Of a stretch of DNA of 64,000 nucleotides, positions 1 through 64,000 are shown piece after piece (the first letter of the stretch is position 1; the number at the start of each line of letters is the position of its first letter). The notes beneath the pieces were generated by a model. That model was not told the origin of the DNA, ran no database searches, and saw only the letters and a program-made list of their open reading frames with translations. Made by a program: the position numbers and the translations under genes. The DNA comes from an uncultured Clostridia bacterium (GTDB lineage Bacteria; Bacillota; Clostridia; TANB77; CAG-508), in contig CAKPNF010000001.1 in NCBI GenBank assembly GCA_934168305.1, positions 69,923 through 133,922 on the forward strand, in the 5' to 3' direction.

Positions 1-1
1 A

Positions 2-1672
2 GAAATCTTATTAAAAAAATTAAGTATACATGGAGGACACTTTGGACCAAACTTTGGAATGGTAGAAGCAATAATTGCAATGCACTATGTATTTGAATCA
101 CCAAAAGACAAATTTGTATTTGATGTATCACACCAAAGCTATCCACACAAAATATTAACAGGAAGAAAAGACGCATTCATATACGAAGATAAATATGATG
201 ATGTAACAGGTTACACAAATCCAAATGAAAGTGAACACGACTTATTTAATGTAGGACACACATCAACATCAATAAGTCTTGCATCAGGATTAGTAAAAGC
301 AAGAGATGTAAAAGGTGAAAATTACAATGTTGTAGCAGTTATTGGAGATGGTTCATTAAGTGGTGGAGAAGCACTAGAAGGACTTGACTTTGCAGGAGAA
401 CAAAATAGTAATTTTATTATAATTGTAAATGATAATGACATGTCAATTGCAGAAAATCATGGAGGACTATACAAAAACTTAAAACAATTAAGAGAAACAA
501 ACGGAACTTGTGAATGCAATTTATTTAAAGCAATGGGACTAGACTACGTTTATTTAAATGAAGGAAATAACCTAGAAAAATTAATAGAAACATTTTCAAA
601 AATCAAAGATATAGACCATCCAATAGTTGTACACATCAACACTCAAAAAGGAAAAGGATACAAAATAGCAGAAGAAAATAAAGAAGAATGGCACTGGACA
701 ATGCCATTTGACATCGAAACAGGTAAATCTAAATTCACATTTGATGGCGAAGACTATGGAAACCTTACAGGAAAATATCTATTAGAAAAAATGAAAAAAG
801 ATCCAAAAGTTGTTACAATAGTAGCAGGTGTTCCAACAAATATAGGATTTACAAAAGACAGAAGAATTGAAGCGGGAGACCAATTTGTAGATGTTGGAAT
901 AGCAGAAGAACATGCAGTAGCCTTAGCATCTGGAATTGCAAAAAATGGTGGAAAACCAATATTTGCAACACACTCAAGCTTTATGCAAAGAACATATGAC
1001 CAATTATCACAAGACTTATGTATAAACAATAATCCTGCAACAATTTTAGTAAACACTGCTTCAGTATATGGATTAAATGATGTTACACATTTAGGTTTAT
1101 ATGATATTCCAATGATTTCAAATATTCCAAACATGGTATATTTAGCACCAACATCAAAAGAAGAATATTTTGCAATGCTAGACTGGTCAATAGAGCAAAA
1201 TGAACATCCAGTTGCAATTCGTATTCCTTGCAATGGAGTTATATCAGATGATAGAAAAGTTGATACAGATTACAGCAACATAAATAAATTCAAAGTTGAA
1301 GAAAAAGGAGAAAAAGTTGCAATAATTGCATTAGGAGATTTCTATCAATTAGGAGAAGAAGTTTCAAAAGAATTAAAAGAAAAATTAAACATAAATGCAA
1401 CTTTAATCAACCCTAGATATATCACAGGGATAGACAAAGAATTGTTAGAAGGAATAAAAGCAAATCATAATGTTGTTATAATTCTTGAAGATGGAATTTT
1501 ACAAGGTGGATTTGGAGAAAAAATTGCAAGTTTCTACGGTGATAGTGATGTCAAGGTTAAAAATTATGGAATTGAAAAGGCTTTTTATGATAAATTTGAT
1601 GCAAATGAATTGCTAAAAGAAAATGGTGTTTCTAAAGAGCAAATTGTAAAAGATGTAGAAAAAATGCTTTAG
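2..1672 (+). CDS. dxs: 1-deoxy-D-xylulose-5-phosphate synthase, 5'-truncated at window edge
   Basis: Reading frame runs open to position 2. Upstream translation HGGHFGPNFG matches the Dxs TPP-binding region. Transketolase-like pyrimidine and C-terminal domains (GDGSLSGG, IAEEHAV). Confidence 0.9.
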   Translation, partial: EILLKKLSIHGGHFGPNFGMVEAIIAMHYVFESPKDKFVFDVSHQSYPHKILTGRKDAFIYEDKYDDVTGYTNPNESEHDLFNVGHTSTSISLASGLVKARDVKGENYNVVAVIGDGSLSGGEALEGLDFAGEQNSNFIIIVNDNDMSIAENHGGLYKNLKQLRETNGTCECNLFKAMGLDYVYLNEGNNLEKLIETFSKIKDIDHPIVVHINTQKGKGYKIAEENKEEWHWTMPFDIETGKSKFTFDGEDYGNLTGKYLLEKMKKDPKVVTIVAGVPTNIGFTKDRRIEAGDQFVDVGIAEEHAVALASGIAKNGGKPIFATHSSFMQRTYDQLSQDLCINNNPATILVNTASVYGLNDVTHLGLYDIPMISNIPNMVYLAPTSKEEYFAMLDWSIEQNEHPVAIRIPCNGVISDDRKVDTDYSNINKFKVEEKGEKVAIIALGDFYQLGEEVSKELKEKLNINATLINPRYITGIDKELLEGIKANHNVVIILEDGILQGGFGEKIASFYGDSDVKVKNYGIEKAFYDKFDANELLKENGVSKEQIVKDVEKML

Positions 1673-1753
1673 AAAATTTCAAGAAAATAATTTTAAACAA
1701 GAGAGAAAATTCAAGGCAAAATAGTTTTTGTCAAAGGAAGGAATGATAGTAAA

Positions 1754-2245
1754 ATGGAAAATAGTAAAAAATTAATTGTATATTATTCATATACAGGACA
1801 CACAAAAATGATAGCTGAAAGCATACAAAAAGAATTAAATTGCGATATTTTGGAAATAAAACCGGTAAAACCATATTCAACAGACTATCAAACGGTTGTA
1901 GACGAAGAACAAAATAACAGCAGTGTAAATAAAGTACCAGAAATACAGAAAATAGACAAAGATATAAGCAAATATGATGAAGTTATTGTAGGAAGTCCAG
2001 TTTGGTGGTACACAATAGCGCCAGTTATTAGAACATTTTTAACTCAAAATGATTTAAAAGGGAAAACAATAAAACCGTTTGCTACAAATGCTGGCTGGCT
2101 TGGACATACATTTCAAGAAATACAAAAATTATGCCCAGATTCAAAGGTAGAAAAGGGTATGAATATTGTATTTACTGAAGATTATAATGAAAATCAATTG
2201 GTGACTTCACCAGATGAAATTGATAAATGGATTAAAGAATTATAG
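1754..2245 (+). CDS. flavodoxin family protein
   Basis: 163 aa. N-terminal LIVYYSYTGHTKMIAE flavodoxin-like FMN-binding signature. RBS upstream. Confidence 0.65.
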   Translation: MENSKKLIVYYSYTGHTKMIAESIQKELNCDILEIKPVKPYSTDYQTVVDEEQNNSSVNKVPEIQKIDKDISKYDEVIVGSPVWWYTIAPVIRTFLTQNDLKGKTIKPFATNAGWLGHTFQEIQKLCPDSKVEKGMNIVFTEDYNENQLVTSPDEIDKWIKEL

Positions 2246-2317
2246 TTTTTTAAGCAGATAATTAGTTGATAATTATCTGCTTTTATGATATAAAACTAAT
2301 AAAAAAGGAAGAAAAGT

Positions 2318-2872
2318 ATGGAATACAAAGATAATAAAAACAGATGCAAATGGTGTAATCCCAAAAACGACTTATATATAAAATATCATGACGAAGAATG
2401 GGGACAACCATCATATGAAGACAAATATCTATTTGAAATGCTAATACTAGAATCATTTCAAGCAGGATTATCATGGGAATGCGTATTAAATAAAAGAGAG
2501 TCATTTAGAAAAGCATTTGATAATTTTGATATAGATAAAATATGCAATTACGATGAAAAGAAAATTAAAGAATTATTAGAAAATCCTAATATAATTAGAA
2601 ATAAACTAAAAATAAATGCTACTATAAATAATAGCAAAATATTTAAAGAAATACAAAAAGAATATCAAACATTTTCTAATTACATATGGCATTTTGCAAA
2701 AAATAAAGTCATATACGAAAATGATAAAACAAGTTCGGAATTATCAGATACAATTTCAAAAGACTTGAAAAAGCATGGAATGAAATTTGTCGGAACAACA
2801 ATTATTTATTCTTATTTGCAGGCTATTGGATTAATAAATTCACATGAAGATGAGTGCTTTTTAAAAAACTGA
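2318..2872 (+). CDS. tag: DNA-3-methyladenine glycosylase I
   Basis: 184 aa. Tag-family motifs (CxWC zinc site, [22 protein letters not shown]). Confidence 0.85.
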
Positions 2873-2997
2873 CCACAAAATTGCAAGAAAATAGCCAAAA
2901 ATACTACACAAATAAAATAAAATGTGATAAAATAAGAAAGATTTATAAAAATAGAAAATTTAAAACAAATATAAACAAAAATAAAGGAGGAATTAAA

Positions 2998-3717
2998 ATG
3001 TCAGGACATAGCAAATGGCACAACATACAAGCAAAGAAAGGAAAAGCAGACGCAGCAAGAGGAAAAATCTTTACAAAATTAGGAAGAGAACTATTAATAG
3101 CAACAAAAGAAGGTGGACCAGACCCAGCAGGAAACTCAAAATTAAAAGCAGTTATAGCAAAATGTAAAGCAGCAAACATGCCAAACGACACAATAAACAA
3201 CGCAATCAAAAAGGCATCAACAAGTAACGAAAACTATGAAGAAATAGTATATGAAGGATATGGACCAAACGGAGTTGCAGTAATTGTAGAAACATCAACA
3301 GACAACAAAAACAGAACAGCAGCAGACGTAAGACACGTATTTGACAAAGCAGGTGGAAACTTAGGAACAACAGGATGTGTATCATACATGTTTAATAAAA
3401 AAGGTGTAATAGTAATAGAAAAAGCATCAACAGAAATGTCAGAAGACGATGTAATGATGCTAGCACTAGATGCAGGAGCAGAAGACTTCTCAGCAGACGA
3501 AGAAGTATATGAAATAACAACAGAACCTTCAGATTTCACACAAGTAAGTGAAAAATTAGAAGAAGCTGGATTAGAATTCTTAGAAGCAGGTGTTCAAATG
3601 GTTCCAACTACAACAGTTCAATTAGACGAAAAAGGTGTAGAAAAAATGGAAAGATTAATAGAACGACTAGATGAACTTGATGATGTAGCAAACATCTATC
3701 ATAACTGGGAAGAATAA
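2998..3717 (+). CDS. yebC: YebC/PmpR family DNA-binding transcriptional regulator
   Basis: Start relocated to ATG 2998, preceded by AAAGGAGG. N-terminus [15 protein letters not shown] is diagnostic of the YebC family. The track ORF 2854.. is an unsupported 5' extension. Confidence 0.9.
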
Positions 3718-3718
3718 A

Positions 3719-3834
3719 GAGGGATTGAGGGGCCACCACACAAAATCCCTCTTTTATTTAATTTTTGTATAAAGTAAACATTTTAAATTTTTTATAAAAA
3801 AGAGGGATTTTGTGTGGTGGCCCCTCAATCCCTC
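3719..3834. repeat. palindromic intergenic element, locus 1: two perfectly inverted 33-bp GGGATT..GGGGCCACCAC..AATCCC units around a 50-nt AT spacer
   Basis: 3719-3751 is the exact reverse complement of 3802-3834. The element fills the whole yebC-rlmD intergenic gap. Confidence 0.85.
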
Positions 3835-3849
3835 ATTTAGGAGATATAT

Positions 3850-5217
3850 ATGGGAAAAACACCAGTAGAAAAAAACAAAGAATATATAGTAGAAATAATT
3901 GATAATGGATTTGAAGGAGAAGGAATTGCAAAAATAGACAATTTTACAATTTTTATTAATGGTGCAATAAAAGGAGAAAAAGTAAAAATACTAATTGTAA
4001 AAGTTTTATCATCACATGCATTTGGAAAAATAGTAGAAATACTAGAAAAATCATATGCCAGACAAGAAGTAGACTGCACAACATATAAAAGATGTGGTGG
4101 ATGCAACATGAGACATATAAAATATGAAGATACACTAAAAATGAAACAAAATGCAGTTCAATCATTAGTAAATAAAACACTAAAAAACAAAATTCAAGTC
4201 AAGCCTACACTAGGCATGGAAAATCCATTACATTACAGAAATAAAGCACAATATCCAATAGGTATAAATAAGAATGGAGAGCCAGTAATTGGCGTATTTG
4301 CGAATAGAACACATGAAGTAATAACTATGGAAAAATGCTTAATTCAAAATCCAATATCAGAAGAAATAGCAAAAACAGTATTAGAATTTATAAAGAAAAA
4401 TAAAATTTCAATATATAACGAAAAAACAGTAAAAGGACTATTTAGACACATTGTAATAAAAGTTGGAATAAAAACAAATGAAGTAATGTGTATATTAGTT
4501 ATAAACGGTAACAAAATTCCAAAAGAAGATGAATTAGTAGAAATTCTAACACAAAAATATCCTAATATAAAAACAATAGTAAAAAATATAAATACCAAAA
4601 ACACAAATGTTATATTAGGAAAAGAAAATATCAATATATATGGAAATGGATATATTGAAGATAAATTAGGAGAATATACGTTTAAAATATCACCACTTTC
4701 ATTTTACCAAGTAAACCCTGTACAGGCTGAAAGACTTTACAATATTGGCGTAGAGGCAGCAAAAATAACAAAAAATGATACAGTGTTTGACTTATATTGT
4801 GGTATTGGAACAATTTCATTATTTATGGCAAAACATGCTAAAAAAGTGTATGGAGTTGAAATTGTAGAACAGGCAATTAAAGATGCAAAAGAAAATGCAA
4901 AAATTAATAATGTTGATAATGCTGAATTTATTGCAGGTGATACGGAAATTGTTTTGGATGACCTAATAAATAACAAAAATATTATTCCGGATGTTGTTAT
5001 GATTGACCCTCCAAGAAAAGGGCTTGATAATAAATCTATTGATAATATTTTAAAGATTAAACCTGATAGATTTGTGTATATTAGTTGTAATCCTGCTACT
5101 TTGGTTAGAGATTTGGCTAAATTTGAAGAGGTTTATGATGTTAAAGAGATTCAACCAGTAGATATGTTCCCTTTTACAGGACATGTTGAATGTGTATGTG
5201 TTCTAAATCTTAAATAA
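3850..5217 (+). CDS. rlmD: 23S rRNA (uracil-C5)-methyltransferase RlmD/RumA (TRAM + 4Fe-4S + SAM MTase)
   Basis: 455 aa. TRAM domain N-terminus. Cys cluster CTTYKRCGGCNMRH. C-terminal DPPRKG methyltransferase motif and nucleophile Cys. Confidence 0.85.
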   Translation: MGKTPVEKNKEYIVEIIDNGFEGEGIAKIDNFTIFINGAIKGEKVKILIVKVLSSHAFGKIVEILEKSYARQEVDCTTYKRCGGCNMRHIKYEDTLKMKQNAVQSLVNKTLKNKIQVKPTLGMENPLHYRNKAQYPIGINKNGEPVIGVFANRTHEVITMEKCLIQNPISEEIAKTVLEFIKKNKISIYNEKTVKGLFRHIVIKVGIKTNEVMCILVINGNKIPKEDELVEILTQKYPNIKTIVKNINTKNTNVILGKENINIYGNGYIEDKLGEYTFKISPLSFYQVNPVQAERLYNIGVEAAKITKNDTVFDLYCGIGTISLFMAKHAKKVYGVEIVEQAIKDAKENAKINNVDNAEFIAGDTEIVLDDLINNKNIIPDVVMIDPPRKGLDNKSIDNILKIKPDRFVYISCNPATLVRDLAKFEEVYDVKEIQPVDMFPFTGHVECVCVLNLK

Positions 5218-5328
5218 AACCTTGTATTTCAAGGAAAATCAACTGTTCAGTGCCTAACTCATACCATATTAGGTGGTATGGGTTTAACTAAACAAAATAA
5301 AAAGTAGAGATTATAGGAGAAATAAAAA

Positions 5329-5844
5329 ATGGTATTTAGTATTTTAGCATTATTAGCAGTGTGTATTAGTATATGTATTAAAGATAGAAAAAAATCATTA
5401 TATGTTCAATCATTAAACTGCTTTTTTGAAGCAATATATGATTTTTTAATATCTGCTTTTACAGGCGCAATTTTAAGTATAATAAATTTAATAAGGACTT
5501 TTATATTTATAAATAAAAATAAATTTAGTAAATCTGTATATTTAATAATACTATTTATTTTTGAAGGAATAATTATGATAAATTGTTATTTTTCATGGAC
5601 AGGGTGGGTTTCGCTATTACCAACAATTGGTTCAATGATTAGATCATATTGTCTATGGCAATCAAATATGAAATTAGTTAGAATATCTGGAATAACAACA
5701 GGAATTTTATACGGCTCTTATTATATTTATTACCATAGTTGGTTCATGGTATTAGGTGATTTTATTTTATTACTTACAGGAATATACACACTTTACAAAA
5801 ATGATATAAGGAGGAAAAGTAACAATGAAGTTATATGTAATTAG
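5329..5844 (+). CDS. hypothetical integral membrane protein
   Basis: 171 aa with 4-5 hydrophobic helices. No recognisable catalytic motif. Confidence 0.35.
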   Translation: MVFSILALLAVCISICIKDRKKSLYVQSLNCFFEAIYDFLISAFTGAILSIINLIRTFIFINKNKFSKSVYLIILFIFEGIIMINCYFSWTGWVSLLPTIGSMIRSYCLWQSNMKLVRISGITTGILYGSYYIYYHSWFMVLGDFILLLTGIYTLYKNDIRRKSNNEVICN

Positions 5845-6364
5845 ACATGGAAACACAGATAGTAATAGATTAGATATATATAATGGAAAATTATTAAATG
5901 AAGATATAAATAATATTGGAATAAAACAAGCACAGGAAGCATCTAAAAAAATTAAAAATTTAAATTTAGATTTGATTATTTGTTCACCACTTTTAAGAAC
6001 AAGACATACCTGTGATATTATAAATTCTAATAAGATAAAAGTAATATATGATGATCGAATAGAAGAAAGAAATTGTGGAGTTTTAACAAATACGAAAATC
6101 GATAATTTTTATTATACGGAATATTGGAATTATTATTCTAAAGTTAAAATCGATAATTTAGAAACAGTTCCAGAATTATTTAAAAGGGTTAATTTATTTT
6201 TAGATGAAATCAAGAAAAAATATAGTGGTCAAAATATACTTTTAGTAACACATGGTGGTGTAGCTAGAGCAATCCATTTTTATTTTAATGAATTGCCAGA
6301 AGATGGACAGGTGGAAAAATATTTGCCAGATAATTGTGAAATAAGAGAATATAGTTTTAATTAA
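5825..6364 (+). CDS. histidine phosphatase family protein (phosphoglycerate mutase-like)
   Basis: 179 aa. N-terminal LYVIRHGNT RHG catalytic motif. C-terminal LLVTHGGV. Confidence 0.8.
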   Translation: MKLYVIRHGNTDSNRLDIYNGKLLNEDINNIGIKQAQEASKKIKNLNLDLIICSPLLRTRHTCDIINSNKIKVIYDDRIEERNCGVLTNTKIDNFYYTEYWNYYSKVKIDNLETVPELFKRVNLFLDEIKKKYSGQNILLVTHGGVARAIHFYFNELPEDGQVEKYLPDNCEIREYSFN

Positions 6365-6552
6365 TTTAAATAAAAATAGATATATGTATAATACACATTC
6401 AACCATTAAGAGTGTTTATTATGTAGATATAAAAAGCAACTATTCATAATTAACGAACACGGCATGTGGAGTGTGTAGCAGTGCTACATCTAAAAGATTA
6501 TATCTAAATTTGAAGATGTATGATTTAGAAATAGTTAAGAAAGGAATAAAAC

Positions 6553-7101
6553 ATGGGAAAAGTTTTAAAAATAAGAGAAGTAGGAGATCCTATTCTTCAA
6601 AAAAAATGTGATGAAATAGATATAAAGAACATAAATAGAGAAATTTTAGACATCATAGAAGATTTAAAAGCAACATTGGAATTCGGTACAGGACTAGGCG
6701 TAGCCGCACCGCAAATAGGAGTAAATAAGAGAATAATTGTAGTAGGGGCTAAAAAAGAAAACATAAAATATAATGATGCAGAAGAAATACCAATAACTGC
6801 AATGATAAATCCAATTTGGAAAAAAATATCAGAAGATACTGACATACAATATGAAGGATGCATGAGTGTTCCAGTAATTAGGGGAAAAGTAGAAAGATAT
6901 AAAAATATAGAATTAACTTATTTTAACGAAAATGGAGAAAAAATTGTAAGACAAGTGAATGGATTTTTTGCAAGACTTGTTCAACATGAATGTGACCACT
7001 TAGATGGTATTGTATTTTTAGAAAAAGTAAAAGAACATAATGGTTTTGCAACAGTTGATAATATAAATAAATATAATTTAAGATATAAAGAAAGAATTTA
7101 G
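6553..7101 (+). CDS. def: peptide deformylase
   Basis: 182 aa. Motifs GLGVAAPQIG, EGCMSVP, QHECDHLDG (HExxH). Confidence 0.9.
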   Translation: MGKVLKIREVGDPILQKKCDEIDIKNINREILDIIEDLKATLEFGTGLGVAAPQIGVNKRIIVVGAKKENIKYNDAEEIPITAMINPIWKKISEDTDIQYEGCMSVPVIRGKVERYKNIELTYFNENGEKIVRQVNGFFARLVQHECDHLDGIVFLEKVKEHNGFATVDNINKYNLRYKERI

Positions 7102-7103
7102 AC

Positions 7104-7328
7104 ATGAAAATTTATAATATTAAACCAGAAGATTATAAAATAAAAATAGTTATGAAAGGTGAAAATATGAAATTACCTACAAGTATAGAAAATAGACTAA
7201 ATGAAAACATTGTAGAAAAAGCAAGAAACAATATGTTAACGAAATTATTTGTTTCTATTCAGATAATGACCCATAGTAGAAATCAAATTTTCACTTTTCA
7301 AAACTATACAGATTTATTTTTGAAATAA
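7104..7328 (+). CDS. hypothetical small protein
   Basis: 74-aa ORF abutting the def stop. No conserved motif recognised. Could be non-coding. Confidence 0.2.
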   Translation: MKIYNIKPEDYKIKIVMKGENMKLPTSIENRLNENIVEKARNNMLTKLFVSIQIMTHSRNQIFTFQNYTDLFLK

Positions 7329-7369
7329 AATTTTTAAGTCAAAAAAATAAAAAAATTATATAAATACTT

Positions 7370-7415
7370 GTCGGAAAGTCTCGTAAATGATATAATATTT
7401 ACGAGACTTTCCGAC
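7370..7415 (+). promoter_or_regulatory. 19-bp perfect inverted repeat (GTCGGAAAGTCTCGTAAAT / ATTTACGAGACTTTCCGAC) enclosing a sigma-A-like promoter: -35 TTGTCG (7368-7373), 17-nt spacer, -10 TATAAT (7391-7396). Probable AbiEi autoregulatory operator.
   Basis: Read directly from the sequence. Lies 15 nt upstream of the abiEi RBS. AbiEi antitoxins are known to autorepress through promoter inverted repeats. Confidence 0.6.
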
Positions 7416-7429
7416 AAAGGAGAAAAAAG

Positions 7430-8023
7430 ATGGATAATATAGAAAGAATTGAAAAATTATTAAAAAAGAATAATGGAATTATAACAACAAGTGAGGTTGA
7501 AAAAATAGGAATTAATAGCAGAGTTTTAACAAGGATGATAGAAAAAGGAATAATAGAAAGAGTTGCAAGAGGAATTTATATAAGTACTGATACATTAGAA
7601 GATAAATATTTTATTACACAAGCTATTTGTAAAAAAGGAATATTCTCGCATGAAACCGCTTTATATTTTCATGACTTGTGTGATAGAACACCAATAAAAT
7701 ATCAATTAACCATACCAAGTTATTATAATCATACACTTATAAAAAATAAAAATTATGAATTCTTTTATTTAAAAGAAGAATTGTATGAAGTTGGTATAAC
7801 AGAAATGATAACACCGTATGGAAACAAAATAAGAGTATATGATTTAGAAAGAACAATTTGTGATATTATTAGAAACAAAAAAAGAATAGAAATAGCATTA
7901 TTTACAGATGCAATGAAAAGATATGCAGAAAGAAAAGATAGAAACTCAATTAGATTACACAAATATGCGAAATTATTTAATATTGAAGATGAGATAAGAA
8001 AATATTTGGAGGTGTTGCTATGA
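7430..8023 (+). CDS. abiEi: type IV toxin-antitoxin system AbiEi family antitoxin (wHTH)
   Basis: 197 aa. N-terminus IEKLLKKNNGIITTSEVEKIGINSRVLTRMIEKGIIERVARGIY matches the AbiEi_4 domain. 4-nt overlap (ATGA) with the downstream toxin gene. Confidence 0.8.
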   Translation: MDNIERIEKLLKKNNGIITTSEVEKIGINSRVLTRMIEKGIIERVARGIYISTDTLEDKYFITQAICKKGIFSHETALYFHDLCDRTPIKYQLTIPSYYNHTLIKNKNYEFFYLKEELYEVGITEMITPYGNKIRVYDLERTICDIIRNKKRIEIALFTDAMKRYAERKDRNSIRLHKYAKLFNIEDEIRKYLEVLL

Positions 8024-8868
8024 TTGCTAAAAATAGAGCACAATTAAAAGCATGGATAAAAAAAGTGTCATCAAAAGTTGACGTAAATGAAAATATTATT
8101 TTACAAAACTACATGCTAGAAAGATTATTGGAAAGAATTTCAGTATCAGATTACAAATATAAATTTGTATTAAAAGGTGGAATGTTAATAACCGCTATAG
8201 TTGGAATAGATATGAGAAATACATTGGATATGGATACGACAATAAAAGGATTTGATTTAGAAAAAGACAACCTAGAAAATATATTAAATGAAATATTCAA
8301 TATAGATTTAGATGATGGAGTTACTTTTGAATTTACAAATATAAAGGAAATAAGACAAGAAGACGAATATGGAGGATATAGAGTTTCATTAAATGCTAAA
8401 TTTGACAAATTAGTTGTACCAATGAAATTAGATATAACAACAGGAGATGTTATTGTACCTAAAGAAGTAAATTATAAATTTGGTTTGATGTTTGAAAATC
8501 GTTCTATAGAAATACTTGCATATAATATGGAAACTGTAATAGCAGATAAATTTGAAACAATTATATCAAGAAATGTTGATACAACTAGAGCAAGGGATTT
8601 TTACGATATATATATACTTTGGACTACACAGTCACAAAATTTTAATAAGGAATTATTAGGACAAGCGATTGTAGAAAAATTTAAATATAGAGAATCTACA
8701 GACAAATTAAACAATATAGATGAGATAATGGGAGTTATAAAAGAAAGTGATGCTTTAAAAGAACACTGGAAGAATTACCAGTCTAAATTTAGTTATGCAG
8801 AAGATATTAGCTATGAAGATACAATAGAAGTGTTAGAAAAAATAATAAATTTATTAAGACAGAAATAA
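8020..8868 (+). CDS. abiEii: nucleotidyltransferase AbiEii/AbiGii toxin family protein (DUF1814)
   Basis: 282 aa. LKGGMLITAIVGIDMRNTLDMDTTIKGF, the GG..R.T.DxD nucleotidyltransferase signature. Translationally coupled to abiEi. Confidence 0.8.
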   Translation: MIAKNRAQLKAWIKKVSSKVDVNENIILQNYMLERLLERISVSDYKYKFVLKGGMLITAIVGIDMRNTLDMDTTIKGFDLEKDNLENILNEIFNIDLDDGVTFEFTNIKEIRQEDEYGGYRVSLNAKFDKLVVPMKLDITTGDVIVPKEVNYKFGLMFENRSIEILAYNMETVIADKFETIISRNVDTTRARDFYDIYILWTTQSQNFNKELLGQAIVEKFKYRESTDKLNNIDEIMGVIKESDALKEHWKNYQSKFSYAEDISYEDTIEVLEKIINLLRQK

Positions 8869-8913
8869 ATTTTTGTAATTAATAAAAAAATTCATGAAAA
8901 AGAATGAAGGGTT

Positions 8914-9414
8914 ATGGAAAATAATTATATTGAATTAGATTGGGATTTAGTTGAAAAAATATATGTTGATAAAGCAAAAATACTAAAGAGAATTGCATAT
9001 AAAAGAGTTCATAATATAGAAGTTGCAGAGGATATTGTGCAAAATACAATGGAATCAATCTGCAAAATAGTAAATAAAAATAATAGAATATACAATTTGG
9101 ATGCATGGATAAATACAATATTAAAATATAGATGGATAGATGTTTATAGAAAAAACAATTCTATACAGTATTTTTCTAATGATGTTATAGAAAATTGTTT
9201 GATAGAGGAAGAGATAGATACAATTGAAAATATAAATTTATATCATGCATTAAAAGATTTGGAAGAATTGGATATGAAATTTATTATATATAAATTTATT
9301 TATGGCTTTAACAATACAGAAATTTCTAGAATTTTTGGATGTTGTAGTCAAACAGTAACAAGGAAAATAAATAAAGCATTGGAAATAATGAGAAACAAAT
9401 TAAGAATAGAGTAA
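8914..9414 (+). CDS. sigma-70 family (ECF-like) RNA polymerase sigma factor, no adjacent anti-sigma
   Basis: 166 aa. Region 2 VAEDIVQNTMESI and RWIDVYRKN. Region 4.2 HTH NTEISRIFGCCSQTVTRKINKALEIMRNKL. Confidence 0.75.
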   Translation: MENNYIELDWDLVEKIYVDKAKILKRIAYKRVHNIEVAEDIVQNTMESICKIVNKNNRIYNLDAWINTILKYRWIDVYRKNNSIQYFSNDVIENCLIEEEIDTIENINLYHALKDLEELDMKFIIYKFIYGFNNTEISRIFGCCSQTVTRKINKALEIMRNKLRIE

Positions 9415-9439
9415 AAGAAACAAAAAATAGGAGGAGAAT

Positions 9440-12400
9440 ATGTCATTTGAAGCAGGGGGAAGAACAGACAAAGCAGGAAATAGATTTGAAATAAGATATT
9501 TTATATTACAATTATTAAAAGTAATAGAAGAAGAAATAAGAAGTGCAACATTAGAGGCTTTGGGTGATGATGAAAAAGGTACAGATATTTGGATTGAAAA
9601 TAAAAATGGAACAAGAGAAAGTCAACAATGCAAAGGAAGATATGGAAACAATGATAATTGGAATTTTTCTGCCATGGATCAATACGAAATTTTTAAAAAT
9701 TGGAAATATCAATTAGATAGAGATAATAACTTTTTCGTTAGTTTAGTATCTCCAATTTCATTTATAGTTTTTGAAGACCTAATAAAAAGAGCTAAAAATA
9801 CAAGTGATAATCCAAGAGACTTTTATGAAAACCAGATAAAAAAGTCTGATGATAAAATGACAAATTGTTATAGTAATTATTGCAAAAGAATGAAATTAAA
9901 TCCAGAAGATGAAAGAGATTTGATTCAGAGTATTGATTATTTAAATAGAACGAATTATCATCAAATACCAGATGAAGAACTAAAAAATATTATTTTGAAT
10001 AAAATAAAATATTTATTTATAGGTGATACTGAAATAATATATAATTGTTTTGTTGAACTGGTGCTAGATGAAAATATCTTAGCACAAAAAATAGATGTTA
10101 TATATCTAGATAATTTTATAAAATCCAAAAATATAATGTTTAGAAATTTATCGAAAGATGATAGAATTCTTCCAAGAATAACAGAATTAAACAATGAATA
10201 TAATCAGTTTTTTTCTCCAATTAATGGTAATTTGATAGAAAGAGAAGAATTTACAAAATGCAAGGAATTAATTGAAGAAGGTAAATCTATAATTATTCAT
10301 GGAAAAGCAGGATATGGAAAAAGTGGTATTACACAATTAATTATTCAGTATTGCGAACAAAAAACAATACCTCATATTGCAATAAAATTAGATAAAAGAG
10401 TTCCAAGAGACAATGTAGAAGAATGGAGTAAAAAACTAGGATTGCCAACATCAATAGGATTTTGCATAGATAGTATTTCTAAAGATAAAAATGCAGTGAT
10501 AATTTTAGATCAGTTAGATGCGTTAAGGTGGACACAGTCACATTCTAGAGATGCGTTATTAGTATGTACAGAGTTAATAGAACAAATAAAAAAACTTAAT
10601 TTTGAAAGACAAAATAAAATTTCGATTATTTTTGTGTGTAGAACCTATGATTTGGAAAATGATAATAGCATTAAATTGTTGTTTAAAGATGAGAGAAAAG
10701 AAAAAATTTGGAAAAAAATAAATGTAGAAAAATTCTCGAAAGAGATGCTAAAATCATTAATAGGAACGGAATATGCTGGGTTCTCAAAAAAATTACAAGA
10801 ATTACTTAGAATTCCAAGCAACTTGTACATATGGAGCAAATTAGATAAAAATCAAAGATATGATGATTGTAATACTACTAATATGTTAATACAAAAATGG
10901 TGGAGTCAATTATTGCAAAAAGCAAATGAATTAGAAATTAGTGAAAAAGAATTACAAGAATGTAAGAATAATATAGTAACAGTATTAGATAAGGCAGGAA
11001 GAATAAGCATATTAAGAAAATTTTTAGATGTTAATGCTAGTGCTTTAGATTATTTATATTCAAATGGTTTCTTAATTATAGAGAATAATATTGTATCATT
11101 TACGCATCAAAGTTTATTAGACTATTTCTTAGAGGAAAATATGTTATATAAATATCAAAATGGAAACAATATTGAAGATATAATTGGAGACAAATCAAAA
11201 CAAATACCTGCAAGAAGATATCAAATTCAAATGCTTTTGGAAGACTTAGCTAATAGTGATACACAAGATTTTATTTGTGTTGGAAGAGAATTATTGGAAT
11301 CTAATAATATAAGATTCTATATAAAATATGTGTTTTTTGAAGTCTTGGGACAAATTACAGATATTGATTATGACATAGAACAATTTATTTTAGAATATTA
11401 TGACAATCAAATGTATGGTGTTCATGTCCTAAATAATGTCATATATTCGCATCCTCAATATGTCAGAATATTAATTAAAAATGGAATTTTTGACATTTGG
11501 ATGAAAGATGATAAAAAGAAAGATATATGTATTAATTTATTAGGAAGTATTAAAGAAAAATATTGTGTGGAAGATGTAAAATTCATAGAAAAGTATTTAT
11601 TCAATTGTGAAGAAGATGATAAAAAAATATACAGGTGTTTTAATTATGATATAAATGACGACATAGATGAAATGTTTGAATTAAGAATGAAACTATATAA
11701 TAAATATCCGGAATTAAGTGATGAATACATTAATTTAAAGAAAATGTTACAAGACAATGAATTAAGAGCAATAAGATTAATAAAATTTTGGCTTGATAAT
11801 AAAGTAAAGAACAAAAACAAGAGAATATATAAATATGAAGAAGAATTGATTACAGAAGAATCAGATATTATTGTTAATAACGATGAAAAAATAATTGAAA
11901 TATTATTGCCATGCATACCAAAAGAAACTAAAACGCATTTTGGAGATTGGACAGGTAGACATAGATTTTCTATTGGAATAGAAAGAGCTTGTGTTGAATT
12001 AATAAAAAAAGCAAATGCTAATTTAATAAAACGAAATCCAGATAGATTTTTAGAAATATATGAAATATATATGGGAAAAGGTTATCCAATATTTAATGAA
12101 TTTATACTGAATGGATTAGAAAGGTTACCGGTAAAATATAGTGACTATGTTATTGGATATTTATGTGCTGATTTTAAAAAGAATATTTTTGATGAAAGTA
12201 GTGGAAATGGTGATGAGTTGTTATTAACCAAAAATATCCTGAAAAAACATTCAGTTAAATGCAGTAAAGAAGTTTTTGAAAACTTAGAAGAAAAAATATA
12301 TTTTTATCAAGAAGATAAAATAGTCGAAATATATAAGAGGATTCGAGAATATAAATTAAATTATACATCTAAAAGAATGTATTGGGATTGCTGGGGAAAT

Positions 12401-13984
12401 GTACAAGTTGAACTTTTGCCATATTTACCATATCAAAGATTAAATTATAAAACACGACAATTAATGAAAGTGCTTAATCGCAAATTTAAAAAAGGTAGCA
12501 ATTATTACAAGTACGATAATGGGCATAGTGGTTCAGTATGGTCTCCAATAAGTAATAAAAATTTAAGTAATAAACAATGGATAAGACTATTTTCAAATAA
12601 AAAATTAGAAAATTTAAAGAGACATACTTGGAAAGAAGTAACCGGTGGCTTTATAGAAAGTAGTATGAGAGAGTTTACCAATAGTTTTAATCAAGCAGTT
12701 TCTAATGAACCAATAAGGGTGATTAATTTAGTTTTATCTAATTCAAATATCATATTGAATGAATTTGTAGATGCACTATATAGTGGATTACAATCAAGCG
12801 AAAACATAGATAAAGTTCCAATAGATCTATTAGAAAAAGTGTTTAAAGTATTTCCGTGTGATAATGAATCGCAGAGAGCTAATTGTATCTGTTGGATAAT
12901 TTATAAAAGAAAGAATATAAATTGGTCTCAGAATACATTAAATTTATTAAAGAATATAGCAATAAATCATAAAGATCCAATAATGGGGAAGCCTAATATA
13001 AAAAATGATAAAGATAAAGAAATTAAAAGCATAGATATGTTACAAAGTAATTCACTTAATTGTACAAGAGGTGAGGCAGCACAAGCAATAGGACATCTTT
13101 TATGGGAAAACATAGAATTATTTGAAGAATTTAAAGAAACAATCCAATTATTAAGTGAAGATATTAATCCTGTAGTGAGATTTGCAAGTTTACACTGCTT
13201 ATTGCCTGCATATAATATTCAAAGGGATTGGGCGAGAGAAAAAATTTTAAATTTATTTGAAACAGATATTAGACTAGTATCTTTTTGGCGTGCAAAAGAT
13301 ATATTATTCTTTTCGTATGATAAAGAAAAGGATAGAGTACTAAAAATAATAGAAAATTGCTATTATTCTGAGGATAAAAAATTAAAGGAAATAGGAAGTT
13401 ACTGTGTAGTAGAAATGTATATATTAAAAAATGAATTTTCATATATAATGAATGAGATTGATTCGATGGATGAAAATCAAATTAAGGCCATTTTGCATAT
13501 GGCAATAAATTATTTTAATAATGTTAAATATAATCAAAAAGTAAAAAATATTATTTCTAGATTTAAAGAAAAAAATTATGATATAGAACAATCTATTTGT
13601 AGATTATTTTATGATAATTTAATAGATTTGAATAGGGACAAAGAATTTCTAAAAGATATTATGAATAGTACTGCAGGAAGACGTTCTATACATTCTTTTA
13701 TTCATTATATTGATGAAAATGCAGTATCTATATTAGATTTTAAAGAAATTATTATAGAATCAATAAACTCTATTTTAGAAAATAGTGAATTAGAAAAAGA
13801 GAACATTTACTATTATGGTGATGAATTATCAAAATTAATTGTAGGTTTATATGATGAAACTGTAGGTAAAAAACAAAGAGAGATGAAAAATCTTTCAGAA
13901 AAATGTTTAGATATCTGGGATGAAATGTTTGAAAAACAAATCGGATCAATTAAGAAATTAAGCAGGGATATTTTGGATAGATAG
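9440..13984 (+). CDS. 1514-aa Avs/NLR-like candidate defense protein: N-terminal DUF4297/Cap4-like PD-(D/E)xK nuclease signature + STAND-like P-loop NTPase + ~1100-aa helical repeat region
   Basis: N-terminus FEAGGRTDKAGNRFEIRYFILQLLKV ... EALGDDEKGTDIWIENK ... ESQQCKG fits the DUF4297 consensus (GG..G.fe..y..lL.LL / E.DD / QxK). Walker A IIIHGKAGYGKSG at nt 10301-10327. Walker B VIILDQLDAL about 65 aa later, then sensor-1-like IIFVCRT. The remaining ~1100 aa is repeat-like and helical (by composition). RBS GGAGG 8 nt upstream. Confidence 0.6.
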   Translation: MSFEAGGRTDKAGNRFEIRYFILQLLKVIEEEIRSATLEALGDDEKGTDIWIENKNGTRESQQCKGRYGNNDNWNFSAMDQYEIFKNWKYQLDRDNNFFVSLVSPISFIVFEDLIKRAKNTSDNPRDFYENQIKKSDDKMTNCYSNYCKRMKLNPEDERDLIQSIDYLNRTNYHQIPDEELKNIILNKIKYLFIGDTEIIYNCFVELVLDENILAQKIDVIYLDNFIKSKNIMFRNLSKDDRILPRITELNNEYNQFFSPINGNLIEREEFTKCKELIEEGKSIIIHGKAGYGKSGITQLIIQYCEQKTIPHIAIKLDKRVPRDNVEEWSKKLGLPTSIGFCIDSISKDKNAVIILDQLDALRWTQSHSRDALLVCTELIEQIKKLNFERQNKISIIFVCRTYDLENDNSIKLLFKDERKEKIWKKINVEKFSKEMLKSLIGTEYAGFSKKLQELLRIPSNLYIWSKLDKNQRYDDCNTTNMLIQKWWSQLLQKANELEISEKELQECKNNIVTVLDKAGRISILRKFLDVNASALDYLYSNGFLIIENNIVSFTHQSLLDYFLEENMLYKYQNGNNIEDIIGDKSKQIPARRYQIQMLLEDLANSDTQDFICVGRELLESNNIRFYIKYVFFEVLGQITDIDYDIEQFILEYYDNQMYGVHVLNNVIYSHPQYVRILIKNGIFDIWMKDDKKKDICINLLGSIKEKYCVEDVKFIEKYLFNCEEDDKKIYRCFNYDINDDIDEMFELRMKLYNKYPELSDEYINLKKMLQDNELRAIRLIKFWLDNKVKNKNKRIYKYEEELITEESDIIVNNDEKIIEILLPCIPKETKTHFGDWTGRHRFSIGIERACVELIKKANANLIKRNPDRFLEIYEIYMGKGYPIFNEFILNGLERLPVKYSDYVIGYLCADFKKNIFDESSGNGDELLLTKNILKKHSVKCSKEVFENLEEKIYFYQEDKIVEIYKRIREYKLNYTSKRMYWDCWGNVQVELLPYLPYQRLNYKTRQLMKVLNRKFKKGSNYYKYDNGHSGSVWSPISNKNLSNKQWIRLFSNKKLENLKRHTWKEVTGGFIESSMREFTNSFNQAVSNEPIRVINLVLSNSNIILNEFVDALYSGLQSSENIDKVPIDLLEKVFKVFPCDNESQRANCICWIIYKRKNINWSQNTLNLLKNIAINHKDPIMGKPNIKNDKDKEIKSIDMLQSNSLNCTRGEAAQAIGHLLWENIELFEEFKETIQLLSEDINPVVRFASLHCLLPAYNIQRDWAREKILNLFETDIRLVSFWRAKDILFFSYDKEKDRVLKIIENCYYSEDKKLKEIGSYCVVEMYILKNEFSYIMNEIDSMDENQIKAILHMAINYFNNVKYNQKVKNIISRFKEKNYDIEQSICRLFYDNLIDLNRDKEFLKDIMNSTAGRRSIHSFIHYIDENAVSILDFKEIIIESINSILENSELEKENIYYYGDELSKLIVGLYDETVGKKQREMKNLSEKCLDIWDEMFEKQIGSIKKLSRDILDR

Positions 13985-14036
13985 TATAGATAATTGAGAT
14001 GGAGGATATATCTTAAAAAAAGAAGGGGGAATATAT

Positions 14037-15116
14037 ATGTTAAAAGACTTATGTTTTGAAATAATACAAACATGCCCTAATAAATGCAAATTTTGTTCTT
14101 CCAATTCCTCAAAAGACAAAAAAACAATAATAACATTAGAAGATTTTAAGAAAACAGTTATGTATTTTATTACTCATGGTGGAATTGGAGAAATATCAAT
14201 TTCAGGAGGAGAACCTTTTTTACATCCAGATTTATTCGAAATGATAAAGTTTTGTAAAGACAATGGAATTAGAACAGTTATATTCACTAGTGGAATAAAA
14301 AGAGCACCTGCAATACCAGAAAAAACGATAGAATATATAAAAAATAAATGTAAAAAAGATTTAGAAGAAATAGAAGAACATGAACCATGGAATGAAAGAC
14401 TAAAAAGAAATGTGAAGGCATATTATAAAAGAATGATTAGTCCAGGAGAATTTACTTCACTAACAAGGCAAGAACTAGAAAAAATAAAAGAATTAGGAGT
14501 AGATAAAATCGTATTTGATTGGCAAGCATTAGATGAAAATATTGATAATGAGTTAATGGGAAGAAAAGCATTAAATACATATCTAATGGATTCTTTGATT
14601 AGAGCAAGCATTGTTGGGTTAAATGTAGATGTTCATTTTATTCCTATGAAGCCAAATTATAAGCAATTTCCAGATATAATAGAATGTTTACAAATAGCAA
14701 AAGTAAAAAATATTAGTATTTTAAATTTTGTACCACAAGGTAGAGGATTAGAAAACAAAAGAGAACTAATGTTAAACGAAACAGAGTTAAGAGAATTTGG
14801 AGAAATATTAAAAAAAGAAAAAGAGCATTATAGCGGTAACATAAGAATTGGAATTCCTTTAAATGGAAAAATATCTCATTTATGCACAGCTGGAACTGAA
14901 AAATTGGATATAAAATATGACGGAACAATACTACCATGTCCAGCATTCAAGGAAATGAGCGTAGAGAAAATGGAAAAGTACGGTATAAAATTACATAGTA
15001 TATATGAGGATTTGGAAAAAGTAGTTATACATGAAGGAAAAAGAAAATCGCCATTATGTAAGCAAGTATATGGATTTAAAGGAAAGTTGACAGAAAGTGA
15101 AGAGATAGAGTTTTAA
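14037..15116 (+). CDS. radical SAM protein, with a possible auxiliary Cys cluster
   Basis: 359 aa. CPNKCKFC (Cx3Cx2C) at nt 14073-14095. GGEPFL glycine-rich SAM motif. Three further Cys in the C-terminal 80 aa (HLC, LPCP, PLCK). 52 nt downstream of the giant ORF, same strand. Confidence 0.8.
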   Translation: MLKDLCFEIIQTCPNKCKFCSSNSSKDKKTIITLEDFKKTVMYFITHGGIGEISISGGEPFLHPDLFEMIKFCKDNGIRTVIFTSGIKRAPAIPEKTIEYIKNKCKKDLEEIEEHEPWNERLKRNVKAYYKRMISPGEFTSLTRQELEKIKELGVDKIVFDWQALDENIDNELMGRKALNTYLMDSLIRASIVGLNVDVHFIPMKPNYKQFPDIIECLQIAKVKNISILNFVPQGRGLENKRELMLNETELREFGEILKKEKEHYSGNIRIGIPLNGKISHLCTAGTEKLDIKYDGTILPCPAFKEMSVEKMEKYGIKLHSIYEDLEKVVIHEGKRKSPLCKQVYGFKGKLTESEEIEF

Positions 15117-15128
15117 GGAGGAATAGTT

Positions 15129-15299
15129 ATGAAAATATTAATTGGAACAAAAAATCCAGGAAAAATAGAAGGAGCAAAACAAGCATTTGAAAAATATTTT
15201 AACAATGTAGAAATAGAAGGAATACCAGTAAAATCAAATGTAGGAGACCAACCAGTAAACGAAGAAATACAAATTCTTTGGGAGAATGGATTGATATAA
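15129..15299 (+). pseudogene. rdgB: truncated N-terminal fragment (57 aa) of a non-canonical purine NTP pyrophosphatase (RdgB/Ham1 family)
   Basis: MKILIGTKNPGKIEGAKQAFEKYF..VEIEG matches the Ham1 N-terminus (MKxxxATxNxGKxxExxxxL). The ORF stops after 57 codons, and the remaining ~140 aa of the family is absent. Has an RBS (AGGAGG). Confidence 0.5.
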
Positions 15300-15331
15300 A
15301 TGCAGTAGTCGTAGAAGATTAGAGGAAAATT

Positions 15332-15937
15332 ATGATAAAAAGATACAAACAAACAGAAATAGAAAAAATAGCAGAAATACTAAAAAATGATGGAGTAATC
15401 AGTGTTCCAACAGACACAGTATATGGAGTATGTGCTAGAATAAACTCAAAAAAAGCACACGATAATTTAGTAAAAACAAAAAATAGACCAATTACGAAAC
15501 CATTTCCAATAATGTGTTCAGATAAAGAACAAATAAAAAGCATAGCAATAGTAGATGAAAAAGCAGAAAAACTAATAAAAAAATTTATGCCTGGTCCAAT
15601 AACACTAATTTTAGAGAAAAGACCAGAAGTACCAGAATATGTAAGCAATGGGAAAGCAACAATAGCAGTACGAATGGCAACATCAAAAGAGATAAAAGAA
15701 TTGATTATAAAAACAGGATGTCCAATATTTATGAGCAGTGCTAATCAAAGTGGAGAGCCAACATGTACAAACCTAGATGAAATAGAAAATGAATGCCCAA
15801 ATCTAGATGGAATGATGGAAGGAACAGTTAAATTTGGAAAAGGAAGTACAATAGTTGACTGCGTTTCAAAAGAATTAAAGATTTTAAGAGAGGGACCAAT
15901 TACAATAGAACAAATTAGAAAAATTATTGAAAGATAA
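15332..15937 (+). CDS. tsaC: L-threonylcarbamoyladenylate synthase (YrdC-type, short form)
   Basis: 201 aa. ISVPTDTVYGVCAR, KNRPITKPFPIM, MSSANQSGEP are YrdC/Sua5 motifs. Confidence 0.85.
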   Translation: MIKRYKQTEIEKIAEILKNDGVISVPTDTVYGVCARINSKKAHDNLVKTKNRPITKPFPIMCSDKEQIKSIAIVDEKAEKLIKKFMPGPITLILEKRPEVPEYVSNGKATIAVRMATSKEIKELIIKTGCPIFMSSANQSGEPTCTNLDEIENECPNLDGMMEGTVKFGKGSTIVDCVSKELKILREGPITIEQIRKIIER

Positions 15938-15962
15938 GATATATAAAAGCTAGGAGATAGTT

Positions 15963-17498
15963 ATGATAAAGAATAATATAAGAGATTACCAACAAGAAAT
16001 AATTAATGTTATTATAAAAAAATTACAACAAAATTCAAAAGAAATATTTATAGAAATGCCATCAGGAACAGGAAAAAGTATAGTCATTGAAGAAGTAATT
16101 AAGTTATTAGAAGCTAAAAGCAATATTTTAATAATCAATAAAAACAAAATAGCAGAACAACAATTTAAGGAACAATTTAAAAATTATAAAAACGTGACAA
16201 TAGAAAATTACTATAATTATCAGTCAATAATAGATAAATTTGATTATATTATATTTAGCGATATGGAAGAATTGTCTGAAGAAAAATATAAAAATATATA
16301 TCAAATATTTAAAAAAGCAAGAATAATAGGATTTTGTAATAAAAGTCAAAGAATAAGTAAGCGAGGGGAATGGTTAGATAAAAAAACTATAGATTATTCC
16401 ATAACTATTCAACAGATAATTAATGACGGCTATATGAATCCAAATCAATTAGAAAATCAATTTCAATATTTTATCGAAGAACTCTTAAAGAAATTAAGAT
16501 TTATTAATTTAGAAAAAGAAAGAGCTTTAAAAACTAAAAAAGGAATAATGAGAGTAGATTTTATTATTCATAATAATGAAAAAGAAATAATTGTAGAAAC
16601 TAAGGACTACAGGAGTAAATTTGTAGAAGGTACTATCATTAATCGAGCAATAGAACAATTAGATTATTATAAGAGTATATTGCAAGAAGAAAATAAAAAT
16701 GATATAGAAGCCATATTAATTGTGAATTGCTATGTTTCAGAAAAAATAAAGGAAAGTACTTATAATGAAAAGAAAATTTTGATTTTAGATATTTCTAATT
16801 TAATATATTTATCACAAAAAAATGAAGAATTGATGAAAAATCTAATAGAAAGTACACAATATAATATTTATGATATAGTTCCAAAAGAACCTATAAAGAT
16901 GGAATTGCTAAAATTACAAAAGAAAGAAAATATAAGCAAGAGTGTTGAAAATGAAATAGATAGTGCAAAAAAATTTATACAAAGATTAGAAAATATGAAA
17001 TATGGTAACAAAGAAAAGAATGACAAAGAATATGAAAAATTATGTGTACAAATTATTAGATATTTATTTGAAACAGAGTTTACAAGAATATTAGAACAAA
17101 GTAGTACAGAAGATAAAATGTTCAGAATGGATTTAGTTTGTGGATTAAAAGGAACTTCAGAATTTTGGAAAATACTTATTCAACATTACAATACAAGATT
17201 TGTTGTTTTTGAATTTAAAAATTATAAAGAAGAAATTGATCAAAATCTTATTTATATAACTGAAAAATACCTATATAATGCAGTTTTAAGAAACGTAGCA
17301 ATTATTGTATCAAGGAAAGGTTTTTCATATAATGCTCATAAGGCTGCAATAGGAGTATTAACCGAAAATGGAAAATTAATTATAGAAATAAAAGATGATG
17401 ATTTAATTACAATGTTAAGAATGAAAGCTGATGGACAAGATGCATCAGATTATTTATTAAATATATTAGAAGAATATTTAATATCTATTAGTAAATAA
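15963..17498 (+). CDS. hypothetical protein with degenerate SF2-helicase-like N-terminus and two PD-(D/E)xK nuclease-like motifs (candidate defense protein)
   Basis: 511 aa. RDYQQEII + EMPSGTGKS (Q-motif/Walker A) and DYIIFSDMEE (weak motif II). MRVDFIIHNNEKEIIVETKDY (D..ExK). RMDLVCG...FVVFEFKNY (second D..ExK). Confidence 0.45.
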   Translation: MIKNNIRDYQQEIINVIIKKLQQNSKEIFIEMPSGTGKSIVIEEVIKLLEAKSNILIINKNKIAEQQFKEQFKNYKNVTIENYYNYQSIIDKFDYIIFSDMEELSEEKYKNIYQIFKKARIIGFCNKSQRISKRGEWLDKKTIDYSITIQQIINDGYMNPNQLENQFQYFIEELLKKLRFINLEKERALKTKKGIMRVDFIIHNNEKEIIVETKDYRSKFVEGTIINRAIEQLDYYKSILQEENKNDIEAILIVNCYVSEKIKESTYNEKKILILDISNLIYLSQKNEELMKNLIESTQYNIYDIVPKEPIKMELLKLQKKENISKSVENEIDSAKKFIQRLENMKYGNKEKNDKEYEKLCVQIIRYLFETEFTRILEQSSTEDKMFRMDLVCGLKGTSEFWKILIQHYNTRFVVFEFKNYKEEIDQNLIYITEKYLYNAVLRNVAIIVSRKGFSYNAHKAAIGVLTENGKLIIEIKDDDLITMLRMKADGQDASDYLLNILEEYLISISK

Positions 17499-17570
17499 GA
17501 AATATAAAATCAAATAATAGACATCTAATAATAACAACGATGATGATAAAAATGAAGAAGAGAAAAACAA

Positions 17571-17627
17571 AAAGCAAGATTTTTTAAGTATATAATTAAC
17601 TTAAGAAATCTTGCTTTAATTTTTTAA
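17571..17627. terminator. bidirectional rho-independent terminator between convergent genes
   Basis: 12-bp stem AAAGCAAGATTT / AAATCTTGCTTT. T-runs on both sides. Confidence 0.6.
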
Positions 17628-17630
17628 ATT

Positions 17631-17873
17631 TTAAGCATTAAATTTTTGCTTAACAGTATCAATTTTTTGTTGTTCAACAGTGTCCATTTTATACCAACCT
17701 TTTTCAGACATCAAATTAAAAATTTTATTCTGAATATCTAAAGATTCATTTAAAGCACATTTAAAAGCTTCATGAACTTCAGCAGTAGATGATTCAATAG
17801 TTCCATGAAGATATAAATCACAAACACCTTTTATAATTAGTAATTCATTTTCCATTAAATCCTTATCTTCCAT
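17631..17873 (-). CDS. spore coat protein, CotF-like domain
   Basis: 80 aa. EDKDLMENELL...YLHGTIESSTAEVHEAFKCALNESLDIQNKIFNLMSEKGWY fits the Coat_F pattern (..GWY). Confidence 0.55.
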   Translation of the reverse strand: MEDKDLMENELLIIKGVCDLYLHGTIESSTAEVHEAFKCALNESLDIQNKIFNLMSEKGWYKMDTVEQQKIDTVKQKFNA

Positions 17874-17883
17874 AATATCCCCC

Positions 17884-18057
17884 TTAAAGTAAATTTAAAA
17901 ACTTATTAAAAATTTCATTATGTTTTTCTTCTAATTGTCCAATATAAGTTGAAAGATTAACATCTTTTAATTTGCTTGCAGTTTCTTTACTACAAGTTTT
18001 CATAAAACATTCGTGTCCTAATGCATCTTCTATATATAAAAGCTCTTTACTTGTCAT
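17884..18057 (-). CDS. small spore-coat-associated protein, partner of the CotF-like gene
   Basis: 57 aa (MTSKELLYIEDALGHECFMK...), not in the ORF track. RBS GGAGG on the reverse strand. Typical small partner ORF of clostridial CotF-like pairs. Confidence 0.4.
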   Translation of the reverse strand: MTSKELLYIEDALGHECFMKTCSKETASKLKDVNLSTYIGQLEEKHNEIFNKFLNLL

Positions 18058-18245
18058 ATTATCAACCTCCTTAAAATATGATTTCCTGAATATGAAAAAA
18101 TATACAAAAAGATTTATACTATTTTGAACCTGAGTGAAAGAACATAAAAGGATTTTTTGAAAATTAATATTAAAATTTTATTGTTATTTTTTTATCATTA
18201 TGATATGCTTATAATATAAGAATATAAAAACTTGGGAGGACAAGT

Positions 18246-19943
18246 ATGAAAACAAAAGAAAATGGTGTAACGTTAATAGCATTAGTAATTACAATAATAT
18301 TAATCCTTATTTTAGCTTCTTTAGGAACGACAATAGGAACTGAAACAATCAATTCAACAGCATTTACACAATTTAAAGCTGAACTTAAAATAATGCAAGA
18401 TAAGGTAAATGAGTTGAATCAAGAAAATAAGATTGAAAATGGAAGAGATTTAACAAAAGATGAACAAGAAAAAATTTTTAATAATCAAGAAACATCAGAC
18501 ATATCAGACATTATATTTAATAGCGTAACAACAGATGAAGAAAAAAATAATATAAAAAATGGATTTAAGTATTTAACAAAAGATAATATAAGTGAAAAAT
18601 TTGGGTTAGATAGTATTAAAAGGGATTATATTATAAATGTTGAGTATAGATATGTTATTTTTCCGTACGGATTTGAATATGAAGGAAAAAAATATTATAT
18701 GATAGATCAAATTGATGGTGAAATATATAATGTTCGTTATCATAATAAAAATGATAAATACGGTGGAAATGGTGAAAATGGAAAAAATTTTAATGTAAAT
18801 GTGACAAATGAAAAAAATAGAAGCAAAATTGAGATTACTAATATCAACTATAATGGATATGTAGATAAATGGCAGGTTAAATATAGACTTGAAGGAAATT
18901 CTTATTGGGAAACAAGTAATGATTTAACTTTTTATATAAAAAAAGAAGGAACATATACTATAAAAGTTGTACATGGAGATGAAATAGATTTAGGAGAGCA
19001 GAAAATAATGGTATTATATGATGGAACAATATCAGAAAAAGTTAGAAACGATGTAATAAAAATAGGGGATTATGTAAATTACACACCAGATGCAGTAAGC
19101 ACAACAGACGAAAAATATACAAATCTAATTTCAGAATTAGGAACTTATTCAGGAAGTACAGAAAATAATACAAGCACATTAATACAAGAAAATTTAAATT
19201 GGAGAGTATTGGATGTCGTAGATGGAGAAGTAAGATTAATAAGTGAAGTGCCAACAACAAGCGTAATAAAACTGTACGGGTATAATGGATATAATAATGC
19301 TGTTTATTTAATAGATAAAGCTTGTAGTACACTATATAGTAAGTCTGGATATATAGATAAGGTTCAAAATTTAAAAATAGAAGATTTAGAAAAGTATATG
19401 AAAAAAATTCCAGCAAAAGATGAATTACCATATTCACCACCTAGTCCAAGCACATATTACCCTAGCATATTAATACAAGAGAAAAATCAAACAGTAATAC
19501 CAGATGACGATACAATTCAATCTGAAACTATATTGGACCTAAGCGAACAAACAGAACCAATAAATCAAACAAAAGCAAAGAAAGTAAACTCTTGGAAAAT
19601 AAAGAAAACAAATTATTGGGTTTTATCTTCAAAAGTAGAAGATTTTAAACAAACTGAATATTATAATTTATTTATATTAAATGAAGAAAAAAACAATTAC
19701 TACACATCATATTGGATGTCATCACGTTGTGTGAATTGTGATTCGGATAATGCTGCATTTAGAGTACGTTGTATAAATTCTGGTGATATAAAAGCCGAAG
19801 CAACTTATGGATCACTTAATAATTCATTCACACTTACAAAATCCTTTAGACCTATTATAACTTTAAATTCAGATGTACAAATAGATGCAACAAACACAGA
19901 AAAAGACGGAACAACAGCTGCCAATGCATACATATTAAAATAA
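18246..19943 (+). CDS. large protein with type IV prepilin-like N-terminal signal (pseudopilin/minor-pilin-like), orphan
   Basis: 565 aa. MKTKENG|VTLIALVITIILILIL resembles a class III signal (G-1, hydrophobic +1..+20, no E+5). The remainder is Thr/Asn/Tyr-rich and beta-like. No pilB/C/D genes nearby. Confidence 0.45.
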   Translation: MKTKENGVTLIALVITIILILILASLGTTIGTETINSTAFTQFKAELKIMQDKVNELNQENKIENGRDLTKDEQEKIFNNQETSDISDIIFNSVTTDEEKNNIKNGFKYLTKDNISEKFGLDSIKRDYIINVEYRYVIFPYGFEYEGKKYYMIDQIDGEIYNVRYHNKNDKYGGNGENGKNFNVNVTNEKNRSKIEITNINYNGYVDKWQVKYRLEGNSYWETSNDLTFYIKKEGTYTIKVVHGDEIDLGEQKIMVLYDGTISEKVRNDVIKIGDYVNYTPDAVSTTDEKYTNLISELGTYSGSTENNTSTLIQENLNWRVLDVVDGEVRLISEVPTTSVIKLYGYNGYNNAVYLIDKACSTLYSKSGYIDKVQNLKIEDLEKYMKKIPAKDELPYSPPSPSTYYPSILIQEKNQTVIPDDDTIQSETILDLSEQTEPINQTKAKKVNSWKIKKTNYWVLSSKVEDFKQTEYYNLFILNEEKNNYYTSYWMSSRCVNCDSDNAAFRVRCINSGDIKAEATYGSLNNSFTLTKSFRPIITLNSDVQIDATNTEKDGTTAANAYILK

Positions 19944-20096
19944 AAACTACATATTTTATATGGTTTTATACTTAAAAGAAAAATATTACAAAATAGGAAC
20001 AATATTACAGAACTGTTAAATATATATTACAATTCTATTAATTCTATTGACATTATACAAAAAAAGAATAAAATTATAATATAGGAGAAAAGCAAA

Positions 20097-20654
20097 ATGA
20101 GAATAATAAGTGGAACTGCAAGAGGAACAAAATTATATACATTAGAAGGACAAATAACTAGACCAACATTAGACAGAGTTAAAGAATCCTTATTTAATAT
20201 AATTCAAAATGATATAGCTAATTCAATATTTTTAGATTTATTTTCTGGAAGTGGAGCAATAGGATTAGAAGCAGCAAGTAGAGGTGCTAAAAAAGTAATT
20301 CTATGTGATAAATCAAAAGAAGCCATTAAAATAATAGAAAAAAATATTGAAAAAACACACTTAAATAAAAAAGTAGAATTATACAACATAGATTATGAAG
20401 CGTTAATAAAAACAAAAATAAAAGAAAAAATAGATATTGTATATATAGATCCACCATACAATTCAGATTTTGCAATTAAATCAATTAAATATATTATTGA
20501 AAAAGAATTGATTGATGAAAATTCTAACATAATTATAGAAACAGACGATGATAAAAAAGTGTTAGAAAATCTGAAAAATATAGAGGTTGAAATAACAGAT
20601 AAAAGAAAATATGGACGAGCAATCTTGATATTTTTAAAAATTAGAAAGGGGTAA
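20097..20654 (+). CDS. rsmD: 16S rRNA (guanine966-N2)-methyltransferase
   Basis: 185 aa. RIISGTARGTKL, LDLFSGSGAIGLEA, IDPPYN motifs. Confidence 0.85.
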   Translation: MRIISGTARGTKLYTLEGQITRPTLDRVKESLFNIIQNDIANSIFLDLFSGSGAIGLEAASRGAKKVILCDKSKEAIKIIEKNIEKTHLNKKVELYNIDYEALIKTKIKEKIDIVYIDPPYNSDFAIKSIKYIIEKELIDENSNIIIETDDDKKVLENLKNIEVEITDKRKYGRAILIFLKIRKG

Positions 20655-20658
20655 AACC

Positions 20659-21162
20659 ATGGAAATATTTGAACTATTAGAGTCTCTTGAAGATATAATA
20701 GAAAGAAGTAGAAATCTACCATTTTCTGCAAAAGGAGTAGTAGACAAAGACGAAATTTTAGATTTAATAAAAGAAATAAGATTAAAACTTCCTGATGAAC
20801 TTAAACAAGCAAAATGGGTGAAAGAAGAAAGACAACGTATATTAGTTGAAGCACAAAAAGAAGCAGATGGAATAGTAAAAGAGGCTGAAAATAGAATAAT
20901 TTCAATGATAGACGAACATGAAATAACAAGAAAAGCATATGAACAGAAAAAAGAAATAATAGAAAGTGCCAACGAAAGGTCAAGAGAAATTTCAAATGGA
21001 ACAAAAGAATATGCTGATGAATTATTAGCACATACAGAAGAAGTATTAAATCAAACATTAGGCGGATTAGAGAAAAACATTTCGGAAGCTTTAAAATTAA
21101 TGGAAATATCAATTGAAGATACTTTAAAAACAGTACAAAATAGTAGAAAAGAACTAAATTAA
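20659..21162 (+). CDS. hypothetical coiled-coil protein
   Basis: 167 aa, E/K-rich helical. No catalytic motif. Confidence 0.35.
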   Translation: MEIFELLESLEDIIERSRNLPFSAKGVVDKDEILDLIKEIRLKLPDELKQAKWVKEERQRILVEAQKEADGIVKEAENRIISMIDEHEITRKAYEQKKEIIESANERSREISNGTKEYADELLAHTEEVLNQTLGGLEKNISEALKLMEISIEDTLKTVQNSRKELN

Positions 21163-21224
21163 AATATTCAAGGAGGGAAACGGAGGAAGGTCTATTCTCT
21201 CCTTGTATTTTTGGAGGAAATAAT

Positions 21225-23661
21225 ATGGCAAAGAGAAAATATAAAAAAAGAAAAGCAACCAAAACAACAAAAAAAAGAGCATCAAATATAGATTTAACAA
21301 TTGTAGCATTAATAATATTAAGTATTCTATTAGGAGTATTAATTTATGGAAAATCAGGAGTCATTGGAATAAAGTTAAACGAAATTTTAGGTGGAATGAT
21401 GGGAATTATAAAATATGTTCTACCTATAGGAATATTCGCAATTGCAATTAAAATAGCATGCGTGGACAATGAATATATATCTTCAAAATTGATTCAATAT
21501 ACAATATTATTAATAAGTTTTTCAGTGTTAATGAGTGTATATCAAATAAATACAGGAGAATTAACAATATTAGATAAAGATTTATCAACGGTTGTTAAAG
21601 ATGCATATAATTTACGGAGCACAAGGAAATGGTGGAGGAGCACTTGGGGCTATTATTGCAACACCATTAGTTAATCTTTTAGGGAAAATAGGTGCAGCTA
21701 TACTATGTATAGGTGTGGTTATAATGTTTGCAGTATTTACATTCGGAATAAATATGTCAGAAATTATAAATAATATAGTAGAAAAATCTGAAGAAAACAG
21801 GGAAGAAAGATTAGAAAGAAAACAAAAATTAAAAGAAGAACAATATAAAGCAAGACAAGAAACTATTGAAAATAGAAAAAAAGAGAAAAGTCAAAGAGAA
21901 TTAATGAAAACAGCTGCAAGACAAGAAGCATTAGAAGATGACAATATAGGAGAACAAATTAAAATTAATTTTGGTGGAAGAATTTTAGATGATGATGATT
22001 CTAAAAAAAGAAAGAAATATGATCATAAAGATGATGATTTAACACCTTTAACTAAAGAAACTAAAAAAGCACAAGACATACAACCAGACGTTATAGAAAA
22101 CAATCTATTTAGACAAGAAGAAGAGAAAAAAGAAGAAAAAACAAAAGAAGTATTACAATTAGAACATGCTATGATAGTTGAAGATGAAAATTATGAATAC
22201 CCACCAGTTGAATTATTAGGAAAAACACCTAAAAAAGGATTAAAAGGTGGAGCAAAAGCACTAACTGATACTGCAACAAAATTACAGAAAACACTATATA
22301 GTTTTGGTGTGTCAGCAAAAGTAGAAAATGTATCAGTTGGTCCAGCGATAACAAGATATGAATTAAAACCAGCTGAAGGTGTAAGAGTAAGCAAAATTGC
22401 AAATCTGGCAGATGATATAGCTTTAAATTTAGCTGCTGAGACAATAAGAATAGAAGCTCCGATTCCTGGAAAACAAGCAGTTGGAATAGAAGTTCCAAAC
22501 AAAGAAAAAGAAGCAGTACATTTAAGAGAAGTGCTAGAAAGTGAAGAATTTAGAAACAATAAATCTAAACTAACAGTAGCACTTGGCAAAGACGTTGCAG
22601 GAAATATACAATTAGCTGATATAGCAAAGATGCCTCATGTCTTGATTGCAGGTTCAACAGGTTCAGGAAAAAGTGTATGTATAAATACAATAATAACAAG
22701 TATAATTTATAATGCAAAACCAAGTGAAGTAAAAATGGTAATGGTAGACCCTAAAGTAGTAGAATTATCGGTATATAACGGAATACCACATTTATTAATA
22801 CCTGTTGTAACTGACCCTAAAAAAGCAGCAGGGGCATTAGCTTGGGCTGTACAAGAAATGGATAATAGATACAATTTATTTGCAAGTAAAGGTGTAAGAG
22901 ATATAAAAGGATACAACAAAGCAATTGAAAAAGAAGAAGGAATGGGTAAATTACCACAAATAGTAATAATAGTTGATGAGTTAGCAGATTTAATGATGGT
23001 TGCTGCAAAGGATGTAGAAGAAGCTATATGTAGACTAGCACAAAAAGCAAGAGCAGCTGGAATGCACCTTGTAATTGCAACACAAAGACCATCAGTAGAT
23101 GTTATTACAGGACTTATTAAAGCAAATGTACCATCAAGAATAGCATTTGCTGTATCATCACAAGTAGATTCAAGAACAATATTAGATTCAGTTGGTGCTG
23201 AAAAATTATTAGGAAAAGGTGATATGCTATTTTTTCCAACAGGAGCACCAAAACCAGTCAGAGTACAAGGAGCATTTGTATCTGACGAAGAAGTAGAGAA
23301 AATAGTAGGGTTTGTAAAACAAAATGGAACAGCAAATTATAGTGAAGATATATTAGAAACAATAGAAAATAGTAATAAAACAGAAAAAGAACTTATCCAA
23401 GAACAAGCAGAGGATGATGACACAGACCCATTTTTAATGGATGCAATAGATGCAGTGGTAGAACAAGGAACAGCTTCAACATCATTTATTCAAAGAAGAT
23501 TTAAAGTAGGATATGCAAGAGCTGGAAGAATAATAGATCAAATGGAAGAAAGAGGCATCATCTCTGGATATCAAGGAAGTAAACCAAGAGAAGTTTTAAT
23601 TACTAAAGATAGATTAGAAGAATTAAAAATGGGAACAGACGTACAAGAAACAGAAGAGTAA
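21225..23661 (+). CDS. ftsK: DNA translocase FtsK/SpoIIIE, interrupted by an apparent +1 frameshift near 21600-21630
   Basis: The 149-aa N-terminal membrane-domain ORF (21225-21674) and the 689-aa ORF (21592-23661) overlap in adjacent frames. The second ORF carries GAQGNGGGALG, Walker A AGSTGSGKS, and the C-terminal gamma wHTH. Confidence 0.8.
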
Positions 23662-23709
23662 AAATATGTAATGGATAACAATGAACGAAAATAAGTGAAA
23701 GGAGAGTAT

Positions 23710-25278
23710 ATGCAAAGAAAGAAAAAAAATCTACTAGAAAAAATCGTTAAAAAAGATTACAATAATGAGTTAGAAAAAATTTTAGAAGAAAAACAGTTTG
23801 ACGAAAATGTAAAAAATACTCTCCTAGGTATTTTATATAAAATAGAAGCAGCATATAAAGATTTAGAAACAGTAAAAAAAGACATAGAAACTAAAGAAGA
23901 ATATATATCAAATATACTAGATATTATGAAAAATGATTGTGATTCAATCAAAATAATTAAGATGAATGATGAAGAAAATAAAATACCTCAAAATAAAACA
24001 TATTTAATAAACAAAGAAAAAAAAGAAATAATAGCATATCCAATTGAAAGAAAATTATTATATTCAATAGCCAAAATAGGAAAAAAAGACAAAATAGTAA
24101 AGGATGATTATTTTATAATTAACAAAACGCTATCAGAATTAATAAATGTAGGAGATAACATTAATATAGTAGAACCATTAAGAGACTTTAATGGATACTC
24201 ATGGACAAGCATACCACAAGAAATAGAAAGTATCGACCATAATCTTATTTACCAAAATTTAAGAATTATAGTGGGACATAAATTCTTAAATAAATGGATA
24301 AAAAATAATGAATTTATAATCGATTATTTTGATTTATTTAAAGAAATTTTAGAAGAAAAATATGGAAAAGAAAACAAAAATAAATTTATAGATATATTAT
24401 CAAAAATATCAATTTTATTAAGTATGAAATTTGATAGTATTGAAAAAGAAAAATTATTTAAAGTAAAATATGAAATCGAAGAAAAACTAGAGGAGACACA
24501 GAACAGAGAATTATTTATTGAGAATATAACAAATAAAAAAATTGATATCTCAAATAGAATTAAAAGAATAGATACTATTATTAATGACAAAGAATTGCTA
24601 AAAAAAGAATATATAAAAAGAAATGAAAATTTAGAATTGGAAAATAAAATATTTAGTATAAGAATATTATCACAAATGATGGAAAAAGAAAGAGATAAAT
24701 ATTTTAAAGAATTAGAAGAATTAAATAAATTAATAAACCCACAAAATTTTATAAAATACAAAAAGGAAATTGAAGAAAAGTATAAATATTTAAAATTACT
24801 TGATACAGAAAATATAGATGAAGAATTAGAAAAATCAAAAATTCAATTACAAAAAATATTCTTAGACTTTATAAAAGTTGATATAAAAAAAGCAGAAAAT
24901 AAACAAGAAATAGAAAAGATAATATATAATTTTAGGTATTATTTATTATTACCATATAATTATGAGAAATATATACAAAATGTAGAAAAATTACAAAAAC
25001 AAATAAATCAAGTTGGAGAATTATTAATAAATAAAGCAATAGAATTAAAAGTTATACATGAGATATCAAAAGACAAGTATACAAATTATGAAATTTTAAA
25101 AAATATATTTAATATTAGAATAATAAAATTAGAAGATTCATATTTGAAAATAACTAAGGAAAAAGACAAATATTTTGTTAAAATATTTGATGAAAATATT
25201 TTTGAAGAAAAAATAGAAATATCAAAACCAAAAGATTTAGAAATAAAACTAAACAAAAAAATACCAATATGGGAGTGA
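23710..25278 (+). CDS. hypothetical K/E-rich coiled-coil protein
   Basis: About 522 aa from ATG 23710 (RBS AAAGGAGAG). No recognisable domain. Confidence 0.35.
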   Translation: MQRKKKNLLEKIVKKDYNNELEKILEEKQFDENVKNTLLGILYKIEAAYKDLETVKKDIETKEEYISNILDIMKNDCDSIKIIKMNDEENKIPQNKTYLINKEKKEIIAYPIERKLLYSIAKIGKKDKIVKDDYFIINKTLSELINVGDNINIVEPLRDFNGYSWTSIPQEIESIDHNLIYQNLRIIVGHKFLNKWIKNNEFIIDYFDLFKEILEEKYGKENKNKFIDILSKISILLSMKFDSIEKEKLFKVKYEIEEKLEETQNRELFIENITNKKIDISNRIKRIDTIINDKELLKKEYIKRNENLELENKIFSIRILSQMMEKERDKYFKELEELNKLINPQNFIKYKKEIEEKYKYLKLLDTENIDEELEKSKIQLQKIFLDFIKVDIKKAENKQEIEKIIYNFRYYLLLPYNYEKYIQNVEKLQKQINQVGELLINKAIELKVIHEISKDKYTNYEILKNIFNIRIIKLEDSYLKITKEKDKYFVKIFDENIFEEKIEISKPKDLEIKLNKKIPIWE

Positions 25279-25324
25279 ACCAATGGGAACGTTCTTAAAT
25301 TGGTTCAAAAGAAGGAGGAAATTT

Positions 25325-26974
25325 ATGAAAATTACATTTTTAGGAGCTACAAAAACAGTAACAGGCTCTAACTATTTAATAGAAGCTGCAGGAAAAAAAT
25401 TCTTAGTTGATTGCGGAATGTGGCAAGGAAGAAAAGAACTAGAGGAAGAAAATTTTGATGAATTTGATTTTAATCCAGCAGAAATAGACTTTATGTTATT
25501 AACACATGCACATATTGACCACTCAGGAAGAATACCAAAACTATACAACGAAGGATTTAAAAATAAAATATATGCACATAAAGCAACATGTGACTTATGT
25601 GCACTAATGTTACCAGACAGTGGACACATTCAAGAAATGGAAAATGAATGGAAGAACAGAAAGAGAATGAGAAAAGGCTTAGAAGCCAGAGAGCCACTAT
25701 ATACCGCAGAACAAGCAGCAAGATGTTTGGAAATATTTGAACCAGTTCAATATGACCAAATAATAGAGATAACACCAGATATTCACGTAAGATTCAATGA
25801 TGCTGGACATATGTTAGGTTCAAGTATAATTGAATTATGGGTAAATGAAGAAGGAAAACAAACTAAAACAGTATTTACAGGAGATTTAGGAAATAATGAT
25901 ATACCATTATTAAGTGAACCAACAATGATAGAAGATGCAGATTATTTAGTAATGGAATCAACATATGGAAGTAGAAAACACATAAAAAATGACCAAAAAG
26001 CAGAAATGTTTTTGGATATAGTATCAGAAACACTCGATAACAACGGAACTGTAGTAATACCATCATTCGCAGTAGGAAGAACACAAGAAATATTATATGA
26101 ATTAAATAAAATAAAAGAAACAAAAGATGACGAAAAATTCATGAAAGAATATGAAACATTAATGAAAGCACCAGTATATGTAGACAGTCCACTTGCAATA
26201 TCAGCAACAGAAGTATTCAAAGAAAATATGAATTTATTTGATGAAGAGACACAAGAAGAAATGAAAAGAGGAGACCAACCACTTGAATTTCCAGGATTAA
26301 AATTTACTACAACAGCTGACGAATCAAAAGCTTTAAACGAAAATCCAGAGCCATGTATAATAATATCAGCAAGTGGAATGTGTGAAGTAGGAAGAATAAA
26401 ACATCATTTAAAACACAATTTATGGAATCCAAACTCAACAATACTTTTTGTTGGATATCAAGCACCAGGAACACTAGGATATAGCATTGTAAATGGTGCA
26501 AAAAAAGTAAAAATATTTGGAGAAGAAATAGCAGTAAATGCAAGAATAGAATATATAGAAGGATATTCAGGACATGCAGACCAAGATGGATTAATGAATT
26601 TTGTATATTCATTTATTAAAAAACCTAAACAAGTATTTTTAATCCATGGTGAAGAAGAATCCCAAGAAATACTTGGAGAAAAAATTGAGAATGAAGCTCA
26701 ATTACCAGTAATAATACCAAACTATGGCGAAACATATGAACTAAATGTAAACGAAGATGTTAAATTAACACATAAAATTGATAAAAAATTACCTGTTAAT
26801 ATGAAAACTGAAGTATTAAAGAGACTAGAAAAATTAAAAGACGAATTAATAGATATGGAAACATCAGTTAAAGAAGATATGAATAATAAAGATTTAAAAG
26901 ATGATGATATTTTTAGGATTAGTGAAAAAATTAAAGACTTGGAAAAACAAATTTTAAATGTAATTGAAGGATAA
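25325..26974 (+). CDS. MBL-fold beta-CASP family ribonuclease (CPSF/RNase J-like)
   Basis: HAHIDHSG metallo-beta-lactamase motif. Beta-CASP and C-terminal RNA-MBL region. Start moved to ATG 25325 after GGAGG. Confidence 0.75.
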   Translation: MKITFLGATKTVTGSNYLIEAAGKKFLVDCGMWQGRKELEEENFDEFDFNPAEIDFMLLTHAHIDHSGRIPKLYNEGFKNKIYAHKATCDLCALMLPDSGHIQEMENEWKNRKRMRKGLEAREPLYTAEQAARCLEIFEPVQYDQIIEITPDIHVRFNDAGHMLGSSIIELWVNEEGKQTKTVFTGDLGNNDIPLLSEPTMIEDADYLVMESTYGSRKHIKNDQKAEMFLDIVSETLDNNGTVVIPSFAVGRTQEILYELNKIKETKDDEKFMKEYETLMKAPVYVDSPLAISATEVFKENMNLFDEETQEEMKRGDQPLEFPGLKFTTTADESKALNENPEPCIIISASGMCEVGRIKHHLKHNLWNPNSTILFVGYQAPGTLGYSIVNGAKKVKIFGEEIAVNARIEYIEGYSGHADQDGLMNFVYSFIKKPKQVFLIHGEEESQEILGEKIENEAQLPVIIPNYGETYELNVNEDVKLTHKIDKKLPVNMKTEVLKRLEKLKDELIDMETSVKEDMNNKDLKDDDIFRISEKIKDLEKQILNVIEG

Positions 26975-26978
26975 ATAA

Positions 26979-27066
26979 GCGGGATTACGGGGCCAGGACT
27001 CAAAATCCCTCATAAATAATATATAAATATTTATAAGGGATTTTGAGTCCTGGCCCCGTAATCCCT
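26979..27066. repeat. palindromic intergenic element, locus 3 (loop variant GGGGCCAGGACTC). Inverted pair around a 24-nt spacer, followed by a T-tract.
   Basis: 26979-27011 against 27036-27066 gives 29 bp of exact complementarity. TCTTTTTT follows, so it may act as an intrinsic terminator. Confidence 0.8.
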
Positions 27067-27089
27067 TCTTTTTTAGAAAGGAAACAAAA

Positions 27090-28994
27090 ATGGAAAACAA
27101 ATACTTAAACGAAGCAATAATTGGAAATAAAAAAATGATAGCAACATTTACAAGCAAAGGGGAGATGCAAAGAATATATTTTCCAAGTAAAGATAACAAA
27201 CAATATATAAATTACTTTCATACAGGAGTAAAAGTAAATGAATCGGATTTAATATATTTGCATGAAGATATAAATAACACATACAAACAATATTATGATA
27301 CAGATACAAATATATTAAATACTGAAATTACAAATACATACTTTAATTTAAAAATACTTCAAACAGATTATTTTTTAACTAAAGAAAATGTATTATCAAA
27401 AAAATATATCTTTATAAATGATGGAGCAATAGATTTAAATACAGAATTTTATGTCCATTCAGAATTATTATCTGATTTAAATAATTTTGTTGGATGCAAA
27501 ATAGTTGATGGTGGTATGATGCAATATGCACATGACTTTGCTTTTTCAACATTTTCTAAGGGTAAAGATATTATAAAACATCAAATAAATGGAAGTATAA
27601 ACAATATAAAAAGGACAGAAATACATGACAAAGATTATATAGGAATGTCAAAAGATACTTCCATCGCATACGAAATTGGTTTAATAAAACCTGGTGAAAA
27701 GAAAGAATTACAAATATGTATATTAATTGATGAAAATAAAAATATATCAGAAATAGAAGATGAAATTGAAAGAGTTAAAAGAATCGATTTTGAAAAAGAA
27801 TATATAAATACAAAAACATACTGGAGAAAATATGTAAAAAATCATAATGGGCTTAAATTAAAAGAACCAGAGACAGCATATGAAGAAAGAATTTATGAGA
27901 TATATAAAAGAAGTATATTACTATTCCCACTATTAACAAATGCTGAGACAGGTGCAATCATTGCCTCACCTGAGATCGATGAAAATTTCACAAAATGCGG
28001 ACGATATGCATATTGTTGGCCAAGAGATGCTGTTTTTACGACCAAAGCTATGGATATATTAAAAATGAACAAAGAAACAGAAAAGTTTTATAAAGTCTTT
28101 TGTAAAAAAACTCAAAGCAAAAATGGAATGTGGGAACAACGTTTTTACACAGATGGAAAATTAGCTCCATGTTGGGGATATCAAATAGATGAAACATCAA
28201 GCGTTGTTTATGGTGTACATGAACATTATAAGTATTCTAAATCAGAAAAATTTTTAAAAGATAATTTACAAATGTGCGAAAAAGCGATTGATTTCTTAAA
28301 AAGATATGTAAAAGATATATTTGAAAAAACCAATAAATATCATGTGAGCTATGATTTATGGGAAATGTCTGAAGGTATACACTTATATTCACTAGCAAGC
28401 ATTTATGCTGCATTTGAATGCATATTAAAAATATATAGTATATTAGGAAATGACGTATCAGAGTTTGAAAACAATAGATTAAAACAAGAAAAAGTTGAAA
28501 AAAATAAAAAAGAAATAGAAAAATTACAACTTGAGATTAAAAAATTTATCAATAAATATTTATATGATGAAGAAAAGAAATCATATATTAGAAATACTGA
28601 AGATAAAAAAATGGACATAAGCATAATTGGTTCAGTTACTCCATTTGAAGTGTTTAAACCAAAAGAAAATAAAATTCAAAACACTGTTGAGAGAATAAAT
28701 TTAAGTTTAAGAACTTATACTGGTGGATATCAAAGATTTGAAAACGATAATTATATGAATGGAAATCCATGGCCAATTGCTAATCTTTGGATGACATTAT
28801 ATTATTTAGAAACTGGTGAAAAAAAGAAAGCAAAAGAAACATTTGATTTTGTAATAAAGACAGTAGGAAAGCACAATTTATTGGGAGAACAGATAGACAA
28901 TAATACGTTAAAACCTAACTGGGTAATAGGACTTGGATGGTCACATGCAATGTTTATTATAGTGCTAGAAAAATTATATGGGAGAGAAGCATGA
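27090..28994 (+). CDS. glycoside hydrolase family 15 protein (glucoamylase/glucodextranase-like)
   Basis: 634 aa. YCWPRDAVFT and (alpha/alpha)6 GH15 signatures. Confidence 0.75.
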   Translation: MENKYLNEAIIGNKKMIATFTSKGEMQRIYFPSKDNKQYINYFHTGVKVNESDLIYLHEDINNTYKQYYDTDTNILNTEITNTYFNLKILQTDYFLTKENVLSKKYIFINDGAIDLNTEFYVHSELLSDLNNFVGCKIVDGGMMQYAHDFAFSTFSKGKDIIKHQINGSINNIKRTEIHDKDYIGMSKDTSIAYEIGLIKPGEKKELQICILIDENKNISEIEDEIERVKRIDFEKEYINTKTYWRKYVKNHNGLKLKEPETAYEERIYEIYKRSILLFPLLTNAETGAIIASPEIDENFTKCGRYAYCWPRDAVFTTKAMDILKMNKETEKFYKVFCKKTQSKNGMWEQRFYTDGKLAPCWGYQIDETSSVVYGVHEHYKYSKSEKFLKDNLQMCEKAIDFLKRYVKDIFEKTNKYHVSYDLWEMSEGIHLYSLASIYAAFECILKIYSILGNDVSEFENNRLKQEKVEKNKKEIEKLQLEIKKFINKYLYDEEKKSYIRNTEDKKMDISIIGSVTPFEVFKPKENKIQNTVERINLSLRTYTGGYQRFENDNYMNGNPWPIANLWMTLYYLETGEKKKAKETFDFVIKTVGKHNLLGEQIDNNTLKPNWVIGLGWSHAMFIIVLEKLYGREA

Positions 28995-29962
28995 ATAAAT
29001 ATGAGAAAAAAAATATAATAAAGACTATAACTTTTATAAATATATTATTGATTGTATTACTTTTCTTAATAAACGTACTAGCTAAAATAATATATAAATT
29101 CAATAATTTTAGTATATTTTTAATAGGTTGTGTTGCTTTAATATTGGGTGAAATTATACTAGGTATATTCTTCTATGTTATAAAAAAAGGAATGAGTATA
29201 TTTAAAATACTTCAAAATAAAGAAAATACTATAAATGTTAAAGAATATTTTAGAGACATATCAGAAGAATATTCTCCAGCAATAGTATCTAGAATTTTAG
29301 ATATGAATACAGAACCCAAAAAAGATTATAATTCTGTTATTTTGTATTTATGCGTTAAAGGCTATATAAGTATAAAAAAAGAAAATGAAGATATAAAATT
29401 TGAATTACAAGATAAAAATACAGACAATCTAGAATTACATGAAAAATATGTAATAGATTGTTTGTTTAAAGGAAAAAAATTTGATGAATTTTATTTTTCT
29501 GAATTAGTTCAAAATGATGCTATTAAATTAGGGTTAATACAGGATAAAAAAAATAAAATACACTTATTAAGAAATCTTAGTATAATTATAATTGGACTAA
29601 TAATATTATTGGGGTTATTAGAAAAAAATTATAATCCGATTTTTAATGTAATATGCTACATATTAATATTTGCACTATTTATTTTGTGTTGTAGCATGGT
29701 TTTCTCTGGAATACTTACATTATCAAATAATAATAAAAACAACAATAAACGAACATTAAAAGGATATGAAGAAGCCAAAAAATGGAGTGCATTTAAGAAT
29801 TATGTAAGAGATTATACTTTAATAAAAGATAGAAATATAGAATATATAGAAATATTAAATATGTATATACCTTATTCACTTGCACTAGGAGAAGCAAAAA
29901 TAATAGAAAAATATATATGCCAAAATGAAAATTATAAATCATTTATATATAAATATTTTTAA
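28992..29962 (+). CDS. hypothetical membrane protein
   Basis: Start at ATG 28992 (MNKYEKKNIIK), which overlaps the GH15 stop. Several TM helices. Confidence 0.4.
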
Positions 29963-30078
29963 TAATACTTGAAAACTATATTTTTTTGATATAGAATAGT
30001 ATTGCCCAATAAAATATAGGCAATACTAAAAAGAAAAAAGCAATAAATAAAGCTTTAAAATCAAAGGAGGAATTTTAA

Positions 30079-31095
30079 ATGTCAGTAAAAGTAGCCATTA
30101 ATGGTTTTGGACGTATAGGACGTCTAGCATTTAGACAAATGTTTGGAGCAGAAGGATATGAAATCGTTGCAATAAATGATTTAACAAGTCCTGCAATGCT
30201 AGCTCAATTATTAAAATATGATTCAGCACAAGGAAGATATGAAAAAGCTGAAACTGTAGTAGCAGGAGAAGATTCAATAACAGTAGATGGAAAAACAATC
30301 AAAATATATGCTGAAAAAGATGCAGCAAACTTACCTTGGGGAGAAATAGGAGTAGATGTAGTATTAGAATGTACAGGGTTCTACACATCAAAAGATAAAG
30401 CACAAGCTCATATAGATGCAGGAGCAAAAAAAGTTGTAATTTCAGCACCAGCTGGAAAAGACCTACCAACAGTTGTATTTGGTGTAAATGAGAAAGTATT
30501 AACACCAGAAGATAAAATAATATCAGCAGCATCATGTACAACAAACTGCTTAGCACCAATGGCAAAAGCATTAAATGATTATGCACCAATCCAATCAGGA
30601 ATAATGACAACAGTTCATGCATACACAGGAGATCAAATGCTTTTAGATGGACCACATAGAAAAGGAGATTTAAGAAGAGCAAGAGCAGCAGCAGTTAATA
30701 TAGTACCAAATTCAACAGGAGCAGCAAAAGCAATAGGATTAGTTATTCCAGAATTAAATGGAAAATTAATTGGTTCTGCACAAAGAGTTCCAGTTCCAAC
30801 AGGTTCAACAACAATACTAGTTGCAGTTGTAAAAGGAAACGATATAACAGAGGAAACAATAAATGCAGCTATGAAAGCTCAAAGCAGTGAATCATTTGGA
30901 TATACAGATGAATACTTAGTATCTTCAGATGTAATAGGAATGAGATATGGTTCATTATTTGATAGTACACAAACAATGGTAACAAAAATAGAAGATGGAT
31001 TATATCAAGTTCAAGTTGTTGCTTGGTATGATAATGAAAATTCATATACAAGCCAAATGGTAAGAACTATTAAATATTTTGCTGAATTAAACTAA
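30079..31095 (+). CDS. gap: type I glyceraldehyde-3-phosphate dehydrogenase
   Basis: 338 aa. NGFGRIGR Rossmann motif. [10 protein letters not shown] active site. Confidence 0.95.
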
Positions 31096-31140
31096 ATAAA
31101 AGATGAGGTACTTTTATAGTACCTCATGGGTTAAATATAT

Positions 31141-31215
31141 TGGGGTGTAGCCAAGCGGTAAGGCAGATGGCTCTGACCCATCGATGCGTAGGTTCGAATC
31201 CTACCACCCCAGCCA
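31141..31215 (+). tRNA. tRNA-Gln (anticodon CUG)
   Basis: Manual cloverleaf. Acceptor TGGGGTG/CACCCCA. Anticodon stem GATGG/CCATC with loop CTCTGAC. T-arm GTAGG-TTCGAAT-CCTAC. Discriminator G + CCA. Confidence 0.9.
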
Positions 31216-31232
31216 CATTATTATATTAAATT

Positions 31233-33704
31233 TTATAACTCTCTATTTAAATTTCCGTTCGTAAATTCTTTACCTTCTAATCTTTTTTTATCTAAAACTT
31301 GATTAACAATAGAATTTATTTCACTAACTGTCTCATCTAAAATATCAATTCTAGCACAATCAATATTAAAATCAGAAGTAACAATAGAAGTTATTTTACT
31401 ATTATAAATAGTTGAAACAGTTTGAAAATTATCAAATAAAATTCTAAATTTCATATTTAATCTATCTTTCAAATAATATCTGTTATTAGAATTACACTTA
31501 GATAAACAAGTAGGATAGCATTTATTTGAATTTCCAGTTAAACAATAATTTATATTCATTAATGGAGTATTTCCATAAACAATAAGTTCTTTATTTAAGC
31601 AATGATTATCACATAAATCAGTAATAATATTCTTATTAGATTCAGGTGAAATAGTAAATCTTGAAATTCCTAATTTTTTTAATTCATATACACTATAATT
31701 ATTAAATACATTAAATGTATAATTAGCAATCAATTCAAAATCTTTATTACTTAATACATTATCTAATAGTTTTAAATTTGATATATTAGATATAACAAAC
31801 CCTTGAATATTATATTTTTCAATAGTCTTCTCTATAATATTAAAAAATAAATTTCTATAATTAGCTTTTATGATAGTAGGTAAATAAATAAAAATTTTGA
31901 ATTTTTTTTGCAAACATTCTAAAATATTTAAATATTTTATATTTGAAAAATATTTTAAAGGAATGTATACATTATCAATACCATCTAAGTTAGAATAATC
32001 AAAATCTAAATTTAAGATATTTAACAAAACCGAAACTTGTTTTCTAGTAGAGTCTTTTTTGTTAATATCAATTTCTTTCAAATCTAAAGAACTAATTTTA
32101 TTATTATTATTTAAAACATTCTTTCTTTTTATATTATCAATAGCATAATTATAAACATCGTCTAAAGCATTTCTCCTAAGCTCATTTAAAGCACTTATTC
32201 TTGGTAAAAAAACACTATCATCTAATTCAATGTCAATATTTTTAAATTCATATATAGAATCTTTTGTTTTTGACAATTGAGTTATAATTCTATCTTTATC
32301 TAAAGGCTTATTTTGGGCCATTTCAGGAACAACATCTGATTTACAATTTATATTTAATCCAGAATATATATCTAGATTATTAGCTGAAGTAACATTCAAA
32401 CTAATAGGAAATCCTTTTTTTACAATTATTTTACAATTTAATGCAATTTTTCTATTTTCATTTTTTATACTTTGTTGGGCAAGTAAATTTAATTTTTTAG
32501 ATGATATTTTATATATCTTATCACCTAAATTTATATTTCCTTTCATTCTTCCAATTGTAACAGTTTGACCAATAAAAGTATCTTTTATATTTTTATCCTT
32601 TAACATTAATTCAGAAACATTATAAGTTCCAGATTCTTTTTCAAGAGATATTGTGTCACCAATCTCAATAGGTTCCTGTAATTTCACAGTAATATAACCT
32701 TTATTTTTATTATATTTTTCAACTTTTCCTAGAAACAATCCCATATTATTAGGTTTTTCCTTAAATATTAAATTTTTATTAGGTTCATTAGATAAGTGAC
32801 CTGATGAAGACATTCCTCTGTTGAATACTTGCAACAATGTTTTTCTATCAATTTCATCAACAATATATTCTTTACCGCTCTCAACTAAATCAATATATTT
32901 TCTATATATTCTAGTAACTGTTGCAACATATTCAGGGTTCTTCATTCTTCCTTCGATTTTTAAGCATGTAACACCAGCATTTATTAAATCTGGAATATAA
33001 TCTAATCCACATAAATCACGAGTGCTTAAAAGATGTCCTTGATTTATTTTTTTATCATTTTCTAATAATTGATAAGGAAGTCTACAAGGTTGAGCACATT
33101 TACCACGATTACCAGAACGCCCACCGACCATACTTGAAAACAAGCATTGACCAGAATAAGAAATACATAATGCTCCATGTATAAAACATTCAATTTCAAT
33201 ATTTGAATTACTGCAAATATATTCTATTTCTTGGATAGAAAGCTCACGTGATAATACAACTCTTTTAAAACCTAAATCTTCCATTTTTAAAACACCCTGC
33301 AAATTATGAATAGTCATTTGTGTACTTGCATGAATATCTAGGTCAGGAAATTGCTTTATTAGTTGTTTAGCTAATCCCAAATCCTGAACAATTATTGCAT
33401 CTATACCAAATTTGTAAGCTTTTTCAGCAAGTTCAAAAGCCTTATCAAATTCGTCATCTGTTACTAAAGTATTTAATGTTAAATTGGTTTTTACACCACG
33501 AGTTTTTGCGTATAATATAACATCCTCCAACTGCTTTAAATCAAAATTTGAAGCATAGGCTCTTGCACTAAATAAATTCGCACCAAAATAAACACTATTT
33601 GCTCCATTTTGAACAGCTGCTTTTAAACAATCAAAATCACCAACTGGTGAAAGTAAATCAATCATTTTTTTATCCTCCACACAAATTATAACATTTTTTG
33701 ACAA
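31233..33704 (-). CDS. peptidase U32 family protein (long form with C-terminal extension)
   Basis: 823 aa. ECFIHGALCISYSGQC U32 signature. N-terminal TIM-barrel-like region. Confidence 0.8.
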   Translation of the reverse strand: MSKNVIICVEDKKMIDLLSPVGDFDCLKAAVQNGANSVYFGANLFSARAYASNFDLKQLEDVILYAKTRGVKTNLTLNTLVTDDEFDKAFELAEKAYKFGIDAIIVQDLGLAKQLIKQFPDLDIHASTQMTIHNLQGVLKMEDLGFKRVVLSRELSIQEIEYICSNSNIEIECFIHGALCISYSGQCLFSSMVGGRSGNRGKCAQPCRLPYQLLENDKKINQGHLLSTRDLCGLDYIPDLINAGVTCLKIEGRMKNPEYVATVTRIYRKYIDLVESGKEYIVDEIDRKTLLQVFNRGMSSSGHLSNEPNKNLIFKEKPNNMGLFLGKVEKYNKNKGYITVKLQEPIEIGDTISLEKESGTYNVSELMLKDKNIKDTFIGQTVTIGRMKGNINLGDKIYKISSKKLNLLAQQSIKNENRKIALNCKIIVKKGFPISLNVTSANNLDIYSGLNINCKSDVVPEMAQNKPLDKDRIITQLSKTKDSIYEFKNIDIELDDSVFLPRISALNELRRNALDDVYNYAIDNIKRKNVLNNNNKISSLDLKEIDINKKDSTRKQVSVLLNILNLDFDYSNLDGIDNVYIPLKYFSNIKYLNILECLQKKFKIFIYLPTIIKANYRNLFFNIIEKTIEKYNIQGFVISNISNLKLLDNVLSNKDFELIANYTFNVFNNYSVYELKKLGISRFTISPESNKNIITDLCDNHCLNKELIVYGNTPLMNINYCLTGNSNKCYPTCLSKCNSNNRYYLKDRLNMKFRILFDNFQTVSTIYNSKITSIVTSDFNIDCARIDILDETVSEINSIVNQVLDKKRLEGKEFTNGNLNREL

Positions 33705-34045
33705 TAAAGTAAAATATCAAAAAAATAAAGTTTCATCAATAACCAAGAATGATTTGGGCGAATAATTTAATAGTGATAGATGGGGAACTTTTGTGGGAGA
33801 GGATTTATTTTCAGTACCATGTAATGACTTAAATGAAAATGAATATGTCGCATATTGGTTAACATTAGTTTCTAACGTAAAATTTGAAAAAAATAACGAA
33901 TCAGTTGACAATGGAAAAGTAGAATGGAACATAAAAATACAAAATCAACAAAAATATTACAAAAAAATAGTTGCATTATTTTTCCAATAATAGTATAATA
34001 GAAAATGTGAGATAATAAATATAAAGTATAAAGTGAGGTAAAAAA

Positions 34046-35308
34046 ATGGATTATGTTTATATACTAAGAGAAGCATTAGTATGGATTGTAACAATATTTT
34101 GGTTATATCAAATTGCTATTAGTTTATGCTCATTAGTAAAATTAAAAGAAAAACCATTAAAAGTGAACAAAGAACACAGATTTATGGCAATTATACCAGC
34201 ACACAATGAAGAAGCCGTAATAGGAAATCTTATAGAAAGTTTAAAAAGTCAAAATTACAATAAAGATTTGTATGATATATATGTAATTGCAGATAATTGT
34301 ACAGATAATACTGCAAAAGTATCAAGAAAATTAGGTGCTATAGTGTATGAAAGATTTGATGAAACTAAAAAAACAAAAGGATATGCATTAGATTGGTTTT
34401 TACAACAAAAAATAAAAGAAGATGCACCATATGATGCAATATGCATATTTGACGCAGACAATATAGTGGATAAGAATTTTATAAAAGCAATGAATAAAAA
34501 ATTATGCCAAGGTGAAGATGTAGTTCAAGGATATAGAGATATAAAAAATCCAGCAGATAACTGGATAACATCAGGATACGCTTTATTCTATTGGACAAAT
34601 CACAGATTTTATCACTTAGCAAGATATAACTTAGGTTTATCACCAATGTTAAATGGTACAGGATTTATGGTAAACTTTAATATTATAAAAGAAAACAACG
34701 GATGGAAAACTTTAACATTAACAGAAGATATTGAATTTTCATTACAAAGAATATTAAAAGGAAAAAGACTAGGTTGGGCAACAGATGCTATAGTATATGA
34801 TGAACAACCAACAGGATTTAAACAAAGTTGGTCACAAAGAAGCAGATGGACGGTAGGACATATGCAATGTATCAAAGAATACACAGGGAAATTAGCAGAA
34901 GAAGCAAAAGAAAATAAATCAATGATAACTATTGATGGTTTATTATATATGCTAGGAAGTACACCTATGTTTATACTAACAATATTATTATTGTTATCAA
35001 ACTTTGTATTATATGCTATAGATGGAATGACACAAGCCGAATTGATTTCAAACTTATTAAGATACTTTATACCAACATTTGTATTACCATCGGCAACAGC
35101 TGCATTTGTTATGTATTTGGATGGAAAACCAATTAAACCTATGATAAAAGGATTCTTTACATATCCATTATTTATGGGAAGTTGGATAATTATAAATATT
35201 AAATGCTTATTTAAAAGAGAAACAACATGGGAAAAAATTACTCATAATAGAAGCATAAAAATTGATGATGTAGAACAAAAAGATGTTATAAAAACAGAAA
35301 AAGTTTAA
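34046..35308 (+). CDS. processive family-2 glycosyltransferase (PgaC/IcaA/NodC-like synthase), orphan
   Basis: 420 aa. N- and C-terminal TM helices. D,D,D motifs. QRSRW processive-synthase motif (SQRSRWTVGHMQ). Confidence 0.75.
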   Translation: MDYVYILREALVWIVTIFWLYQIAISLCSLVKLKEKPLKVNKEHRFMAIIPAHNEEAVIGNLIESLKSQNYNKDLYDIYVIADNCTDNTAKVSRKLGAIVYERFDETKKTKGYALDWFLQQKIKEDAPYDAICIFDADNIVDKNFIKAMNKKLCQGEDVVQGYRDIKNPADNWITSGYALFYWTNHRFYHLARYNLGLSPMLNGTGFMVNFNIIKENNGWKTLTLTEDIEFSLQRILKGKRLGWATDAIVYDEQPTGFKQSWSQRSRWTVGHMQCIKEYTGKLAEEAKENKSMITIDGLLYMLGSTPMFILTILLLLSNFVLYAIDGMTQAELISNLLRYFIPTFVLPSATAAFVMYLDGKPIKPMIKGFFTYPLFMGSWIIINIKCLFKRETTWEKITHNRSIKIDDVEQKDVIKTEKV

Positions 35309-35315
35309 AAAAAGC

Positions 35316-35344
35316 TTGCATTCTTACCAAAAATTGGGTATAAT
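35316..35344 (+). promoter_or_regulatory. sigma-A promoter of the rimP-nusA-infB operon (-35 TTGCAT, 17-nt spacer, -10 TATAAT)
   Basis: Exact consensus -10 and a 5/6 match at -35 with canonical spacing, about 80 nt upstream of rimP. Confidence 0.65.
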
Positions 35345-35368
35345 ATATATATCAACATAAGAGATACT

Positions 35369-35395
35369 AGAGAGTGGGAACAAATCCCACTCTCT
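35369..35395 (+). promoter_or_regulatory. leader hairpin (AGAGAGTGGGA / TCCCACTCTCT) in the rimP-nusA 5'UTR, a possible NusA-autoregulatory attenuator
   Basis: 11-bp perfect stem between the promoter and the rimP RBS. Confidence 0.4.
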
Positions 35396-35422
35396 AATTG
35401 TTAGAATAAAAGGAGGTAAAAA

Positions 35423-35881
35423 TTGGCAAGTATAGAAGAAAAAGTTGAAAAATTAATACAACCTATAATTGAAGAAATAGGATATGACTTATACGATGTA
35501 GAATATGCAAAAGAGGGCAAAAACTACTTTCTAAGAATATTCATTGATAATGAAAAAGGAATTGATTTGAATGATTGTGAAAAGGTAAACGATGCAATAA
35601 CAGATATTTTAGACGAAGAAAATTATATTAAAGAGCAATATTTTTTAGAGGTATCATCACCAGGAATTGAAAGAGTATTAAGAAAAGATAAACATCTAGA
35701 ACAAAATATTGGAGAACAAATAAATATAAAACTATTTAAAAAAGATGAAAATGGAAAAAAAGAATATATAGGAAAACTAACAAAATATGATGATTCAAAT
35801 ATATTCATTGAACAAGATGAAAATGAAGTGAAAATTGAAAGAAAAAATATATCACAAATAAAAACGGTATATAATTGGTAA
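35423..35881 (+). CDS. rimP: ribosome maturation factor RimP
   Basis: 152 aa. Conserved position upstream of nusA. TTG start after AAAGGAGGT. Confidence 0.8.
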   Translation: MASIEEKVEKLIQPIIEEIGYDLYDVEYAKEGKNYFLRIFIDNEKGIDLNDCEKVNDAITDILDEENYIKEQYFLEVSSPGIERVLRKDKHLEQNIGEQINIKLFKKDENGKKEYIGKLTKYDDSNIFIEQDENEVKIERKNISQIKTVYNW

Positions 35882-35934
35882 TCAAATTTTATAATAAAGA
35901 AAAATTGTATTTAATTTAAAGGAGGAATTAAAAA

Positions 35935-37029
35935 ATGAAAGCTATTGATAACAAAGAATTAATATTAGCATTGGAGGAATTAGAAAAAGAAAAAGGAATA
36001 AAAAAAGAATATGTATTAGAATCAATAGAGACAGCACTTGTTACAGCATATAAAAGAAATTTTGATGCATTAGAAAATGTAAGAGTAGATATAGATAAAA
36101 CAACAGGAGCAACACATTTATATTCAATTAAAGATATTGTTGAGAATGCAAATGATGAAGTAACAGAAATAAATTTACAAGATGCTCATAAAATAAATAA
36201 GGACTTAAAATTAGGAGATACAGTAGAAGTAGAAATAGTACCTAAAGATTTTGGAAGAATAGCAGCACAAACAGCAAAACAAGTAATTGTTCAAAAATTA
36301 AGGGAAGTAGAAAGAGATTTGATATTTGATGAATATAGTCAAAGAAAAGGCGAAATCGTTTCAGGTATTATACAAAAAGCTGATAAAAATATAGTTGTTG
36401 TAGATTTAGGTAGAATAGAAGGAATAATGTTAGCTAAAGAACAAGTTCCAACTGAAAAATATAGAGTAAATGATAAAATAAAAGCATATATTGTAGATGT
36501 TGAAAGAGGACTAAAAGGTGCACCACAAGTAATTATATCTAGAAGTCACCCAGACTTTGTTAGAAAACTACTAGAATTCGAAATACCAGAAATATATGAA
36601 GGCTTAATAGAAATAAAAAGCGTATCAAGAGATGCTGGTTCAAGAAGCAAGGTTGCAGTATATTCACCAGATCCTAATATAGATCCAGTTGGTTCATGTG
36701 TTGGAGCAAAAGGTGTAAGAATTCAAAATGTAATAAATGAGCTAAATGGAGAAAAAATTGATGTAATAGAATGGGATGAAGACCCAAGTGTTTATATAGC
36801 AGCAGCATTACTTCCTGCTCAAATATTAGCTGTTGATATAAAAGAAGAAGAAAAATTTGCTGAAGTAATTGTGCCAGATGATCAATTATCATTAGCAATT
36901 GGAAAAGCTGGTCAAAATGCTAGATTAGCAGCAAAACTTACAAATTGGAAGATAGATATAAAATCAGAAACTCAATTTAGAGAAATATTAACTAAAAAAC
37001 AAGAAGAGGAGAATTCTGAAGAAGATTAA
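35935..37029 (+). CDS. nusA: transcription termination/antitermination factor NusA
   Basis: 364 aa. S1 and KH domains (GxxG). Confidence 0.95.
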   Translation: MKAIDNKELILALEELEKEKGIKKEYVLESIETALVTAYKRNFDALENVRVDIDKTTGATHLYSIKDIVENANDEVTEINLQDAHKINKDLKLGDTVEVEIVPKDFGRIAAQTAKQVIVQKLREVERDLIFDEYSQRKGEIVSGIIQKADKNIVVVDLGRIEGIMLAKEQVPTEKYRVNDKIKAYIVDVERGLKGAPQVIISRSHPDFVRKLLEFEIPEIYEGLIEIKSVSRDAGSRSKVAVYSPDPNIDPVGSCVGAKGVRIQNVINELNGEKIDVIEWDEDPSVYIAAALLPAQILAVDIKEEEKFAEVIVPDDQLSLAIGKAGQNARLAAKLTNWKIDIKSETQFREILTKKQEEENSEED

Positions 37030-37050
37030 AAAGCAACAAGAAAAAGGAAG

Positions 37051-37320
37051 GTGTATGTTATGAAGAAACAACCACAAAGAACATGCATGGGATGTAACGA
37101 AAAAAAAGATAAAAAAGATTTAATAAGAATAGTTAAAAATAAAGACAATGAAATATCAGTTGATAGAACTGGAAAAAAAGATGGACGTGGAGCATATATC
37201 TGTGATAACGAAAAATGTTTAGAGAAAGTTGTAAAAAATAAAAGACTAGAAAAAGTTTTTGAAATGCAAATAACACAAGAAATTTATGAAAGTTTAAGAG
37301 GTGTAATTCTTGATAAATAG
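37051..37320 (+). CDS. ylxR: YlxR/RnpM family protein (DUF448)
   Basis: 89 aa. RTCMGCNEKKDKKDLIRIV. Conserved position nusA-ylxR-L7Ae-infB. Confidence 0.85.
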   Translation: MYVMKKQPQRTCMGCNEKKDKKDLIRIVKNKDNEISVDRTGKKDGRGAYICDNEKCLEKVVKNKRLEKVFEMQITQEIYESLRGVILDK

Positions 37321-37630
37321 TAATATATTGGGATTAATTGGATTAGCAATGAAAGCTGGTAAAGTATGCTTTGGAGCAGACAGTGTTGAAGAAAATATAA
37401 TTAAACAAAAAGTAAGATTATTAATAATTTCAGAAGAAAGTTCAGAAAGAACAAAAAACAAGTTTGTAAAACTATGCGAAAAAAACAACATACCAGTAAT
37501 CATAGATGGAGATATTGAATCTTTAAGTAAAGCAATTGGGAAAAATAACAAAGCTGTAATAGGAATAAAAGATATAAACTTTGCAAGTTCAATACAAAAA
37601 AAGTATAATGGGGGTGATGTTATTGGGTAA
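37310..37630 (+). CDS. L7Ae/L30e family RNA-binding protein (YlxQ-like)
   Basis: 106 aa. Conserved operon position. Confidence 0.7.
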
Positions 37631-40490
37631 GATAAAAATATATGAAATAGCAAAAAAGCTAAACTTAACCAGTAAAGAAGTATTAGAAATGGCTAAAAAA
37701 CTAAATATAGACGCCAAAAGTCATATGAGTGGGGTAGATGAAGAAGATGCTAAAAAAATAGAAAAAAATTTTGATAATAACAAAAAACAAGAACAACAAC
37801 CAAAACAAGCAACAAATACACAAAAAAAAGAAGAAAAAGCTCCGGTTATTATAAGAAGAGAAGTTATAATAACTGATGAAGAACAAAATAAAAAACATGA
37901 AGATAAAAAGCAAAAAGAAAGAAATAATAATATAGGATTTGTAGAAAGAAAGCAAAATAAAGATTTCAATTTAGTATATAGAAATAAACCAAACAAGCCA
38001 AAAACAGTAAATGAATTATTTGGACTAAATAAAACAGAGCCAAAAAAGGAAATAAAAAAAGAAACAATAAAAGAACAAGAGGATAATAATATAAAAATGC
38101 AAACAGAAACACCAGTAATTGAAAAACAACAATCAAATAATAGAAAAAATGAAAATGTAAATAAATTTAATAATCAAAACAGAAACAACAGCAGACCAAA
38201 CAATTTCAACAACAGAAATAACGAAAATAGAAACTATGATAATAGAAACAATGAAAATAGAAATACTGAAAACAGAAATAGCAGATATAATAATTACAAT
38301 AATAATGGTACAAACAATAATTTCAAGAGAAATAATAATAATAATAATAGAAACAATAATAATGGCAACAATAATACAAACAGATTTAATAACAGAAAGC
38401 CATTAGATGAAAGAGGAATAGAAAAAAATATAAAAAATATTATGACTGTTGAAACTGTTGAAAAAGAAATTGTTAGAGATTACAGCAAAAATATAGACAA
38501 ACAAAAAGCTAATAATAAATTTGAAGAAAATAAAAACAAAAAAAATAAATCAAGAAAAAATGATAACGGTTTTGATGAGGGAAAATTAAAATCATTAAAA
38601 CAAGCAAACAAATTATCAAACATGTTTGAAGATCAAGAAGGTGGAATGTTAGATTATTATGATTTAACAACACAAAGAGGAAGAAAAGGAAAGAAAAAAG
38701 CAAATAGAGACGAAGATAGAAACAAACAAAAAATATTTGAATTAACAGAAATAGAAATTCCTGATTCTATAACAGTAAAAGACTTAGCTGCTGAAATGAA
38801 AAAAACGACAGCAGATGTAATAAAGAAATTACTAGGATATGGAATAATGGCTACAATTAATCAAGAAGTAGATTTTGATACAGCATTTTTAGTAGCAGGA
38901 GAATTTGGAATCACAGCTAAAAAGAAAGAAACAATAACAGATGAGGATATTTTATTTGATGATTCTGAAGACAAAGAAGAAGACTTAGAAGTAAGACCAC
39001 CAGTAGTAGTTGTTATGGGACACGTTGACCATGGTAAAACATCATTATTAGACACAATAAGAAAAACAAACGTAATTGGAGGAGAAGCAGGTGGAATTAC
39101 ACAAGCAATAGGTGCATACAAAGTTAAAGTAAATGATAGAGAAATAACATTCTTAGATACACCAGGACATGAAGCATTTACAGCGATGAGAGCTAGAGGT
39201 GCACAAATAACTGATATAGCAATATTAGTAGTTGCTGCAAATGATGGTATAATGCCACAAACAATAGAAGCAATAAATCATGCTAAATCTGCAGGAATAC
39301 CAATAATAGTTGCAATAAATAAAATTGACTTACCAGATGCAAATGTTGATAAAGTAAAACAAGAATTAATGAATTATGAACTAGTACCAGAAGAATGGGG
39401 TGGAGACACAATATGTGTTCCTATTTCAGCAAAAAATAATATAAATATAGACCAATTATTAGAAATGGTATTATTAGAAGCAGATGTTTTAGAATTAAAA
39501 GCAAATCCACATAAACAATCAAAGGGTGTTGTTATAGAAGCAAGACTTGACAAAAACAAAGGTGCAATAGCTACAATGCTTGTACAAAGAGGAACATTAG
39601 ATGTTGGAGATACAATAATAGTTGGTTCATCAATTGGTAGAATAAGAGCAATGGTAAACGAAAATGGTAAAAAAGTTAAATCTGCCGGACCATCAACACC
39701 AGTAGAAATAATGGGATTAACTGATGTACCAGAAGCTGGAGATACATTCTACGAAGTAAAAGATGAAAAAACAGCAAAACACTTAATTGAAAAGAGAAAA
39801 CGTGAAGCAAGAGAAAAAACAATTAATTCTGGAACAAAAATCACATTGGATAATTTATTTAGCCAAATGGAAGAAGGAAATTTAAAACATCTAAATCTAA
39901 TTGTAAAAGCAGATGTTCAAGGTTCTGTTGAAGCAGTAAAACAATCAATGGAAAAATTACAAAATGAAGAAGTAAAAGTAAAAGTTATCCATGCAGCACC
40001 AGGAGCAGTAAATGAATCAGATGTAACACTTGCAAAAGTATCAAATGCAATAATAATAGCATTTAATGTTAGACCAATACCAGCTGCAAAAGAAATGGCA
40101 GAAAAAGAAGAAGTAGAAATAAAACAATACTCTGTAATATATCAAGCAATAGAAGAAGTTGAAGCTGCAATGAAGGGAATGTTAGCACCAAAATATGAAG
40201 AAAAAATCATAGGAAATGCAGAAGTAAGACAAACATTTAAGATATCAAATGTTGGAACAATTGCAGGTGCTTATGTCTTAACAGGTAAAGTTGAAAGAAA
40301 TGCAGGAGTAAGAATTATAAGAGACAATATCGTAATTCATGAAGGAAAACTTGCAACATTAAAGAGATTTAAAGATGATGCTAAGGAAGTATCAAAAGGA
40401 TTTGAATGTGGTATTCAAATTGAAAATTACAATGATATTAAAGAAGGAGATATCATTGAAGCATATATTATGGAAGAAATAAAAAGATAA
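37617..40490 (+). CDS. infB: translation initiation factor IF-2 (start uncertain: GTG 37614, ATG 37617 or TTG 37623)
   Basis: N-terminus [13 protein letters not shown]-domain [24 protein letters not shown]. Long Asn/Arg-rich low-complexity N-terminal linker. Confidence 0.95.
38140..38400 (+). repeat. in-frame tandem ~30-nt repeats (AACAGAAATAACGAAAATAGAAA..) encoding the N/R-rich linker of IF-2
   Basis: Visible repetition [10 protein letters not shown] / [10 protein letters not shown] / [10 protein letters not shown]. Confidence 0.7.
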
Positions 40491-40498
40491 TAATTAAA

Positions 40499-40531
40499 GA
40501 GGGATTAAGGGGCCACCACACCAAATCCCTC
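40499..40531. repeat. palindromic intergenic element, locus 2: single 33-bp unit (GAGGGATTAAGGGGCCACCACACCAAATCCCTC)
   Basis: 8-bp internal stem GAGGGATT/AATCCCTC. No inverted partner downstream. Confidence 0.75.
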
Positions 40532-40583
40532 CAAAATGAAGAAAATAAAAATTTAGAAACGAAATTAAGAGGAGGTAGATAAA

Positions 40584-40880
40584 ATGCCTAATAAACATCA
40601 AATTCAAAAAGATTTTTATACAAAAATGAGTGAGTGGAAAGAAAACTATAAAGTAAATACAGAGACTCAAAATGAAGAAAATAAAAAAGAAGAACATCAA
40701 AAATTAATATTAAGAGAATCATGTTTTAAAGGAATTGATGGAACAAGAATAGAAAGTATGGCTTTTAAAGATACTCCAGAACATAAATCTATAGTAGAGG
40801 AAGCTAACAAAAGAATTGAAGAAGGCAGAAGAAGAGAAGCAAAAGCTTGGAATGATGCAAAATATTATTTTGGAAGATAA
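40584..40880 (+). CDS. hypothetical 98-aa protein inserted between infB and rbfA, using a duplicated rbfA initiation region
   Basis: The 34 nt GAAATTAAGAGGAGGTAGANAAAATGCCTAATAAA occurs both at 40559-40595 and at 40891-40927 (the rbfA start). Both proteins begin MPNK. Confidence 0.45.
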   Translation: MPNKHQIQKDFYTKMSEWKENYKVNTETQNEENKKEEHQKLILRESCFKGIDGTRIESMAFKDTPEHKSIVEEANKRIEEGRRREAKAWNDAKYYFGR

Positions 40881-40915
40881 AAATATAGAAATGAAATTAA
40901 GAGGAGGTAGACAAA

Positions 40916-41278
40916 ATGCCTAATAAAAACAATAATAGAATGGGACGTATTGACGAAGAATACAGAAAAGAATTAAGTCAAATTATTGGTTTTGAATTAA
41001 AAAATTCAAGCATTACAGGTATGATAAGTGTTACAAAAGTAAAAGTAACACCAGACTTAAAATATGCAAAAGTATATGTAAGTATATTTAATTCAAAGAA
41101 TATAAAAGATACAATGGAAGGACTTAAAAAATCATCAGGCTTTATAAGAACAGAATTAGCAAAAAGAATTAATTTAAGAAATACACCAGAATTAATATTT
41201 GAAATAGACGATTCAATGGAATATGGAGCAAAAATTGATTCAATATTAAAAGAAATAATGCCAAATGAGATAGACTAA
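40916..41278 (+). CDS. rbfA: ribosome-binding factor A
   Basis: 120 aa. RVGEEIRKELS-like N-terminus. Conserved position after infB. Confidence 0.85.
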   Translation: MPNKNNNRMGRIDEEYRKELSQIIGFELKNSSITGMISVTKVKVTPDLKYAKVYVSIFNSKNIKDTMEGLKKSSGFIRTELAKRINLRNTPELIFEIDDSMEYGAKIDSILKEIMPNEID

Positions 41279-41320
41279 AATGTCTCATTTGACAAATTTC
41301 GACAAAAATGTGAGACAAAT

Positions 41321-42314
41321 TTGGACTGTCCCAAATGTCTCAGAAGGGATAAAAATATGACTTTAGATAATATATTAGAAGAAATAAAAAAAGCTGAAAC
41401 AATTGTAATAATGGCACACGAAACACCAGATGGAGATGCGATAGGAAGTTGTTTAGCAATGAAAGTTGCATTAAAACAGTTAGGAAAGAATGCTGATGTA
41501 ATAATAAGAGAAGTTCCAAAAATATTTGATTTCTTACCATATAGAGATGAAATAAAATCTGATTCAGATATTAAAAAATATGATTTAGCAATAAGTTTAG
41601 ATTGTGCAGATTTTAAAAGATTAGTAGGAAGTGAATATTTTGAAAATGCAAAACAAACTATAGTAATAGACCATCATGGAAGTAATAAAATGTATGGTGA
41701 AATCAATTTTGTAAATCCTGTTGCACCAGCATGTTGCCAAATATTGATTGGTATGTTTCAATATTTTAATATAAACATAGATAAAGAATTAGGAACATGC
41801 ATATTAACTGGAATAATTACAGATACAGGTGGATTTAGATATTCAGGAGTAACACCAGAAACATTTGAATTTACAGCAGATTTACTACAAAAAGGAGTAA
41901 ATGTATCAGATATATATAAAAGAGCTTTAGAAACAAAAACAAAAGCTAATTTTGAATTAATGAAAAAAACAATTGACAGAATGGAGTTCTTGGAAGATGG
42001 AAAAGTTACATTTACATATATAACAAATGAAGATTTAGAAGAAGTAAATGCCCGGAATAGGTGACCATGAAGGTTTAGTTGAAACAGGTAGAGATATTGA
42101 AGGTGTTGAAGTTTCAGTATTTATTAGACAAAAAGAAGAACAAGAAAATTTATATAAAATTTCTATGCGTTCAAATGATTATGTTAATGTTTCAGATGTA
42201 TGCTTAATGTTCGGTGGCGGTGGACATGAAAAAGCAGCAGGAGCTGTTATTCAAGGAGATATTGAAACTGTAAAACAAAAAATTATGAATGAATTAAGAA
42301 AAGCTTTAAAATAA
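41321..42314 (+). CDS. nrnA: bifunctional oligoribonuclease/pAp phosphatase NrnA (DHH-DHHA1), interrupted by an apparent 1-nt frameshift at ~42050-42062
   Basis: The 247-aa ORF (DHH motifs HETPDGDAIGS, DHH) and the 88-aa ORF (DHHA1 GGGH) are in adjacent frames and overlap at GCCCGG. Confidence 0.75.
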
Positions 42315-42322
42315 TATTGTAG

Positions 42323-42436
42323 GAGGGATTAAGGGGCCACCACTCCAAATCCCTTTTAATTTAATTATTATTTTATAGTTATATATATTAATTTAATATA
42401 AAGAAAGGGATTTGGAGTGGTGGCCCCTTAATCCCT
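42323..42436. repeat. palindromic intergenic element, locus 4 (loop variant CCACTCC). Inverted pair around a 49-nt AT spacer.
   Basis: 42323-42355 against 42404-42436 is 32/33 complementary. Fills the nrnA-truB gap. Confidence 0.85.
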
Positions 42437-42448
42437 GAAAGGATATGT

Positions 42449-43324
42449 ATGGACGGAATAATAATAATAAATAAACCAATCGGATGCACATCACATGATA
42501 TAGTATATAAAGTAAAAAAAATGTTTAATGAAAAAGTAGGACATACTGGAACATTAGATCCGATGGCAGAAGGTGTATTACCAATTCTAGTTGGAAAAGG
42601 TACATTACTTTCTAAGTATCTAATAGATCATAATAAAAAATATATAGTTGAATTACAACTTGGAATAAAAACAGATACAGCCGATAGTGAAGGAAAAATA
42701 GTTGAACAAAAAACAGTAAATGAAGAAAAAATATCAAAAGAAAATATTGAAAAAGTATTCCAATCTTTTATAGGAAAGCAAGAGCAAATGCCGCCAATGT
42801 ATTCAGCTATAAAAGTAAATGGAAAAAAATTATATGAATATGCGCGAAAAGGGCAAGAGGTAGAGATAAAACCAAGGCAAATAGAAATCTATAATATAAA
42901 TTTAATTCAATATTCTATAGAAAAAAAACAAATTAAATTTGAAGTATTCTGTGGAAAAGGTACATATATAAGGAGTTTGTGTGAAGATATAGCTCAAAGA
43001 TTTGAAACAGTTGGTTATATGAAAAGTTTAAAAAGAATTCAAGTTGGAGATTTTAAAATAGAAGATAGTATAGCAATTAATCAATTAGAAGAAAATATAC
43101 AAGATAATAACTTTATAAAAGATAAAATTATTTCAATAGAAAAACTATTTAATGAAAAAACAGGTATTAAATTAGATAATAAAAAATTGAAATTATTTCT
43201 AAATGGTGGTAGAATAACTCAAACATTAAATGATGGTATATACAAAATTTATACCGAGAATAAAATTTTTGTAGGAATTGGTGTTGTTGAAAATCAATTA
43301 CTAAAAAGAGATATAATTTTATAA
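42449..43324 (+). CDS. truB: tRNA pseudouridine(55) synthase
   Basis: 291 aa. GHTGTLDPMAEGVLPI catalytic Asp motif. Confidence 0.9.
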   Translation: MDGIIIINKPIGCTSHDIVYKVKKMFNEKVGHTGTLDPMAEGVLPILVGKGTLLSKYLIDHNKKYIVELQLGIKTDTADSEGKIVEQKTVNEEKISKENIEKVFQSFIGKQEQMPPMYSAIKVNGKKLYEYARKGQEVEIKPRQIEIYNINLIQYSIEKKQIKFEVFCGKGTYIRSLCEDIAQRFETVGYMKSLKRIQVGDFKIEDSIAINQLEENIQDNNFIKDKIISIEKLFNEKTGIKLDNKKLKLFLNGGRITQTLNDGIYKIYTENKIFVGIGVVENQLLKRDIIL

Positions 43325-43384
43325 AAAGAAACATAAATATTAAAACATTTCATATACTTAAGTAAAAGTATGTGAGGTGTTTTA

Positions 43385-44224
43385 ATGTTTTATATAGAAA
43401 AAAATGACAAGCCTAATTGGATAGAGAAAAAATTGAATTTGATTAAAATACAAGACAATACAATTTTATTGCCAATTACAAAAGAAATTGGCAATAAAAA
43501 AATAGAAATATTAGCACAAAAAACAAGAAAATCGATTCAAAAATATTCTAATAGTAAAAAAATAGTTTTAAGTAAAGAAATGTATAATGAAAAAATATAC
43601 TTAAATTATTTAAACACATATGGGTTAGAAATCCAAGATGGAAGATGGTTATTTGAAATATTGTTACCTGATACAGTAGAATACATAATAGATAAGAAAA
43701 AAATAGAAAAAACAAATATATCAATAATGATAAATGATTTAACCGATATTGAATTAGAAAACATCAAAATTCTTGCAAAAAAATATAAAAATATAAACAT
43801 AGTAACAAATCATATTGAGAAATTCAGAAAATTAGAAAAACAATTAGATGAAAATGAAGGAATAATAATAACAATAACAAACAATAAAAAGAAAAGCCTA
43901 ATGAAATCACAAATTATTTTAAACATTGATTTTCCACAAGAATTAATCAATAAATACAACATATATGATGATGCAGTAATTGTAAATTTAAAAGGAAATA
44001 TTAAAATCAATAAAAAAAGATTTAATGGACTAAATATAAATAATTATGAAATAAACTTTAGATTTGATAAGCAAAACAATAAAGCACTAAATAATAAATA
44101 TTATTTAAAAGATTTGTATCAGTCTGAGTTATATAAAAGGCAAAGAATAAGTGAAATAAAAAAACAAATAAAAAATGATAAAGTAGTTATTAAAAATCTT
44201 ATAATAAATAATGGAGAATTATAA
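43385..44224 (+). CDS. hypothetical protein (occupies the position where ribF often follows truB)
   Basis: 279 aa, N/K-rich. No FAD synthetase or riboflavin kinase motifs. Confidence 0.3.
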   Translation: MFYIEKNDKPNWIEKKLNLIKIQDNTILLPITKEIGNKKIEILAQKTRKSIQKYSNSKKIVLSKEMYNEKIYLNYLNTYGLEIQDGRWLFEILLPDTVEYIIDKKKIEKTNISIMINDLTDIELENIKILAKKYKNINIVTNHIEKFRKLEKQLDENEGIIITITNNKKKSLMKSQIILNIDFPQELINKYNIYDDAVIVNLKGNIKINKKRFNGLNINNYEINFRFDKQNNKALNNKYYLKDLYQSELYKRQRISEIKKQIKNDKVVIKNLIINNGEL

Positions 44225-44314
44225 TAAAAATTTTATTAAAGTCTTTTTTTTTTATAAAAAATATAATATAATGGATGTATTAAATGCAAAAGATTGGCAA
44301 GGAGGTATAGAAAG

Positions 44315-46861
44315 ATGCCAAATAGTAGTAATAATCATTCAAAAAGAGCAAAAACAAAAAGAACTAATAAAGAAACAAATAAAAACACAGCAACAAAGAA
44401 AAAAAATGTAAAAGAAAAAAACTCAAACAAAAAGAAAAAAGCAAATCAAAAATTTAAATTAATTTTAAAGATTTTACTTATTCTATTTTTGCTGTTATGT
44501 GTAGTAGGAGCTGGAATTATAGCTGCAATGTTCTTTGGTTTGTTTGGAGATGAATTCGAAATAACAAAAGAAGAACTCACAAGCGGATCATCTGATACCG
44601 TTGTATACGATATAGACAATAATGAGATAGCAAGCTTAAGTGCAAAAGAAAAAAGAAAAAAAATATCATTAAGCGAAATGCCTCAGTATTTACCAAAAGC
44701 ATATATTGCAATAGAGGATAAAAGATTTTATTCTCATAGTGGTGTTGATATAAAAAGAACAGCCGGAGCAATACTAGGAGTAGTTACAGGAAAATCTTCA
44801 TACGGTGGAAGTTCAATCACACAACAATTAGTAAAAAACATAACTGATGATAAGCAAAGGTCAGGAATCGCAGGTGTAACTAGAAAATTAAAAGAATGGA
44901 CAAAAGCAATTCAAATAGAAAGAATGATTTCAAAAGATCAAATATTGGAATTATATCTAAACATCATATTTGTAGGGGGACCTGAACTACATGGTGTTGA
45001 GTTAGGTTCAATATATTATTTTAATAAAAATGCAAAAGACTTAGACTTAGCAGAATGTGCGTTTTTAGCAGGAATTAACCATTCACCAAACGCATATAAT
45101 CCATACAATGATAACCTAGACCAAGAAAAAGTTGCAAAATCAACAAAAGACAGAACTTTAACTGTTTTAAAAGAAATGAAAAATCAAGGCTTAATTGAAA
45201 ATGAAGATGAATACAATAATGCAGTTGCTAAAGTAGAATCAGGATTAAAATTTGAAAAAGGAAATACAGGTGGACAATATCAATATTCATATCACACAGA
45301 AGCAGCAATCGAACAAATAGTAGAACAAGTAATGGAAGAAAAAGGTGTAAGCAAATCATTTGCTGAAGATTATGTTTATGGTAGCGGGTTAAAAATATAC
45401 ACTACTCAAAATTCAACAATTCAATCTAGAGTGGAAGAAGAATTTGCAAAAACAAAATATCAAATATCAGGTAGAGAAAAAAATAGTGAAACAGGAAAGT
45501 TAAAAAATGATCATACACAATCTGCTATTGTTATAATAGATAATTCAACATCGCAAGTAGTTGCAGTTGGAGGAGAGTTAGGAAATAATTTAGCAACAGG
45601 AATGAACAGAGCAACTGATGCTGTGAGACAAACTGGTTCATCTATGAAGCCTTTAGCTGATGTAGTACCAGGATTGCAAGAAAAAATAATAACAGCAGCA
45701 ACAGTATATGATGATAAAAAGACAAATTTTGGTGGAACTTATGAACCAGGAAACTATAATAATGAAAAAGGTTTAATAAACATTAGAAGTTGTATAAGAA
45801 CATCTCAAAATATACCAATGGTTAAGATAATGGCAGAATTAACACCTAAGAAATCAGTTGAATATTTAGAAAAAATGGGAATAACAACATTGGGAAATGA
45901 GACTTTACCATTAGCAATTGGTGGAATGAATATAGGAATTACACCATTAGAGATGGCTGGTGCTTATGCAGCAATAGCAAATGATGGAGTCTATACAAAA
46001 CCTACATTTTATACAAAAGTTGTAGATAATAATGGAAATACAGTTTTAACACCAAACCAGCCAAAAACAAAAGTTATATCAGAACAAAACGCCTATATAT
46101 CAAGGTCAATAATGAAAGAACCAACTTTATCTGGAGGAACTGCAACATACTGTTCAATATCTGGAATGGAAACATGTGCAAAAACAGGTTCAACAGATAG
46201 TTATAAAGATAGATGGTTATGTGGTATGACACCATATTATACAGCAGCTTGTTGGTGGGGATTTGATACACCAGAACCATTAACATATGCAAATGGAAGT
46301 GTTTATAGTGTAGATGGAAGAAACCCAGCCGGACAAATGTGGGCTTCAATTATGAAAGATATACACAAAGGGTTAACAAATAAAAATTTCAACAAACCAA
46401 CATCCGGATTAACACAAGCAAGTGTATGTAAAATTACTGGATGTTTAGCTACAAATTCTTGTACAGATAAATATACAGAGATATTCACAACAGATAATTT
46501 ACCACAAAAATGTGAAGGACACGGAACTCAAAGAATATGTCAAGTGTCTGGAAAAGTTGCAAATGAATATTGTCCAGCAGAAAGTGTAAAAGATGTAGCA
46601 TATGGTGGAACAATTCCAAAAGAAAAATTAGGACTATGGAAAACTCTAAATCCATCAAAAACAGGAAATGAACAAATAACAGAAACATGTACAGTTCATA
46701 AAAAAACTGAAGAAAAACCAATAACAAATATAGAAACTAACAATACGAATAATAGTAAAACAAACACAGTAACAAACGACGTAATAGATGATAACAAAAC
46801 AAATACTGTAACAAACAGTACAACTGATGATGATACAGTTGAAAACAAAACAGAAAATTAA
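44315..46861 (+). CDS. penicillin-binding protein 1A (bifunctional transglycosylase/transpeptidase) with Cys-rich and Thr/Asn-rich C-terminal tail
   Basis: Start at ATG 44315 after AAGGAGG. GT51 motifs (EDKRFYSHSGVD, RKLKEW). Transpeptidase SxxK (TGSSMKP), SxN, KTGS. Confidence 0.9.
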   Translation: MPNSSNNHSKRAKTKRTNKETNKNTATKKKNVKEKNSNKKKKANQKFKLILKILLILFLLLCVVGAGIIAAMFFGLFGDEFEITKEELTSGSSDTVVYDIDNNEIASLSAKEKRKKISLSEMPQYLPKAYIAIEDKRFYSHSGVDIKRTAGAILGVVTGKSSYGGSSITQQLVKNITDDKQRSGIAGVTRKLKEWTKAIQIERMISKDQILELYLNIIFVGGPELHGVELGSIYYFNKNAKDLDLAECAFLAGINHSPNAYNPYNDNLDQEKVAKSTKDRTLTVLKEMKNQGLIENEDEYNNAVAKVESGLKFEKGNTGGQYQYSYHTEAAIEQIVEQVMEEKGVSKSFAEDYVYGSGLKIYTTQNSTIQSRVEEEFAKTKYQISGREKNSETGKLKNDHTQSAIVIIDNSTSQVVAVGGELGNNLATGMNRATDAVRQTGSSMKPLADVVPGLQEKIITAATVYDDKKTNFGGTYEPGNYNNEKGLINIRSCIRTSQNIPMVKIMAELTPKKSVEYLEKMGITTLGNETLPLAIGGMNIGITPLEMAGAYAAIANDGVYTKPTFYTKVVDNNGNTVLTPNQPKTKVISEQNAYISRSIMKEPTLSGGTATYCSISGMETCAKTGSTDSYKDRWLCGMTPYYTAACWWGFDTPEPLTYANGSVYSVDGRNPAGQMWASIMKDIHKGLTNKNFNKPTSGLTQASVCKITGCLATNSCTDKYTEIFTTDNLPQKCEGHGTQRICQVSGKVANEYCPAESVKDVAYGGTIPKEKLGLWKTLNPSKTGNEQITETCTVHKKTEEKPITNIETNNTNNSKTNTVTNDVIDDNKTNTVTNSTTDDDTVENKTEN

Positions 46862-46916
46862 AAATTAAGACACTTTAAAAATTGAAGTGTCTTAAACAAA
46901 ATGCAAGGGGGGAAAA

Positions 46917-48317
46917 ATGGATATATATTTTTATAATACATTAACAAGAAAAAAGGACAAATTTAAACCAATTAATCCAAAAGAAGTACGAATATATTCA
47001 TGCGGACCAACAGTTTATAAAGATGCTACAATAGGAAATATGAGAACAAACATATTTCAAGATGTCTTAAGAAGAGTATTAAGATATAATGGGTACAAAA
47101 TAAAACACGCAATGAATATAACTGATGTTGGGCATTTAGTATCAGATGGTGATGAAGGTGAGGACAAGATGCTCAAATCAGCAAGAGAAGAACACAAAAC
47201 GCCATTACAAATAGCAGAATATTATACAAAATTATTTTTTAATGATTTAGCAAGTTTAAACATAGAAACACCTGAAATAGTATGTAAAGCAACAGAACAT
47301 ATAAAAGAAATGCTTGAATATGTTGAAAAATTAATAGAAAATGGATATGCATATGAAACATCAACAGCAATATATTTTGATATTTCTAAATTAGATAAAT
47401 ATCCAATATTATCAAATTTAGAAGTTGAAAAACAAAAAGCAGGAGCAAGAGTAGAAGTAGATTCAGAAAAAAGAAATCCAGCAGACTTTGCACTTTGGAT
47501 AAAAGCACCAGAAAATCATTTAATGAAATGGGATAGTCCTTGGGGACCAAGTTATCCAGGATGGCATATAGAATGTTCTGCAATGGGTCAAAAATACTTA
47601 GGTGACCAATTTGATATACATACAGGCGGAATAGATTTAATACCAACACACCATGAAAATGAAATTGCACAAAGCAAAGGAAAATGTGGTAAAATACCTG
47701 CAAATTATTGGATGCATGGAGAATATTTACTAATTAATGGTGGAAAAATGTCAAAATCTTTAGGAAACGTATATTTAGTTAAAGACATAAAAGAAAAAGG
47801 ATATGACCCAATAGTATACAAATTATTTAGTTATTCTTGCCATTACAGGAACAAATTGAACTTTACATGGGAAGGAATAGATGCAGCATCAAAATCACTA
47901 GAAAGATTACGTAACAGTTATCAAATAAACTTGAATGGAACAGATGAATTAACAGCAGAAGATAAGGAAAAATTAGCACAAATAGAAGAAAACTTCCATA
48001 AAGCAATAAATGATGATTTAAACATGCCACTTGCAATGAGCTTTGTTTGGGAGGCAGCTAGATTCGAAAAGAAGAATCCAGAGGTTGCAAAATTACTTGC
48101 ACAATTTGACACAGTTCTTGGAATTAAAATTGACGAAGTAAATACAGAAAAAGGGGAAATTCCACAAGAGATATTAGATTTAGTAGAACAAAGAAAAATT
48201 GCAAGAGAAAATAAAGATTGGGCTAAATCAGATGAATTAAGAGACTTGATTAATGAAAAAGGATATGTAGTAAAAGATACAAAAAATGGAGCTGAAATTA
48301 ATAAAGTTAGTAAATAA
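46917..48317 (+). CDS. cysS: cysteine--tRNA ligase
   Basis: 466 aa. KMSKS present. The HIGH-equivalent reads TIGN (Firmicute enzymes usually have HIGN). Zn-binding Cys present. Confidence 0.9.
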   Translation: MDIYFYNTLTRKKDKFKPINPKEVRIYSCGPTVYKDATIGNMRTNIFQDVLRRVLRYNGYKIKHAMNITDVGHLVSDGDEGEDKMLKSAREEHKTPLQIAEYYTKLFFNDLASLNIETPEIVCKATEHIKEMLEYVEKLIENGYAYETSTAIYFDISKLDKYPILSNLEVEKQKAGARVEVDSEKRNPADFALWIKAPENHLMKWDSPWGPSYPGWHIECSAMGQKYLGDQFDIHTGGIDLIPTHHENEIAQSKGKCGKIPANYWMHGEYLLINGGKMSKSLGNVYLVKDIKEKGYDPIVYKLFSYSCHYRNKLNFTWEGIDAASKSLERLRNSYQINLNGTDELTAEDKEKLAQIEENFHKAINDDLNMPLAMSFVWEAARFEKKNPEVAKLLAQFDTVLGIKIDEVNTEKGEIPQEILDLVEQRKIARENKDWAKSDELRDLINEKGYVVKDTKNGAEINKVSK

Positions 48318-48327
48318 GGTGAAATAA

Positions 48328-48876
48328 ATGAAAAAAATTCAATATGGTAAAGACGAAAAAACTGTATATAATAATGAAGTAAATAAAGTAAGAGCAATTG
48401 TATTAAATCAAAATGGAAGAGCTTTAATTGTTAAGTATGCCGGATTATATATGTTACCAGGTGGGAGAGTTGATAATGGAGAGCAACCATTAGAAGCATT
48501 AAAAAGAGAAATATTAGAAGAATCAGGAATTGAAATTAATATTAATGAAGTAAAAGAATTTTTACAAATAGATAGTTATAATGAAAAATATTATAGCAGA
48601 AAATATAAAGAACTCATAAGTAGAGTTACACATACTAAAATTTATTTTGTTGAAACAGATCAAGATATAAACGAACAAAAGAAGAAATTGACACCAAGTG
48701 AAATTGAAAAAAATCATAGAATAAGCTTTGAAAATCTATCAATAATTCCATATTTAGTACAAACAAATCAAAGTGATAATATTAAGAAAATTGAATTTGA
48801 TAGAGAAATATTGACTGCATTAAAAGAGTTTGCTATACACAGAAATATAGAAGAAAACAAGTGTAAAGAAAAATAA
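48328..48876 (+). CDS. NUDIX hydrolase
   Basis: Nudix box GGRVDNGEQPLEALKREILEESG. Confidence 0.8.
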   Translation: MKKIQYGKDEKTVYNNEVNKVRAIVLNQNGRALIVKYAGLYMLPGGRVDNGEQPLEALKREILEESGIEININEVKEFLQIDSYNEKYYSRKYKELISRVTHTKIYFVETDQDINEQKKKLTPSEIEKNHRISFENLSIIPYLVQTNQSDNIKKIEFDREILTALKEFAIHRNIEENKCKEK

Positions 48877-48914
48877 ATATGAACTAATTTTTTAGAAATT
48901 AAGGAGGAATAAAA

Positions 48915-49943
48915 ATGGCAATATTATTACCAGGAGGAGCAGGATTTATAGGAAGTCATACTGCTGTAGAATTATTAAATAAAGGAAAAGAAATAGTCAT
49001 AATAGACAACTTCTCAAACAGTACACCAAAAGCATTAGAAGCAATAAAAAAAATAACAGGAAAAGATTTTAAATTTTATGAAATGGATTATCTAGACAGA
49101 GAAAAATTAGAAAAAGTATTTGAAGAAAATAATATAGAAGCAGTAATGAACTTTGCAGGGTACAAAGCAGTTGGAGAATCAGTAAAAGAGCCATTAAAAT
49201 ACTATTATAATAACGTATCAGGCGCTATCATTTTATTAGAAACAATGAAAAAATATAATGTTAAAAAATTTGTTTTTAGTTCATCAGCAACAATCTATGG
49301 TGACCCAGGAAATCCAAAATATATTGAAGAATTTGGAAGAGGAAAAACAACAAATCCATATGGAACAACAAAGTCAATGATTGAACAAATTTTAGAAGAT
49401 TTATATAATTCAGACAATAATTGGGATATTGCAATTCTAAGATATTTCAATCCTGTAGGTGCACATGAAAGCGGTTTAATAGGAGAAGAACCACAAGGAA
49501 TTCCAAATAACTTAATGCCATTTATAATGAAAGTAGCAAATAAAGAATTAGATCACTTAAATATATTTGGAAATGACTACGAAGGAACCAAAGACGGAAC
49601 CGGTGCAAGAGACTATTTACATGTTGTTGATTTAGCTATAGGACATGTAAAAGCCTTAGAAAAATTAGACAAAGAACAACAAGGAATATATATTTATAAT
49701 TTAGGTACAGGGACAGCGTATACAGTCCTAGAAATGGTTGAAACATTTAAAAAAGTAAATAATATAGATGTACCTTATAAAATCACATCAAGGAGAGATG
49801 GAGATTTAGCAGTATATTATGCAGATCCTACAAAAGCAAAAAATGAATTAGGATGGACAGCAACTAGAACATTAGAAGATATGTGTAGAGACAGTTGGAA
49901 TTATATAAAAAATTCATCTAAAGGTGAAAAAAATGATATATGA
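48915..49943 (+). CDS. galE: UDP-glucose 4-epimerase
   Basis: 342 aa. GGAGFIGSH Rossmann motif. YxxxK. GalE-like C-terminus. Confidence 0.9.
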   Translation: MAILLPGGAGFIGSHTAVELLNKGKEIVIIDNFSNSTPKALEAIKKITGKDFKFYEMDYLDREKLEKVFEENNIEAVMNFAGYKAVGESVKEPLKYYYNNVSGAIILLETMKKYNVKKFVFSSSATIYGDPGNPKYIEEFGRGKTTNPYGTTKSMIEQILEDLYNSDNNWDIAILRYFNPVGAHESGLIGEEPQGIPNNLMPFIMKVANKELDHLNIFGNDYEGTKDGTGARDYLHVVDLAIGHVKALEKLDKEQQGIYIYNLGTGTAYTVLEMVETFKKVNNIDVPYKITSRRDGDLAVYYADPTKAKNELGWTATRTLEDMCRDSWNYIKNSSKGEKNDI

Positions 49944-50343
49944 GTTTGAAGTACCAGGAAAAGTAATAGGAAAAGGAAGACCAAGATTAAATACTTACTC
50001 AGGTATTGTATATACACCAACAAAAACAAAAGATTATGAAACACTTGTAGAACAATATTTTTTATTAAAGTACCCAAAATTTAAAGTATTTGAAGGTCGA
50101 GTAAAAGTAAGTATTATTGCATACTTTGCTATTCCAAAAGTAACAAAAAAATCAGATATAAATGAAATGTTAGATAATAATATTAGTCCAACAAAAAAAC
50201 CTGACATAGACAACATAGTAAAAGTAGTTTTAGATAGCATGAATAAATTTGCGTTTAAAGATGATAATCAAATTACTAAATTAGAAGTAGAAAAAAAGTA
50301 TTCAATTGAAGACAAAATATATATAAAAATTGAAGAATATTAA
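49924..50343 (+). CDS. rusA: RusA family crossover junction endodeoxyribonuclease (orphan, prophage-type)
   Basis: 139 aa. GKGRPR...YTPTKTKDYE and DIDNIVK RusA motifs. Overlaps galE by 20 nt. Confidence 0.6.
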   Translation: MKKMIYEFEVPGKVIGKGRPRLNTYSGIVYTPTKTKDYETLVEQYFLLKYPKFKVFEGRVKVSIIAYFAIPKVTKKSDINEMLDNNISPTKKPDIDNIVKVVLDSMNKFAFKDDNQITKLEVEKKYSIEDKIYIKIEEY

Positions 50344-50362
50344 TAATTTAATAAATAACTAA

Positions 50363-50401
50363 AAAACATATTTGTAATATAATATACAGATATGTTTTTT
50401 T
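50363..50401 (+). terminator. rho-independent terminator after rusA
   Basis: Stem AAAACATAT/ATATGTTTT followed by TTTTTTT. Confidence 0.6.
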
Positions 50402-50588
50402 ACATTTATAAAATAAAAAAAGTTATTAATATTAAAAAGAAAACGATATTTAAAGTAAGTGGGGCAATATTAAAAGTTCAAAATACGGGAAAGTTTATGT
50501 TCAAATATTTATAGGAAAATAAATATTAACTAAGTATATTTTGTCAAAAATATATCCTGAAACATATAATATTACTAAGGGTGATATT

Positions 50589-51161
50589 ATGAAAAATTTT
50601 TTTAAAGGATTATATGAAGATGCAAAAAACATACAAGAAAAAGACCCTGCTTGTAGAAATGTAATTGAAGCAATAATTTTATATCCAGGATTCCATGCAA
50701 TTTTTTTTCACAGAATAGCTCATTATTTATATTGTAAAAAATTATATTTTTTTGCAAGGTTAATATCGCAAATATCAAGACATATTACAGGAATAGAAAT
50801 TCATCCAGGAGCAAAAATAGGAAGAAAACTATTTATAGACCATGGAATGGGAATAGTAATTGGAGAAACAGCAACAATTGGAAATAATTGTACAATATAT
50901 CATAATAGTACATTAGGAGGAACAGGAAAAGATAAGTATAAAAGGCATCCTGACTTAGGGAATAATGTAATGGTCGGGTCTGGAGCAAAAGTTTTAGGTC
51001 CAATAAAAATAGGGGATAATGTAAAAATAGGAGCAAATAGTGTTGTATTAAAAGATATCCCTAATAATGTAACAGTAGTAGGAATACCTCGGAAAAATAA
51101 AATAAATAAAACAAAAAGGATGCAATATTTTAATGCATCCTTCTATTCGTCATATTTATAA
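50589..51161 (+). CDS. cysE: serine O-acetyltransferase
   Basis: Start at ATG 50589 ([13 protein letters not shown]). Hexapeptide repeats [11 protein letters not shown]...[15 protein letters not shown]. Confidence 0.85.
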
Positions 51162-51307
51162 CTTGAACATTTAGATTCATCAGGTTGTTTTGTATTGCAA
51201 TCCTTTGTTGGAGTAACCATAATTTCATTCAAAGTACAAAGTCCTTCTGATTTTTCGTTATATTTACAACTCTCAACAGTACAAGATATTTTTTGATTTC
51301 CTTCCAT
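51143..51307 (-). CDS. DUF1540-like small Cys-rich protein
   Basis: 54 aa, not in the ORF track. [34 protein letters not shown]. Overlaps the cysE 3' end convergently. Confidence 0.5.
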
Positions 51308-51370
51308 TTTATACCTCCATAATATTATTAAAAAAGTTTAATAATATTATTATGTGTAAATTTGAAATTA

Positions 51371-51994
51371 CTATTCACAATTACAATTTTCAGAAGAATT
51401 TTCTTCGCAATTTTCAGATGTATTTTTATTGCAAATTGCAGGTGGCTCTTTAAAACTTAAATACCAACTAATTCCATTTTTATTTTCATTAATATAATTT
51501 TGTCTTTCTTCCAATTCACAGAAAGTTTGAGGAGGAGGAACAATTACTGGTTGACCTGGCATCCAATTTGCAGCTGTAGAACCTTTACTACAATCTGCCA
51601 TTTGTAGAGCTTGAACAGTTCTAATAATTTCGGGAATAAATCTTCCAACATTTAGTGGGTAAACAAAAATAGTTCTAACAATACCTTTATCATCAATTAT
51701 AAAAACATTTCTAACAGTTTGTGTTGTACTTACATCATTTGAAATCATACCATATTTTCTTGCAATTTGACCATTTCTATCAGCAATAATAGGAAATGGA
51801 AGTTTAATTCCAGTTCTACAATAAATATCATAAATCCAAGCTAAATGAGAAGGATTGCTATCAATACTCAAACCTAAAAGTTCTGTATTTATTTGTTGGA
51901 AATATGTATATGCCCTAGCATAAGCAATCATTTCAGTTGTACACACAGGTGTCCCAGTATGTTCAAGTTTCAAGAATTGAAAAACTTGAAACAA
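51371..51994 (-). CDS. peroxiredoxin (Prx, TPVCTTE peroxidatic Cys) with short N-terminus and Cys-rich C-terminal tail
   Basis: The peroxidatic motif sits at residue 14-20 rather than ~45. C-terminus CNKNTSENCEENSSENCNCE. TTG start with no clear RBS. Confidence 0.6.
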   Translation of the reverse strand: MFQVFQFLKLEHTGTPVCTTEMIAYARAYTYFQQINTELLGLSIDSNPSHLAWIYDIYCRTGIKLPFPIIADRNGQIARKYGMISNDVSTTQTVRNVFIIDDKGIVRTIFVYPLNVGRFIPEIIRTVQALQMADCSKGSTAANWMPGQPVIVPPPQTFCELEERQNYINENKNGISWYLSFKEPPAICNKNTSENCEENSSENCNCE

Positions 51995-52063
51995 AAATAT
52001 ATATTTTTTATTAATAAAATGATATAATGAGAAAAATTTAATAAAGGGGAATGAATTAATAAA

Positions 52064-53074
52064 ATGTTAAATGATAATAAAAAAATAAAAATGTTTTATA
52101 TAAGTCTATGTATTTTAGTATTATTAATTTTAGTAGGAATTTACTTTATCTTTTTTAATCAGCAAAAGAACAGTAATAATAAAGAGAACATAAATGAAAA
52201 TATAGAATCTAATCAATTAGAAAATAATAATAACATAATAGAAGAAACAGAAGTAAAACATACAAAAAATTATAGTAGTGAGACTAAAATTGCCTATCAA
52301 AACGAAAATGATAAAGAAAATAGTACATTTGTATATTTGAATGAGAATAATAAAAATGATTATAAATGGAATGATTACATATTTGAAAATAAAATAATTT
52401 TAACAACTATGCCAGACATTGATTTTACACAATTTGAAGAATTGGAAGAAAATTTTTATACTTTAAAGATAACCGATAGTAAAATCTATAATGAATTTGC
52501 AGAAAAATATAATTTTAAAAAGCTAAATGAAAGTGATTTTGATAATATTTTTGCACAAATTATTGTTATGAAAGATACTGATAGTTTAATAAAATATAGG
52601 GATGTAATAAAAGGAGAAGAATTTATAGCAGACGGTAATGTAAATTATACTTTACCTGTATCAAAAGGTGGAATAATTGATACATCAGAACCTTTTAAAT
52701 CTTCTTGTATAATAGCTTATCTTCCAAACTATATGATGAGTAATGATTATTTTGATGTAATAGTACAAAACGAAAAGATAAAAGTAAATAAAGAAACTGC
52801 ACTAAATACAGCTAAAACTTATTTGAAAAATTTAAAATATAAAGGATGTACTAATTTTTCTTATCTAAATTATATTAGAGTTGTAAAAGCATATAAAAAT
52901 GATTTCTTGAGCATAGATGATAAAGAAAATCCTAAGGAAGATACCAATAAAAAATATACTGTTTGGAAAGTATTATCGTATTCTGAAGAAGATCCTTGTA
53001 CTTCAGCTATTTTATATATTGATGCTAATACAGGAAAAATAATTGGTGGAAAAATAAATTATGCAACGGATTAG
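52064..53074 (+). CDS. hypothetical membrane-anchored/exported protein
   Basis: 336 aa. N-terminal TM or signal anchor. Confidence 0.35.
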   Translation: MLNDNKKIKMFYISLCILVLLILVGIYFIFFNQQKNSNNKENINENIESNQLENNNNIIEETEVKHTKNYSSETKIAYQNENDKENSTFVYLNENNKNDYKWNDYIFENKIILTTMPDIDFTQFEELEENFYTLKITDSKIYNEFAEKYNFKKLNESDFDNIFAQIIVMKDTDSLIKYRDVIKGEEFIADGNVNYTLPVSKGGIIDTSEPFKSSCIIAYLPNYMMSNDYFDVIVQNEKIKVNKETALNTAKTYLKNLKYKGCTNFSYLNYIRVVKAYKNDFLSIDDKENPKEDTNKKYTVWKVLSYSEEDPCTSAILYIDANTGKIIGGKINYATD

Positions 53075-53894
53075 TTCTCAAATATCAAAAATTATATATG
53101 CTATTATAACTTTATTTACTGCGTTAGTAGCAGGAAAAATGTTTAATGTAAATAATTATTTGCCAATGTATTTATCAATAATAATATATGTTTTAGTATT
53201 AGGAACAGCATTTTTATATTATGAATCAAAAGTAAATAATGAACTAGAAACGAAAAAAGAACATAAAAAACTAAAGATAACATCAATAATATTCTATGTA
53301 ATATTATCAAATGCAGTATTTTATTCAATAATAAAAATGGGACAAAACAATAGTAAATTATTTATGCAATATGATTTTCAAAAATTCTTATCTGTTGAAA
53401 TGGTAACATACTACATAACAACAATAGTATTTATATCAAGAATAGCAAGATTAGTAGGCAATGTAATATTTGGAAAAGTATATTCAAAAATAAAAGATAA
53501 AATGAGCGTTGTTCTAACAATATGTTTGGCATTAGCATTTTCATTATTGATTATAGGACACTTTATAGAATCGGCGTTCATTTGTAAAGTGATAATTATG
53601 TCTTTAGGATTTTTCTTAATATTAGCGATAAGAGATTCATTCCAAACATATATAGAAGATGTTGCCTTGACTATTTCAAATAAAGAGGAACAACAAGAAA
53701 TTATAATTAAAATTGAAGTTTATAGAAGATTAGGAACATTAATATTAAGTGCTATTTTTACATTAATATTAATGAAATATGAACTAATTGTAATAGAATT
53801 TATTTTATTGAGCTTAAGTATTATTGAAATATTTATTAATAAAAGCTTATGTAATAAGTTATCAAATTATAGTATAGTAGCAAAAAATGGATAG
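53061..53894 (+). CDS. hypothetical polytopic membrane protein
   Basis: 277 aa, about 6 TM helices. Confidence 0.35.
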   Translation: MQRISSQISKIIYAIITLFTALVAGKMFNVNNYLPMYLSIIIYVLVLGTAFLYYESKVNNELETKKEHKKLKITSIIFYVILSNAVFYSIIKMGQNNSKLFMQYDFQKFLSVEMVTYYITTIVFISRIARLVGNVIFGKVYSKIKDKMSVVLTICLALAFSLLIIGHFIESAFICKVIIMSLGFFLILAIRDSFQTYIEDVALTISNKEEQQEIIIKIEVYRRLGTLILSAIFTLILMKYELIVIEFILLSLSIIEIFINKSLCNKLSNYSIVAKNG

Positions 53895-53995
53895 CAAATT
53901 AAATGCTATCTATTTTCAGTTAAATTTATAAAAAAATACCTGTTGAACATATACTTCTAAATAATGTATAATCTATTTAAGAGGTGCAATAATTT

Positions 53996-55243
53996 ATGAG
54001 AATAATAAAAAAATATGGAAAAGACATATTATATAAGGAATTAAAGAAAAGCTATAATTTTTTTATTAAAGAAGCAAATACAGATAAAAAAAGCAAAGGC
54101 TATGGACTAATAAAAGATAAAACAATTTTAGCTGATAATATAGCAAGTATAGCATCAGTAGGATATGGTTTAGCAGCATTAGTTATCGGAGTAGAACATA
54201 ATTGGATAAAATATAAAAAGGCTTATGATAGAGTAAACAGAACACTAGAAACCTTTATAAATAACGTAGAAGGAAAAAACGGGTTTTATTATCATTTTGT
54301 GAATATGCAAACAGGAAAAAGAGAATGGAATTGTGAAGTATCAATAATAGATACAGCAATTTTTATATGTGGTGCTATAACTGCAGGTGAATATTTCGGA
54401 AAAGAAGTAAAAAATAAAGCAAATATTTTATATAAAAGAATAAATTGGAAATGGTATAGAAACGAAACAAACAATTTATTTTATATGGGATATAAACCTG
54501 AAAAAGGATTTTGGGGACAATGGGATGGATATGCTGAACAATTAATGATGTATGTATTAGGAGTTAGTTCACCAACATATCCAATAGATAAAAGTATGTA
54601 TTATGAATTTAATAGAAAAAAGAAAGATTATAAAGATATAAAGGATATAATATATACATATTGTGGAACATTATTTACATATCAATATTCACATGCATGG
54701 ATTGATTTTAGAAATTTAACAGATATTAATGGAGTTAATTGGTTTGAAAATTCAATAAAAGCGACAAAAGCAAATAGAGAATATTGTATAGATAATAAGA
54801 GCAAATTTAAAACTTATGGAGAAAATTCCTGGGGATTAACTGGTTGTCTTTCTCCTAAAGGGTATATAGGACCAGGAGCTGAACCTTGTGATACTAATTT
54901 AGAAATAGAAAACGATGGAACAATATCTCCATGTGGTGCAATTGGTTCAATAGTGTTTACACCAAAGGAAAGCATACAGTCCATGGAATATTATTATAAT
55001 ACATTTAGAAAATTGTGGGGAAAATACGGCTTTAAAGATGGCTTTAATTTAGAAGGGAAAAAAGGCTGGTTTGCAAATGAATACATAGGAATTGATAAAG
55101 GAATAGGAATGTTAATGATAGAAAATTATTTAAATGAAACTATATGGAAATATTTTATGAAAAATGAGTATGTCATTAAAGGATTAGAAATGTTAGAATT
55201 TACTGATACTAAATCAGAAGATTTGAAATTTAACAAAATATAA
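53996..55243 (+). CDS. glucoamylase-like (DUF3131 / GH144-like alpha-alpha toroid) family protein
   Basis: 415 aa. The family resemblance is tentative. Confidence 0.4.
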   Translation: MRIIKKYGKDILYKELKKSYNFFIKEANTDKKSKGYGLIKDKTILADNIASIASVGYGLAALVIGVEHNWIKYKKAYDRVNRTLETFINNVEGKNGFYYHFVNMQTGKREWNCEVSIIDTAIFICGAITAGEYFGKEVKNKANILYKRINWKWYRNETNNLFYMGYKPEKGFWGQWDGYAEQLMMYVLGVSSPTYPIDKSMYYEFNRKKKDYKDIKDIIYTYCGTLFTYQYSHAWIDFRNLTDINGVNWFENSIKATKANREYCIDNKSKFKTYGENSWGLTGCLSPKGYIGPGAEPCDTNLEIENDGTISPCGAIGSIVFTPKESIQSMEYYYNTFRKLWGKYGFKDGFNLEGKKGWFANEYIGIDKGIGMLMIENYLNETIWKYFMKNEYVIKGLEMLEFTDTKSEDLKFNKI

Positions 55244-55364
55244 TTTGGAAGAAATTACAATTGAAATAGTATATAAAAATTGATATAATATATGTAGATG
55301 TGTAATATCACATAATAGTAGTAACAAATAACCAAAATGTTTTAACTAAAATGGAGGCATTAAG

Positions 55365-55607
55365 ATGAAAATTTGTATTTTACGGAGAGATGGAGAAAAT
55401 GTTCATAATGGAATGGTAGAAGTGATGTTTGCAATAACAGAGAAATATTTTGGAAAAAGAAAATTATTTTTAGATAAGAACGAAAAAGAATTCACACAGA
55501 TGATTACTTTTTCAGTTTCTGATAATGAAGATTCGTCCAATATAGTTCGATTTATAATTGCAGTATCAGAAGTAAATCCATTATATGCTGTGAGGATTTT
55601 GAAGTAA
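55365..55607 (+). CDS. hypothetical protein
   Basis: 80 aa, followed by the terminator at 55617-55660. Confidence 0.3.
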   Translation: MKICILRRDGENVHNGMVEVMFAITEKYFGKRKLFLDKNEKEFTQMITFSVSDNEDSSNIVRFIIAVSEVNPLYAVRILK

Positions 55608-55616
55608 AAGCAATGA

Positions 55617-55660
55617 AAAACTCTAACCTAGCAAATGCTTGATTAGAGTTTTTATTTTTT
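55617..55660. terminator. intrinsic terminator shared by convergent genes
   Basis: Stem AAAACTCTAA/TTAGAGTTTT followed by TTTATTTTTT. Confidence 0.6.
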
Positions 55661-56051
55661 ACTTTGAATGGAAAATGCTCTTTTCAATTTCTGCCATACA
55701 CTCATTAGCAATACTTGCAACAGCTGACCATGAACCAACCTGTGTAGAAATAGGTTTTACCATACTGTGCAATTCTGATATTGTTTTAAGTGCTTCATTC
55801 TTGGTAGAGCAGAAAGCTTCTAAAGTCTTTTTGAAGTGCCTTGCTGTTTCATCAGAAGAATCAACAGATTTAAACTGTTTTTCGACTTCTTGCTTAAATC
55901 CAGCCGGAGAGAATGTACCGTTATTCACAAACGATTTCAAATTTTCTAAAATATTAGATAATTTTGTGAATGGATAATTACTCTGTTCGTTTGGATTTTG
56001 CATAGCATCTAACATCCGTTTTTGATAGTTTTCAAAAGTCTTATCGTTCAT
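55659..56051 (-). CDS. hypothetical protein (locally GC-richer segment)
   Basis: 130 aa. RBS GGAGG on the reverse strand. Confidence 0.4.
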   Translation of the reverse strand: MNDKTFENYQKRMLDAMQNPNEQSNYPFTKLSNILENLKSFVNNGTFSPAGFKQEVEKQFKSVDSSDETARHFKKTLEAFCSTKNEALKTISELHSMVKPISTQVGSWSAVASIANECMAEIEKSIFHSK

Positions 56052-56326
56052 ATAGAATTCCTCCTAAAAATATTTATTTTTACATTGCTGATTTACTTTG
56101 AAGAAAAAAGGTTAAAACTACAAAAAACTAATTATAGTATAACACAAAATTATGTAAAATACAAATGTACTATTGAAAATAACTGGATTTTCCTTTACTT
56201 TTACGTGAAATCATGATACACTATTTACATAATTTTAGCGATTTGCTAATCAAATTTTTTTAATCCTGTTTTACAGGTTGATATAGAGTCAGTTATTATA
56301 AAATGAATATTTTAAGGAGGAAAAAT

Positions 56327-57103
56327 ATGGAGAAAGTATTGATTTTGTTAGCGTTTGCCTTTTGCAGTCCGTGTGTTATATTGATTGTAGTAGCATATAT
56401 TGATGAAATTAATAATAAGCGTATTATGAAAAAAGCAAAGAAAAGCTATGACAAAAAACTAAACGATGCAATGAGATTTTATCTATTAGCTACTTCATTG
56501 AAATATAAAATAAGAAGCGGCTGGGATGAAACTCATTGGAACGTGAGTAAAGAACGGATTGAAAGCATAGCAGAACATGTTTATGGTACATGCATATTAG
56601 CATTAAGCATTGATTCTGAATTTGAAACAAATTTAGACATTAATAAAGTTGTGAAAATGCTTGTTATCCATGAATTAGGAGAGGTTGTAATAGGAGATAT
56701 TACACCATTTGATAATATTACTCCTGAAGAAAAGATGGAAAAAGAACATGAAGCTATCAAAGAAGTTCTTGGAGACTTAATCAAGAAAGATGAGTTTTAT
56801 TCATTACTATTAGAATTTGATGACAAGAAAACAAAAGAAGCTGTTTTTGCACATCATTGTGACAAACTGGAAGCAGATATTCAAGCTAAAGTTTATCAGG
56901 ATATGGGATGTCAACATTCTTTAGATGAGCAGAAGAATAATGTTGTTTTCAAAAGTCAGAGAGTTCAGCAAATGGTAAAAGATGGAGCTAAATCTGCATT
57001 CGATATTTGGTATGAATGGGATAAATCATTGTATTTTGATGATGAGATATTCGCCAATATTCTTGATTATGTGAAAGAGATTAATACTCAACAAGATTTT
57101 TAA
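56327..57103 (+). CDS. HD-domain phosphohydrolase (YfbR-like 5'-deoxynucleotidase) with N-terminal membrane anchor
   Basis: IAEHVYGTCILA (H), HELGEVVIGDITP (HE..D), HHCDKLEADIQ. Start at 56327 after AAGGAGG. Confidence 0.6.
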   Translation: MEKVLILLAFAFCSPCVILIVVAYIDEINNKRIMKKAKKSYDKKLNDAMRFYLLATSLKYKIRSGWDETHWNVSKERIESIAEHVYGTCILALSIDSEFETNLDINKVVKMLVIHELGEVVIGDITPFDNITPEEKMEKEHEAIKEVLGDLIKKDEFYSLLLEFDDKKTKEAVFAHHCDKLEADIQAKVYQDMGCQHSLDEQKNNVVFKSQRVQQMVKDGAKSAFDIWYEWDKSLYFDDEIFANILDYVKEINTQQDF

Positions 57104-57138
57104 TGTAACTCGTAAACAGATTTGTTAAGGAGGTATCA

Positions 57139-57717
57139 ATGTCTAAAAGAAAAAAGCAGTCAGCAAACTTAAATAAACAATCTAAAGTAAAAAGAAAAAT
57201 TATACAGCTAGAAGATTGTTCGAAAAATGATGAATGTGGTGTTTCAGTAGTAGATGATGTTAAAGTAATTGTTTTTTATAATGGTCCAAATTACAAAGTG
57301 AAAATTTCAATTCCTAAACGGAGCATAACCAAGAAGATACTAAAAGTTCAAAACAGTAAGTTTGATTTATATATTCGATTTGAAGATACTGATTATAGTA
57401 AATCAGGAGGACACCTTTATATAGAACTAAAGGGAAGATACAAATTGGATGATAGATTTAAAAAGCCAAATGAATGTAATGAAGTAAAACTTGGAATTAG
57501 TGCTAAAAGATATCATGGTAATATTGTATTGCAACCAGATTTTTTTATTCCAGAGAATTGGTCTTCATCAGTTGATTCAAAGGAAGATGAAATTGCATTT
57601 AGACATTATAAGAGTGATATTAGGAAAATGGGAACAAATGCAAGTAATTATACTAATTATGAGAAAAGCAACGTTTATCGACCATTTCAGGGTGGAGATT
57701 GTACAGGAGGAAAATAG
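57139..57717 (+). CDS. hypothetical protein
   Basis: 192 aa. RBS AAGGAGG. Confidence 0.35.
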   Translation: MSKRKKQSANLNKQSKVKRKIIQLEDCSKNDECGVSVVDDVKVIVFYNGPNYKVKISIPKRSITKKILKVQNSKFDLYIRFEDTDYSKSGGHLYIELKGRYKLDDRFKKPNECNEVKLGISAKRYHGNIVLQPDFFIPENWSSSVDSKEDEIAFRHYKSDIRKMGTNASNYTNYEKSNVYRPFQGGDCTGGK

Positions 57718-58179
57718 TATGGCATTTGAAGATTACAAGGATCTAGATTTAAAACCTGAAAAAGCAACACAGGAAGAAATTGAACAACTTGAAAAGAAAT
57801 ATGGAGTATCAGAGTTTCATGATACAAGTTTAAGAGCAAAAGAATTTCTTCGTAGACAGGAAGAACAAAATTAAAGAAAACTATTTAAGTTATATTAGAT
57901 ATTGAGTGAATGGAAGAAGGAGATTATCATGGCAATAATTTCCTCCTTTTTTTATTTTAAATTTTTTCTCAACTTTGTTTTTGATATCGCACTCTTTAAA
58001 ATAAAGTATGAGGTCAAAAGATGAATAAAATATTAGAAAAATTTAAAAAATATTTTGCTATATTCATGTTTTATGCTATAATGTTAAAAACAAGGAAGAT
58101 AGTTAAGTACTAGAAGTCATAAAAGTCTTATATCATAGAAGTATTAAAATAAATAAAAATATATTAAAAGGATGTAGAT

Positions 58180-58506
58180 ATGAATAAAGAAGAAATAATA
58201 AAATATTGTTTGACATTAGAGGATACATATAAAGACTGTCCATTTCCAAATGATTTTGAATCAGTAACAATGAAACATATTAAAAATAACAAATGGTTTG
58301 TTCTAGTTATGAACGTTAATGATAAGTTATATATTAATGTAAAAACAAATCCAGATTATTCTGACATATTAAGAAATACTTATGATTATATAATACCTGC
58401 TTATCACATGAACAAAGAACATTGGAATACGATTATTGTAGATGAAAAAGTGGACAAAACATTAGTAAAAGAATTGATAGAACAAAGTTATCAACTAACA
58501 AAATAA
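58180..58506 (+). CDS. MmcQ/YjbR family DNA-binding protein
   Basis: 108 aa. Typical YjbR-family length and N-terminal pattern. Confidence 0.55.
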   Translation: MNKEEIIKYCLTLEDTYKDCPFPNDFESVTMKHIKNNKWFVLVMNVNDKLYINVKTNPDYSDILRNTYDYIIPAYHMNKEHWNTIIVDEKVDKTLVKELIEQSYQLTK

Positions 58507-59803
58507 AAGCAAATAATAAGCAAAATAGGAGATTACTATGATAATAACGGAAATATTTCAGAAACAATCTAAATAATGTTATTAAAATTGAATTATGTGG
58601 GCAAGGATTGTGGGATTATGAAAGTTTGAATTTTTATTATAGTGATGGTAAAAGCAAATCTGTTAATTTATATACTACTGAACAACATTATTACATAGAA
58701 GAATATTTATATAATAATACATCTAACTATGATTATATATTTAAAATTTCTATATTTATAAGTTTGGCAACAATTGCTTTTACTATATATGTTGGTATAA
58801 GAAAAAAAAACAATTTTAAAATTAGTAAATTATTAAAAAATAGTATTTTAGAAGGAAAATGTATTTTATGAAAAAAAGATTATATTAACAATTTTATTTA
58901 TAATTATAATGATATTTATTTGTTATTGGTTATATTCAAATACAGGATTAAAAAAATTTGAAAAAGAAATTTCCAGTTTTATATTACCAGAAGGAATTGA
59001 AAAAGTTACAATAAAAAGTGGAATAGGAGATTCGGGAGGTAATGGAGAATATTCAACATATCGTGTAGTTTTGGTTGTGAAGTCAAAAATGCCAATAGAG
59101 CAATTAAATCAGGAATTTGAAAAACAAAACTTAACATTTTCAAGCCATATTGAAAATAGTAGTACACCTATTTGTTACATTACTCATTGCGAAGATAGTA
59201 TATTTAAATCAGAAAGAAATTTTATATTAGAATTTGATGAACTAAAAAAAGTAAAGGATTTTACTGATTATTATTTTATTGAATTTATTAAATAAAATAC
59301 AAATGTAGATTATAATTGTATGTTTGGTATCTTGCAAATGTTATTAAGGAATGATATATTAAAATTGGTTTATGAACAATAATAAAGAAGGGAGATGTTT
59401 TTAATTATGAATAAATCAAATAAAGTTTTTGAAGGAATAATAATTGTATTGATTATTGCTTTAATAATAATGTCTATTTTATACTTTGACATGAGAGCCA
59501 AAGCAAAGAAAAATTTAAATGACTTCTTGAATCAATGTGAAGTAACTTCTAATTTATATAAAGAATTAGATGAATTAAAAAATAATGATAATAATTTAGA
59601 TGGTAATTTCTTATTTTCAGAAGAAGGAAAATAATGATGAATAACAAATATAAATAAATTTTTATTTATTATATAAATATTTTTTTGATATTGAGCCTCA
59701 AAGGCTCTTTTTTTTATAAAATATTTAATTAAAAAATAATGTTACCTTTTTCAAAAAAATGGTAATATATAAATAGATATCTAAAAAGGAGCTCTAAAGC
59801 AAA

Positions 59804-60362
59804 ATGAAAAACAAAAAAATAAAAGAATATATTATTAATGGAAACATTGATATGGAAAAAATAATTAATGATTTTGCACGGATATATATTTATAATAATA
59901 AAAAATAGTGGATATTTATTCAGCAATGAAGACATAGAAGAAATAGCATCAGATGTATTTCTTGTAATATGGAAAAACAAAGAAAAACTAGACATTAACA
60001 AAGAAATTGCTCCATATATAGCAGGAATAACAAAAAAATTGATATTAAAAAGAAAAAATAATTTTAAAAATAATAATGAAAACATTGAAGAATATGAAAA
60101 CTTTTTATATGAAAAAAATAATGATATACATATTAAAATAGAAGAAAACGAAAAAATAAATATATTAACTAACGAACTAACAAAAATGAAAGAAGAAGAT
60201 AAAAATATTTTTACATATTATTATTACCAATCAAAATCAATAAAAGATATATCAAGTTTATTAAAAATATCACAAATTAAAGTTAAATCAAGACTATCAA
60301 GAATACGAAAAAGATTAAAAAATGAATTAGAAAAAAGGGGGTATGGTTATGAAAGAAGATAA
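59804..60362 (+). CDS. ECF sigma factor, apparent +1 frameshift at ~59885-59905 between region 1/2.1 and the rest
   Basis: The 59804-59907 ORF gives KEYIINGNIDMEKIINDFARIYIY, a typical ECF N-terminus, then a stop. The 59868-60362 ORF continues with region 2.2 NEDIEEIASDVFLVIWKN and region 4 KSIKDISSLLKISQIKVKSRLSRIRKRL. Confidence 0.7.
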
Positions 60363-61506
60363 AATAATAGAAAATATTATAAAAAAATCACAAATGAAAA
60401 TAGCTGTATCTGAATTTGCAAAGGAGAGAAAAGAAATGCCTAAAATAAATAAAATTTCAAAATATGTTGCAACAGCAATTATAACATTAGGAATTGGAAC
60501 AGGAATCGTATATGCAACTGGAACTACTATTTATGATAAAATATGGAAACAACCAGAAACGTATAAAATATCTAATGAAATTACAGAAAAAGATAAGGAA
60601 AATGCAATTAGTGAAGAAGAGGCAAGAAAAAAAGCAGAAGAATATTTAAGAAAAATAGGATTAGAAGATGAAATAAACGGACTAGGATTAATGAAAAGTT
60701 GGAGAGGAAATGATGTTATATGGGATATAGGGTTCACAAAAGGAACAATGCAGATGGATAGTAAAGGAAATTTTCAAAGTCTAAATATTCCATCATATAA
60801 TTATAAAATTCCATATAATTACGGAATAACAAGAGAAGAAGCAAGAAAAACAGCAAAAGAATTATTATTAAAATATAATCCTAACAATAATTCTGATGAA
60901 TACGAATTAGTATCACTTCATAGAAATATGGAAAATGATAAGGCTTCATATATTTGGTATGCAGATTTTTATAAAAAATATGGAGATTTATATAATCAGT
61001 ACGAAAAAATATCAATTGGGTGGATACCAACAATTAATGGTCTATATAGTTTAAATATAGAAAACTCAAAATATGAAAATAATGAACAAATTATTACAAA
61101 AGAGGAAGCAATAAAAATTGCAACAGAAAGAGATAAAAAAATTGAAACAAGACATAATATAGCAACTACCAAAGCACAAATTGGTATCGATAAAATGAAT
61201 GCAGATGTTGTATATAGAGAAAAAGATATAGAAAATTACAATAAAGGAACAATTAATTATGAATGTGATGAAAATGGAACATATAAAATAAAAGATAATG
61301 CAGAATTTTACAAAGTTGATAATCGTGTCAGAAAAGTTTGGGAAGTAAAGATTTTTTATGATTATTATAATGAATATTATCAAGAAAGATATGTTTATTA
61401 TGTTGATGCAACAACAGGAGAAATTATTGGTGGAAATAGCTGGAGTGGCTCAACTGAACAAGTAGCACAATTAATTGAAAGTCAATATAATCTTATAGAA
61501 AAATAA
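60349..61506 (+). CDS. anti-sigma factor: single TM + extracytoplasmic PepSY-like repeats
   Basis: TM helix VATAIITLGIGTGIVYATG. Repeated ..EEARKKAEEYL.. / ITREEARKTAKELL / ITKEEAIKIATER PepSY-like units. Overlaps the sigma gene by 14 nt. Confidence 0.6.
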   Translation: MKEDKIIENIIKKSQMKIAVSEFAKERKEMPKINKISKYVATAIITLGIGTGIVYATGTTIYDKIWKQPETYKISNEITEKDKENAISEEEARKKAEEYLRKIGLEDEINGLGLMKSWRGNDVIWDIGFTKGTMQMDSKGNFQSLNIPSYNYKIPYNYGITREEARKTAKELLLKYNPNNNSDEYELVSLHRNMENDKASYIWYADFYKKYGDLYNQYEKISIGWIPTINGLYSLNIENSKYENNEQIITKEEAIKIATERDKKIETRHNIATTKAQIGIDKMNADVVYREKDIENYNKGTINYECDENGTYKIKDNAEFYKVDNRVRKVWEVKIFYDYYNEYYQERYVYYVDATTGEIIGGNSWSGSTEQVAQLIESQYNLIEK

Positions 61507-61759
61507 AAAGAAGTCCAGTATGAACTCTATTTTTTAGAGGTATAGTTCAGTTTGGACTTCTTTTTTGATAATAGAGTATGATACAATAAAAAATATTTAT
61601 ATAAAATTTAAAACTAAAAGATGTAAATTTATATTTAAAAGATTAGAGTTATTAGATAAAAAGTATAAATATGTTGTTTGAAAATATTTTTTGTGTTAGA
61701 ATATAAAAAACAATCATACTACTTTGTGAGAAAATATTGTAATTGGAGGTAATGATATA

Positions 61760-61963
61760 ATGGAAAAATGGAAATGTCCAAAATGTGGAAATGAAGAATA
61801 TGAAAAGGACCAATTTCAGGCAACTGGAGGAAATTTTGCGAAAATTTTTGATGTTCAAAATAAGAAGTTTATAACAATTAGTTGTACCAAATGCGGATAC
61901 ACGGAATTATACAAAACAGGAACAAGTGCAGCAATGAACATATTTGATTTTCTAATGAACTAG
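61760..61963 (+). CDS. zinc-ribbon domain protein (two CxxC pairs)
   Basis: CPKCG ... CTKCG, 67 aa. Confidence 0.55.
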   Translation: MEKWKCPKCGNEEYEKDQFQATGGNFAKIFDVQNKKFITISCTKCGYTELYKTGTSAAMNIFDFLMN

Positions 61964-61979
61964 GTACAAAATAAAAAAT

Positions 61980-62651
61980 ATGGAGAAAAGATATATGAAA
62001 AAAATATTAAAATATGGAACAATTGCAATTATTATAATGGTAACAATTATTATAGGTATAAATTTATATGTGAAAATATCTACTAATAAACAAATAGTGC
62101 AAGGAGCAGACTATACAAAATTATCAAACATAGATTGTATAATAGTTTTAGGCGCTGGAATATGGAATAATGAGCCTAGTCCTATGCTAGAAGATAGATT
62201 ATTAGAAGGAATAAATTTATATAAAAATAATGTATCAAATAAAATAATAATGAGTGGAGACCATGGTAGAGCAGAATATGATGAAGTAAATATAATGAAA
62301 AACTATGCTATTGAAAGAGGAGTTAAATCAGAAGATATTTTTATGGACCATGCAGGATTTTCAACTTATGAAAGTATTTATAGAGCAAAAGCAATTTTTA
62401 AAGCGAAAAGAATTGTTATAGTAACTCAAAAATATCATTTGTATAGAGCATTATATATTGCAAAACAACTAGATTTAGAAGCATATGGAGTTGGAGCAGA
62501 TCCAAGACAATATGTAGGAGCAACATATAGAGAAATAAGAGAAATATTGGCAAGAGATAAAGATTTTATAAAATGTATATTTAAGCCAGAACCTACATAC
62601 TTAGGAGAAACAATTCCTGTCAGTGGTAATGGGGATGTTACAAATGATTAA
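61980..62651 (+). CDS. SanA/YdcF (DUF218) family protein
   Basis: N-terminal TM. DCIIVLGAG...IIMSGDHG DUF218 core. Confidence 0.7.
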   Translation: MEKRYMKKILKYGTIAIIIMVTIIIGINLYVKISTNKQIVQGADYTKLSNIDCIIVLGAGIWNNEPSPMLEDRLLEGINLYKNNVSNKIIMSGDHGRAEYDEVNIMKNYAIERGVKSEDIFMDHAGFSTYESIYRAKAIFKAKRIVIVTQKYHLYRALYIAKQLDLEAYGVGADPRQYVGATYREIREILARDKDFIKCIFKPEPTYLGETIPVSGNGDVTND

Positions 62652-62745
62652 ATAAGCAAGTGATTAATACCCACTTGCTTTTATGCTATTATATATGAAA
62701 CTTTATTTAATGTTACTGTTATATATAAATGAAAGCAGGTAAAAA

Positions 62746-64000
62746 ATGGAGAAAGATTTAGATAAAAAATTGTACAATGATTATTTGAATGGAGAAAAAG
62801 AAGCATTTGAAATTCTTTATAACAAATACAAAAATAAAATTGAATATTTCATTTATAACATAGTAAAAGACTATCAAAAAGCAGAGGACATAGCTCAAGA
62901 AACTTTTATATACGTTATACAGCACCAAATGAGAAAAAATAGTTCGTTTAAATACTATATATATCTTGTTGCAAGAAGCAAAGCACTAAATTATATAAAT
63001 GTAGAAAAAAGAAGAAATGAAATAACTGAAAAATATCTTGCAAATGATAATGAACAAATTGAAAAAGATGTATTAGATATTATTACAACAGAGGAAAGTA
63101 AAAAAGAACTATTAGAATCAATAGAATTGTTAGACGAAAGATATAAAAATGCAATTTATCTCGTAAATATTGAAGGACTATCTTATGAAGAAACATCTAA
63201 AATATTAGGAGAAACTCTACAAAACACAAAGAATTTAATACATAGAGGAAAAAAACAATTAAGAAAAATCCTGCTAAAGAAAGGATTTAATGAAATGAAT
63301 AAAGTTTTGAAAATTTTTGTAATAATTATATGCGCAACAATCGCATTATCGGGAATAGTCTATGCTACAACAGTTATATATAATAAGTATATAAAAAACA
63401 ATACAAATCATAATATTACAATGAACCCATCATATCAAAGTACACTAGATGAGAATACAATAAATAATTTATGGGTGGGAACACTAGATTTAGCATGGAA
63501 AGACCTAGAAGAAAAAATTGGATTAAATAAGATAGAATTAGAAGGCGAAATGCCACAAATTGCAAATGATTTAAATGAAAGTACATTTTCAAAAGAAATG
63601 CTAAATCCAAATGATTATAAAATAGATGTAGAAAGAACAGTTACAAATGGATACAAAATAGATGCTACACTTAACAAAGAATTGAACTTTTTAGAATCAT
63701 TTGATAATTTTAATGATTATAAATGGACATTTGGAAATAGTGAAGAATATATTAAATATTTTGGAATAAATAATGCAAGTCCAGAAAAAATGAATAAAAA
63801 TGTGGAAATTTTATTTTACAATAAATTAAACAATGGCAGTCTATTAAGTAATGATATGGCAATAAAATTAAAAACTAAAGAAGGGGACGAAATAATACTT
63901 TATAGAACAGATGATAAAAAATCATTTGATAAATATTATGAAGATGTAAAAACAAAATCTAAAAACTATACAGGACGTACAGAGTTTGCGAAAGATGATG
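62746..64000 (+). CDS. ECF sigma factor fused in-frame to a TM anti-sigma-like domain (3' partial at window end)
   Basis: Region 2 AEDIAQETFIYVIQH. Region 4 LSYEETSKILGETLQNTKNLIHRGKKQLRKIL. The frame continues without a stop into TM helix IIICATIALSGIVYATT and an extracytoplasmic region. Not in the ORF track because no stop is reached. Confidence 0.6.
   Translation, partial: MEKDLDKKLYNDYLNGEKEAFEILYNKYKNKIEYFIYNIVKDYQKAEDIAQETFIYVIQHQMRKNSSFKYYIYLVARSKALNYINVEKRRNEITEKYLANDNEQIEKDVLDIITTEESKKELLESIELLDERYKNAIYLVNIEGLSYEETSKILGETLQNTKNLIHRGKKQLRKILLKKGFNEMNKVLKIFVIIICATIALSGIVYATTVIYNKYIKNNTNHNITMNPSYQSTLDENTINNLWVGTLDLAWKDLEEKIGLNKIELEGEMPQIANDLNESTFSKEMLNPNDYKIDVERTVTNGYKIDATLNKELNFLESFDNFNDYKWTFGNSEEYIKYFGINNASPEKMNKNVEILFYNKLNNGSLLSNDMAIKLKTKEGDEIILYRTDDKKSFDKYYEDVKTKSKNYTGRTEFAKDD

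What the first reader, a model, noticed from the sequence alone, without database searches (positions are those of the whole stretch)
3719..3834. New family of 33-bp GGGATT..GGGGCC..AATCCC palindromic units at four intergenic loci (3719, 26979, 40499, 42323)
Each unit is itself a hairpin (GAGGGATT / AATCCCTC around a GGGGCCACCAC-type loop). At three loci, two units are present as perfect or near-perfect inverted copies around an AT-rich spacer, giving potential hairpins of 88-116 nt. All four occupy the entire gap between co-directional genes, immediately after a stop codon (yebC, RNase, infB, nrnA). They are the most GC-rich intergenic sequences in the window. I do not recognise them as a named REP, BOX, RUP or MITE family.
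Basis: seen in the sequence. Interest (0 to 1): 0.75.

Follow-up and report, generated by a model that had tools for sequence, protein, structure and literature searches.

The report
REPIN-like palindromic repeats in gut Clostridia
The four GC-rich intergenic palindromes are real. They belong to a dispersed family of hairpin repeats (REP/REPIN type) that, in closely related gut Clostridia, flank a single-copy tyrosine (HUH) transposase gene, so this is a new member of a known kind of small mobile DNA.

Summary
Observation confirmed. The window holds exactly 7 units of consensus GGGATT-NN-GGGGCC-A(CC/GG)AC-N4-AATCCC: three inverted doublets and one single. Each starts 3-10 nt after a stop codon.

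The family is not limited to four copies. Seventy-seven of them come from 12 assemblies of uncultured low-GC gut Clostridia, with at least 47-51 units in each of two genomes.

- Doublets always have the AATCCC ends facing inward.
- The two arms co-vary: 24 of 43 doublets have identical arms, against 4.7% of random unit pairs.
- Whole doublets, spacer included, recur at unrelated loci in either orientation.
- There are no target-site duplications.

In relatives that share 85-95% nucleotide identity with the window, a 251-aa Y1/HUH transposase gene is bracketed by two inverted units. Its best sequence and fold match is E. coli TnpA-REP (4ER8). The gene keeps one syntenic position down to 40% amino-acid identity, and its flanking unit diverges along with it.

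This is a REP/REPIN-RAYT system. More precisely it is the TIRtron/TIRYT type (Y1 subclass 2.1, GGGGWSAS-like motif, C-terminal helical extension), with no GTAG tag. The A-tract/hairpin/T-tract architecture suggests a secondary role as an RNA hairpin or terminator.

Verdict: new member of a known kind, of moderate interest.

The parts
3718..3752 (+). Unit 1a (core 3721-3749, GGGATTGAGGGGCCACCACACAAAATCCC) with the AGA/TCT stem extension; starts 1 nt after the yebC stop codon (3715-3717)
3753..3800 (.). AT-rich spacer of doublet 1 (54 nt between the cores). It is 100% identical in the orthologous locus L023 and 84% identical in the non-orthologous doublet L081
3801..3835 (-). Unit 1b (core 3804-3832), a perfect inverted copy of unit 1a; ends 14 nt before the start codon of the TRAM/U5-methyltransferase gene at 3850
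26981..27009 (+). Unit 2a, AGGAC variant (GGGATTACGGGGCCAGGACTCAAAATCCC); starts 6 nt after the stop codon of the beta-CASP RNase gene
27010..27036 (.). 27-nt AT-rich, partly palindromic spacer of doublet 2
27037..27065 (-). Unit 2b, a perfect inverted copy of unit 2a; ends 24 nt before the GH15 gene start codon
40498..40532 (+). Single unit 3 (core 40501-40529), 10 nt after the infB stop codon; GGGGCC strand is the sense strand
42325..42353 (+). Unit 4a (CTCC variant, the same variant that flanks the transposase gene in relatives); starts 10 nt after the stop codon of the DHHA1 ORF
42354..42406 (.). 53-nt AT-rich spacer of doublet 4. Strains L098/L099 carry a ~202-nt spacer here, and the related species L003 has only a single unit at this locus
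42407..42435 (-). Unit 4b, a perfect inverted copy of unit 4a; ends 13 nt before the truB start codon

Best explanation
The units are REP-type palindromic elements, and the inverted doublets are REPIN-type non-autonomous elements. They belong to a system whose enzyme is a single-copy, vertically inherited Y1 (HUH) tyrosine transposase of the RAYT/TIRYT kind.

Shown here:
- The unit is a multicopy extragenic hairpin.
- Doublets have a fixed geometry and co-varying arms.
- Complete doublets, spacer included, recur at unrelated loci.
- There are no target-site duplications.
- In relatives, the only gene bracketed by two inverted units is a RAYT-like Y1 transposase, and its unit sequence changes as the protein diverges.

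Inferred by analogy with IS200/IS605 TnpA and E. coli TnpA-REP:
- The enzyme recognises the folded single-stranded unit. The conserved 'loop' GGGG(C/A)C... is the likely specificity determinant.
- It cuts and rejoins single-stranded DNA at the replication fork, which spreads and maintains the elements.
- Copies persist where they do no harm, at gene 3' ends.

Because the units are transcribed as part of mRNA 3' regions or operon-internal gaps, they probably also act as RNA hairpins (terminator-like or mRNA-stabilising). That role is a consequence of where they sit, not their origin.
For: Seventy-seven come from 12 gut Clostridia assemblies, with at least 51 units in CAKPDN and at least 47 in CAYQBQ.

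**Doublet geometry and arm co-variation.**
- 43 doublets have the + unit followed by the - unit; only one pair shows the opposite order.
- Arms are identical in 24 of 43 doublets, against 4.7% of random unit pairs.
- There are 63 compensated cells, against a mean of 16 and a maximum of 31 in 1000 shuffles.

**Whole doublets at unrelated loci.** Spacer identity reaches 0.83-0.98 while flank identity stays at background, and both orientations occur, within single genomes. The window's doublet 1 recurs at a non-orthologous locus in another species, L081.

**No target-site duplication**.

**The transposase gene.**
- The L061 ORF matches Pfam Y1_Tnp at 40.9 bits against a cutoff of 23.
- Its best NCBIfam match is REP_Tyr_transpos at 65.6 bits, against IS200 at 17.5.
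- HUH His60/His62 and Tyr120 (YIHxNP) are invariant in 25 homologues.
- The profile's best PDB hit is 4ER8 TnpA-REP, E = 1e-6.
- The AlphaFold2 model has pLDDT 90; its best fold match is 4er8_A at E = 5e-8 and TM 0.73, against about 1e-4 for IS608 and ISDra2.
- The gene is bracketed by inverted units in L061, L085-L092.
- It keeps the same synteny (lepB-holB-PSP1-fdx | RAYT | POR operon) down to 40% identity.
- The unit co-diverges with the protein: GGGGCCACCAC, then GGGGACAGTTC, GGGGGCCAGGTC, GGGGACGCCC and GGGGACGTTC.

**Genomic context.** 49 elements lie between tandem genes, 19 between convergent genes and 2 between divergent genes, against a background of 375/54/52. The median distance to the upstream stop codon is about 5 nt.

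**Strain-level polymorphism at window locus 4**.

**Literature.** TIRtron/TIRYT with the GGGGWSAS motif (PMC3733652); subclass 2.1 with a C-terminal HTH (PMC6006769).
Against: - No transposase gene lies in the window itself. Its presence in the window's own genome is inferred from relatives and from co-occurrence in one metagenome sample.
- The NCBIfam RAYT score is below that model's cutoff (65.6 against 80).
- The GTAG or CGTC tag that is classically diagnostic of REPs is absent.
- All four window loci are also occupied in the relatives that could be compared. That fits long persistence, but equally fits selection for a host function without current mobility.
- Single units carry an A-tract before and a T-tract after far more often than background (73% and 67%, against 15-20%). 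That is the architecture of a terminator.
- No transposition event or cleavage has been observed.
Confidence: 0.8

Rival explanations
1. The units are primarily a family of bidirectional intrinsic terminators or mRNA-stabilising hairpins kept by selection at gene 3' ends. On this view the association with the Y1 gene is incidental, or the gene merely sits between two terminators.
For: - Units start a median of about 5 nt after stop codons and are depleted between divergent genes.
- 73% of single units have an A-tract before the stem and 67% a T-tract after it, against 15-20% in the background.
- The stem-extension pairs (0,30) and (-1,31) co-vary.
- Single units face the same way as the flanking genes in 18 of 24 cases.
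- The loci are conserved across species.
Against: - The 13-17 nt 'loop' is the most conserved part of the unit and changes with the transposase lineage. A terminator would not constrain its loop.
- The loop is too long for the consensus terminator scan, which found 0 sites.
- Two loci lie inside the infB-rbfA-nrnA-truB gene row with only 13-54 nt to the next start codon and no room for a promoter, so efficient termination there would silence essential genes (the silencing consequence is inference).
- Whole doublets with homologous spacers recur at unrelated loci.
- Terminators do not explain the arms-inward-only geometry or the conserved bracketing of one Y1 gene in six lineages.
Confidence: 0.1
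2. The doublets are MITEs derived from, and moved by, a classical DDE-type insertion sequence that uses the 29-33 bp unit as its terminal inverted repeat.
For: Each doublet consists of two roughly 30-bp inverted repeats around a non-coding core of 12-204 nt. Several share homologous cores.
Against: - No target-site duplications at any offset or length.
- No DDE transposase was seen between units in about 600 kb of loci. The only bracketed enzyme is a Y1 transposase.
- Single units are as common as doublets, 52 against 43.
- The unit is itself a hairpin, as in REPs.
Confidence: 0.03
3. The units are host-domesticated binding sites for a DNA-binding protein, for example the C-terminal helix-turn-helix of the Y1 protein or a nucleoid protein. 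They would organise the chromosome or regulate neighbouring genes and would no longer be mobile.
For: - The transposase is single-copy and syntenic down to 40% identity, as for a housekeeping gene.
- It carries a roughly 100-aa helical C-terminal extension with weak HTH matches.
- The units are conserved at orthologous loci.
Against: - The catalytic HUH motif and Tyr are invariant, which argues for retained nuclease or ligase activity.
- Strain-level replacement of the element at locus 4 and near-identical doublets at different loci argue for recent copying.
- This reading overlaps with the best explanation more than it excludes it.
Confidence: 0.07

Closest known systems
TIRtron/TIRYT systems (Di Nocera et al. 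2013, PMC3733652), equivalent to TnpA-Y1 subclass 2.1 (Quentin et al. 2018, PMC6006769)
   Same: - A Y1 transposase longer than classical RAYTs, with a C-terminal helical or HTH-like extension.
- The gene is bracketed by inverted repeats at about 95-125 nt upstream and 0-17 nt downstream (downstream gap from 17 nt to an overlap with the gene's 3' end).
- The repeats carry a GGGG-W-S-A-S-like motif: GGGGACAG in L088, and GGGGCCAC in the main family.
- The repeats also occur dispersed as singles, dimers and clusters.
- There is no GTAG tag.
   Different: - The main family has C instead of W at motif position 5.
- The repeat is itself a compact hairpin (stem GGGATT/AATCCC), and it is dense: 7 units per 64 kb here.
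- Quentin et al. found no REP-like sequences next to subclass 2.1 genes, and Di Nocera et al. list no Clostridia in their main text (0 occurrences).
- Placement of this protein in subclass 2.1 by phylogeny was not tested.
REP/REPIN-RAYT systems of Gammaproteobacteria (E. coli REP/BIME with TnpA-REP; Pseudomonas REPINs; Bertels & Rainey 2011, PMC3116915; Bertels et al. 2017, PMC5581495)
   Same: - Short extragenic palindromes.
- Inverted doublets that behave as the replicating unit, with co-varying arms.
- A single-copy, vertically inherited Y1 transposase flanked by the repeat.
- The repeat co-diverges with the enzyme.
- A preference for gene 3' ends.
- The best structural match of the enzyme is 4ER8.
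   Different: - No 5' GTAG tag.
- The enzyme is 251 aa with an extra C-terminal domain, against about 165 aa.
- The host is a low-GC (26%) uncultured gut Clostridia lineage.
- The unit has a large conserved internal loop, not a near-perfect stem with a bulge.
IS200/IS605-family transposons (IS608, ISDra2)
   Same: HUH/Tyr catalytic core fold, hairpin-shaped ends, no target-site duplication, and presumably a single-stranded DNA mechanism.
   Different: Here the gene is single-copy and syntenic rather than multicopy. The two ends are identical inverted copies, not distinct left and right ends. The short ends on their own are what has multiplied.
Intrinsic (bidirectional) terminators
   Same: A GC-rich 8-bp stem flanked by an A-tract and a T-tract, sitting directly after stop codons.
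   Different: The loop is 13-17 nt and strongly sequence-conserved. The elements occur inside an essential gene row and are linked to a transposase.

Membership tests
REP/REPIN-RAYT system | Short (20-40 nt) palindromic unit, extragenic, in many copies per genome | tested here: met
   The window holds 7 units, all intergenic. There are 138 units in 77 loci of 12 assemblies plus the window, with at least 47-51 in each of two genomes, although the scan was truncated. 5 of 95 elements overlap a called ORF.
REP/REPIN-RAYT system | Inverted doublets (REPINs) with arms that evolve together and are copied as one unit | tested here: met
   43 doublets with fixed geometry. Arms are identical in 24 of 43, against 4.7% of random pairs. 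63 compensated cells against 16 in shuffles. Homologous spacers occur at unrelated loci in both orientations.
REP/REPIN-RAYT system | A cognate Y1 (HUH + Tyr) transposase gene, about one per genome, flanked by the repeat in inverted orientation | tested here: met
   Met in relatives only: L061, L085-L092. There is one tblastn hit in about 600 kb of loci and none in the window. The window's own genome could not be searched.
REP/REPIN-RAYT system | Conserved GTAG (or CGTC) tetranucleotide at one end of the unit | tested here: not met
   Position-frequency table of 128 units: the flanks are (G/A)(A/C) on the 5' side and T(C/T)T on the 3' side, with no GTAG or CGTC.
REP/REPIN-RAYT system | The protein is closer to RAYTs than to IS200-type TnpA | tested here: met
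   NCBIfam REP_Tyr_transpos scores 65.6 bits against IS200 at 17.5, but is below its 80-bit cutoff. The only significant PDB profile hit is 4ER8. Foldseek gives 4er8_A at 5e-8, against 6e-5 or weaker for IS608 and ISDra2.
REP/REPIN-RAYT system | No target-site duplication | tested here: met
   Direct-repeat counts at offsets 0-7 and lengths 2-8 lie close to the shuffled expectation, with only scattered small excesses at lengths 2-4 and none at 5 or more; the flanks are often inverted repeats instead.
REP/REPIN-RAYT system | Mobility or cleavage by the enzyme | not testable with these tools
   Indirect evidence only: multicopy doublets, short- and long-spacer alleles at locus 4 among strains, and a singlet against a doublet at the orthologous locus 4.
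TIRtron/TIRYT (TnpA-Y1 subclass 2.1) | Y1 transposase with an added C-terminal HTH-like domain | tested here: inconclusive
   The protein is 251 aa. Residues about 150-250 are all-helical at high pLDDT. The HTH Pfam matches are weak and sub-threshold: HTH_24 in 5 of 25 members, HTH_23 in 3 of 25. There is no Bac_DnaA_C hit.
TIRtron/TIRYT (TnpA-Y1 subclass 2.1) | Flanking inverted repeats that contain GGGGWSAS | tested here: inconclusive
   The main family has GGGGCCAC (7 of 8 positions, C instead of W). L088/L089 have GGGGACAG, an exact match. L091 has GGGGACGC and L092 has GGGGACGT, each 7 of 8.
TIRtron/TIRYT (TnpA-Y1 subclass 2.1) | Phylogenetic placement within subclass 2.1 | not tested
Intrinsic terminator | GC-rich stem, loop of 3-8 nt, U-tract | tested here: not met
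   The stem and T-tract are present. The loop is 13-17 nt, and the consensus scan found 0 sites at locus 1.
DDE-type MITE | Terminal inverted repeats plus target-site duplication, with a matching IS | tested here: not met
   No target-site duplication. No DDE-type IS with these ends was found in the loci examined.

The most novel reading that the evidence does not exclude
This may be the first dense REPIN-like population driven by a subclass-2.1/TIRYT-type Y1 transposase (the HTH-bearing class reported to lack REP-like repeats), and the first in Firmicutes. The system has stayed at one chromosomal position and co-diverged with its repeat across a whole clade of streamlined, 26%-GC gut Clostridia. 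Its copies now serve as the standard 3'-end or operon-internal RNA hairpins of these genomes. The mirror-symmetric 'onion' layers of truncated units seen in one relative would then mark the enzyme's cleavage and joining point, near GGGATTNNGG^GGCC.
Probability: 0.35. Interest if true: 0.6.

Novelty: new member of a known kind. Interest (0 to 1): 0.4.

Why it matters
REPIN-RAYT systems are discussed as rare examples of vertically inherited, long-lived 'replicators' inside bacterial genomes. They are well documented mainly in Gammaproteobacteria.

A clear case in uncultured, small-genome gut Clostridia broadens that picture. It has a transposase of the poorly understood HTH-bearing class, conserved synteny over deep divergence, and visible co-divergence of enzyme and repeat. 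It also gives a simple sequence pair (enzyme plus 29-nt hairpin) for biochemical study of TIRYT specificity.

There are practical consequences too. The repeats break short-read assemblies of these MAGs, because contigs start and end inside units. They also sit inside essential operons, where they are likely to shape mRNA processing.

Tried and rejected
- **Rfam.** The gathering-score scan of the window found only tRNA-Gln. An E-value scan of five loci with long-spacer doublets gave only sub-threshold miRNA-precursor hits, which are artefacts of long hairpins.
- **Viral contigs.** 0 matches to the unit, so this is not a phage-borne repeat.
- **Target-site duplications.** None, so a DDE-type MITE is rejected.
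- **Consensus terminator scan at locus 1.** 0 sites.
- **phmmer of one RAYT against the PDB.** No hit. A profile of 25 homologues was needed to reach one.
- **Literature search for the unit's sequence strings.** Only unrelated primer or gene matches, plus the GGGGWSAS paper.
- **Linking a specific RAYT to the window's own genome.** Only co-occurrence in the same sample (ERZ27287876) could be shown.
- **Strain-level variation at locus 2.** None among the 2 places shown of the 5 contigs that carry the adjacent protein.
- **attC/integron and CRISPR readings.** Dismissed without testing, because the flanking genes are core housekeeping genes and there is no regular array.
- **Seven pattern hits in high-GC Methanoregula, Planctomycetes, Verrucomicrobia, Alphaproteobacteria and Acetobacterium.** These are single chance matches without the family's other conserved positions.

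Full report
**1. The observation.** The sequences at the four reported places are as described.
- The window contains exactly seven units with the core GGGATT-NN-GGGGCC-A-(CC|GG)-AC-NNNN-AATCCC. They form three inverted doublets (3721/3804, 26981/27037, 42325/42407) and one single unit (40501).
- None is expected by chance: 0 matches in 100 shuffles.
- All seven GGGGCC hexamers of this 26%-GC window lie inside units.
- Looser patterns find no further copies.
- The arms of each window doublet are perfect reverse complements. As single strands the doublets fold into 88-118-nt hairpins of -43 to -49 kcal/mol, z = -11.5 to -13.5.
- The upstream genes are YebC, a beta-CASP RNase, IF-2 and a DHH/DHHA1 (nrnA-like) gene. 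The downstream genes are a TRAM/U5 methyltransferase, a GH15 enzyme, a 98-aa ORF followed by rbfA, and truB.
- Units start 3-10 nt after the stop codon and end 13-54 nt before the next start codon.

- Seventy-seven loci come from 12 assemblies of uncultured low-GC gut Clostridia: Hadza and Nepal MAGs, HGM13651, UMGS1423, 'Clostridium sp. 28_17' and others.
- The seven hits in unrelated high-GC organisms are single chance matches that lack the other conserved positions.
- In the fetched loci alone there are at least 51 units in CAKPDN and at least 47 in CAYQBQ.
- The window shares 85-95% nucleotide identity with CAYQBQ, CAKPDN and CAADYC in orthologous stretches.
- The window itself is part of ena:ERZ27287477:k141_59842, a 172-kb contig.

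**3. Anatomy of the family.** The census covers 138 units.
- There are 43 doublets and 52 singles. Doublets always have the AATCCC ends facing inward. Only one pair shows the reverse order, and one of its members is degenerate.
- Spacers are AT-rich and 12-204 nt long, with modes near 12-28 and 40-58 nt.
- Arms are identical in 24 of 43 doublets, against 4.7% of random unit pairs.
- At the variable positions (7, 8, 16, 17, 20-23) there are 63 cells where both arms carry the same non-consensus base, against a mean of 16 and a maximum of 31 in 1000 shuffles. There are 41 mismatched cells, against 135 in shuffles.
- At orthologous loci the arms change together: locus 1 has GA/TC in the window and AA/TT in L029; locus 2 has AC/GT in the window and AT/AT in L057.
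- In single units the two base pairs that extend the GGGATT/AATCCC stem co-vary. Pair (0,30) is A-T in 27 and C-G in 10. Pair (-1,31) is G-C in 15, T-A in 9 and A-T in 6. None of 1000 shuffles reaches the observed pairing.
- So both the unit hairpin and the long doublet hairpin are maintained.
- The internal 'loop' GGGGCCA(CC/GG)AC is the most conserved part of the unit (positions 9-14 were fixed by the search pattern, positions 15-19 were not).

**4. Evidence for copying as a unit.** Within single genomes, whole doublets recur at loci whose flanks are unrelated, and in both spacer orientations.
- A six-member group in CAKPDN has spacer identity 0.81-0.98 (L011, L024, L028, L038, L054, L067).
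- Also in CAKPDN there is a three-member group (L009, L055, L058) and two pairs (L005/L044, L022/L050).
- Long-spacer families occur in CAYQBQ (L013/L032/L017) and in CAADYC (L030/L047, flipped).
- Flank identity stays at the AT-rich background of about 0.5 throughout.
- The window's doublet 1 has a non-orthologous copy in CAKPCG, L081: 84% identity over spacer and arms, with unrelated flanks.
- No target-site duplication exists at any offset or length.
- Among strains that carry an identical RbfA, locus 4 has two alleles with the same arms and the same flanks. One has the window's 53-nt spacer. The other has a roughly 202-nt spacer homologous to the CAADYC long-spacer family. The short form is a flipped, internally deleted version of the long one.
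- In the related species CAADYC, the same locus carries only a single unit.

**5. The enzyme.**
- In CAKPDN (L061), a unit(+) at 1671-1699 and a unit(-) at 2580-2608 bracket one ORF, whose real start is at 1819 (251 aa). The ORF has a Y1_Tnp domain: 40.9 bits against a cutoff of 23.
- Its best NCBIfam match is 'REP-associated tyrosine transposase' at 65.6 bits. That is below the 80-bit cutoff but far above IS200 at 17.5.
- 178 homologues were found, mostly 250-260 aa.
- In an alignment of 25 of them, the HUH histidines (H60, H62) and the Tyr of YIHxNP (Y120) are invariant.
- A profile of the family hits only E. coli TnpA-REP (4ER8) in the PDB, at E = 1e-6.
- The AlphaFold2 model has pLDDT 90.4. 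Its best fold match is 4er8_A (E = 5e-8, TM 0.73), ahead of IS608 and ISDra2 TnpA at about 1e-4.
- Residues about 150-250 form an extra helical domain with only weak HTH matches.
- In six lineages, from 100% down to 40% identity, the gene sits in the same place, between the lepB-holB-PSP1-ferredoxin genes and the 2-oxoacid:ferredoxin oxidoreductase operon.
- It is always bracketed by inverted repeats, and the repeat sequence diverges with the protein:

| Locus | RAYT identity | Flanking unit |
|---|---|---|
| L061 / L085 / L087 | 100 / 75 / 81% | GGGATTNNGGGGCCACCACTCC..AATCCC |
| L088 | 55% | GGGATTAAGGGGACAGTTCTC..AATCCC |
| L090 | 53% | GGGGATTGGGGGCCAGGTCTTCAATCCCC |
| L091 | 43% | TAGGGAAATAAAGGGGACGCCCTTTTCTTCCCTA |
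| L092 | 40% | GGGATTTGGGGACGTTCYTTTTNATCCC |

- The window has no such gene. Sample ERZ27287876 holds both a strain of the window species (L099) and a RAYT contig (L085), which is suggestive only.

**6. Context and likely secondary role.**
- Elements lie between tandem genes (49) or convergent genes (19) and almost never between divergent genes (2). The background is 375/54/52.
- Single units have five or more A in the 8 nt before the stem in 73% of cases, and five or more T after it in 67%. The background is 15-20%.
- Single units point the same way as the flanking genes in 18 of 24 cases, binomial p of about 0.02 by my calculation.
- This is terminator-like architecture. However, the loop is 13-17 nt, is sequence-conserved, and is lineage-specific, and a consensus terminator scan finds nothing.
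- Loci 3 and 4 lie inside the infB-rbfA-nrnA-truB gene row with no room for a new promoter. I infer read-through there, with an RNA-hairpin role in mRNA 3'-end protection or processing, as is known for E. coli REPs. This is established knowledge, not tested here.
- The orientation bias is also what a single-stranded DNA, lagging-strand-template mechanism of the IS608 type would give. This is inference.

**7. Comparison with known systems.** The behaviour is that of REP/REPIN-RAYT systems: PMC3116915 and PMC5581495, the latter read.
- Two classical features differ. There is no GTAG or CGTC tag, and the enzyme is about 90 aa longer.
- Both differences match the 'TIRtron/TIRYT' class of Di Nocera et al. 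In that class, Y1 genes are flanked by inverted repeats that share GGGGWSAS, and some of the repeats form moderately abundant families of singles, dimers and clusters (PMC3733652).
- Quentin et al. equate that class with TnpA-Y1 subclass 2.1. They describe subclass 2.1 as carrying a C-terminal HTH and as having no REP-like sequences nearby (PMC6006769).
- Here the motif is GGGGCCAC in the main family and GGGGACAG in a sister lineage.
- Bertels et al. note Group 1 RAYTs 'also found in the Clostridia', with low-abundance flanking 16-mers.
- No paper in the searchable library contains this unit's sequence, and Rfam has no model for it.

**8. Verdict.** The finding is real, is far more than four copies, and is explained. 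It is a REP/REPIN-type repeat family of a RAYT/TIRYT system in uncultured gut Clostridia: a new member of a known kind.
- Confidence in this explanation is about 0.8.
- A terminator-only reading is about 0.1. A host-domesticated binding-site reading is about 0.07. A DDE-type MITE is about 0.03.
- Interest is 0.4. It is useful to mobile-DNA specialists for four reasons: the Firmicutes host, the HTH-bearing enzyme class, the deep synteny, and the enzyme-repeat co-divergence. It is not a new principle.

**9. Unexplained.** In CAKPDN many doublets are wrapped in mirror-symmetric layers of truncated units.
- Examples are GGGATTACGG | doublet | CCGTAATCCC, and [GGGATTAAGGGGCCACCACYCGAAA]xn | doublet | the mirrored array.
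- Removing the inner doublet leaves a perfect short palindrome.
- This could record excision footprints followed by re-insertion, or hairpin-templated growth of the palindrome.
- It suggests a joining point after G10 of the unit, but nothing here tests that.

Noticed in passing
window 41321-42314: The nrnA-like gene is split into a DHH ORF (41321-42064) and an overlapping DHHA1 ORF in another frame (42048-42314). The same split (235 aa + 88 aa) is called in all 8 assemblies whose contig spans it, of the 10 places that carry the identical RbfA. It is therefore not a sequencing error. It may be a genuine two-ORF gene or a programmed frameshift.
   Followed up: partly
window 40540-40915: A 332-bp segment carries a 98-aa ORF (40584-40880) with no Pfam match. 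It lies between the single unit and rbfA, and is bounded by a roughly 45-nt direct repeat of the rbfA ribosome-binding site and start codon; both ORFs begin MPNK. The segment is present in strains L095/L098/L099, absent in L096/L097 and in CAADYC (L003), and partly deleted in CAYQBQ (L078).
   Followed up: partly
L038:3905-4130; also L024:4035-4175, L011:140-290, L055:7300-7450, L058:5258-5410, L050:1820-1960, L020:3585-3690: Mirror-symmetric 'onion' layers of truncated units surround full doublets in the CAKPDN genome. Removing the inner doublet leaves a perfect short palindrome (GGGATTACGG.CCGTAATCCC). The mechanism is unknown.
   Followed up: partly
L098:2909-3170 and L099 (locus 4 of window-species strains); L030:1323-1586, L047:2247-2510; L013:4991-5170, L032:7548-7731, L017:4972-5167: Long-spacer doublets carry a second-level inverted repeat (e.g. 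TATAGTTATATATATTAAAAT) around a 100-150-nt core with some GC content. These form homologous families in several genomes, and the short/long-spacer polymorphism at window locus 4 belongs to one of them. Rfam gives only spurious miRNA-hairpin hits for these regions.
   Followed up: partly
L100, L101, L104 (contig ends); RAYT hits P0002-P0022 on contigs of about 0.9-1.1 kb: Many short metagenome contigs begin or end inside a unit, and most RAYT genes sit on contigs of about 1 kb, roughly the gene plus its two flanking units. The repeat breaks short-read assemblies of these organisms.
   Followed up: partly
L087:1-2420: This contig reads ferredoxin, RAYT, then ferredoxin(-) and PSP1(-), so the upstream genes appear again inverted on the other side of the RAYT. 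It is either a misassembly across the inverted units or a real inversion about them.
   Followed up: no
L003:5285-5315: At the orthologue of window locus 3, CAADYC carries a shorter variant unit, GGGATTAGGGGACGGGTCTCCAATCCC (GGGGAC type), in place of the GGGGCCACCAC unit. So a different subfamily occupies the same site.
   Followed up: no
L062:678-1493: An acyl-ACP-thioesterase-like gene (240 aa, - strand; identified from its sequence by eye, not checked with any tool) is bracketed by a unit(+) and a unit(-) 787 nt apart, the same geometry as around the RAYT. So bracketing alone does not identify the enzyme, and ordinary genes can lie between two units.
   Followed up: no

What the first reader, a model, noticed from the sequence alone, without database searches (positions are those of the whole stretch)
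7366..15299. ~8 kb defense-like insertion between def and tsaC: AbiE TA + ECF sigma + giant nuclease-STAND protein + radical SAM, ending at a truncated rdgB
Six co-directional genes with 4-52 nt gaps (abiEi, abiEii, sigma, 1514-aa ORF, rSAM) sit between two housekeeping genes. The 3' edge is marked by a 57-codon remnant of rdgB, so the region was apparently rearranged. No integrase or transposase is present. AbiE is an established abortive-infection module. A sigma factor and a radical SAM enzyme tightly linked to an Avs-like giant protein is not an arrangement I can match to a described system. The insertion may be a composite defense island, or a single new multi-gene system.
Basis: partly seen in the sequence, partly recalled or inferred. 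Interest (0 to 1): 0.85.

Follow-up and report, generated by a model that had tools for sequence, protein, structure and literature searches.

The report
AbiE plus Avs-like nuclease defence island
A 6.6-kb horizontally acquired block carries two ordinary kinds of anti-phage defence, an AbiE toxin-antitoxin pair and a giant Avs-type nuclease-NTPase sensor, with a small sigma factor between them; the radical SAM gene and the gene remnant next to it are resident chromosomal genes, not part of any system.

Summary

- **The insertion:** it runs from about 7335 to 13984 and holds abiEi, abiEii, an ECF-like sigma and the 1514-aa gene.
- **Elsewhere:** the same four-gene block, 75-92% identical, sits at a different site in other Clostridia. 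One locus lacks the sigma.
- **The giant gene:** it stands alone in about 75 other Bacillota genomes, among defence and mobile genes, with no sigma or radical SAM neighbour.
- **The radical SAM gene:** it is a vertically inherited backbone gene, present next to def or tsaC in relatives that lack the block.
- **The "rdgB remnant":** it is a decayed NTPase_I-T (YjjX-type) pseudogene left by a later, separate deletion.

The giant protein has a Cap4-like PD-(D/E)xK nuclease, a STAND NTPase and a roughly 900-aa helical sensor. Its model matches Avs3 and Avs4. Its only sequence relative in the PDB is SeAvs7, which senses phage capsid protein. That link is distant but collinear in all three modules.

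Verdict: a composite defence island built from known kinds of system. The conserved but dispensable sigma is the only unusual feature. Interest is low to moderate.

The parts
7369..7416 (.). Perfect 20-bp-arm palindrome (TGTCGGAAAGTCTCGTAAAT ... ATTTACGAGACTTTCCGACA) enclosing a sigma-70-type promoter (TTGTCG, 17 nt, TATAAT with a TG extension, 7368-7396). Putative AbiEi operator and abiE promoter, and the left end of the acquired block (similarity to other copies starts near 7335).
   Evidence: Sequence and promoter/hairpin scan. Alignment of five copies shows mirrored changes in the two arms (GTCTC/GAGAC against TCTTC/GAAGA), so the palindrome is kept. AbiEi autoregulation through promoter inverted repeats is published (PMC3985639, PMC7319586). 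Binding was not tested here.
7430..8023 (+). abiEi, type IV antitoxin and transcriptional autorepressor (197 aa)
   Evidence: Pfam AbiEi_4 8.6e-12. PADLOC AbiEi 1.2e-71 over the full length. dN/dS 0.04-0.09 between copies.
8020..8868 (+). abiEii, DUF1814 nucleotidyltransferase toxin (282 aa). Overlaps abiEi by 4 nt.
   Evidence: Pfam AbiEii 1.5e-37. PADLOC AbiEii 5.4e-97. G-G ... D-x-D NTase motif visible in the translation. dN/dS 0.10-0.12.
8914..9414 (+). ECF-like sigma-70 family factor (166 aa, regions 2 and 4 only). Accessory member of the block with no adjacent anti-sigma.
   Evidence: Sigma70_r2 5.1e-08 and r4_2 0.002. TIGR02937 58 bits against a cut-off of 42.9. Only 21 homolog clusters found. 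Present in the block in L004 and L098-L101, cleanly absent in L003, truncated in L103-L105. dN/dS 0.16-0.27.
9440..10234 (+). Giant protein, residues 1-265: Cap4-like PD-(D/E)xK nuclease effector (conserved D49 and Q63-C64-K65)
   Evidence: Conserved residues. A profile of the N-terminal domain alone hits only the SeAvs7 Cap4 region 46-190 in the PDB, E 0.009, with D...QCK aligned. The AF2 model (pLDDT 87.5) matches the nuclease-bearing Avs3 and Avs4 chains.
10235..11239 (+). Giant protein, residues about 266-600: STAND NTPase (Walker A G288-KAGxGKS-295, Walker B D357-QLD-360, R401) with helical and winged-helix subdomains
   Evidence: Invariant columns. Weak nSTAND3 and PADLOC PDC-M54A 8.9e-16. 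PDB profile search hits only SeAvs7 (9n00), E 1.3e-6 to 2.4e-7. Foldseek: Avs3 2e-13, Avs4 3e-13, EfAvs5, NLRC4. 52% identical to STAND seed WP_105177080.1 of Lee et al..
11240..13984 (+). Giant protein, residues about 601-1514: all-alpha HEAT/TPR-like solenoid sensor. The stop codon is the right end of the acquired block.
   Evidence: AF2 model pLDDT 85.8, all helical. Foldseek gives generic HEAT solenoids, with Avs4 the best TM at 0.38. hhalign against SeAvs7 1069-1346: probability 66%, E 5.7e-5, collinear. 809 clusters carry this sensor. Similarity to the other block copies ends at the stop codon.
14037..15116 (+). Radical SAM enzyme (359 aa, CxxxCxxC at 13-20, PqqE-like C-terminal half). 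Resident backbone gene, NOT part of the island.
   Evidence: Found in relatives without the block. Never next to giant homologs in the other genomes. Intact in L103, where the giant is broken.
15129..15319 (+). NTPase_I-T (DUF84/YjjX-type) pseudogene. Codons 1-47 are in frame (15129-15269), residues 80-96 lie in another frame (15269-15319), and the 3' half is deleted. A backbone remnant, NOT the edge of the island.
   Evidence: Pfam PF01931 8.6e-11, NCBIfam NTPase, tblastn against the intact 176-aa ortholog. The intact gene plus a 271-aa AAA_21/SMC_N gene occupies this position in L103-L105.

Best explanation
Window ~7335-13984 is a horizontally acquired composite defence island of four co-oriented, probably co-transcribed genes. 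It is inserted into a gene-flux hotspot downstream of rlmD and def.

**AbiE module.** abiEi and abiEii form a type IV toxin-antitoxin abortive-infection pair. AbiEi is expected to bind the 20-bp-arm palindrome that encloses the sigma-70 promoter and so repress the operon. AbiEii is a DUF1814 nucleotidyltransferase toxin that stops growth when released.

**The 1514-aa protein.** It is a self-sufficient, single-gene antiviral STAND (Avs-type) receptor, and its closest characterised relative is SeAvs7. By inference from Avs3, Avs4 and Avs7, it works in four steps:
1. The helical C-terminal sensor binds a conserved phage structural protein. The major capsid protein is the best guess.
2. Binding relieves autoinhibition.
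3. The ATP-bound NTPase domains oligomerise.
4. The N-terminal Cap4-like PD-(D/E)xK nuclease domains assemble and cut dsDNA, aborting the infection.

**The sigma.** The ECF-like sigma between the two modules is a lineage-specific accessory. It is under purifying selection but dispensable: it is deleted or truncated in sister copies. Most likely it modulates transcription of the island or of other genes.

**Backbone.** The radical SAM gene, the NTPase_I-T pseudogene, def, orf74 and tsaC are chromosomal backbone.

**Shown here:** gene content, block boundaries, the block's presence at two different sites, independence of the giant from sigma and rSAM, the domain architecture, and intact catalytic motifs.

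**Inferred:** AbiEi-operator binding, co-transcription, the trigger, oligomerisation, DNA cleavage and the sigma's role.
For: - **Block and transfer:**
  - The same AbiEi-AbiEii-sigma-giant block is 84-92% identical for three genes and 75-76% for sigma. In L004 and L098 it sits after a Ser_hydrolase gene, followed by RhuM or adh_short and a serine recombinase; L099-L101 carry the block but do not reach that upstream gene.
  - Block identity to L098 (86-88%) exceeds backbone identity (rlmD 74%).
  - The boundaries are sharp.
- **Empty site:** L092 and L094 have rlmD...def-NUDIX-NUDIX-rSAM with no block.
- **Giant stands alone:**
  - In the roughly 75 genome loci outside the block clade there is no sigma, rSAM or AbiE.
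  - The neighbours are RhuM, PemK, ResIII, methylases and recombinases.
- **Architecture:** AF2 models reach pLDDT 87.5 and 85.8. Foldseek top hits are Avs3 and Avs4 at about 1e-13. Walker A/B and D...QxK are invariant or nearly so.
- **SeAvs7 link:**
  - SeAvs7 is the only PDB sequence hit for the whole-protein profiles. Its best-scoring stretch lies in the NTPase region.
  - It is also the only significant hit for the nuclease-only profile.
  - The sensor matches collinearly by hhalign.
  - Bridging proteins link the NTPases at E 2e-10.
- **Avs7 mechanism:** taken from Lee et al., bioRxiv 10.64898/2026.01.04.697583.
- **AbiE:**. The palindrome shows mirrored arm changes and holds the promoter. 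AbiE biology comes from PMC3985639 and PMC7319586.
- **Selection:** all four genes have dN/dS of 0.04-0.27.
Against: - Nothing here is functional evidence. Defence activity, the trigger and nuclease activity are all inferred.
- The link to SeAvs7 is distant. The NTPases are about 20% identical, and a sensor-only profile finds no PDB hit at E<=10. The trigger may therefore not be a capsid protein.
- No PADLOC Avs1-5 model matched.
- No mobility gene or flanking repeat explains how the block moved.
- The sigma is conserved under purifying selection in six block loci (seven with the window), so calling it a mere accessory may understate a real regulatory coupling.
- The AbiE-giant adjacency is also conserved across the clade, so functional coupling cannot be excluded.
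Confidence: 0.7

Rival explanations
1. The four genes form one integrated system. The AbiEi-controlled promoter and the embedded sigma set the expression level of the Avs-like protein. For example, loss of AbiEi during infection would derepress the operon, and sigma would amplify it or redirect RNA polymerase. AbiE would also act as an addiction module that keeps the island in place.
For: - Spacers are tight at 25-45 nt, and the scan finds no + strand terminator-like site from 7430 to 15300.
- The AbiE-giant adjacency is kept in every copy of this clade, including L003 without sigma.
- Sigma has dN/dS of 0.16-0.27, so it is not a decaying passenger in the intact copies.
- There is a precedent for an ECF sigma controlling a defence island: DdvS/DdvA in Myxococcus (PMC11506125).
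Against: - Giant homologs work in about 75 other genomic contexts without AbiE or sigma.
- Sigma is cleanly absent in L003, where the giant is intact and 89% identical.
- No anti-sigma is present in the block.
- The closest sigma homolog (80% identical) lies outside any such block.
Confidence: 0.2
2. One reading: sigma, the giant protein and the radical SAM enzyme form a single new multi-gene defence system, with the radical SAM making a signal or a modified nucleotide as viperins do.
For: - The genes are adjacent and co-directional, with a 52-nt gap in the window.
- The radical SAM N-terminus weakly resembles pVip models (1.7e-13, residues 6-92 only).
Against: - No radical SAM lies beside a giant homolog in the roughly 75 loci outside the block clade, nor in L003, L004 and L098-L101.
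- The rSAM has a core-gene-like homolog distribution and is present in relatives without the block.
- The block's similarity ends at the giant's stop codon.
- rSAM is intact where the giant is a pseudogene.
- The viperin equivalog scores 41 bits against a cut-off of 180.
Confidence: 0.03
3. The giant STAND protein is not an anti-phage receptor. It serves another role, such as an inter-bacterial or plasmid conflict function or a regulatory NTPase, and only resembles Avs proteins in architecture.
For: - No experimental data exist for this family.
- No known Avs1-5 PADLOC model matched.
- It is absent from the phage collection and rare on plasmids.
Against: - It has a nuclease effector, a STAND NTPase and a large helical sensor, and its best structural matches are Avs3 and Avs4.
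- Its neighbourhoods are rich in TA, RM and other defence or mobile genes.
- A family member was chosen as a STAND seed in Lee et al..
- Its distribution is patchy and it is readily pseudogenised, which is typical of defence genes.
Confidence: 0.07

Closest known systems
SeAvs7 (Salmonella enterica Avs7; PDB 9N00/9N01/9YIX; Lee et al., bioRxiv 10.64898/2026.01.04.697583)
   Same: - Same length class: 1514 aa against 1523 aa.
- Same order of modules: Cap4-type PD-(D/E)xK nuclease with an aligned D...QCK motif, then a STAND NTPase with Walker A Lys at 294 against 292 and Walker B Asp at about 357-360 against 358, then a helical sensor of about 900 aa.
- SeAvs7 is the only PDB sequence hit for the family profile, and similarity is collinear in all three modules.
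   Different: - The relationship is very distant. The NTPases are about 20% identical, with no significant pairwise BLAST hit.
- A sensor-only profile does not reach SeAvs7.
- The host phylum differs: Bacillota against Proteobacteria.
- The capsid-protein trigger and EF-Tu recruitment are unknown for this protein.
- Membership in the authors' Avs7 list could not be checked because Tables S7 and S8 are not held.
SeAvs3 / EcAvs4 (PDB 8DGC, 8DGF), the prototypical antiviral STAND proteins
   Same: - These are the best structural matches to the N-terminal 620 residues (Foldseek E 2e-13 and 3e-13). Avs4 also gives the best TM for the sensor region (0.38).
- The logic is the same: a nuclease effector, a STAND NTPase, and a repeat sensor that binds a conserved phage protein and drives tetramerisation.
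   Different: - No PADLOC AVAST model matched.
- Sequence identity is 13-14%.
- Overall TM scores are low because the domains are arranged differently.
- The sensors are not demonstrably homologous.
AbiE type IV toxin-antitoxin / abortive infection system (Lactococcus and Streptococcus agalactiae AbiEi/AbiEii; PMC3985639, PMC7319586)
   Same: - A bicistronic, overlapping abiEi-abiEii pair.
- AbiEi with a winged-HTH and AbiEii with a DUF1814 NTase.
- Inverted repeats across the promoter.
   Different: Here the operon appears to continue into two more genes, sigma and an Avs-like protein, that are not part of the canonical AbiE system.
DdvS/DdvA ECF sigma / anti-sigma control of a CBASS-CRISPR island in Myxococcus xanthus (PMC11506125)
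   Same: An ECF-type sigma factor is encoded within or next to a defence locus.
   Different: - No transmembrane anti-sigma partner is present in the block.
- The sigma lies inside the operon rather than upstream as a regulator pair.
- It is dispensable in sister copies.
- No sigma-dependent promoter was identified.

Membership tests
AbiE (type IV TA / Abi) | Adjacent or overlapping abiEi-abiEii bicistron | tested here: met
   7430-8023 and 8020-8868, with a 4-nt overlap
AbiE (type IV TA / Abi) | AbiEi antitoxin with an N-terminal winged-HTH, matching AbiEi models over the full length | tested here: met
   PF13338 8.6e-12. PADLOC PDLC02225 1.2e-71, residues 1-196. The NCBIfam equivalog NF047376 scores only 22 bits against a cut-off of 150, so this is a different AbiEi subfamily.
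AbiE (type IV TA / Abi) | AbiEii DUF1814 nucleotidyltransferase toxin | tested here: met
   PF08843 1.5e-37. PADLOC PDLC02288 5.4e-97.
AbiE (type IV TA / Abi) | Inverted repeats in the promoter for AbiEi autorepression | tested here: met
   A 20-bp-arm palindrome encloses the -35/-10 elements. Arm changes are mirrored across copies. Actual binding is not testable here.
AbiE (type IV TA / Abi) | Toxicity neutralised by AbiEi, and an abortive-infection phenotype | not testable with these tools
   Needs experiments
Avs (antiviral STAND) in general | Tripartite single polypeptide: N-terminal effector, STAND NTPase, large C-terminal repeat sensor | tested here: met
   AF2 models. Foldseek top hits Avs3, Avs4 and EfAvs5. 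Helical solenoid sensor.
Avs (antiviral STAND) in general | Intact Walker A/B and effector catalytic residues | tested here: met
   GKAGxGKS 288-295, DQLD 357-360, and D49 with Q63-x-K65 are invariant or nearly so
Avs (antiviral STAND) in general | Stand-alone gene in defence-island or mobile contexts | tested here: met
   80 genome loci, about 75 of them outside the AbiE-block clade. There is no conserved partner. Neighbours are RhuM, PemK, ResIII, methylases and recombinases.
Avs (antiviral STAND) in general | Activation by a conserved phage protein, and anti-phage activity | not testable with these tools
   Needs phage challenge and trigger screens
Avs7 sensu Lee et al. 2026 | C-terminal sensor homologous to the bilobed SeAvs7/Dsr1 sensor | tested here: inconclusive
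   A sensor-only profile finds no PDB hit at E<=10. hhalign against SeAvs7 1069-1346 gives probability 66%, E 5.7e-5, collinear. The bridge protein is weak at E 0.088. The 9N00 structure is not in the fold libraries. Tables S7 and S8 are not held.
Avs7 sensu Lee et al. 2026 | NTPase related to that of SeAvs7 | tested here: inconclusive
   SeAvs7 is the only PDB hit of the family profile (E 2.4e-7; domain 3.4e-5). A Sinorhizobium bridge protein links both (E 4e-34 to the giant, 2e-10 to the SeAvs7 NTPase). Direct pairwise similarity is not significant.
Avs7 sensu Lee et al. 2026 | Major-capsid-protein trigger with EF-Tu incorporation | not testable with these tools
   Experimental or structural
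PADLOC candidate PDC-M54 (gene A) | Full-length match to the 1621-position PDC-M54A model | tested here: not met
   Only residues 266-563 match profile positions 303-604, E 8.9e-16. This is NTPase-level similarity only. No paper mentions PDC-M54.
Prokaryotic viperin (pVip), for the radical SAM gene | Score above the viperin equivalog cut-off, with a match beyond the generic rSAM core | tested here: not met
   NF038283 scores 41 bits against a cut-off of 180. PADLOC pVip hits cover only residues 6-92.
ECF sigma / anti-sigma regulatory pair | Sigma-70 regions 2 and 4 only (ECF-type) | tested here: met
   TIGR02937 58 bits against a cut-off of 42.9. PF04542 and PF08281. PDB hit 5uxx, deposited as 'RNA polymerase sigma factor'.
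ECF sigma / anti-sigma regulatory pair | Cognate anti-sigma encoded next to the sigma | tested here: not met
   The downstream gene is the giant, 25 nt away. A membrane protein follows a 63%-identical homolog only in L102, outside the block.

The most novel reading that the evidence does not exclude
The ECF-like sigma is a working part of a clade-specific AbiE-sigma-Avs operon. An infection-triggered disturbance of AbiEi repression would produce a burst of this orphan sigma, which has no anti-sigma. The sigma would then either boost expression of the Avs-like nuclease or redirect RNA polymerase away from phage or host promoters. That would couple a toxin-antitoxin switch, a sigma factor and a STAND receptor into one layered response.
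Probability: 0.12. Interest if true: 0.55.

Novelty: new member of a known kind. Interest (0 to 1): 0.3.

Why it matters
- **What it removes:** the finding loses its most exciting element, a radical-SAM-linked and sigma-linked giant STAND system.
- **What it places:** the 1514-aa protein belongs to a large, experimentally untouched Bacillota family of Cap4-like nuclease STAND receptors. That family has about 800 clusters at 50% identity, and its nearest characterised relative is the capsid-sensing Avs7.
- **Why the family is useful:** it could be used to test whether Avs7-type capsid recognition extends to Gram-positive and gut Clostridia phages.
- **What is left to explain:** the recurrent AbiE-sigma-Avs operon is a small, tractable case for asking whether TA promoters and orphan sigma factors regulate neighbouring defence genes.
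- **A caution for neighbourhood-based discovery:** tight co-directional spacing in an AT-rich genome was not evidence of a functional unit.

Tried and rejected
- **Conserved partners of the giant:** phmmer with the window's sigma, rSAM and AbiE proteins against all ORFs in 80 genome loci. De novo clustering of neighbours. Pfam on 71 upstream and 74 downstream neighbours. No conserved partner emerged.
- **Lee et al. supplement:** six NCBI accessions of family members were not found, and Tables S4-S8 were truncated when stored. Only a seed-level match to C. cagae WP_105177080.1 could be shown.
- **Fold searches:**
  - The SeAvs7 structures did not appear among the Foldseek PDB matches, so they are presumably not in that library (release cut-off 2026-04-08).
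  - afdb50 was not available.
- **Other collections:** Rfam found only a tRNA at 31141. The phage collection had no giant homolog. Plasmids had only distant ones.
- **Mobility signatures:** there is no serine recombinase in the window, no copy of the block's usual downstream segment, and only an 11-nt AT-rich repeat at the junctions.
- **Composition:** the base-composition profile shows no island signal.
- **Variant architectures:** Pfam on shorter and longer family members revealed no alternative effector domains.
- **PDC-M54:** no literature mentions it.

Full report
**1. What is in the sequence**

The + strand of window 6.5-17.5 kb carries these genes:
- def: 6553-7101
- a 74-codon ORF: 7104-7328
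- abiEi: 7430-8023
- abiEii: 8020-8868, overlapping abiEi by 4 nt
- a 166-aa sigma factor: 8914-9414
- a 1514-aa ORF: 9440-13984
- a 359-aa radical SAM enzyme: 14037-15116
- a 56-codon fragment: 15129-15299
- tsaC: 15332-15937
- a 511-aa helicase-like gene: 15963-17498

- Pep_deformylase
- AbiEi_4 and AbiEii, with PADLOC scores of 1.2e-71 and 5.4e-97
- an ECF-type sigma (TIGR02937, 58 bits against a cut-off of 42.9)
- Radical_SAM
- Sua5/YrdC

The fragment is not rdgB (Ham1). It matches NTPase_I-T/DUF84, the YjjX-type ITPase/XTPase family.

GC content is about 0.21-0.29 from 4 to 21 kb, with no step at the island. The scan finds no terminator-like site on the + strand between 7430 and 15300.

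**2. Is sigma + giant + radical SAM a unit? No**

The giant has more than 940 homologs, mostly 1511-1520 aa, in Clostridium, Sporomusa, Paenibacillus, Cohnella and others.

I fetched 80 genome loci encoding homologs that are 34-91% identical, with up to 10 kb on each side. Window proteins were then searched against every ORF in these loci:
- AbiEi and AbiEii appear only in the two closest loci, L003 and L004 (giant 89% identical).
- Sigma appears only in L004 and in a contig-end fragment, L037.
- The radical SAM appears in none.

Pfam scans of the 71 immediate upstream and 74 immediate downstream neighbours found no sigma other than L004's and no radical SAM. The recurrent neighbours were:
- RhuM (8 loci)
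- rlmD-type methyltransferases (8 loci)
- PemK toxins, ResIII helicases, DNA methylases, Fic proteins and recombinases

De novo clustering of neighbours gave the same picture, with no partner present in more than 12 of 79 loci. The giant is therefore a stand-alone gene living in defence-island and mobile contexts.

**3. The radical SAM gene is backbone**

Its homologs form a dense cloud. The best 120 clusters are all 73-94% identical and of the same length. That is the pattern of a vertically inherited lineage gene, unlike the giant, whose identity falls steeply from 98% to 59%.

Its contexts in relatives are:
- L092 and L094: rlmD (76%), two ORFs, def (82%), NUDIX, NUDIX, rSAM (86%). There is no AbiE, sigma or giant, so this is effectively the empty site.
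- L089-L091: rSAM (92%), a 190-aa ORF, Ppx-GppA, Nuc_deoxyri_tr2, tsaC (88%).
- L083: rlmD, a 403-aa ORF, rSAM (87%), then seven small hydrolase and nucleotide-metabolism genes among other small ORFs, then an intact 176-aa NTPase_I-T.

It is not a viperin. The equivalog scores 41 bits against a cut-off of 180, and pVip similarity is confined to the generic rSAM core at residues 6-92.

**4. The real insertion and its history**

*Other copies.* A sigma homolog that is 76% identical lies in four further loci, L098-L101. Their gene order is AbiEi, AbiEii, sigma and a 1512-aa giant. In L098 the block follows a Ser_hydrolase gene, and in all four it is followed by adh_short and a large serine recombinase. 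L003 and L004 share that insertion site and are followed by RhuM genes and, in L004, a recombinase.

*Identity to the window*:
- AbiEi 84-86%
- AbiEii 88-92%
- sigma 75-76%
- giant 88-89%

The backbone gene rlmD is only 74% identical between the window and L098. The block has therefore moved horizontally.

*Boundaries.* DNA alignments place the left boundary about 45 nt upstream of the abiE palindrome, near window 7335. The right boundary in the window falls exactly at the giant's stop codon, 13984. The other copies share at least 150 more nucleotides downstream that the window lacks.

*Sigma loss.* L003 lacks sigma cleanly. There abiEii is followed after 26 nt by the giant, with the same ribosome-binding site.

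*A near-identical sister strain* (L103-L105; def 99%, AbiEi 100%, giant 98-100%) has the same insertion at the same site, with these differences:
- sigma is truncated to 125 aa
- the giant is split into 426 and 1091 aa
- the radical SAM is intact
- NTPase_I-T is intact at 176 aa
- an extra 271-aa AAA_21/SMC_N gene precedes tsaC

The window's NTPase remnant therefore results from a separate, later deletion. Codons 1-47 are in frame, residues 80-96 are in another frame, and the rest is gone. It is not the scar of the island's arrival.

*Mobility.* No serine recombinase is found in the window, and there are no meaningful flanking repeats. How the block moved is unknown.

**5. AbiE module**

A perfect 20-bp-arm palindrome at 7369-7416 encloses a good sigma-70 promoter: TTGTCG, 17 nt, then TG-extended TATAAT. 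Across five copies the arms differ at mirrored positions (GTCTC/GAGAC against TCTTC/GAAGA), which preserves the palindrome.

This fits the published behaviour of AbiEi, which represses abiE by binding promoter inverted repeats (PMC3985639, PMC7319586). AbiEii carries the G-G ... D-x-D nucleotidyltransferase motif. Binding, toxicity and the abortive-infection phenotype are inferred, not shown.

**6. The giant protein**

*Conserved motifs.* Alignments show these residues are invariant or nearly so:
- D49 and Q63-C64-K65, a PD-(D/E)xK motif of the QxK variant
- Walker A, GKAGxGKS at 288-295
- Walker B, DQLD at 357-360

*N-terminal model.* The AlphaFold2 model of residues 1-620 has pLDDT 87.5. Its best Foldseek matches are Avs3 (8DGC, 2e-13), Avs4 (8DGF, 3e-13) and EfAvs5, followed by NLRC4, NLRP9, NLRP3 and NOD2.

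*Sensor model.* Residues 561-1514 (pLDDT 85.8) form an all-helical solenoid. It gives generic HEAT-repeat matches, and Avs4 has the best TM score at 0.38.

*Sequence link to SeAvs7.* Family profiles hit a single PDB sequence, 9N00_A, at E 1.3e-6 to 2.4e-7. This is apo SeAvs7, a 1523-aa protein with a Cap4 nuclease, a STAND NTPase and a bilobed sensor. According to Lee et al. (bioRxiv 10.64898/2026.01.04.697583), it binds the phage major capsid protein, recruits EF-Tu, tetramerises and cleaves dsDNA.

The similarity is weak but collinear in all three modules:
- A nuclease-only profile hits SeAvs7 residues 46-190 at E 0.009, with D...QCK aligned.
- The NTPase domain gives E 3.4e-5.
- The sensor C-lobe gives hhalign probability 66%, E 5.7e-5, at matching positions of about 1092-1349 against 1072-1340.

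*Bridging proteins*:
- A plasmid protein from Isosphaeraceae is a full-length homolog of the giant (E 4e-119).
- A Sinorhizobium "AAA family ATPase" matches the giant at E 4e-34 and the SeAvs7 NTPase seed at E 2e-10.

*Evidence against a close link.* A sensor-only profile does not reach SeAvs7, and pairwise NTPase similarity is not significant.

*Place in the Lee et al. data set.* The window's NTPase domain is 52% identical to seed #368 of that study, WP_105177080.1 from C. cagae. The family is therefore inside their STAND data set, but its clade and sensor-cluster assignment sit in tables that are not held.

*Census.* A search with the sensor finds 809 clusters at 50% identity with E<=1e-3, and 274 with E<=1e-30. 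Among the 150 best hits listed, the full-length ones are mostly 1480-1560 aa with the sensor at about 600-1515.

I therefore call it an Avs-type receptor that is Avs7-like, not a proven Avs7 member. PADLOC's Avs models did not match, and PDC-M54A matched only the NTPase.

**7. The sigma**

It is an ECF-type sigma with only 21 homolog clusters.

Homologs also occur outside the block:
- The closest one, 80% identical, follows a recombinase tail and an NT5C-like gene.
- A 63% homolog follows Ham1 and precedes a single-pass membrane protein that could be an anti-sigma.

In the block no anti-sigma is present. Pairwise dN/dS values are 0.16-0.27 for sigma, 0.04-0.12 for AbiE and about 0.13 for the giant.

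Intact sigma copies are therefore under purifying selection, if somewhat relaxed. Yet the gene is lost in L003 and truncated in L103-L105 and in several database entries. It is best described as a conserved but dispensable accessory.

A regulatory role is possible, with the DdvS/DdvA-controlled CBASS-CRISPR island as a precedent (PMC11506125), but it is untested. From my own knowledge, clostridial TcdR-family sigma factors activate adjacent toxin genes. I did not test that resemblance.

**8. Verdict**

The "composite defence island" reading is supported, and the "new sigma-giant-rSAM system" reading is not.

The island combines a known system, AbiE, with a new member of a known kind: an Avs-type Cap4-nuclease STAND receptor whose closest characterised relative is Avs7. 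The modest residual novelty lies in the clade-specific AbiE-sigma-Avs operon and in an uncharacterised Bacillota branch of these receptors.

Noticed in passing
window 15963-17498 (+): A 511-aa gene lies directly after tsaC. It has an N-terminal ResIII/DEAD helicase motif region and a C-terminal part matching phrog_31260 (1.6e-62) and the PADLOC candidate PDC-M36A (1.3e-12). This is a second defence-candidate gene just outside the finding. Relatives carry different genes at this position (L089 and L103).
   Followed up: partly
window 3850-5217 (rlmD-type TRAM/U5 methyltransferase); loci: This methyltransferase is the immediate upstream neighbour of giant homologs in 8 of 71 other genomes. It lies 2-3.5 kb upstream of the block in the window and L098, and about 1 kb upstream in L103. 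The region downstream of it looks like a recurrent hotspot for this defence gene across Bacillota.
   Followed up: partly
window 5329-6364: The YgjV-like (171 aa) and His_Phos_1 (179 aa) genes between rlmD and def are absent in the near-identical sister strain L103, where rlmD is directly followed by def. This is another recent indel in the same variable region.
   Followed up: no
window 7104-7328 (+): A 74-codon ORF starts 2 nt after the def stop codon. It is 100% conserved with def in L103 but is absent from the other block copies. It matches no Pfam, PADLOC, NCBIfam or PHROG family.
   Followed up: partly
window 14037-15116 and loci L083, L085, L087, L089, L092: In relatives, the orphan radical SAM gene sits among nucleotide house-cleaning and salvage genes: NUDIX, NT5C, Ppx-GppA, Nuc_deoxyri_tr2, NTPase_I-T, Q_salvage and Ham1-HD. 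Its C-terminal half resembles PqqE-type SPASM/twitch enzymes. Its function is unknown and may be nucleotide-related.
   Followed up: partly
L103 5200-10146 (sister strain): In a strain with 98-100% identical block genes, the sigma is N-terminally truncated (125 aa) and the giant is split into 426 and 1091 aa. AbiE and the radical SAM stay intact. This is an example of rapid decay of the Avs-like gene.
   Followed up: partly
L004 9673-13081: Two RhuM-family genes follow the block in L004. A RhuM gene lies 15-63 nt downstream of giant homologs in several unrelated Lachnospiraceae and Clostridia loci (8 of 74 downstream neighbours). This is the only recurrent tight downstream neighbour, though far from universal.
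   Followed up: no
window 31141-31212 (+): This single tRNA gene is the only Rfam match in the 64-kb window.
   Followed up: no

Follow-up and report, generated by a model that had tools for sequence, protein, structure and literature searches.

The window (the whole 64-kb stretch of DNA analysed in this work) contains an array of co-directional genes on the + strand arranged in the order abiEi, abiEii, a sigma factor gene, and a giant STAND-like open reading frame (ORF), with the sigma gene in third position. The abiEi gene (7430..8023, +) encodes a 197-aa antitoxin and autorepressor (AbiEi_4, 45 bits; PADLOC AbiEi, E=1.2e-71) and the abiEii gene (8020..8868, +) encodes a 282-aa nucleotidyltransferase toxin (Pfam AbiEii, 130 bits; PADLOC AbiEii, E=5.4e-97), the abiEii start overlapping the abiEi stop by 4 nt. 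A 45-nt spacer (8869..8913, +), in which the ribosome-binding site is weak (GAAGGG, 2 nt from the ATG), leads to the sigma gene (8914..9414, +), and a 25-nt spacer (9415..9439, +) with a strong AGGAGG ribosome-binding site leads to the giant ORF (9440..13984, +), which encodes an Avs-type STAND protein of 1514 aa. These coordinates agree with a preliminary description of this DNA, in which the sigma gene was placed between the AbiE toxin gene and the giant ORF, 25 nt upstream of the latter in an operon-like array, and without an adjacent anti-sigma gene; a check of both strands from abiEii to the giant ORF revealed no anti-sigma-like ORF. Downstream of the giant ORF lies a co-directional radical SAM gene (14037..15116, +; 359 aa; Pfam Radical_SAM, 70 bits), which was considered as a module member and rejected: none of 80 loci carrying a giant homologue has it alongside, 945 members fall into its 90% cluster and 46 into that of the giant (about a 20-fold difference), and it is probably outside the module. 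It is followed by an N-terminal fragment of an NTPase_I-T (DUF84) gene (15129..15299, +; 56 aa; PF01931, 42 bits, profile positions 1-43 of 162), possibly a scar at the right edge of a variable region.

The abiE operon is preceded by a sigma-A-type promoter found by promoter scan (7368-7396, +; TTGTCG-17-TATAAT with an upstream TG), and a perfect palindrome with 20-bp arms found by inverted-repeat scan (7369-7416, +), presumed to be the AbiEi operator, spans the -35 and -10 elements. This promoter/operator element is conserved over 7 loci, with and without sigma, the changes in the arms being symmetric and compensatory, and it is still whole at locus L161 despite the deletion of abiEi. No terminators were found on the + strand from 7430 to 15116 in the terminator scan, and no Rfam family was found in the locus, the sole match in the window being a tRNA at 31141-31212. 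The gene pair has the make-up of an AbiE type IV toxin-antitoxin system, i.e., an AbiEi protein with an N-terminal winged helix and an AbiEii (DUF1814) nucleotidyltransferase encoded in one operon, in the form of a canonical overlapping pair with a palindromic putative operator over the promoter. AbiEi autoregulation via inverted repeats is described in PMC7319586, and the palindrome in the window matches that arrangement. Whereas known AbiE operons consist of two genes, the operon in the window is apparently extended by the sigma gene and the Avs-type gene (or, elsewhere, a DUF6414 gene).

The sigma ORF is intact, starts with ATG, and encodes a 166-aa product that matches the TIGR02937 sigma70-ECF model at 58 bits (cutoff 42.9) over residues 14-163 and Pfam Sigma70_r2 at 33 bits (cutoff 24) over residues 23-82. 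Region 2 (residues 23-82; 8980..9159, +; Pfam coordinates and family alignment) contains VAEDIVQNT and NLDAWINTILKYRWIDVYRK, and its AEDIVQ and NLDAW..R motifs are conserved across the sigma family in the family alignment. The region 4.2 helix-turn-helix (residues 109-157; 9238..9384, +; GFNNTEISRIFGCCSQTVTRKINKAL) scores 18.1 bits with Pfam Sigma70_r4_2, under the cutoff of 25.7 by itself, and is also seen in the TIGR02937 span, in PDB profile alignments and in the structure model. Regions 1.1 and 3 are missing from this short two-domain protein. The AlphaFold2 model (mean pLDDT 81) has two helical domains joined by a low-confidence linker (residues 82-89), all 27 of the 27 Foldseek matches at E<=1e-3 are ECF sigmas, and the profile of the family matches solved ECF sigmas (5uxx, SigH, SigL, SigW). 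Sigma homologues show dN/dS values of 0.11-0.33, i.e., purifying selection, which holds also for pairs in which both members are without a giant. ORF 8914-9414 is a genuine, intact ECF-type (group 4) sigma factor gene, as had been proposed.

The protein shares with ECF (group 4) sigmas such as B. subtilis SigW/SigV and M. tuberculosis SigH/SigL the sigma2-sigma4 architecture of about 170 aa, the AEDIVQ and NLxAW...R motifs and the region 4.2 helix-turn-helix, and its best structural matches are ECF sigmas; it differs from them in having no co-encoded anti-sigma. A co-transcribed cognate anti-sigma is usual for ECF sigmas, but is not strictly defining. No anti-sigma gene was found beside the crown-clade sigma homologues either. 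The other ECF sigmas of the window had been credited with membrane anti-sigma partners, which holds only approximately: at 59804/59868 the sigma is divided between two reading frames and followed by a 387-aa PepSY-type membrane protein, whereas that at 62746 is a single ORF, a fusion of regions 2 and 4 with a transmembrane segment and an outside domain, so that no separate partner is involved. Among the NCBIfam subfamily and equivalog matches listed, the window sigma falls far under each cutoff (best SigV, 56 vs 190 bits). The sigma has 21 close matches and about 30 relatives by profile, the next relatives being only about 31% identical. When 1.84 billion representatives were searched with HMMER without an index, 5 sigma-family cluster representatives were found at E<=1e-30, after which the score fell from 147 to 74 bits, and the family was found only in a narrow group of low-GC gut Clostridia. 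Judged by these sequence comparisons, it is a very small and sharply isolated family. A phage or plasmid origin was rejected, with relatives found in 0 viral contigs and 0 plasmids and only 26%-identity matches in phages; the 71-bit score of the window sigma with PHROG phrog_1740 reflects a general resemblance to the ECF-like sigmas of phages. Homology between sigma and AbiEi was rejected as well, the BLAST match (E=1e-3 in a 15-sequence database) being compositional and the hhalign probability being 0.2%.

The nearest functional analogy for a sigma dedicated to activating its neighbours is found in TcdR, BotR, TetR and UviA, small clostridial group 5 sigmas located 5' of their target genes and lacking a membrane anti-sigma (PMC4031146). 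The TcdR-related sigmas carry an SRQ motif in region 4.2 (PMC4031146), which is absent here: the window sigma reads G-C-C-S-Q-T-V at this place and the family is variable (CSQ, CNQ, CHQ, CDR, SYK). The TcdR-type promoter (TTTACA-N15-19-GTTATA) has 0 matches in the 64-kb window, and group 5 membership was rejected on the lack of both the motif and the promoter. No TcdR-type model is among the best 25 of the 64 NCBIfam matches of the window sigma, and, as an indirect indication, tblastn of the sigma against a 72,556-plasmid collection, in which uviA-bearing C. perfringens plasmids would be expected but their presence is unconfirmed, gave no match at E<=1e-3.

The giant protein was assigned from its match to PADLOC PDC-M54A (E=8.9e-16), its motifs, and a profile match to SeAvs7. 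It consists of a nuclease-like N-terminus (approximately residues 1-145; nt 9440-9874, +), a P-loop NTPase (approximately residues 266-563; nt 10235-11128, +), and an alpha-solenoid sensor (residues 560-1514; nt 11117-13981, +). The Pfam nSTAND3 score of 18 bits is under the cutoff of 27; the same three lines of evidence show that a STAND P-loop NTPase core is present. Invariant in the giant family are D49..E60-x-Q-Q-C-K65, the Walker A motif GKAGxGKSG (GKAGYGKSG in the window giant) and ILDQLD (Walker B). The N-terminus of the window giant has no Pfam match, and Cap4_nuclease is matched weakly and below cutoff in giant homologues (L058, 22.7 bits, E=1.3e-4; L020, E=0.06); the acidic, Q and K residues that never vary would suit a nuclease site. 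The sensor model (pLDDT 84) is an all-alpha, HEAT/ARM-like solenoid. SeAvs7 (PDB 9N00/9N01/9YIX) comprises a Cap4 nuclease, a STAND NTPase and a bilobed TPR sensor of the phage major capsid protein, and it defends as a single gene (bioRxiv 10.64898/2026.01.04.697583). The giant family profile covers the NTPase of 9N00 (E=5.6e-6) with a weak match in the C-terminal region, and the two proteins are collinear and similar in length (1523 aa for SeAvs7 vs 1514 aa), the N-terminus of the giant being possibly Cap4-like; 9N00 is missing among the top 50 Foldseek matches of the sensor model. On this weak similarity the giant is best described as a distant relative of SeAvs7, from which it differs in that the giant of the sigma-linked clade sits in an AbiE operon. 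A conserved partner 3' of the giant was sought and rejected, the neighbours being variable (acyltransferase_3, RhuM, Fic, YhcG nuclease).

At 72 of the 74 informative species-level loci of the giant family, no sigma gene of any kind lies within 6 kb. The sigma-linked giants all belong to one clade (87-99% identical, dS<=0.45), so the adjacency counts as one inherited evolutionary event, and they have the same length and architecture as other giants with no extra domain. The spacing of 25-32 nt at every sigma-giant locus has been kept through dS of approximately 0.4-0.7 in several lineages, which would also fit functional coupling. Giants without sigma are found at L012, L153, L156 and L161. 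At L012 sigma is cleanly absent and the intact giant begins about 18-26 nt after abiEii; at L161 the whole abiE promoter precedes what is left of abiEii, sigma in the form of a pseudogene, and a giant that is intact. The cargo therefore needs no sigma in cis. The L153 spacer may hold a remnant of the sigma 3' end, which is suggestive only, as the alignment score with the window sigma is reached by 8 of 1000 shuffles and the scores with two other sigmas by 81 and 288 of 1000.

Conversely, sigma is found without the giant at L001-5, L150-152, L146, L147, L158, L159 and L160. At L001 and L150 the giant is gone and sigma is intact under purifying selection; abiEii 3' remnants adjoin sigma at L011 and L150. 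At L160, likewise with an intact sigma under purifying selection, a DUF6414 gene follows the same AbiE-sigma pair in the position otherwise taken by the giant, and the gene 3' of sigma carries Pfam DUF6414 at L147 also. We take DUF6414 to be a defence-associated domain, found in Dodola DolA; the L160/L147 protein itself has the Pfam match and no PADLOC model, which leaves its identity with DolA unsupported. Elsewhere sigma adjoins a HAD-like gene together with a 73-aa ORF, genes for membrane proteins, or one for a 334-aa protein of no recognised type. The 73-aa ORF, the 334-aa protein and a 283-aa membrane protein found 3' of sigmas have no Pfam or PADLOC match even at E<=1, and nothing supports the HEPN-like Rx4H motif that visual inspection suggested in the 334-aa protein. 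In every case sigma is co-directional with and immediately 5' of its neighbour, at 25-32 nt from the giant, 76 nt from the DUF6414 gene, and 9-24 nt from others, in a sample of about a dozen independent contexts, many of them from short contigs. The preliminary description held that its proposal would fall if sigma was found next to unrelated genes and never next to giants; the outcome is divided, with sigma adjoining giants in one narrow clade only and adjoining unrelated genes as well.

Divergence values are similar along the array: between the window and L160, dS is 1.02 for both AbiEii and sigma, and between the window and L153 it is 1.00 for AbiEii and 1.10 for the giant. Since AbiE, sigma and giant have each been lost alone with the others intact, they are three separable units, and sigma is thus most likely an accessory regulator; it would be neither a partner that the giant requires nor a component coupled to its sensor. 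We propose that this is probably the correct account of the locus, i.e., an array of separable units that formed once, is transcribed from the abiE promoter, and involves no pairing of sigma with the giant. The order abiEi-abiEii-sigma-giant would have arisen once and then been inherited vertically, and the array is most likely read as one transcript from the sigma-A-type promoter overlapping the AbiEi operator. With no anti-sigma beside it, sigma would probably be controlled through the amount made, as set by AbiEi repression of the operon promoter, and once present it would guide RNA polymerase to its target promoters. The 25-nt gap before the giant ORF is too short for a promoter, and these targets therefore cannot lie within it.

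An unlikely alternative is that sigma is a dedicated feed-forward activator of defence cargo, as TcdR, UviA and BotR are of their target genes; relief of AbiEi repression during infection would lead to sigma and then to increased transcription of the effector gene behind it (the giant, or DUF6414 in the sister lineage) or of other defence genes. The constant position of sigma directly 5' of a co-directional neighbour, its maintenance by purifying selection and the absence of an anti-sigma, as in the clostridial toxin-locus sigmas (PMC4031146), are all in keeping with this role, and so are the two different cargo genes with presumably defence-associated domains behind the same AbiE pair; at L160/L147 sigma again precedes such a gene and may therefore lead variable defence cargo. 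Against it, the giant is intact where sigma is missing (L012, directly behind abiEii) or a pseudogene (L161), the 25-nt gap leaves no room for a promoter, and no defence model was matched by the products of the other 3' neighbours (283, 334 and 73 aa). Besides the missing TcdR-type promoter, the SigW-type promoter (GAAAC-N15-18-CGT) has one match in the window, at chance level, on the wrong strand and inside abiEii. No conserved promoter-sized segment was found 5' of sigma across its contexts, and a conserved autoregulatory promoter there was rejected, the shared segment of about 25-35 nt being too short.

We regard it as distinctly unlikely that sigma is a passenger, the leftover of a sigma/anti-sigma unit or of a mobile element in a variable region, which controls an unrelated regulon or is being lost and whose place in a defence operon has no functional meaning. 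Basal members of the family do occur in non-defence contexts, and at one of these (L146) a single-pass membrane protein of unknown type, 24 nt 3' of sigma, would fit an anti-sigma architecture. Several loci have serine recombinases and a relaxase in the vicinity of sigma, sigma has been lost repeatedly (L012, L161, perhaps L153), and its dN/dS is above that of its neighbours. The dN/dS range given above, however, is that of a protein still maintained, the AbiEii-sigma junction has been retained since dS of approximately 1, and the spacing is always tight and operon-like.

There is a slim chance that the locus is a toxin-antitoxin-gated amplifier, in which infection lifts AbiEi repression and the sigma then made serves the effector behind it (Avs-type giant or DUF6414 protein); sigma would in that case steer RNA polymerase towards the promoters of defence genes or keep it from those of the phage. 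Defence-linked transcription factors include AbiEi and the BrxR/CapW-type WYL repressors, with which the window sigma shares the location of a regulator gene 5' of variable defence cargo. These repressors bind operators, whereas the window sigma would act positively by recruiting RNA polymerase. No link between AbiE and a sigma factor, and no defence-linked sigma factor, was found in the literature searched.

The functional sigma-sensor pair suggested in the preliminary description, taken here to mean that sigma is bound by the giant STAND protein and either sequestered or set free, so that phage sensing becomes a transcriptional response (or, in a variant considered here, that the giant guards sigma), has very little probability: the 25-nt adjacency kept in several lineages of one clade and the vacant anti-sigma role would suit it, but nearly all informative giant loci (72/74) are without sigma, sigma-linked giants match the others in length and domains, sigma evolves about twice as fast as the giant at non-synonymous sites, the related SeAvs7 acts by means of the Cap4 nuclease that it carries itself and does not depend on a partner gene, and sigma and giant each persist without the other and so give no evidence for a working pair.

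Under the preferred account of sigma as an accessory regulator, what is new here is a previously unclassified, very narrow family of ECF sigmas. Were sigma to control the defence genes behind it, an anti-phage operon would for the first time have a regulator of the sigma-factor type, one linking a toxin-antitoxin repressor to an Avs-type sensor; if the amplifier proposal is true, defence islands would have a positive, sigma-based layer of control that is so far undescribed. The locus also indicates that an Avs-type STAND gene may be driven from a toxin-antitoxin promoter, and that genes lying close together in a defence island can owe this to one chance arrangement that was then inherited and whose units separate repeatedly.

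The 166-aa product of the ATG-initiated ORF at 8914-9414 (+ strand) is an ECF-type sigma factor, as the preliminary description had proposed. It scores 58 bits against NCBIfam TIGR02937 (cutoff 42.9, residues 14-163) and 33 bits against Pfam Sigma70_r2 (cutoff 24), with region 4.2 by itself under its Pfam cutoff (18.1 vs 25.7 bits), and its AlphaFold2 model consists of two helical domains (mean pLDDT 81) for which Foldseek gave 27 matches at E<=1e-3, every one of them an ECF sigma. The profile of its family matched the solved ECF sigmas 5uxx, SigH, SigL, and SigW. The protein belongs to the ECF family but fits no defined subfamily, as all scores against the NCBIfam equivalog models fell far under the cutoffs. 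Across the sigma family (alignment A2), C50 is invariant, and at least 90% of members share C74, replaced by W in the window, and C144, which sits at the helix-turn-helix turn (GCC) of region 4.2; to assign these cysteines a redox or metal function is pure speculation.

The sigma gene has a weak ribosome binding site (RBS; GAAGGG, 2 nt from the ATG) and starts 45 nt after a canonical antitoxin-repressor/toxin pair, abiEi (7430-8023) and abiEii (8020-8868), on the same strand. The ORF coordinates confirm that it lies directly upstream of the giant ORF (9440-13984, + strand, 1514 aa), with a 25-nt spacer carrying a strong RBS (AGGAGG) for the latter. No ORF with anti-sigma features adjoins the sigma gene on either strand, in agreement with the earlier claim, and the contrast drawn with two other ECF sigmas in the window, said to have membrane anti-sigma partners, is only approximate. 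The single ORF at 62746-64000 (at least 418 aa, running off the window end) fuses sigma regions 2 and 4 (residues 24-174) to a transmembrane helix and to an outside domain of 220 aa or more. Its product is a sigma tethered to the membrane rather than one paired with a separate anti-sigma. The sigma at 59804-60362 is divided over two frames: the ATG at 59804 opens a stretch of about 34 codons that ends in a stop, and the remainder is read from 59868 in another frame beside an A-run, with region 2 reaching only E=0.0016. A frameshift or a sequencing error would account for this, as would a shorter true start; a gene for a PepSY-type membrane protein follows. Neither of these two is closely paralogous to the 8914-9414 sigma.

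The giant family is large and conserved in length (1511-1520 aa, more than 943 matches) and ranges over Clostridia, Bacilli, Negativicutes, and others. Its N-terminal region has invariant acidic, Q, and K residues, and the homologues give a weak, sub-threshold Cap4-nuclease signal; the core contains Walker A (GKAGxGKSG) and Walker B (ILDQLD) motifs, the NTPase matches PADLOC PDC-M54A (E=8.9e-16), and the C-terminus is modeled as a 955-residue all-alpha solenoid (pLDDT 84) with karyopherins and CAND1 as the top Foldseek matches. The sole solved protein matched by the family profile is 9N00 (1523 aa), which is collinear and is matched over the NTPase region at E=5.6e-6. This entry is SeAvs7 in its apo form, a sensor of phage major capsid protein with Cap4-STAND-TPR architecture that defends as a single gene (bioRxiv 10.64898/2026.01.04.697583). 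Because of this match the giant is treated here as a putative Avs-type STAND protein, a distant relative of Avs7 and not necessarily a strict member of that family. The radical SAM gene downstream (14037-15116, + strand) was rejected as a member of the unit: no homologue was found beside any of 80 giant loci, and its 90% cluster has 945 members vs 46 for the giant. A 56-aa ORF at 15129-15299 matches the NTPase_I-T (DUF84) profile over no more than its initial 43 positions out of 162, and this truncated gene is possibly a rearrangement scar at the edge of a variable region. The 511-aa protein encoded at 15963-17498, with a ResIII helicase N-terminus (PADLOC candidate PDC-M36A, E=1.3e-12; PHROG 31260, E=1.6e-62), is likely the product of a further defence gene 2 kb downstream, which gives the region the look of a small defence island. 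In every related genome (loci L006, L150, L161) the same TRAM/tRNA-U5 methyltransferase gene (window 3850-5217) is found a few kb upstream of the module, with differing genes in between, and this part of the chromosome is a variable hotspot.

Co-occurrence of sigma and giant, the check proposed in the preliminary description, was seen among close relatives only. All giants adjoining the sigma are mutually 87-99% identical (dS<=0.45), so that their common gene order goes back to a shared ancestor. When the sigma family HMM (E<=10) was run over all six-frame ORFs of 80 giant loci (one genome per species, 6 kb flank each), sigma genes were detected only at L013 and L046 (cut by the contig end), one further, insignificant match being 5 kb off on the opposite strand; with six loci set aside because their upstream sequence is too short for a verdict, 72 of the 74 informative loci have no sigma in their 6-kb flanks. 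Upstream neighbours in these loci are heterogeneous; acyltransferases, RhuM, Fic, and YhcG nuclease, among others, are encoded downstream. Closer relatives agree with this picture: a 63%-identical giant (L156) comes after a PIN_12 gene, and a 70%-identical one (L153), carried by a mobilisable, relaxase-encoding element, comes directly after AbiEi-AbiEii.

The family of the sigma has very few members: searching with the single sequence yielded 21 matches, and a profile search about 30 before dropping to generic ECFs at 31% identity. Index-free HMMER over 1.84 billion cluster representatives returned five at E<=1e-30, the weakest at 147 bits and the next full-length match at 74 bits, a figure that skips the fragments in between (the 138-aa P0019 and two shorter ones). 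The order AbiEi-AbiEii-sigma-giant is found in the window, L006-L010, L013, L092, and L148, and L011 has the last 33 nt of abiEii followed by sigma-giant. L160 (230-2587) carries AbiEii-sigma-DUF6414 (AbiEii 86% and sigma 58% identical to those of the window) and L147 (150-1639) sigma-DUF6414. The DUF6414 protein of these loci has 305 aa and matched no PADLOC model; its conserved 76-nt spacer from the sigma gene contains an extended -10-like TGTATAAT. DUF6414 is the domain of Dodola DolA (bioRxiv 10.1101/2024.10.26.620412). Other contexts are an abiEii 3' remnant, sigma, and zinc-ribbon membrane protein (L150-152; single-pass, 213 nt after sigma in L150, 2253-2960); a HAD-like gene, sigma, and 73-aa ORF (L001-5); a Ham1-like gene, sigma, and, 24 nt further on, a 283-aa single-pass membrane protein whose 45-aa cytoplasmic head is rich in lysine (L146, 1936-2787); a beta-lactamase-like gene, sigma, and 334-aa protein (L159); and sigma with a divergent gene and then a NUDIX gene after it (L158). 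The membrane proteins of L146 and L150 raise the possibility of an ancestral sigma/anti-sigma pair. A neighbour-joining sigma tree nests L001 and L150, which have no giant, within the crown clade of giant-linked sigmas, with the DUF6414-linked sigmas as sister to the crown and the lineages without AbiE basal. The AbiE-sigma-giant arrangement is limited to a single narrow clade and consists of parts that can come apart.

Between the window and L160, dS is 1.02 for both AbiEii and sigma, and between the window and L153 it is 1.00 for AbiEii and 1.10 for the giant; the equal synonymous divergence of neighbours indicates that the AbiE-sigma and AbiE-giant linkages are about equally old. Recombination need not be invoked to explain them, and the ancestral order may well have been AbiE-sigma-giant. 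The giant of L153 directly follows abiEii without a sigma gene between, and its 82-nt spacer shows, where this would be expected, a resemblance to the final 40 nt of the window sigma gene (score reached by 8 of 1000 shuffles; weaker against two other sigmas), which is only suggestive of a sigma 3' remnant. L012 likewise has no sigma, its giant (96% identical to that of sigma-linked L013) having its RBS about 18-26 nt after abiEii. L161 (8590-14013) and L162 are natural deletion variants that have lost abiEi and the 5' half of abiEii, and in which the sigma gene lacks its first ~78 codons, is fused in frame to an abiEii fragment, and has a frameshift near its end; the giant is intact (94% identity) with the complete abiE promoter/operator directly upstream, and the L161 operon may be unrepressed. 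Intact sigma genes without a giant are found in L001-5 and L150-152. Judged by these sequences, AbiE, sigma, and giant have been separated repeatedly since their common origin.

The only good sigma-A-type promoter before the array (TTGTCG-17-TATAAT with a TG extension, 7368-7396) is placed within a perfect palindrome with 20-bp arms (7369-7416), and no terminator-like site was found on the + strand from 7430 to 15116. Both elements are conserved in seven loci, sigma-bearing or not (alignment A5), while the arm middles vary (GTC/GAC, TCT/AGA, TTTTCAT/ATGAAAA, CTC/GAG) and are always symmetric. This pattern fits a putative dimeric AbiEi operator, and operator and repressor specificity seem to co-vary. 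AbiEi autoregulation acts through inverted repeats according to one published account (PMC7319586), and the palindrome over the window promoter matches that description. A promoter cannot fit in the 25-nt sigma-giant gap; upstream of the sigma gene only ~25-35 nt are common to its contexts, a co-directional gene is always close upstream, and no conserved autoregulatory promoter was found across them.

The sigma is probably an accessory regulator in an AbiEi-controlled operon, separable from AbiE and from the Avs-type gene. The abiE promoter would read sigma and giant, the amount of sigma would therefore be set by AbiEi repression, and this control may replace that by an anti-sigma. Literature searches turned up no AbiE operon to which a sigma gene and an Avs-type gene had been added. 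Alternatively, the sigma might be a dedicated feed-forward activator of its cargo, like TcdR, UviA, and BotR, since DUF6414 takes the place of the giant behind the same AbiE-sigma pair; we regard this as unlikely, as there is no space for a promoter, L012 and L161 weaken it, and the sigma differs from TcdR group 5 (PMC4031146) in lacking the SRQ motif, with no TTTACA/GTTATA promoter in the window. Membership of the TcdR group was rejected on these grounds; a plasmid collection presumed to include uviA-bearing plasmids gave no match either. Somewhat less likely again is a functionally unrelated passenger, for which the non-defence contexts of the basal sigmas and the repeated sigma losses speak, but the AbiEii-sigma junction is old and the sigma is under purifying selection in every comparison (dN/dS 0.11-0.33, including pairs both without giant). 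The sigma has a non-synonymous rate about twice that of the giant and a dN/dS two to three times that of AbiEii. It is improbable that a toxin-antitoxin-gated sigma amplifies defence transcription. Sequestration or activation of the sigma by the giant, the model of the preliminary description, is very improbable, as the distribution data and the unchanged architecture of the sigma-linked giants speak against it.

In L012 (5132-10542) and L153 (4486-10545), where the giant comes directly after abiEii, a toxin-antitoxin promoter thus seems to drive an Avs-type STAND gene, whose expression would then be tied to AbiEi repression.
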